Below are positions 1 to 64,000 of a DNA stretch of 64,000 nt, in pieces. The position numbers and the translations under genes are program-made. Each line of letters opens with the position of its first letter. Within the stretch, counting starts at the first letter, position 1. The stretch covers positions 7,192,001 to 7,256,000 of the forward strand of contig OX597829.1 of the NCBI GenBank assembly GCA_951406725.2. Direction: 5' to 3'. The notes below the pieces were generated by a model, which had not been told where the DNA came from, ran no database searches, and saw only the letters and a list, made by a program, of their open reading frames with translations. Source of the DNA: Octopus vulgaris (lineage: Eukaryota).

Positions 1-27854: not shown

Positions 27855-29092
27855 CGAGGGGCGTTCAATAAGTAATGCCCCTAACCCACTTCCCATAGCA
27901 GTAGAGCAACGAAACTTGGAACAGTTATTAGTCTTTTTCTACATAGGAACCACCCAGAGTTACGCATTTCTCCCATCGTTTGATGCAGCTCTGAAGACCG
28001 TTTTTGTAGAAGACCCCAGCTTGGTCCTCCAACCACGACGTGACTTCAGAAATCAAGGCTGCATCATCTGGGAAACGCTTTCCTTTCAAAAACAACTTCA
28101 TGGCTGGGAAGAGGTGAAAATCAGAGGGATGAGTTCATAGCCGCACTCCTGTGCTTCTGATCTGGCGACACAGGAGTTGTGGATCGGAGCGTTGTCCTGC
28201 AAGAGGAGGATGCCTTTGCTGATCTTGCCCCGCCTCTTGATTTTGATAGCTTCTCTTAATTTCCTCAAAAGTGAAGCATAATAGACTCCTGTAATTGTGG
28301 CACCCTTTGCCAGGAAATCTGTCTTCACTACTCCGTCCTGGTCCCAGAAGACTGTAAGCATGACCTTGCCAGCGGAGGGCTGGACCCTTGCCTTCTTTGG
28401 AGGAGGTGAGTCACGGTGCTTCTACTGCATTGACTGGGCTTTGGTCTCTGGATCATAGTGATGGACCCAGGTTTCATCCTATGCAATCAGTCTTTTGAAA
28501 AATTTTGATTCATCGTCTCGGCACATCTCCAAATTCATCCTCGAGCAATCGACGCGTTCTTGCTTCTGGAAAGGTGTGAGCAACCTGGAAATCCATCTGG
28601 CAGACACCTTTTGCATATGCAAATGGTCATGAATGATAGTTTCCACAGACCCGGTACTAATCTTGACCTCATGGGCTATTTGGCGAATAGTTATGCGTCG
28701 ATCTTCCAAAATGGCAGCCTCAACTTGACAGACAGATGCCTCATCAATGGCAGAAGGGGGCGACCACATCTGGGAGCTGTTTCCACAGAGTTCCGACCAT
28801 GTTTGAATTCACGATGCCATCATTTTACAAGGTCATATGATGGGGCATCATAAGTTACTTTCATTTCATCAAAAGTCTCCCGTGGTGTGCGTCCTTTCAA
28901 ATACAAAAACCGTATCACTGCTCGACACTCAACATGCTCCATTTCACACTTGACTCAGTTCAAACACCTGTAAATCGGAAACCACAATTAGTTCAGAGCT
29001 GTAATTTGCCACTTAATCGATAGAGATATAAATGATTGCACATGCAAACAACTGCAAGTGGGTCAGAGGCATTACTTATTGAACGCCCCTCG
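27855..29092 (-). mobile_element. Full-length mariner with pseudogenised transposase
   Basis: TIRs CGAGGGGCGTTCAATAAGTAATGCC at both ends; DETWVHHYDP, WISRLLT, MLTVFWD and QDNA motifs with stops and frameshifts. Confidence 0.93.
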
Positions 29093-29769
29093 TGCAAGCA
29101 ACAAAACTTCCGTAAACTATATAAAGCTTAAACAAGTTTAACCCTCACCAGACCTAGAATCTCAATGAAGGACAGCTTTGAAACAATAAGAGTACAAGAT
29201 TTCGACACTTAAGCAGTATCATTCATTCCGACGATGTCAAAGGCATCAAAACCAAATACGCCGTTTGAAAAATTATCAACATGAAGTAGACACCAAACAT
29301 TACTTCAATATATTCATTATAGATACTAAACACAAACACGAATATACAGAATTTACATATCACGTGAATTCATTACAAGTCAGAATATGTATATTTAGAT
29401 ACAGCGTTCACAAGCTAGATAACTTACCATTTACTCATTTCACGAATTTGGATAATAGCCATTTAGAATTTGAACCTGAATTAGCGCAAAGATCTGACCG
29501 TGGGTGCTCCAAGCTATTTTCTTGCACACCTATGGCCGCAATAGGTTTGGGAAGATCATAGTTTCAAATGAAACTTCATCGCACAACTATGAAGTCTAAA
29601 TACACTTTTGCGATGGAGAAAGGCTCTGTTAAGAGCTAATTTGTTTCACAAGTCTAGTTCATAGATTAATTTGAATTAATTGATATATTAACCAATGTGG
29701 TTAATATATCTACTAGACACGTGAAACGAATAAGCTTGTATCACCTCGATACAAAAAGAACAATTGAGT

Positions 29770-29982
29770 CGGCGAGCTGGCTGAAACGTTAGCGCGTCGA
29801 GCAAGATGCTGAGCGACACTTCGTCCGTCTTCGCGTTCTGAGTTCAAATTCGGCCGACGTTGACTTTGCTTCTCATGCCTTTAGGGGTCGACAAAAGAAG
29901 TATCAGCTGAACATTGAGATGGATGTAATCAATTATTTTTCTTTCTCCCAAAACGCTGTCCTTGTGCAAGATTTGAAACTAA
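29770..29982 (+). mobile_element. SINE family B, diverged
   Basis: GGCGAGCTGGC.GAAACGTTAGC head, GAGTTCAAAT B box. Confidence 0.75.
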
Positions 29983-31183
29983 TACCAAAATAATAATTTT
30001 AAATTACTCTTCTATTTATTTCAGTGTTCATTATTTGTCCCTTCTATAATCTCTTACTAACACTTATTTTATGGTATAAATATATTTGTCGTATCTTGAC
30101 CAAACAAGAAAAAAGCGAAAAAAAGCAAAGAAAGGAAGATCGTGAACATTTACCGCTAAACTTAATTTCTTTCTTCCAGTACAACTACATAAAAGCGGCA
30201 TTTCATATGACTAAACATTAGATATTGTTTTTAAAACTGAGTCAATCAGACATAAATTAAAAAGTTTTTTTTTGTTTAGACTCGACGTAAGACAATTTGA
30301 AATTCAATAGAATATCCTTCATATCCATTTTTTTAAATATTTCTGTATATTATTACTGTACGTTATATTAAAAACAGTGTTGATATCGAGAAGAAAGTAG
30401 AATATGGTGGAATTTGAATAACGTATCCATAGATACAAAATGAATGCAAATATATTATTGCGGTTATTCCGATGAGCTGTCGGAACGTGTGTGCGCGTGA
30501 GTATGTGTGTGTATTTGTGTGCGCGTAGATATAATTCTCTCAGATTCAACATGATGTTAAAAGATAGCTATCTTTTGGTCTAAGGTTAAAATATATCCTA
30601 ATTATCCAATGGAAGCAAAACGTCCACCCAATCTCGCTTCACTATTTTTCATATTACACCTTCAATAATTAATAAGTCATTTCGCATTATCTAAAAGGTG
30701 TTTCTGTTCCAAACATCACTTTATAAATATATATAACATTAAGTAACATATGACTTTAGTTGTTCAATATTCAAATGTAGAAAACAAAGCTTTGGCAGAG
30801 GAAGTCTAGCAATGATCATGTAATTTTATTATCCCTACAAAATGGGAAACTATTTTTAAGACAAAAAATGGCTTAGCGACAGTTATATTCGATTCTTATA
30901 AATAATATATTTCCAAAGGCAAGACCTTTCGGATTTCAAAAGCACACTAGGTTTACATTGCAAATCCCAAATATAGGAATAGGTTCACCCAGAAGAATGA
31001 AGAAAATATATGAGCTAGGCATTAGATAATATATTTAAATAATCAAAGTAACTGCAAATAATAAAATAATTATTATTGATATTATATTTCCAAAAATATT
31101 TAATGTTAATTTAGTAGGTAAAGAAGTTATTGGTATCTTGGGGTTTGGTGACATGTCTCCTCAAATCTCAAGAATTATTACTA

Positions 31184-31264
<81 letters not shown>

Positions 31265-31818
31265 GAGTGAGAGAGCAGTGCATGCCATCAAAGTGACACT
31301 GGGGTAAAATATACGAAGCCCAGTATACCCATCATGACTACACGTCTGATAAGGGTACACTAGGCACTTGCATTACAACCATGTATGCGCGACATGGTGA
31401 TCTCATATCAAGATAAACAGCACATGACCTTGCAGGTGGGGCCCAGTTAGAATTTTCTTCAGGTCGAGTAACCCATCCCACTCGAAAGGTTCCTGAATAA
31501 GGGTTGTTTAAGGATGTTGAACGAAACACCCATGTTTCCAGAGGTGAATTATTCAAACCCCAAAGAATCCCTCTCAACACACGGCTATGATGCTCCCCCA
31601 CTACTTCTGCTCGTGATCAGAGATGCACATATCGTCAGCCATTAAGGGACATGCTCAACTGGTTAAGGTCAAACAACTGACAAGCAAATCTGTGGTATTG
31701 AGCAGAATATTTGCTGTAGCCCATCTTTTATACCAAGACAAAACAACGTACATGATAACACTTCCAATCAGTTAAGATCAGAAGCCACGGGAGCCACTGC
31801 CTGGTACTGAATCAGGGC

Positions 31819-31820
<2 letters not shown>
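31265..31820. mobile_element. ~555-bp non-coding element flanked by (TTA)n on both sides (copy 1 of 3)
   Basis: Highly similar to 46904-47404 and 47801-48385; no ORF of note. Confidence 0.85.
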
Positions 31821-31898
<78 letters not shown>

Positions 31899-31905
31899 TT
31901 GTTAT

Positions 31906-31936
<31 letters not shown>

Positions 31937-32244
31937 AACATCATTATTATACGCATCGTCATCTTCATCAATATCATCAACAACAACAACAACATCAACA
32001 TCGTTATATGCTCAACTTAAGATCAAGCAACTGACAACCAAACCTGTAACTACCTGATCAGTTCGGACCGTCTCTTACTAAGTTTCTTTTGGAGAAGATC
32101 CGATCCATTGATTAGGTTGTCAGGTATTCTATCTGCTGACACCATACAGTGATGGTGACATACCACGGCTGCTGCTACGCAGACACACGCTGATTCTACA
32201 CTGCCTGCAAATATATTTGTTCATGAAGAACGCATTTTCGCAGC

Positions 32245-32625
32245 TCGTTTCCAGAAATCTTTGGCCTGGTGGTGCTACCGAGAAGCGCTACAGGTTCGAG
32301 ATATACTCTATTGACAGGGATGCGCTGTCAGACGTGATTCTCCGAGATATGCGCAGGGCAACCAAACCGTTCTGAATTAATTTGTTCAGTGGCCGATTAT
32401 TTTTGATTTGTGGAATTATTTCGAATAGCTCCAGTCGCGTGTAGAACGGATCTGGTTATCGGCAGAGTTCATGCTAATGATTGTCCGAGCAAGGAAGGTA
32501 GTTTTCTTTGTGTAGTGTAGAGGTTGTGTAGTGGACGAAGCTGAAAGATATGAAGACAAAAATATTCCTCCTTGGTAGTCTTCATTTACTCTTTTAGTGT
32601 TTCAGCTGTAAAGAATGGTGAGAGT
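32245..32625 (+). mobile_element. Old Tx1/L1-clade 3' fragment
   Basis: TTCCAGAAATCTTTGGCCTGG..TGCTACCGAGAAGCGCTAC matches the FQKSLAWQCYRDAL segment at ~18380. Confidence 0.65.
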
Positions 32626-32849
32626 GGAGAGAGAGAGGGATTATCTTGGATCGAATTCAATTGTACATCATTTCTTTTCTTAATATTATATATTATGGGA
32701 TTTAGGGCGGTGAACTGGCAGAATTGATAGCACATCATATGAAATGCTTATGAGGAAGGGTTTTCTCTATGTCATCGAAGGTTCAGTTAAGAGAAGTTGT
32801 GACTGATGTATGTGAAAAAAAAAAAACTATGACGCAATTCATTCTGCAA

Positions 32850-33487
32850 GAAATTTGAAAACGACATGCAATACTGCTTGGCATTCGCGCCGGAAGCTGC
32901 AATACAAATATTTCAGAGTGTTTGCGCGTCAATCCGAGGACAATGCAATCTGAGTACATGTACCAAGTGTGATAAAAATCAAACATCCACTCAACATCAT
33001 GTTGTTTGAAGTGATGACTAGTAATGGCGATGTTATATCTCCATTCACCTTCCCACATGGCCTCAGACTCAACACAGAGGCCTACATCAAGTGCCTTGAG
33101 GGAGTAGTACTGCCCTAGGTCAAGTGGGTGGCTGCTGGAAGACCCAGTTTCTGGCAACAGGATTCTGCATCATGTCATACAAACAGGAGAGCCTAGTCAT
33201 GGCTGTCAGACAATTTCTGCGACCACATCACCCCTAAAATCTGGCCACCAAACTCCCCATACTTCAACCCCCTTGGTTATGTGCGGGGTGCAGTTGAGTG
33301 AGAGACCAAGAAAACTCCTTTTCTGGAGGCCGTGGTTGAAGCAAATGGCGATTTTATTCAATACGTTTAGTCTTTAGTATTTCAAGATATTTTTATGTAA
33401 TTTTGGTAAATATATCTGTTAAAATGAGATGTCTGTGTTAATTTCATTTTTGCATAATTTAGAGAATAGCTTATTCACCGCACCCTA
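32850..33487 (+). mobile_element. Internally deleted Tc1/mariner-superfamily relic (maT/DD37D-like)
   Basis: WQQDSASCH and IWPPNSP.FNPL motifs; right end CACCGCACCCTATA; left boundary uncertain. Confidence 0.75.
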
Positions 33488-33522
33488 TATATAGATAACT
33501 ATAGGTATTGTTATACATACAT

Positions 33523-33559
<37 letters not shown>

Positions 33560-33808
33560 AGTATGTGTGCCCGCGTATTGCATGTAAGTATTTGTTTTCT
33601 ATATTATCTACATCTCTTTTTTCCCGTTTCTAAAGCCAAAGTCCTGAAATATATGTGGGAAAGGAAATTGCCGGTTCTGCTCTAAATAAAACGAACTTGA
33701 GGATTCCAATATGCACGACAATAAAAGAACTTAGGTTTTGCACTCTTGCCGTCATAAAGTCATCGAAATTATAAGCGAATGCTTTTTCATTATGTAATGA
33801 CATTGTAA

Positions 33809-34012
33809 GGCGACAAGCTAGCAGAATCTTTACGGTGCCGGACAAAATGCTTAGCGACTTTTCGTCCGTCTTTACGTTCAAATTCCGCCTAGGTGCACTT
33901 TGCCTTTCATCTATTCGGGGTCGATAAAATAAGTACTAGTTTATCACTGAAGGTGATAAAATCGACTAACGCCCGCTGCCATACTTGGTGACCTTGTGGA
34001 AAATTAAACCCA
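33809..34012 (+). mobile_element. SINE family B, diverged
   Basis: Homology to 34766-34985. Confidence 0.7.
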
Positions 34013-34321
34013 ATATGTAAAGTGCGCATGTTATAAAATGAAATTAAAATGAAACAATCAAAAAATTTAGTAGGTAAATGGGAAAATATCTTTTTTTAAA
34101 TTATTAAATATTTTTATATCTAAATATTTTCTAATTGGTATTCCTAAAAATATTTATTACAATAAAAGAACTCATCAATTAAATATTACACATTAATTTA
34201 ATTATCTCTGCATCTTATTTCAAGAGAAAAAAAAAGTTAAGGTCATTTCTTGACCACTGCTTGAAAGTGAGCCCACGTTGAAGACAATAAATTTCAAACA
34301 GCTTTACATTGTTTTACATTG

Positions 34322-34413
<92 letters not shown>

Positions 34414-34419
34414 CTGCGG

Positions 34420-34765
34420 TAGATATAAATAGCTGATAATAACAACAATAATACAGGTAGCTGCAGGTCTTAAAAAAACAGTAGATAGCCATAGAATTAA
34501 AATTAATATTTTTTCATGAGGACACACTTGCTAGGAAGAGGGGTTAAAACCCTCACTTAAACTACCAATAACAGTAAAAATAATAGTAGTTGAATCATAG
34601 CAGTGTTATTGTAGTGGTTCAACTGAGGATTTTAACTCCTTTTTCTAGCAGGGAAGTGCCTTGTATGTCCTTATGATAAATATGAATTTTAATTCTATTG
34701 CTATATAATACTATTTAAGGGCTGCAACCAGCTATATTATTGGCGTTGTTATTATCAACTATAAA
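34420..34765. repeat. Degenerate ~155-bp inverted repeat (MITE-like), with a third partial arm at 35340-35415
   Basis: 34420-34575 is the imperfect reverse complement of 34600-34765 (e.g. ATAGAATTAAAATT / AATTTTAATTCTAT). Confidence 0.6.
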
Positions 34766-34985
34766 GGCGGCGAGCTGGCAGACACGTCAGCACGACGGGC
34801 GAAATGCGTAGCCGTATTTCGTCTGTGAATTCAAATTCCGCCGAGGTCGACTTTGCCTTTCATCCTTTCGGGGTCGATAAATTAAGTACCAGTTACGCAC
34901 TGGGGTCAATGTAATCGACTTAATTCGTTTGTCTGTCCTTGTTTGTCTCCTCTATGTTTAGCCCCTTGTGGGTAGTAAAGAAACA
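34766..34985 (+). mobile_element. SINE family B, young, with 16-bp TSD
   Basis: TATTATCAACTATAAA at 34750-34765 and 34986-35001; 3' end TGTTTAGCCCCTTGTGGGTAGTAAAGAAACA. Confidence 0.92.
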
Positions 34986-35442
34986 TATTATCAACTATAA
35001 ATATTTATCATATAAAATAATAACAATAATAATATCTATATAAATATTCACTTCTGAATATTTATTCCTTATACACATATTTACGGTCAAACTGTTCTGA
35101 TTTTTTGCACAAAATTCAGAACGCCGGCTGACTTCAACATGACGAGATGAAATTTTCCACTTGGTAAAACTTGCTGTTGAAGGTCAGAGCTTTTCGCCAG
35201 AACTAGAAATCATGATTCAGCATAGAAATCCATAATACCCAAATAACAATATATATAGCATTGAGCTGTCTTTGGTACGTTAAAATTCTTTAACCCGTTC
35301 GCCCGACTACAGTTGCTTTTCAGCTGAATTTTTTCGGTATTATTGGTGGTTTAACTGAGGTTTTTAACTTCTCTTTCTAGCAGCTAGGCGCCTTGTGTGC
35401 CCTTATGATAAATAAATAACTATATATATAAATATTATATAG

Positions 35443-35495
<53 letters not shown>

Positions 35496-35630
35496 TATAT
35501 ATAGATATCCTAAATTATAATTTTAAATAATTATTACCTTTGAAGGTTTTTATTCTCATGCTGGCCATCTGATAAGATCGGTATTTAAATATCGATCTTA
35601 TCCTTATTTATATAAATTTATGTGTGCGTT

Positions 35631-35717
<87 letters not shown>

Positions 35718-36257
35718 CAGCTAATTTGACTTGTTTCAACATCAGTAGTTGATTGTTGCTTCTCTGTTTATATATGGATGCGAGAAGGGACGGATAGCTG
35801 CCATCTTCAGCAGGCAAGCGTCCATTACCGAGGATGGGAATGTAGCCAGAAACCAGTTGCTCCACTGGGCTTGCTATGCTGGAATGCAAGAGGTTCGCTT
35901 CCTTACTTGCAATAAAACGGAAACACGCCGTGTGCCGTTAACCAGTTGGGAAAGATGTTTAACACGATGTAACCTTTGTTCAGCATGGAACAGCCGCGTA
36001 TAACTGGTAACAAACATTACTGTCTAGTACTGTTACTATGTTATTCTCTTTCAGAGATTTTTAAACCAGCTACTATACATGTGTGTGTGTGTGCGTGTGC
36101 GTGTGCATTCAAATATGAATCAGAATATATATGTGTATATGTGTATGTGTATGTGTGTATGTGTGTATTTCTCTCTATTTCTGTCTGTCTGTCTGTCTCT
36201 CTCTGTCTCTCTCTCTCTCTCTCCACACACACACATATATATATATGTGTGTGTGTT

Positions 36258-36298
<41 letters not shown>

Positions 36299-36742
36299 TT
36301 ATACACAGACATACACGCTTTACAGCCACACACCGCCATGCATTGAACAAGTAACTTCTATTATCGCCTCGGACCGTCAAATGCGTCTGAGGGGATTTCT
36401 TTGCAGGAAACTGTGTGGAAACATGTATGTGTGTGTGTGCACATATATACACACACACACACACGCACACATAGATAAATACATACAATCTTGCAAACTT
36501 AAATATGCACACACGTAATCACACTATGAAGCTCACATATACATACACAAAAAGTATATTTAATGCAGTAACATGCATTTACACATAGAACCATATATCA
36601 TACAACATAATGTACATGTACAGACAAGAATTTATACATCTAGACACACACACACACACATGTATATTTAAACATATACACACACATATGTATATACATA
36701 AACTTTCGAAGAGCATGCATGCTCAATCAGTACCTCTATAAG

Positions 36743-36838
<96 letters not shown>

Positions 36839-37015
36839 AAGAAAAATAAGAAGGTTAACAGCAGGCTGTTTCACCTCATACCGAAGGAATTAGAAATGGC
36901 AGTCAAAGACCGTTTTTCCAATTTCTATAAGTGGAGAATCCAAAAACGAAGGCCCTTACGGCTCACATACACAAAACCGGAGTGGCAAATATACGAATTC
37001 AGTCACTTACCGTTA

Positions 37016-37080
37016 ATAGCGGACATATGTTTCTGGATCGCAAACATGGAAATCAGTTTGAATTCCGTCATCGGCGCTAT
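37016..37080 (-). ncRNA. Type I hammerhead (H5, copy 1)
   Basis: Exact reverse complement of 37857-37921. Confidence 0.75.
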
Positions 37081-37564
37081 ATTCGATAGCTTTACTAAAT
37101 GCCACTAGCCCTCACTTCTGACCCAGCGACATCAGATAGTGGGGGGAAGAGTGCAGATGTTAAAACTAAGTGCCGACTGGGAACGTAAATTTTCCCTCCA
37201 AAATTCTGCCATGCGCGCTTTCTGGGTAATCGTAATGGAATGAGGAATCCACATGGTAATTCAATAAAAATGGTAAATAATTTTCCTGTGGTTTATCATG
37301 TAACCAACAATTATTTACCGGTAAATTTCGGTATGTAAATACGACAAATTAATTGTCAAGACCTTTGTAAGGTTCAGTATATAGTAAAGAAAAAATAAGA
37401 AGGTTAACAGCAGGCTGTTTCACCTCATACCGAAGGAATTAGAAATGGCAGTCAAAGACCGTTTTTCCAATTTCTGTAAGTGGAGAATCCAAAAACGAAG
37501 GCCCTTACGGCTCACATACACAAAACCGGAGTGGCAAATATACGAATTCAGTCACTTACCGTTA

Positions 37565-37629
37565 ATAGCGGACATATGTTTCTGGATCGCAAACATGGAA
37601 ATCAGTTTGAATTCCGTCATCGGCGCTAT
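37565..37629 (-). ncRNA. Type I hammerhead (H5, copy 2)
   Basis: Exact reverse complement of 37857-37921; 549 nt from copy 1. Confidence 0.75.
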
Positions 37630-37856
37630 ATTCGATAGCTTTACTAAATGCCACTATGTGGATTCCTCATTCTAAATGGCACTATGTGGATTCCTCATTC
37701 CATTACGATTACCCAGAAAGCGCGCATGGCAGAATTTTGGAGGGAAAATTTACGTTCCCAGTCGCCACTTAGTTTTAACATCTGCACTCTTCCCCCACTA
37801 TCTGATGTCGCTGGGTCAGAAGTGAGGGCAAGTGGCATTTAGTAAAGCTATCGAAT

Positions 37857-37921
37857 ATAGCGCCGATGACGGAATTCAAACTGATTTCCATGTTTGCGAT
37901 CCAGAAACATATGTCCGCTAT
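37857..37921 (+). ncRNA. Type I hammerhead (H5, copy 3)
   Basis: Stem I AUAGCG/CGCUAU; core CCGAUGA (U4C); stem II GGA/UCC plus CAAAC/GUUUG; GAAA; palindromic stem III ACAUAUGU; GUC cleavage after 37915. Confidence 0.75.
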
Positions 37922-38229
37922 TAACGGTAAGTGACTGAATTCGTATATTTGCCACTCCGGTTTTGTGTATGTGAGCCGTAAGGGCCTTCGTTTTTGGATT
38001 CTCCACTTATAGAAATTGGAAAAACGGTCTTTGACTGCCATTTCTAATTCCTTCGGTATGAGGTGAAACAGCCTGCTGTTAACCTTCTTATTTTTTCTTT
38101 ACTATATACTGAACCTTACAAAGGTCTTGACAATTAATTTGTCGTATTTACATACCGAAATTTACCGGTAAATAATTGTTGGTTACATGATAAACCACAG
38201 GAAAATTATTTACCATTTTTATTGAATTA

Positions 38230-38292
<63 letters not shown>

Positions 38293-38311
38293 GTATATAT
38301 ATATATATGTA

Positions 38312-38826
38312 TCTGTGTATCTAGTACATACTTCGCCTTTTAATGTACTTATATATGAATAATATATGGCCTGTGCTAGAACACCGGCGATAATAATTAA
38401 TTTTATTTTATCGCATTTTGACTTTGTTTACATATTTCTCGATAAATTTTGAGCGTTAGACTATATACCAGAAATCCCTAGTTTGACGGGTACGTTCTGC
38501 GTCTGCGCAGTGATCTGATTAGTAAGAAAGAACAAATTAGTAGACGCGCATGCGTCTATTGAGGTGCGATTTCAGAATAACAGGGATCTTACTGACGAGT
38601 CACCCTGAGTAAATAAATTATTTTTATTGCTGAAAAAGACGAAACTGCAGTATAAGATGAACCGAGTTAGTAAAAGTTTTTATTTTCATTTCACTAAATT
38701 TATCAAGCTTCTGTGTATCTAGTACATACTTCGCCTTTTAATGTACTTATATATGAATAATATATGGCCTGTGCTAGAACACCAGCGATAATAATTAATT
38801 TTATTTTATCGCATTTTGACTTTGTT

Positions 38827-38828
<2 letters not shown>
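38312..38828 (+). mobile_element. Retrozyme/pLTR-like element: 398-bp monomer with 119-bp terminal direct repeat, within (TA)n
   Basis: 38312-38430 repeats at 38710-38828 (1 mismatch seen); central canonical HHR. Confidence 0.85.
38586..38658 (+). ncRNA. Canonical type I hammerhead (H6)
   Basis: Stem I AUCUUA/UAAGAU; CUGACGA; stem II GUC/GAC with G10.1-C11.1; GAAA; palindromic stem III ACUGCAGU; GUA cleavage after 38652. Confidence 0.88.
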
Positions 38829-38858
<30 letters not shown>

Positions 38859-38874
38859 GATAGATAGATAGATG

Positions 38875-38946
<72 letters not shown>

Positions 38947-40737
38947 TGTTTCTTTATTAGCCACACAGGGCTGCACACAGACGGGAAAAATTACAAGGTA
39001 GAGCTTTTCATTATGGGGATAAAAAAAGGGGTTTTTGTTTTCGATCAAAAGGGATCGTAAGAGGAAAGAAAGAGGAAAGCAAAATAGGGGGGGGGGATAA
39101 AAATAAAGGGAAAAAGAAAAAATCGATCAATAGGGATCGTTATCACAGAAATGTCAATATAAGGTGTAAAGGGAAGGACAGGTGAGGTGGAAAGAAAAGC
39201 CTACGGAAAAGACCATGGTAACCTCGGTCAATGAAGTTACGTGTTATATTTTTTTTACAAATAAGCAACTCTCTGTATTAATTTTTACGGTTCATAGGAT
39301 CATAGACAAGGTGGCTTCGTCATTCATACGTGCCATCCTTGCTACATTCACCCATCTTTTTTTAAAAGATTCACTAAACAAAACTTGCCTCTCTACTCTC
39401 AATTTCCTCTTCAAGTGATACTTGAAGTTGATGAGAGATTGACCAGAGAGGAAAGTGGTTGTCTCTAATCCTTTCAGACGCGTCCACCAGATACATTCTT
39501 TCTCCATAGCCACAAGTATGATAAAAATAGCTCTTCCTTCCCGTTTGAAAAAAGGAGGCGTGACGATATTAACGATAGACTCGGCTGATAAACCGACACG
39601 TCCCACACGTGACAGCAGTCGTTCGATATAATCCCACAGGTCGGAGATTGTTGGACACTGCACGAGTGCGTGCAGAACGGTTTCGTCGCTCTGACCGCAT
39701 CTCGGGCAGGTCGGCCCCGTGTTTCTCGAGCCATGCCTATAGAGCTTATCCCGAACGGGTAACGCTTTCGGTAGCACTGCCAGGCAAGGGTTCTCTGGAA
39801 GTTGTTCATAGGTCCCGGCCCGAAAGTCGTCTCAAACAGGCGGGTCAGGTATTCCTCGTCGACGCCCAGATTCGCCCCAAGATCGTCGTCGTACCTCCCC
39901 TCCACTAATCCCCTATAGAATGCTTTGGTTGTGTTGAAGTCACCCAGGGTCGACCCGGGACGGCAGAGTTGCTTGAGAGCAACGCGACACTCGCGCTGCC
40001 ATTCGCTCTTCCTCGGCCTCTTTTTGATCCACGACTGCAGTTCTGTCATGGAGACGAGCTGCGGGAAAGCGTGCCTCACAAAGGACGACCACACCTGTTC
40101 ACCGTCGTCTACATAGAGCCTGAGATATCGCTGTCTCGGCGCGTGTCTGCGCATCATCAACCACGGCATGCTCAGCCCTCCTTTTAACGGGTGTTGACAG
40201 CAAATGGATCGTATGACCATCGGGACGCATCCTTTCCACAAGAAGCGGAAGAGAATGCGTTCTAGTTTGGTGATGGTAGGGTCGGGACAAGGTACGACGG
40301 TCAGGCGGTAGTAGATGATGGACGCGATGTACGTGTTTGCCACCTCCGCCCGACCTTTTAGAGACAGTTTCCTTTCGGCCCATTGCCGGACGAGAGTGAC
40401 CGCCCTACACGTTATCTTGTTCCAGTTCTTCTCCATTTGAAGGTGCGGACCGAACCAGATCCCGAGCAACTCAACCGTGCCAGCGTCCCACGACGGAGGT
40501 GCAGGTGGACGGCATGGGCTTGCTTCTCCAGGTGCTTGTTTCTCCAGGTGCCAAGCTGCAAGCCCACTGACTTTTCGCGGTTGATTTTCGCTCCTGTCAC
40601 CGCTTCGTAGTCTTTTAGTGTCTCGCTGACCAGCTCCATGTTCCCGTGGCTTGACACTATGACGGTGACGTCATCCGCGTATGCAGACACGCTCGTCCCG
40701 CATCCCAATTCTCGCGGGATGCCCCTCAGAGTCGCCA
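38947..40737 (-). mobile_element. Tx1/L1-clade LINE, 5'-truncated (RT C-terminal part + zf-RVT)
   Basis: [35 protein letters not shown] and CPRC..DETVLHAL..C motifs; 3' end abuts (GATA)n. Confidence 0.92.
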
Positions 40738-40742
40738 ATAGA

Positions 40743-40995
40743 TAAGTTTCTTTATTGGCCACACAGGGCTGCACACAGATGGGACAAGTTACAAGGTAGT
40801 GCTTTTCTTTTGGGGGATTAAAAAAACAAAAAAACAAAAAAACAATAGAAACAAAAAAAGGTGGCGTAGGTTTTCGATCAAAAGGGATCGTAAAAAGGAA
40901 AAAAAAAGAACAAAAAATAAAATTAAAAAAAGAAAAAAGGGAAAAAAGGAAAAGGAACAAAAGAAAAGAGAAATGAAAAAAAGAAGAAAAAGGGG

Positions 40996-40997
<2 letters not shown>
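40743..40997 (-). mobile_element. Tx1/L1-clade 3' UTR-only copy
   Basis: TTTCTTTATTGGCCACACAGGGCTGCACACAGA nearly identical to the other 3' ends. Confidence 0.8.
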
Positions 40998-41238
<241 letters not shown>

Positions 41239-41240
41239 TG

Positions 41241-43372
41241 ATATGTTTCTTTATTAGCCTCAGAGGGCTGCACAAAGACGGGACAGATTACAAAGTAGAG
41301 CTTTTTTTTATGGAGAGAAAAGGAAAAAAAGTGGGGTAGGTTTTCGATCAAAAGGGATCGCAAAAAGGAAAGAAAAAACGGAAAGAAAAGAAAAAACAGA
41401 AAAGGCAAAAAAACGATCAATAGGGATCGTGTATCACAGTGTCATGATGTAAAGTGTAAAGGATGAAGTAGATAGGGTTTATCCGTGGAAAGAAAAGCCT
41501 ATGTAAAACACCACGGTAACCTCGGTCAATAATGTCACATGTTACCACATTTGTTCGCAATTAGGTAACCCTCTGTTTTAATTTTTTCCGGGTTCATAGG
41601 ATTATGCTCAGGGTGGCTTCGTCATTCATACGTGCCATCCTTAGTACATTCACCAATCTTTTTTTTTAAAACATTCGCTAGACAAAACTTGCCTCTCTAC
41701 TCTCACTTTCCTTTTCAAGTGATACTTGAAGAAGTTGATGAGAGATTGACCAGAAAGGAAAGTGGTTGTCTCTAATCCTTTCAGACGCGGCCACCAGATA
41801 CACTCTTTCGCCATAGCCACAAGGATGATGAAAATAGCTCTTCCTTCCCGTTTGAAGGAAGGAGGCGTGACAATATTGGCGATAGACTCAGCTAATAAAC
41901 CGACTCGTCCCACACGTGACAGCAGTTTTTCGACATAAGCCCACAGGTCGGAAATTGTTGGACACTGCACGAGTGCGTGCAGAACTGTTTCGTCGCTCTG
42001 ACCGCATCTCGAGCAGGTCGGCCCCGTGTTTCTCGAGCCGTGTCTGTAGAGCTTATCCCGAACGGGTAGCGCTTCTCGGTAGTACTGCCAGGCCTGGGAT
42101 CCCTGGAAGTTATCCATGGACCCTGGACCGAAAGTCGACCTGAACAGGCGGGTCAGGTATTCCTCGTCGACGTCCAGGTTCGCCCAGAGCTCGTCGTCGT
42201 ACCTCCCCTCCACTAATCCCCTGTAGAATGCTTGGGTTGTGTTGAAGTCGCTCAAGGTCGACCCGGGACGGCATAGTTGCTTGAGAGCAACGCGACACTG
42301 GCGCTGCCATTCGCTCTTCCTCGGCCTCTTATTGTCCAGGATTGCAGCTCGGTCATGGAGACGAGTTGCGGGAAAGCGTGCTCACAAACGGCGACCACAC
42401 CTGTTCACCGTCGTCTACGTAGAGCCTGAGATGTCGCTGTCTCGGCGCGTGTCTGCGCATCATCAACCACGGCAATCCCAGTCCTCCTTTTAACGGGTGT
42501 TTGTAGCAAATAGATCGCCTGACCATCGGGACGCATCCTTTCCGCAAGAAGCGGAAGAGAATACGCTTCATTTTGGTGATGGTATGGTCGGAACAAGGTA
42601 CGACGGTCAGGCGATAGTAGATGATGAACGCGATGCATGTGTCCGCCACCTCCGCCCGATCTTTTAGGGACAGTTTTCCTGTCGGCTCCTCGCCGGGCGA
42701 GAGTTATCTCGTTCCAGTTCTTCCACATTTGGAGGTCCGGACCGAACCAGACCCCGAGCAACTCAACTGGACCGTCGGTCAAGCGTTCCACGACCGAAGC
42801 GTTGGTGGACGGCATGGGCTTGCTTCTCCAGGTGCCGAGCCGCAAGCCCACTGACTTTTCGTGGTTGATTTTCGCTCCTGCCAACGCTTCGTAGTTTTTC
42901 AGTGTCTCGCCGACCTGCTCGATGTGCTCGTGGCTAGATACTATGACGGTGACATCGTCCGCGTATGTAGATCGCTCGTCTCGCAACCCAATTCTCGCGT
43001 GATGCCCCTCAGAGACGCCAGCTTCCGCAGTAATGGCTTGAGAGTCAATACGTATAGAAGCAACGAGAGGGGGCATCCCTGACGAACCGAACGTGCAATG
43101 TCGAAAGGTCTCGATAGATGTCCATTTATGTGAATTACCGAACGGATACCTCTGTACAAAGCAGTTATCCAGCTGTGGAAGACGGGACCGAAGCCATCCG
43201 CTCTGAGGACAGCCTCCAAGTATCGATGGTCTATCTTATCGAAAGCTTTCGTTTGATCCAAATTGATCAGGGCCCCACCCATGCCAGGTTCGTTAACTAC
43301 CCTGTCTATGATGTAGCGCATCAGATGGAGGTTGTCATGGATGCTCCGGCACGGCACGGTGCACGTTTGCGA
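41241..43372 (-). mobile_element. Tx1/L1-clade LINE, 5'-truncated (RT + zf-RVT), frameshifted
   Basis: RSIHDN, LDQTKAFDKIDH, VRQGCPLS and TYADDVTV motifs; 3' end abuts (GA)/(GATA)n. Confidence 0.92.
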
Positions 43373-43411
<39 letters not shown>

Positions 43412-43447
43412 CCATAGAGGGTTGCATTTACAACCCCTATCTCAATT

Positions 43448-43481
<34 letters not shown>

Positions 43482-43637
43482 AATGTGTGAATGTCTGATT
43501 GTGTGTGTGTATATATATGTGTAATATTTAGTTGTCTGTGTCTGTATCTATACATATAGATAGATATACAGAGATGTCGTTACATAAATACACATGTTCA
43601 TGTATACATTTTTATGGATATACATATACACACGCTC

Positions 43638-43688
<51 letters not shown>

Positions 43689-43808
43689 AATATTCATATA
43701 AATGCATATATCTATACTTATATGGATGTGTTTCTATGCATACATATATATCAGATGTATATGATGTATATGGATATATATATATATAATACAACTATAT
43801 TATTACTA

Positions 43809-43848
<40 letters not shown>

Positions 43849-43986
43849 CATCATCATCATATGTATGTATATACATATATAACCAAATGTTCAGGCATAA
43901 TATCTATATACATTGTGCGGGTTGAGCAGAGTGGGGGTCATAGATATATATATATATAGATTGAATTGATATATCAGTTCCATTCT

Positions 43987-44040
43987 AGCAAAAACTGTCT
44001 GATGAACGGCAACGAGAAACTCAGAGTAACAGATTTTGTT
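43987..44040 (+). ncRNA. Minimal type I hammerhead (H7, copy 1)
   Basis: Stem I AGCAAAAACUGU/ACAGAUUUUGUU; CUGAUGA; stem II CG-GCAA-CG; GAAACUCAGAGUA. Confidence 0.72.
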
Positions 44041-44059
44041 GAATTTTCTGCTGCTTAAA

Positions 44060-44096
<37 letters not shown>

Positions 44097-44165
44097 ACAT
44101 GGAGTAACCCATCAGATTGATGCAAAATTGTTTTCATTATAACTGTACATAAAAAAAGTTCAATA

Positions 44166-45726
<1,561 letters not shown>

Positions 45727-45928
45727 TATAATATAATATAATATAATATAATATAATATAATATAATATAATATAATATAATATAATATGATATGATATA
45801 ATATAATATAATATAATATAATATAATATAATATGATATGATATAATATAATATAATATAATATAATATAATATAATATAATATGATATGCTATAATATA
45901 ATATATAATATAATATAATATAATATAT
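45727..45928. repeat. (ATATA)n pentanucleotide repeat
   Basis: Direct repeat. Confidence 0.93.
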
Positions 45929-45929
45929 A

Positions 45930-46311
45930 GGCACAGGGGTGGCTGTGTAGTAAGTAGCTTGGTTACCAACCTCATGGTTCCGGGTTCAGTCCCACTGCGT
46001 GGCACCTTGGGCAAGTGTCTTCTACTATAGCCTCGGGCCGACCAAAGCCTTGTGAGTGGATTTGGTAGACGGAAACTGAAAGAAGCCTGTCGTGTATATG
46101 TATATATATATATGTGTGTTTGTATGTGTGTGTTTGTGTATCTGTGTTTGTCATATATGATATGTTCATGTCCTCATAACTTAGCGGTTCGGAAAAAGAG
46201 ACCGATAGAATAAGTACTAGGCTTCCAAAGAATAAGTCCTGTGGTCGATTTTCTCGACTAAAGGCGCTGCTCCAGCATGGCTGCAGTGAAATGACTGAAA
46301 CAAGTAAAAGA

Positions 46312-46312
<1 letters not shown>
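45930..46312 (+). mobile_element. SINE family A
   Basis: Colinear with 22373-22806. Confidence 0.9.
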
Positions 46313-46390
<78 letters not shown>

Positions 46391-46392
<2 letters not shown>

Positions 46393-46555
46393 GGAGTAAA
46401 CACATAAATGTGAAACAAGGTGGAAAAAAGAGTACTCAAATACCAGAGGTAGAGTAATATGCTTTATTTAAAAGTTTTGTTAAACTGTCCGACGAACGGG
46501 AACGAGAAACTCCGAGTAACAGGTTTTGTTGAATTTCTGCTGCTTTTAAATAAAG

Positions 46556-46560
<5 letters not shown>
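46391..46560. mobile_element. H7-family pLTR with an inverted upstream segment, in (TA)n
   Basis: ATATGCTTTATTTAAAAG (46457-46474) is the near-perfect reverse complement of CTTTTAAATAAAGTATAT (46543-46560); HHR in between. Confidence 0.7.
46482..46527 (+). ncRNA. Minimal type I hammerhead (H7, copy 2)
   Basis: AAACUGU CCGACGA A CG-GGAA-CG A GAAACUCCGAGUA ACAGGUUUU. Confidence 0.65.
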
Positions 46561-46589
<29 letters not shown>

Positions 46590-46903
46590 AATCACATTTT
46601 GATATACGCTAGCACACACGCGTGCAAACACACACACAAGCACGCACACGCGTATATAGATCGATGGAGGAACGAAGAATAAATTCAACAAATAGACAGT
46701 TGAGCAGAGATAGAAACAGAGAGTGAGTGAGAGAGAGAGAGAGAGAGTGTGTGGGTGAGAGAGGGAGAAGAAGGGGAACTAGAGAGAGACAAAGATGAAG
46801 TATGTACATAGAAATTAGTTTTTTAACAATGATAATCGTAATAACATGAGAAAGTCAACTTTGAATATTAATAATGAAATTTATTATTATTATTATTATT
46901 ATT

Positions 46904-47402
46904 GAGTATACCCATCATGACTACCCGTCTGATAAGGGTACACCAGGCACATGCATCACAACCATATGTGCGCGACATGGTGATCTCATATCAAGATAAA
47001 CAGCAGATGACCTTGCAGGTGGGGGCCCAGTTAGAATTTTCTTCAGGTTGAGTAGCCCATTCCGCTCAAAAGGTCCCTGAATAAGGGTTGTTTAAGGATG
47101 TTGAAAGAACCACCCATGTTTCCAGAGGTGAATTATTCAAACCCCAAAGAATCCCTCTCAACACATGGCTATGATGCTCCCCCACTACTTCTGCTCGTGA
47201 TCAGAGATGCACATATCGTCAGCCACTAAGGGACATGCTCAACTGGTTAAGGTCAAACAACTGACAAGCAAATCTGTGGTATTGAGCAGAATATTTGCTG
47301 TAGCCCATCTTTTATACCAAGACAAAACAATGTACATGATAACACTTCCAATCAGTTAAGATCAGAAGCCATGAGAGCCACTGCCTGGTACTGCATCAGG
47401 GC

Positions 47403-47404
<2 letters not shown>
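46904..47404. mobile_element. (TTA)n-flanked non-coding element, copy 2
   Basis: Matches 31265-31820 with a short deletion near the left end at an AGT microhomology. Confidence 0.85.
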
Positions 47405-47495
<91 letters not shown>

Positions 47496-47535
47496 CATTA
47501 TTAATATTACTATTATTATTATTATTATTACTATT

Positions 47536-47603
<68 letters not shown>

Positions 47604-47617
47604 TATTATTATTATTA

Positions 47618-47650
<33 letters not shown>
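47405..47650. repeat. (ATT)n/(ATC)n microsatellite
   Basis: Direct repeats. Confidence 0.95.
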
Positions 47651-47652
<2 letters not shown>

Positions 47653-47800
47653 GACGTCGCACAGTATACAATATCGTGAGGTTGTTGATTGAAAATATAT
47701 CTACCTAGGGTTTGTACTGTTTGTCAAGTCACAACAAAGACCTCAGACAGACAATAATTGACGCAATATGTGTGCAGTTCCATGTAATGGTGACTTTTGC

Positions 47801-48385
47801 AATGCCATCAAAGTGACACTGGGGTAAAATATATGAAGCCCAGTATACCCATCACGACTACCCATCTGATAAGGGTACACTAGGCACATGCATCACAACC
47901 ATATGTGCGTGACATTGCGATCTCATATCAAGATAAACATCTCATGACCTTGCGGGTGGGGCCCAGTTAGAATTTTCTTCTCGTCGAGTAGCCTATTCCA
48001 CTCAAAAGGTCCCTGAATAAGGGTTGTTTAAGGATGTTGAGTGAAACACCCATGTTTCCAGTGGTGAATGATCCAAACCCCAAAGAATCCCTCTCAACAC
48101 TATTAAGAAAAACAACAACAAGAAGAAGGCTATGATGCTCCCCCCAACTTCTGCTCATGATCAGAGATGCACATATCGTCAGCCACTAAGGGACATGCTC
48201 AACTGGTTAAGGTCAAACAACTGACAAGCAAATCTGTGGTATTGAGCAGAATATTTGCTGTAGCCCATCTTTTATACCAAGACAAAACAATGTACATGAC
48301 AACACTTCCAATCAGTTAAGATCAGAAGCCATGAGATCCACTGCCTGGTACTGCATCAGGGCATTTAGGCACTGTATCAGGGCAT
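47801..48385. mobile_element. (TTA)n-associated non-coding element, copy 3
   Basis: Matches 31265-31820; small A-rich insertion at ~48100 and duplicated terminal ACTG.ATCAGGGCATTTA. Confidence 0.85.
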
Positions 48386-48497
48386 TTATTATTATCATTA
48401 TTATTATTATTATTATTATTATTGTTGTTGTTGTTGTTGTTGTTGTTGCTGTTGTTGTTGTTGTTTATATTATCATTACTTGTAGTGGTGGTGGTGA

Positions 48498-48530
<33 letters not shown>

Positions 48531-48801
48531 GATGATGAGGAGGAGGAGGAGGAAGTGGTAGGAGGAGGAGGAAGTGGTAGGAGGAGGAGGGGGAACTACA
48601 GCAGCAGCAGCTACAGAAGAACAAAAGCGGAAGAAGAGGAAGAAGAAGGAGTGATAGTAGAGATGGTGGTGGTGGGGGGTTGGTCGTCCTCGTCGTCATC
48701 GTAGTAGTAGTATCATTTTTGTCGATAGTAATACTATGTTCATAATAACATGAGTAAGGATATTCACAATAATAATTGAAATAATAATAATAATAATAAT
48801 G

Positions 48802-48855
<54 letters not shown>

Positions 48856-48858
48856 GTA

Positions 48859-48922
<64 letters not shown>

Positions 48923-49897
48923 CAACAACAACAATAGTGGTTTCTTTATTAACCATATTTGCAAATACCTTATGGACAGCACAGGCTAAAGCAAATGAAG
49001 TGTGCGTATGTGTGTGAGTGTTTGTTGTTGAGAAGGTTTCGCGTGCAAAGAAGACTCACAAAATTTTTAAAATCAGCAACGTTTGATCCTCATTGGGGAG
49101 GAACCGTTCGAGGGCTGCTCATGGGAAAAACGCCTAAAAAACCATGGTGGTTACCCTGACTTTTGGGGCAGGTGTTTTTATATTTCCCTTTATTCCAACT
49201 ATAGGGATATACTCAGGGCAGGCCTGTTCATTCGTATCATTCTCGCACTTTCATCCACCATTCAACAAACTGGTTAGAAGACAACTCTTCTTTTTCTATC
49301 ATTGTTTTCTTTTTCAAGTGAAACTTCAACATGATCATCAGGGATTGGCCAAAGAGAAAAGTGTGTCTTCAGCCCATTTAATCTCATCCATCTTTCGCCA
49401 TAAAACAATAGTTAAAATAATGATAATAAAATTCTTTCTACAAATAGACATGAGGACAGAAATTTTAGAGGAAAGGGTGAGTCGAAAATATCAACCCCAA
49501 AGTGTTAGAAGGCAATGACGACCAATATGGAATTTGAACCTGAAACGTATTAACGGACGAAATGCCGATGAGCTTTTTGTTCGCCAATATGCGTATCATT
49601 TCAGTCGGATAAAATCATTCTTAATAGATAAGTATACAAAGAAATATTTGTATATATGAATATTTATGTATCATTTTATATACATATACATATTGATATA
49701 TGTGTACATACAAACATGCGATCAGAAGTATATATGCCTGCATGCATGATGTATATAGATACTCTGACATTTCATTACAGTTATACAGGCGAGGGCATAT
49801 GTGCGTGTATCTTATTTACATTTTAAACTATATATGATGTACATATATATATGCATATAAATATATGCATATACGTATGCATATATTTATATGCATC

Positions 49898-49952
<55 letters not shown>

Positions 49953-50120
49953 TATATAGAGGGCATTATTACACATAAATGCCGCACGCTAAGAGGGACA
50001 TTTAAAGTCATAACTACCAACAATAAACGAATCGTACCGAATTTACAGATTTTTTTCTCTTAAGAGGTTTTTCACGTTAAGTACCTGATAATTTCTTATT
50101 AAGATTTTACGCTATTTTTA

Positions 50121-50198
<78 letters not shown>

Positions 50199-50220
50199 CG
50201 CATTTATACGTTATACACTA

Positions 50221-50267
50221 AAAACTGTCCGATGAACGGCAACAGGAAACTCAGAGTAACAGGTTTT
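50221..50267 (+). ncRNA. Minimal type I hammerhead (H7, copy 3)
   Basis: AAAACUGU CCGAUGA ACGGCAACAG GAAACUCAGAGUA ACAGGUUUU, between (TA)n tracts. Confidence 0.6.
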
Positions 50268-50294
50268 GTTGACTTTTCTACTGCTTTAGATAAA

Positions 50295-50353
<59 letters not shown>

Positions 50354-50409
50354 AGTGTGTACATATATGTATACATATGTATGTATATGTATGTATATGT
50401 ATGTATATG

Positions 50410-50467
<58 letters not shown>

Positions 50468-50681
50468 GTAGATATATACCTACATACGTACATGCATATT
50501 GGTATGTACATATGTAGGAACCTGTTGGGTATGACTTTATGTATACTTTTGTGACAATCATAATGAATTTATACGGAAATCCAAAAGATATATCTAAGAA
50601 TTATACAAAAAATACATGTACACAGCTTACGTGCATATATATACGTATATACATATCTACGTATATATATTGATATATATA

Positions 50682-50716
<35 letters not shown>

Positions 50717-50862
50717 TAGATAGATAGATAGATAGATATACATATGTATATATATATATACGCACACATATATATATATCCATACATATATATATGTGGG
50801 TATATATATGAATATATATGTATATACGTATATATGTATGTAGACACATGCGCAAGTAGACA

Positions 50863-50944
<82 letters not shown>

Positions 50945-51095
50945 TGTACGTTTATATGAATGTATATATGCATATATATATATGGACATTATATATATAT
51001 ATATATATAAGTGTGTATGTGTATATAAATATATATTGGTATATGAATATATATGTATATACGTATATATGTATATAGACATGCGCAAGCACACA

Positions 51096-51141
<46 letters not shown>

Positions 51142-51172
51142 TTTATATGAATATATATATTTACATATATAA

Positions 51173-51212
<40 letters not shown>

Positions 51213-51223
51213 TTATATATATG

Positions 51224-51275
<52 letters not shown>

Positions 51276-51537
51276 AGTAGAACTGAATATATGTATGTAT
51301 TTGTTACTATTTAGCAGACTTAATGGAGTAAGGCAAGAACGAGATTTTCGTGCGTTGACACTTATCGAACAAGTTTAATACGTATCAACGCATGAAATTC
51401 TCCAAATTATAAGAAACTGTTAAACATCAATCTACATTCCTAAGTGTGACCACCCAAAGCTCTCGGCTCTTGTGTCACACTATTGCTTCTGCTAATTAAT
51501 AATAAATAATTAAATATGTATATATATATAAATATAC

Positions 51538-51943
51538 CAGGAGTGGCTGTGTGGTAAGTAGCTTGCTAACCAACCACATGGTTCCGGGTTCAGTCCCACT
51601 GCGTGGCATCTTGGGCAAGTGTCTTCTGCTGTAGCCCCGGGCCGACCAATGCCTTGTGAGTGGATTTGGTAGACGGAAACTGAAAGAAGCCTGTCGTATA
51701 TATGTACATATATATGTATGTTTGTGTGTATGTTTGTGTGTCTGTGTTTGTCCCTCTAGTATTGCTTGACAACCGATGCTGGTGTGTTTACGTCCCCGTT
51801 ACTTAGCGGTTCGGCAAAAGAGACCGATAGAATAAGTACTGGGCTTACAAAGAATAAGTCCCGGGGTCGATTTGCTCGACTAAAGGCGGTGCTCCAGCAT
51901 GGCCGCAGTCAAATGACTGAAACAAGTAAAAGAGTAAAAGAGT
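51538..51943 (+). mobile_element. SINE family A
   Basis: Near-consensus copy with GAGTAAAA tail. Confidence 0.9.
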
Positions 51944-51962
51944 ACATATTATTTATATATTT

Positions 51963-52013
<51 letters not shown>

Positions 52014-52264
52014 CAGATAGATAGGTAGATCGATCGATAGATAGATAGATAGATAAGGCGCGAAATTGCGTTTGACCATCTGGTCGATAACTGATAAGGA
52101 TTTGGTGTAATTATGTGTCTGTTATTCATATCTTTGTACATTTAAAATATGTTTTTTGACTATTACATGCACATATACATATGCATAAATGAGTATATGT
52201 ATATGTATATGTAAATATATATATAGATATATGGATTTATTTATATGTATGTATAGGTATATAA

Positions 52265-52322
<58 letters not shown>

Positions 52323-52354
52323 ACATATACATATATATATGTACATGTATACGT

Positions 52355-52385
<31 letters not shown>

Positions 52386-52533
52386 CATATATATATATAT
52401 TTATGTATGTATGTATATATATGCGTGTGTGTGTGTTGTGTGTGTATGTGAGTGCGTGTATGTGAGTGTGTGTATGACTGCCTGTGTGTGTATATATGTA
52501 AATATATGTCACATATATGTATGTGTATAAATA

Positions 52534-52577
<44 letters not shown>

Positions 52578-52836
52578 CCATAGATAGACAAATAGATTTA
52601 ATAAATATATAGATCGATAGATAGATATACATACATAGAAACTGCTCTGTTTGTGAGTATGCCTGTACGTATAAGTATATATAAGACACACACGTAAAAA
52701 AGAATTAAATACGTTAAACACGGTACTTTTGGCCATTCTTAGTGATTCATCAAATTAATGTTTAAAGGTTTTTTCCCCATTTTGTAAAAGAAAAATATAC
52801 GCGCATTTATGTGCATTTTAAGAATGCGTATACGTG

Positions 52837-52869
<33 letters not shown>

Positions 52870-52967
52870 TTGTATACACACACACGCTTCTTTATGCCTA
52901 TGTTTAACATGCACAAATATAGATATTTATCCATATACATATAATTAAAAATATATGCGTATGTATG

Positions 52968-53028
<61 letters not shown>

Positions 53029-53351
53029 ATATATGTATATACATATATATATATATAAATATAAATATATATATATATAAATTTTGTTCATCGCTTATAC
53101 TGTAAGTTTCTGGTGTATAAGTTTTTAATGTTTATGCATATACACGCACACTAACACTGATCTGCGAATGTATAATATAATAGATATGCTTGTGTGTGCA
53201 TGTGTGTGCATGTGTATATATATAAGTACATAGATATCTTTCTCGGAAGGATATACATTGATACACATATACATACATTTATAAAACTGTATATATATAT
53301 ATATGTATATATATATATGTATATATATGTATATACATATATATATATATA

Positions 53352-53388
<37 letters not shown>

Positions 53389-53416
53389 GATAATTATATA
53401 TATATACACATAAATG

Positions 53417-53822
<406 letters not shown>

Positions 53823-54097
53823 TGTCCCCTGTGTAAATGTTTGAACAGATTTAGATAAGTATGTACCCACTCTGAGGCAACGGTGTTCAGCTAAGAATTG
53901 TTTGCGACCAAATGTGGCCGAACTGATGAATTACATTCACATGAAATTTCATCTAAGGCAAACGTAGTAAAATATTTTTTTGAATTCACCTGCAAAATCT
54001 GGCTCACGCACACGCACAGACATATTTAATTTCAATAATATCCCTCTAAATACAGAAATGTATAAAACATTATATATGTACCTATATCCATATATTA

Positions 54098-54210
<113 letters not shown>

Positions 54211-54272
54211 TACATATATGTAGTTACATGTATTTACATAAACATATAAATATATTATATAATATACATGCA

Positions 54273-54333
<61 letters not shown>

Positions 54334-54425
54334 TTATTTAAACATATGTCTTGAAATATGTATTCATATACATAAATATATACATACCCATATATATATA
54401 TATATATACATACATACATACACAC

Positions 54426-54510
<85 letters not shown>

Positions 54511-54513
<3 letters not shown>

Positions 54514-54800
54514 CAAATGCCAGAGCTGGCGCCATTGTATTGTACCAAATGTACTACCCACTCCATCTAAATTTAAGTCCAGGTACTGCAATAGTCTAAG
54601 GTTCAAAGGGCCACAGCTCTTCATTGCTCTGCCACAAAACTTAAGGAATCTGCATAAGGTGGAAGTAGATGTCTTCAAAAGAGAAACATGACATCCTCTT
54701 CTCCGCAACCCCAGATGAAACAACAGACCGACATGAGATGCAGACGGGGGCAGCGTAATCAAAATTCCTCATACACCAAACGGGTGAACAGCTGGGACAA
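54511..54800 (+). mobile_element. CR1/L2-like LINE 3' fragment
   Basis: [27 protein letters not shown], homologous to 60690-60865. Confidence 0.65.
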
Positions 54801-54952
54801 AGGCACCTACAGGAGTGGTGATGTGAATCACCCCAGACTGAGGAAATCAGAAAGACCATAGTGGTGCTCCACAGCTGCATTACTGAAACAAGTGAAGGAA
54901 TAAAATAATATATCTATATAAATATATATATATATGCATATATATATATATA

Positions 54953-55026
<74 letters not shown>

Positions 55027-55065
55027 CATATATATATATGTATATATATGTATATACATACATAC

Positions 55066-55127
<62 letters not shown>

Positions 55128-55165
55128 GAAAGAAGGTTTGAAAATGTCATTTAAAAGATGTTTAT

Positions 55166-55210
55166 TTACTTTACCGGTTTCACTCTTTGGAAAAAGATTG
55201 TCAAAAGTAA
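55166..55210 (-). ncRNA. Variant type I hammerhead (H8) with U3-A8 core
   Basis: Stem I UUACUU/AAGUAA; core UUGACAA; stem II UCUUU-UUCC-AAAGA (+GU); GAAACCGGUA with ACCGGU palindrome; AAUAAA follows. Confidence 0.5.
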
Positions 55211-55272
55211 CATGTAGAAGTTTTGTTGCGTTAATTATTGGTTGTTAAAAGTTGCTACGTTACATATATACA

Positions 55273-55640
55273 GTCTTTGGTGACAGGGACATGTTAAGGA
55301 TATAAAAAAAGTTCAACAAGTTCCTTAAAATATTGGGCACAAAAGATTACTACATAAATAATCGTTCTCAAGAACATGCTTAAGATAGTTTCCAGAAGGA
55401 ATTTATATTGGTATTGGTATTGTATCTGTATATTCAAACATGCACAGAATATTGGTTGACACAGAGTACTACAATCCATATAAATATACATTCTTTGGTG
55501 ACAAGAGTATGTTGAGAATATAAAAAAGTTTAACAAGCTCATTGAAATAATGGGCACAAAAGATTACAACAAATATATTATACATCTCAAGATAATTTCC
55601 AGAAGGAATTATTAAAAAAGTTCAGTATACACGTACAGAA
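55273..55640. repeat. Diverged ~219-bp tandem duplication
   Basis: TCTTTGGTGACA...TGGGCACAAAAGATTAC at ~55274 and ~55492. Confidence 0.7.
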
Positions 55641-55777
55641 TATTATGAGTTCAAAAAGAATTACATTATAATAGTGGTGAAGCTAAAAATTGACCTGTCC
55701 GGACATTTAATGTGGTTTTAGAGTCAAGTTTTGGCTGCTATTTCCAGCGTGGTGTTATCTCTTAGACGCTCTAAATT

Positions 55778-55845
<68 letters not shown>

Positions 55846-55888
55846 CTGTAAATGTAAATGTGATACGTAACAATTATATGATAGCCAT

Positions 55889-55948
55889 GATAAAACTCCG
55901 AGTTTCGGATGTCGGGGTGGAAATCCACGCCGCCACCTCTTCAGTTAT
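55889..55948 (-). ncRNA. Type I hammerhead (H9, copy 1, canonical core)
   Basis: AUAA CUGAAGA GGUGGCGGCGUGG-AUUU-CCACCCCGACAUCC GAAACUCGGAGUU UUAUC. Confidence 0.72.
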
Positions 55949-55985
55949 TCGGCCATCGGAAAAATGCTATGAAAAATGATGGCCG

Positions 55986-64000: not shown

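Follow-up and report, generated by a model that had tools for sequence, protein, structure and literature searches.

The window, i.e., the entire 64,000-nt stretch of Octopus vulgaris DNA analysed here, contains a two-armed element at about 36836–38230 that carries three type I hammerhead motifs. Its flanking DNA reads (AC)27(AT)17 on one side and (TA)40 on the other, with the target microsatellite at 36801–36835 on the left ((AT)n) and at 38232–38312 on the right ((TA)n). Positions within the repeated unit (q1–q548) were counted along 37684–38230 on the plus strand, q548 being one linking base. On the minus strand the element runs from q148 to q548 and then from q1 to q420, such that arm 1 (36836–37655) comprises 1.5 units: a 5′-truncated first unit (37255–37655, minus strand) and a second unit (36836–37254, minus strand) that ends at a fixed end, E1 (a U-rich stretch, then TATATA). 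Arm 2 (37684–38230, plus strand; q1–q547, 547 bp) stands head-to-head with arm 1 and ends at a second fixed end, E2; the ~124-nt “tail” between E1 and E2 (38104–38230, plus strand) is present at the outer end of this arm only. The inner (5′) ends of both arms are linked via a 28-bp duplication (37644–37700; inversion junction at 37656–37683), which the original prediction does not mention.

This anatomy agrees base for base with the original prediction of a 549-bp-period minus-strand array plus one inverted monomer, except that the “array” amounts to only 1.5 units and the outer end once placed at 36832 lies at about 36836. Both outer ends do enter (TA)n, and the copies are indeed near-identical: arm 2 (37684–38230) matches 37254–36830 of the minus strand at 99.1% identity (q1–425; 2 substitutions, 2 indels) and 37655–37256 at 99.75% (q148–547). 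The one extra base said to join the array copies is found at 37255, and the direct-repeat spacing in arm 1 is 549. The three hammerheads, read directly and backed by covariation (see below), start exactly where they had been placed, i.e., at 37629 (37565–37629, minus strand), 37080 (37016–37080, minus strand) and 37857 (37857–37921, plus strand), with predicted cuts at 37571/37570, 37022/37021 and 37915/37916, respectively. The two minus-strand cuts lie exactly 549 nt apart, as claimed, and would bound a monomer at 37022–37570 (minus strand); this cut-to-cut piece folds better than 100 of 100 shuffles (z = −3.6), and for the hammerhead motif alone the minimum-energy fold is not the active shape (z = −1.3).

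Six-frame translation of the unit (GC 39.5%) gave no frame with a known domain (Pfam blank), a 90-aa antisense frame likewise being without a Pfam match, and the unit has no LTR, PBS or PPT (the latter two judged from anatomy only). No Penelope-like element (PLE) protein match lies within the window. A bacterial promoter scan returned 5 sites where 8.1 were expected and is not relevant here. Right beside the element, a 136-bp direct repeat (95%) occupies 38312–38447 and 38710–38845, 398 bp apart, followed at 39292–43441 by several fragments of broken LINEs with RT and zinc-finger-like frames; their repeated ends, 88 bp each, lie at 38940 and 40738. Fragments at 28098–28808, 44436–44750 and 45153–45650 resemble Tc1/mariner transposases.

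Copies, arms and ends of the family

In the genome searched (2.8 Gb, 227 contigs; the window is on contig C16), a 22-mer from the unit matched exactly at 162 places (control, 0) and a search with the unit itself gave at least 123 matches (40 of 1144 candidates scored), so that the search for copy number called for at the outset reveals a multi-copy, dispersed family. We assembled 73 non-redundant loci from the best matches of the unit search and the first 100 listed places of the pattern searches, a sample that leans toward long, young copies; overlapping loci were removed before counting, as was one duplicate (L156, which shares an identical insertion and identical flanks with L155 on contigs C7 and C31, respectively, and marks a segmental or haplotypic duplicate). 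All 73 loci are non-coding, and most lie in (TA)n. Two arms are present at 45 of them, invariably head-to-head (45/45); arms reach 3.9 units in length, and at 21 of the 73 loci a single arm holds at least two complete hammerheads.

Outer and inner ends follow different rules. Outer ends cluster at two sites about 124 nt apart, E1 (q403–426) and E2 (q536–q4), and where both outer ends of a locus fall at these sites (35 loci) there is one of each in 34 and E1/E1 in 1 (binomial p = 2e-9); 10 further two-armed loci have at least one outer end elsewhere. Single-armed loci (n = 28) end at E1 (12), E2 (13) or elsewhere (3). Inner ends (n = 118) are spread round the unit, with 1 of 118 at the cut site q232/233, and inner junctions vary between loci, most showing 0–8-nt overlaps or short inserts. 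No arm among the 73 loci was found to end at the hammerhead cut site. An apparent pile-up of inner ends near it (10 of 118 within q228–246; nominal p = 0.008) was rejected, an equally rich window arising in 187 of 300 uniform simulations. The two ends of the inverted monomer had been read as meaningful termini, joined in the array; we find instead that its 3′ end is E2 at q536–548, that its 5′ end is one of the 118 scattered inner ends, and that neither coincides with q232/233. Because outer ends are fixed and inner ends scattered, what looks like a “monomer” in the window is no excised unit: one side is the E2 end and the other was truncated by chance. The element in the window is a young copy of a non-coding 549-bp retrozyme family.

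Each insertion appears to draw on one template. When units of the same young locus were compared at polymorphic sites, they disagreed in 18 of 1381 comparisons within an arm (1.3%) and in 21 of 1287 between arms (1.6%), against 12.4% between loci. Locus-private alleles were present in both arms in 12 cases and in one of several covering units only in 73; the shared private alleles have no A-to-G excess (4/14), and A-to-I edits fixed in the genome were not seen among private alleles. A homogeneous tandem donor would produce such haplotype sharing as well. Nesting was scored at 33 E1/E2 loci (one complex locus, L224, was left out of 34): one arm is nested in the other at 21 and neither is nested at 12, among them the locus in the window. 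Without nesting, these 12 loci cannot have arisen from a single cDNA that simply folded back. In general, then, a unit-length or circular RNA would be primed at two of its sites, with fold-back a rival for some loci.

Hammerhead core and sister families

Rfam reported no hammerhead at gathering or E-value thresholds, and the weak miRNA/snoRNA matches it returned are due to chance or to palindromes; the hammerhead call therefore rests on direct reading and covariation. Young copies have every core element (C3 U4 G5 A6 N7 G8 A9 … G12 A13 A14, NUH and stems I–III) except U4. Thus the type I motif with CCGAUGA is present as originally described, but its core is non-canonical: U4C, a C10.1–A11.1 mismatch closing stem II, and a stem III of 2 bp only. 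In the 99 complete copies compared, the canonical core goes with GUU and belongs to older subfamilies, while young ones have U4C, mostly with GUC. Stem III passes from a three-base loop in older copies to two different perfect palindromes, switching between subfamilies from ACACGUGU to ACAUAUGU. In vitro, U4C is reported to lower activity considerably, yet it is tolerated in a viroid (PMC3088659), and U4C and the C–A mismatch together argue for slow self-cleavage of young copies. Predicted retrozyme dimers from Xenopus gave no in vitro cleavage in 8 of 9 cases (10.64898/2026.07.22.740005).

Two sister families, F2 (616-bp unit) and F3 (557-bp unit), share 60–67% identity with the 549-bp unit all the way round. 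F2 (67%) forms arrays of up to 9 units and ends at the homologous two sites. Its core is canonical, and that of F3 is a U3–A8 variant; C3U/G8A is a known natural hammerhead variant (PMC3088659). When 7 units from the three related families (549, 616 and 557 bp) were aligned, RNAalifold returned, unprompted, a three-way hammerhead junction set in a long rod, with E1 and E2 left unpaired. Six of 15 hammerhead pairs changed on both sides, including 4 of 6 in stem I across the three families, and the covariation score was reached by 0 of 500 shuffles (with 7 related sequences, this is not a probability); slid controls were 27–39% paired versus 96% for the true register. Covariation across the three families supports a conserved hammerhead fold; it is evidence of conservation and not of rate.

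The relatives have features of their own. F2 (L081–L110 and L225–L228; e.g., G000:C4:46546065-46551749; 1541 first-look candidates) has a long AT-rich stem II loop and arrays at 99% identity, some of 7–9 units, and loose ends with its sequence are present in the probably-RNA runs described below. F3 (L231–L250) gave 1805 first-look candidates, and a fourth, older relative (L251–L265; 2568 first-look candidates) consists mostly of short head-to-head insertions.

Penelope-like elements and a closed unitig in sequencing runs

PLE searches scored 150 candidates each of 6136, 17871 and 8831; the GIY-YIG search alone (150 of 6136) recovered many PLE copies. In one family (family A) the intact ORFs are 781 aa long, carry DKG and a CX4CxxC linker, and match RVT_1 and GIY-YIG in Pfam; the family is Neptune-like by the motifs described in PMC8557442. 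In a second lineage the intact ORFs are of 899 aa, with DKT, CxxC and CxH but neither CCHH nor a Pfam match; judged from motifs alone, this lineage fits the Hydra description in PMC8557442 and is probably Hydra-like. Copies of both are young (median divergence 0.7% for Hydra-like, 0.9% for Neptune-like), and both insert in (TA)n with one arm tailed and the other untailed. Tails measure ~35 nt in Neptune-like elements, ~150 nt in Hydra-like elements and ~124 nt in the 549-bp family. Since the Hydra-like tail is ~150 nt rather than ~35 nt, we favour a Hydra-like partner somewhat, while a Neptune-like one would remain a substantial candidate.

Sequence homology names no clear partner among the autonomous copies examined. 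Specifically, blastn of the unit against the Neptune-like and Hydra-like copies fetched gave no match, and a weak likeness to an older Hydra-like tail (equalled in 6 of 300 and 9 of 1000 shuffles, among 9 comparisons each) is lost once the number of comparisons is considered and is absent in the sister families. A Neptune-like family also has a U4C hammerhead core. Stem III palindromes match between the 549-bp family and Hydra-like PLEs, a likeness not used as evidence because few such palindromes are possible. Neither the window nor the family insertions contain an ORF with RT and GIY-YIG, and the linkage of the unit to such an ORF that had been envisaged was not found: across 78 family regions, PLE protein matches lie apart from the insertions. 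Read from its 5′ truncation, tandem plus inverted copies, one-end tail and microsatellite target, the 549-bp family is best described as a non-autonomous retrozyme that is likely mobilised by a PLE. The two labels first offered as alternatives (retrozyme or non-autonomous Penelope) were both right and are here one and the same, given the family anatomy, its ends and this PLE footprint.

Several traits of the PLEs stand apart from the question of partnership. The young Hydra-like element (L266–L282; e.g., G000:C1:119513000-119529000) occurs as full-length ~3.6-kb tandem copies with a hammerhead in the 3′ UTR. The young Neptune-like element (L061–L070) is preceded by an ORF1-like region, its 3′ UTR is repetitive, and it has a divergent motif resembling a hammerhead, the core being U3–A8. 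An older Hydra-like family (L229, L230, L161–L190) has an asparagine/serine-rich linker between RT and endonuclease that recalls the N-rich inserts of rotifer Penelope elements (PMC3846280).

Eight of 24 listed sequencing runs, none of them recorded as RNA, were analysed: seven “probably-RNA” runs (RNA status guessed) and X18, which is genome-sized and was read to 76%. In four of the seven (X2, X3, X4 and X11, representing three study codes and two organism labels) the unit forms one 579-nt unitig with a joint that goes back 549, at depths of 217, 107, 197 and 31, respectively. A closed loop of 31-mers would be expected to give this length (549 + 30). The remaining runs differ: the family breaks into 566 fragments in X18, X1 and X13 contain both of the marker alleles defined below in pieces, and X12 has low-depth mixed fragments without them. 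Together with within-locus haplotype sharing, the closed unitig supports the unit-length template that had been proposed, insofar as the run type was guessed correctly. A closed unitig is not proof of a circle, as any transcript of two or more identical units gives one too. None of X2, X3, X4 and X11 has a flank branch at the unitig's own depth, although contigs drop rare branches. A flank appearing as a loose end in X1 proved to be a common dispersed repeat end (171 matches), with 0 of 30 fetched copies adjoining the family.

Six of the seven probably-RNA runs (four study codes) share a dominant haplotype with two marker alleles, at q293 and q306, that were never seen together in the assembly. 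Neither allele is an A-to-G change, and neither occurs in the genomic unit copies compared (0 of 127 and 0 of 132) or in X18; exact genome-wide patterns found each once, alone, on an older background. The two copies concerned (L286 and L290) were rejected as the source, being older-background copies with one allele each. The expressed haplotype is constant in runs of 2015, 2019 and 2022 and lies 2 changes from the youngest genomic haplotype; three runs of the same species label contain next to none of the unit sequence (from the search listing). Since the expressed sequence did not change over these years, its simplest and likelier source is a master locus that is polymorphic or missing from the assembly. 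The copy in the window is not the main expressed haplotype; it could in principle release one monomer.

Proposed mobilisation of the unit and competing explanations

Taken as a whole, the data are probably best explained by a non-coding hammerhead retrozyme, likely mobilised in trans by a PLE through two-site copying of its unit RNA. Tandem transcripts would self-cut, probably as dimers through the palindromic stem III, to give 549-nt monomers that would likely be ligated into circles. A resident PLE enzyme would then nick both strands of the (TA)n target, and the same RNA would be copied from two fixed, U/A-rich sites predicted to be single-stranded (E1 and E2), leaving two back-to-back arms of any length. 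Of these steps, we infer cleavage, ligation to a circle, and priming at both ends.

Possible, but rather unlikely in our judgement, is that an uncut or slowly cut linear multimer from a homogeneous master array serves as the PLE template, with the second arm made by fold-back on the first cDNA. The weakened hammerhead core, the compatibility of the closed unitig with a tandem transcript, the F2 arrays of 7–9 units, and the 21 of 33 nested loci, read with the self-priming model in PMC3846280, would all suit such a route, whereas the 12 loci that are not nested do not. Further, every new subfamily allele is common to all units of an array, so that a one-unit bottleneck is needed; stem I covaries across three families; and the unitig in X2, X3, X4 and X11 comes without a flank branch at its own depth (rare branches being dropped). 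We give little weight to the unit being the pLTR or 3′ end of an autonomous PLE outside the sample: its architecture is that of a PLE pLTR (PMC8557442) and the PLE searches scored a fraction of the candidates (150 each of 6136, 17871 and 8831), but all multi-unit loci join head to tail without an ORF, PLE protein matches lie apart from the insertions in the 78 family regions, three sister families are homologous round the entire unit, and the 90-aa antisense frame has no Pfam match. That the inversion or tandem is an assembly artefact, a refutation foreseen from the start, is scarcely credible. The exact inversion junction of the window locus is absent from, and so unbridged in, every sequencing run analysed, but an artefact is unlikely given the same head-to-head build at 45 of 73 family loci, with the same fixed ends, arms that differ by private changes, and junctions that vary from locus to locus.

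The expression data raise a further alternative that we regard as very improbable, namely a circle that maintains itself by viroid-like RNA-to-RNA copying, with genomic copies as PLE-pasted side products. It would account for a dominant haplotype in 6 of 7 runs whose two alleles were missing from the genomic copies compared (0 of 127 and 0 of 132; genome-wide, each single, alone and on an older background) and from X18, and for three runs of the same species label nearly without the unit; mussel circles, too, lacked a matching genomic entry as reported in PMC7229834. Nevertheless, the sequence is the same in 2015, 2019 and 2022, unlike an error-prone RNA swarm, the haplotype is 2 changes from the youngest genomic one, and one assembly plus one simplified contig set read to 76% leave room for a master locus. 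A bolder combination is a long shot: that in some animals the 549-nt RNA persists as a viroid-like circle with no DNA master, and that the young Hydra-type Penelope enzyme endogenises it by starting copies at both fixed points simultaneously.

The retrozyme reading bears on two open questions, i.e., how animal retrozymes return to DNA and how the tandem-plus-inverted, one-tailed insertions of Penelope elements originate. The 549-bp family makes both testable, offering a 549-nt template, two mapped sites of presumed priming and young, intact candidate enzymes, with three sister families to mark conserved RNA structure. One highly represented probably-RNA species with two marker alleles is traceable between the DNA and RNA of one animal; should no DNA source exist for the alleles, the species would count as a viroid-like RNA of animals, and, were that reading true, the genome would be a dated record of a replicating non-coding RNA. 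That the retrozyme class is already known limits the surprise.

Earlier work has described non-LTR retrozymes, and proposed that PLEs mobilise them through circles, in metazoans generally (Cervera and de la Pena, 2020; PMC7229834) and in vertebrates (Li, Clavereau, Pollet, 2026; 10.64898/2026.07.22.740005). As described in PMC7229834, the metazoan elements resemble ours in being dispersed, multi-copy, non-coding tandem units with one type I hammerhead each, GC below 50%, a stable fold, PLEs alongside, a short dimer-suited stem III and, as in axolotl HHR_Amex2, a mismatch at the base of stem II. They differ in unit length (150–450 bp versus 549 bp) and in expression, a mixed population there against one dominant haplotype here (our loop coming from contigs only), and our arrays are, unlike theirs, short and two-armed; the words “inverted,” “octopus” and “cephalop” are absent from the main text of that paper. 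The vertebrate elements (10.64898/2026.07.22.740005) share the class and the proposed PLE partner, and their range of 51–972 bp includes 549 bp; there the PLE link is co-occurrence and pLTR homology, whereas here it is the insertion ends with no clear pLTR homology, and the sample described includes no mollusc. Tandem copies, an inverted copy and a tail are the usual make-up of PLE insertions (Arkhipova et al., 2013, PMC3846280, which favours self-priming; Craig et al., 2021, PMC8557442): as reported there, EN+ elements of the Hydra and Neptune clades share 5′ truncation, partial tandems, a head-to-head inverted copy, a one-end tail, a (TA)n target and a hammerhead near the 3′ end, and differ from the 549-bp family in having an ORF and a tail of 30–40 nt rather than ~124 nt. 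Plant LTR retrozymes, for which RNA-to-RNA replication is reported, are likewise hammerhead-processed non-coding retroelement RNAs (PMC9695139), but their type III hammerhead, LTR/PBS/PPT and Gypsy partner have no counterpart in the 549-bp family. Our literature search, with most subscription papers outside its reach, turned up neither a retrozyme from a cephalopod nor retrozymes with coupled two-site ends. The main text and one supplement of the octopus repeat annotation (PMC13282606) do not use the terms “ribozyme,” “hammerhead” or “retrozyme”; that annotation lists 31 recently active Penelope-like families, and its octopus consensus library may contain the 549-bp family.

Follow-up and report, generated by a model that had tools for sequence, protein, structure and literature searches.

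A hammerhead repeat inserted in (TA)n of Octopus vulgaris is probably a 5'-truncated copy of a multicopy retrozyme mobilised by Penelope-type machinery

The insertion at positions 38312-38828 of the window (the whole 64,000-nucleotide stretch of contig OX597829.1 analysed here) is best explained as a 5'-truncated copy of a Penelope-mobilised non-LTR retrozyme, which is multicopy, non-coding and joined to (TA)n by a fixed 3' end. Judging from the copies compared below, we give this reading a probability of about 0.8. The 398-bp family to which the insertion belongs likely depends for its insertion on a reverse transcriptase/GIY-YIG endonuclease of Penelope type that is provided in trans. With regard to the template, the insertions suggest about even odds between a circle, or the repeated reading of one monomer, and an uncut linear multimer. 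The focal element is one of several hundred copies and, being an ordinary truncated copy, its locus alone adds little.

The whole insertion (plus strand, like all its features given below) measures 517 bp, or 1.3 units of a 5'-truncated, non-coding hammerhead element of 398-401 bp. One unit length (398 bp, 34% GC) occupies positions 38312-38709, its start being the private truncation point of this copy. It is followed by a terminal redundancy of 119 bp (38710-38828), which repeats positions 38312-38430 at a spacing of 398 with one mismatch (G38386/A38784). The (TA)n target tract on the 5' side (about 38232-38311) is in common with a neighbouring 549-bp element, and the tract on the 3' side, followed by (ATAG)n, lies at 38829-38849. 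A trimer of the unit was scanned for coding frames and none longer than 40 aa was found (the longest stop-free frame was 37-40 aa); the RT/GIY-YIG ORF of an autonomous Penelope-like element is absent from the unit on the same count. An earlier description made from the letters of the window (the sequence-only reading) had reported a 398-bp unit, a 119-bp repeat, no ORF and (TA)n flanks, and these results confirm it. The circular fold of the unit gave a z of -1.5, and a rod-like or unusually stable circle was rejected on this basis. Just downstream of the insertion, two broken LINE copies (RVT_1, zf-RVT), which we take to be Tx1/L1-like, are present on the minus strand at 38940-43235; each has its 3' end against (ATAG)n, one at 38940 and the other at 40738.

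A type I hammerhead motif was located at positions 38586-38658, with a predicted cut between 38652 and 38653. It consists of a 6-bp stem I (ATCTTA/TAAGAT), the core CTGACGA, a long-looped stem II (GTC/GAC), GAAA, and a 2-bp stem III (AC-TGCA-GT), with A38652 as N17; the CUGANGA / GAAA / UH core and the three helices of a type I hammerhead are all present. Rfam Hammerhead_1 (RF00163) scored 33.9 bits (E 3.8e-6), a tenth of a bit below the gathering score of 34, and hence the motif is missing from the listing at the Rfam cut-off. The canonical hammerhead announced by the sequence-only reading was thus found with its core parts complete. A pairing between loop 1 and loop 2 is predicted, CAGGG (38581-38585) with CCCTG (38603-38607); the sequence-only reading had mentioned neither this pairing nor the variant hammerhead of the 549-bp neighbour. 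In the family as a whole, 89 laps cover the region and 85 complete motifs were parsed, using a search pattern that itself requires part of the core. The strict canonical form was found in 58 of the 85. Variation occurs at the free positions (A, C or T at N7; C in 71 and A in 14 motifs at N17), and the second pair of stem II is C-G in 59 and T-A in 19. Sequence-level prediction allows the CAGG(G) loop pairing in 78 of the 85 motifs, and a corresponding AAGGCT/AGCCTT pairing in 24 of 30 motifs of a sister family that is described below. The hammerhead covaries across subfamilies of the 398-bp family and the motif looks to be under selection, although these counts come from related copies and not from independent events. 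Altered cores (CCGATGA, TTGATGA) were present in 11 motifs and A-C at the base of stem II in 13, so that cutting may be poor in some sub-lineages.

The genome assembly (2.8 Gb, 227 contigs) was searched six times with the 398-bp unit or parts of it. Each search gave 571-733 first-look candidates, of which the best 40 were scored, and 94 distinct insertions were resolved out of 165 loci; this is a best-match sample and not a census. A common 3' end, with terminal letters ...GACTTTGTTT or a close variant, was found in 92 of the 94 insertions. In the focal copy this end (38818-38828) is the putative start of reverse transcription and lies 176 nt after the predicted cut. The corresponding site inside the unit (38427-38435) reads TTTACATAT, a TA-like microhomology with which a nicked (TA)n end could pair. 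(TA)n flanked the 3' side in 93 of the 94 insertions and was near the 5' junction in 85, whereas the 5' ends were scattered all round the unit. The insertions, made of head-to-tail units of 398-401 bp (GC 0.34), ranged from 119 to 2319 bp, that is, from 0.3 to 5.8 units; the 5.8-unit array is L095 (G000:C19:53546379-53548697). This range is smooth, indicating that the focal copy is a mere 5' truncation and that its "1.3 monomers" result from random truncation. The proposal that the terminal redundancy is the footprint of a template survives in part: this is a hammerhead retroelement with a redundancy of Penelope type, but the 1.3-monomer length is no footprint in itself. Circular permutation of the ends around a 398-nt unit, which had also been put forward, is contradicted by the fixed 3' end. 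The two cases named beforehand as fatal to the earlier proposal do not apply either, given the variable 5' ends, the many copies and the absence of a coding frame attached to any copy examined. No inverted 5' arm or second 'tail' end was detected in any of the 94 insertions.

The family hence displays the Penelope-type pattern of partial tandems, 5' truncation, a fixed internal 3' end and an AT-rich target. It is at the same time a short, low-GC, non-coding tandem repeat with one hammerhead per unit, multicopy and with members that hold two or more complete hammerheads (10 of 74 insertions are long enough), as are retrozymes. The focal copy carries a single hammerhead, which makes the excision of a monomer by this copy alone impossible. 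Contigs assembled from four runs guessed to be RNA contained diverged copies of the family, none of them spanning the focal stretch, and cannot separate RNA from DNA; the joints that 'go back 397' in those contigs would be yielded by tandem DNA too.

The nature of the template was addressed with the 74 insertions reached by 3'-end queries (L290, with another 3' end, was left out), a set in which multi-lap copies have more sampling chances and the long fraction is inflated. Nine of them stop before the predicted cut, two at the cut and 63 beyond it; the site was thus traversed by 63 of the 65 copies long enough to reach it, and 35 of the 74 are longer than one unit. This indicates that the template was continuous at the cut, be it a circle, an uncut multimer or a cut RNA read with efficient jumping, and the earlier claim that it was read across the ribozyme site is upheld. 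Cut-site passage and end counts together make a cut linear monomer unlikely unless jumping is very efficient. Circle and uncut multimer both fit the insertion ends, and a circular template is possible for the 398-bp family.

The strongest rival keeps the same element and enzyme but takes as template an uncut linear RNA made by read-through of a tandem copy in the genome, with no circle, long arrays being renewed by DNA duplication. We place it only a little below even odds. Passage of the cut site fits it equally well, and PMC11167929 proposes a multi-copy mRNA template; in that work on the purified Penelope protein PAc, uncut RNA was the dominant substrate and cleavage was dispensable. The comparison of laps excluded L046, which has another 3' end, as well as L004 and L098, which have internal deletions. 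In favour of a circle, divergence between laps of one array was 1.07% (115 of 10,780 sites) versus a mean of 5.5% between arrays; however, the median nearest-neighbour distance between arrays is 1.3%, and lap homogeneity is therefore a weak discriminator. Further points for the circle are that laps of the same array formed a clade in 8 of 12 arrays (tree judged by eye) and that 18 array-private variants were present in every lap of their array. Another 62 private variants were confined to some laps, some of them to 2 of 3-5 laps. Partial-lap variants (L019, L024, L094, L095) fit heterogeneous multimers or unequal crossover. Laps 2 and 5 of L095 have three variants in common, a period-3 pattern that suggests a trimer as template or the subsequent duplication of three units. 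One pass around a single circle would not produce such variants, which call for either a mixed template or duplication at the DNA level afterwards. The absence of multi-site lap-to-lap differences recurring between independent insertions (only three single-site coincidences and one indel in a TA run recurred) speaks against an uncut multimer and for a circle, and the occurrence of arrays in several subfamilies, mostly clustering by array, also goes against the multimer. Under linear read-through, moreover, daughters are no longer than their parent, and another process must keep renewing the multimers.

One further possibility is that the template was a linear ribozyme-cut monomer and that the enzyme, on reaching a 5' end, jumped to the 3' end of that RNA or of a different one and so produced multimers. 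This is improbable. Insertion ends fell no further than about 6 nt from a cut site in 5 of the 74, but 3.1 were expected (p 0.20) and the site has TA-like microhomology; a pile-up of 5' ends at the cut, suggestive in the first 67 insertions, was accordingly discarded. With 63 of 65 copies passing the first cut, jumping would need an efficiency of about 97%. Besides, no array among those compared changed subfamily between laps; L045 was considered as a template-switch chimera and rejected, its irregularity being a local, later microsatellite-like disruption.

Related and unrelated hammerhead families were present in the same genome. The 549-bp neighbour is an independent two-armed insertion at 36836-38230, with a minus arm at 36836-37656 and a plus arm at 37681-38230. 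Its variant hammerhead (37857-37921; N17 at 37915 on the plus strand and at 37571 and 37022 on the minus strand) has a CCGATGA core, a 6-bp stem I and C-A at the base of stem II, and had no Rfam match listed at E up to 5. The 549-bp family gave 1,079 candidates, with top copies at 95-100%, and has two fixed ends about 128 nt apart, the hammerhead lying 185 nt before one of them. It is a separate family, younger than the 398-bp family. As the sequence-only reading had stated, the two elements that meet across the TA tract are unrelated; their matches, 8-17 nt long, do not rise above chance (best E 0.32). Their co-mobilisation was rejected, because both occurred together only at the window locus among 135 loci. 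In L111, a 549-bp element and a copy of the sister family flank one TA tract, which fits shared targeting; the 398-bp and 549-bp elements have the target tract in common, but not their origin.

The sister family (L111:2215-2580; L136-L165) is about 70-75% identical to the 398-bp unit and gave 1,281 candidates. It has a canonical hammerhead and a 3' end homologous to that of the 398-bp family. In this family, both strands or inverted arms were found in 22 of 29 loci (L160, a duplicate place, was excluded from the counts), and many arms stop at a second fixed site. The difference from the 398-bp family, with inverted arms in 0 of 94 insertions, gave a Fisher p of 1e-18, although it represents one lineage contrast. 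A third related family (L174:2860-3020; L295-L324; L005) also has a homologous 3' end, some copies showing a palindromic stem III that is longer, and its sampled copies are mostly short and one-armed. An inverted repeat was found in 3 of its 30 loci, a short-query sample that is not strictly comparable. A 19-nt segment absent in 84 of 94 parsed ends of the 398-bp family is kept by the third family; its deletion as the reason for the lost inverted arm is unsupported, since the third family has the segment and yet only those 3 inverted repeats.

Candidates for the enzyme were observed in the flanks of the sampled loci, which contain Penelope-type frames, one of them with RVT_1 and GIY-YIG above the Pfam cut-off. 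This frame has CxxxxCxxC before the nuclease and, from the motifs given in the available part of PMC8557442, is read as Neptune-like. The family of this frame, the first of two coding families (L199-L204, L169-L198), has many copies with 98-99% identity, several of them with a 784-aa open frame, and is very young and autonomous. Its copies have a T-rich end in (TA)n, with a short tail present or absent, and a hammerhead-like motif 74 nt before the 3' end in 28 of 30 loci. This putative ribozyme has U3-A8, and GCAA replaces GAAA. In a second coding family (L206-L234), a minimal hammerhead of the U3-A8 variant reported in the available text of PMC4209133 lies 125-127 nt before the end (motif in 19 of 29 loci); an optional tail of ~40 nt was also seen. 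Coding Penelope-like elements thus match the layout of the 398-bp family: hammerhead motif, T-rich end and (TA)n. Three loci in the flanks of Penelope elements (L188, L193, L209) contain further canonical type I hammerheads, which are unrelated.

The same elements bear on the possibility that an unsampled autonomous Penelope-like element gave off the 398-bp copies as solo terminal repeats (pLTRs). The available text of 10.64898/2026.07.22.740005 reports matches to 24 of 57 Xenopus families, with pLTR similarity for 21 Penelope entries among them, and the Penelope sampling comprised only the two or three families inspected, out of 19,052 and 7,545 first-look candidates. However, every sampled array loops back to the same 398-401-bp unit and nothing coding intervenes, none of the first 105 loci had a Penelope frame adjoining the unit, and the element has subfamilies of its own. 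We consider solo terminal repeats a doubtful explanation, with the odds strongly against them. A point against the main reading, mobilisation by Penelope-type machinery, is that no coding partner sharing the unit sequence was found in 60 Penelope loci (two families) or in 6 longer stretches, and that the last 50 nt of the 398-bp family resembled those of the two Penelope families no better than shuffles did (p 0.16-0.61). The last 50 nt of the second Penelope family weakly resemble those of the sister (p 0.008) and of the 549-bp family (p 0.014), uncorrected values from 15 comparisons. Mobilisation by a LINE (such as the nearby Tx1/L1-like or RTE-type elements) in the manner of a SINE is very improbable: a fixed 3' end with 5' truncation is a LINE/SINE pattern too and LINE RT fragments lie just downstream of the focal insertion, but there is no poly(A) or own repeat tail, the 3' end is inside the tandem unit, and the inverted arms of the sister end at a second fixed site, as in the Penelope-like elements of the accessible part of PMC8557442.

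Mobilisation of a retrozyme by Penelope-type machinery could proceed as follows. Copies with two ribozymes would be transcribed into multimeric RNA that cuts itself to monomers of ~400 nt, and ligation of these would probably yield circles. Once the endonuclease had nicked (TA)n, the free end would base-pair at the internal UUUACAUAU site. From there the reverse transcriptase would cross the ribozyme site and keep going around the template until it drops off; microhomology would then let the 5' end anneal to the (TA)n end on the other side. A more specific version holds that pairing with nicked (TA)n primes the rolling reverse transcription of retrozyme circles at a single fixed site within the unit, and that the one-armed family has lost a second-end priming kept by its sister. 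We put this forward tentatively, with the odds somewhat against it; if true, the one-armed/two-armed pair would map the RNA signal behind the inverted arms and tails of Penelope elements.

The element class, and the proposal that Penelope elements copy from circles, are already known. Metazoan non-LTR retrozymes are, in the available part of PMC7229834, low-GC tandem repeats of 150-450 bp with type I hammerheads; RNA circles were demonstrated in mussel for units of 350-390 bp, and Penelope elements were proposed as helpers that copy the circle into tandem cDNA. The accessible text of 10.64898/2026.07.22.740005 presents retrozymes as Penelope derivatives tied to Penelope terminal repeats and leaves the copying mechanism open; 8 of 9 retrozyme dimers tested there failed to cut. 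Ribozymes are unmentioned in the accessible part of PMC13282606. No description of retrozyme end structure or of octopus hammerhead repeats was found in the literature searched, most subscription papers being outside it. By its sequence features, the 398-bp family is a new addition to the known metazoan non-LTR retrozymes, and only the contrast between one-armed and two-armed families may be new. The family offers a simple genomic read-out, with one start site, no halt at the ribozyme cut and random drop-off, and together with its two-armed sister it makes a short natural RNA pair for the questions of the circular template and the inverted arms.

The retrozymes of coral, mussel and axolotl, as far as the available descriptions go, share with the 398-bp family the low-GC, non-coding tandem unit within 150-450 bp, the canonical type I hammerhead, whose stem III has 2 bp and a palindromic tetraloop, the dispersed and tandem copies, and the presence of Penelope elements in the same genome. 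They differ in that circular RNA and cleavage have been demonstrated for them, whereas in the 398-bp family cleavage is predicted and circular RNA possible. The 398-bp family also inserts in (TA)n, ends at a fixed 3' site inside the unit and is randomly truncated at the 5' side, traits undescribed for retrozymes in the accessible parts of PMC7229834 and 10.64898/2026.07.22.740005. By the classes given in the latter, the focal copy, with its one hammerhead, is a monomer derivative and not an active retrozyme.

EN+ Penelope-like elements (PMC11167929, and the accessible parts of PMC8557442 and PMC4209133) have in common with the 398-bp family the partial tandems, the 5' truncation, the AT-rich/(TA)n targets and a reverse transcription that begins within the unit, at a point downstream of its type I hammerhead. 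The available text of PMC8557442 and PMC3846280 likewise describes a bias to (TA)n, tails and inverted arms besides partial tandems. PAc also started internally, downstream of the hammerhead, but at a site non-homologous to the target, whereas the putative start site of the 398-bp family has TA-like homology to it (PMC11167929). Compared with the EN+ elements as they appear in these texts, the 398-bp family is without an RT/GIY-YIG frame, its hammerhead is canonical instead of minimal, and it is without the inverted 5' arm and the second 'tail' end, which are frequent but not universal in Penelope-mobilised elements. The Chlamys elements such as MRC1 (PMC8557442, in its available part) are, like the 398-bp family, non-autonomous and inserted as head-to-tail multicopies by Penelope-type machinery. 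They generally have 3' sequence in common with an autonomous family, whereas no such partner was found for the 398-bp family among the Penelope loci compared; and the Chlamys clade is reportedly without canonical hammerheads, while that of the 398-bp family is canonical.
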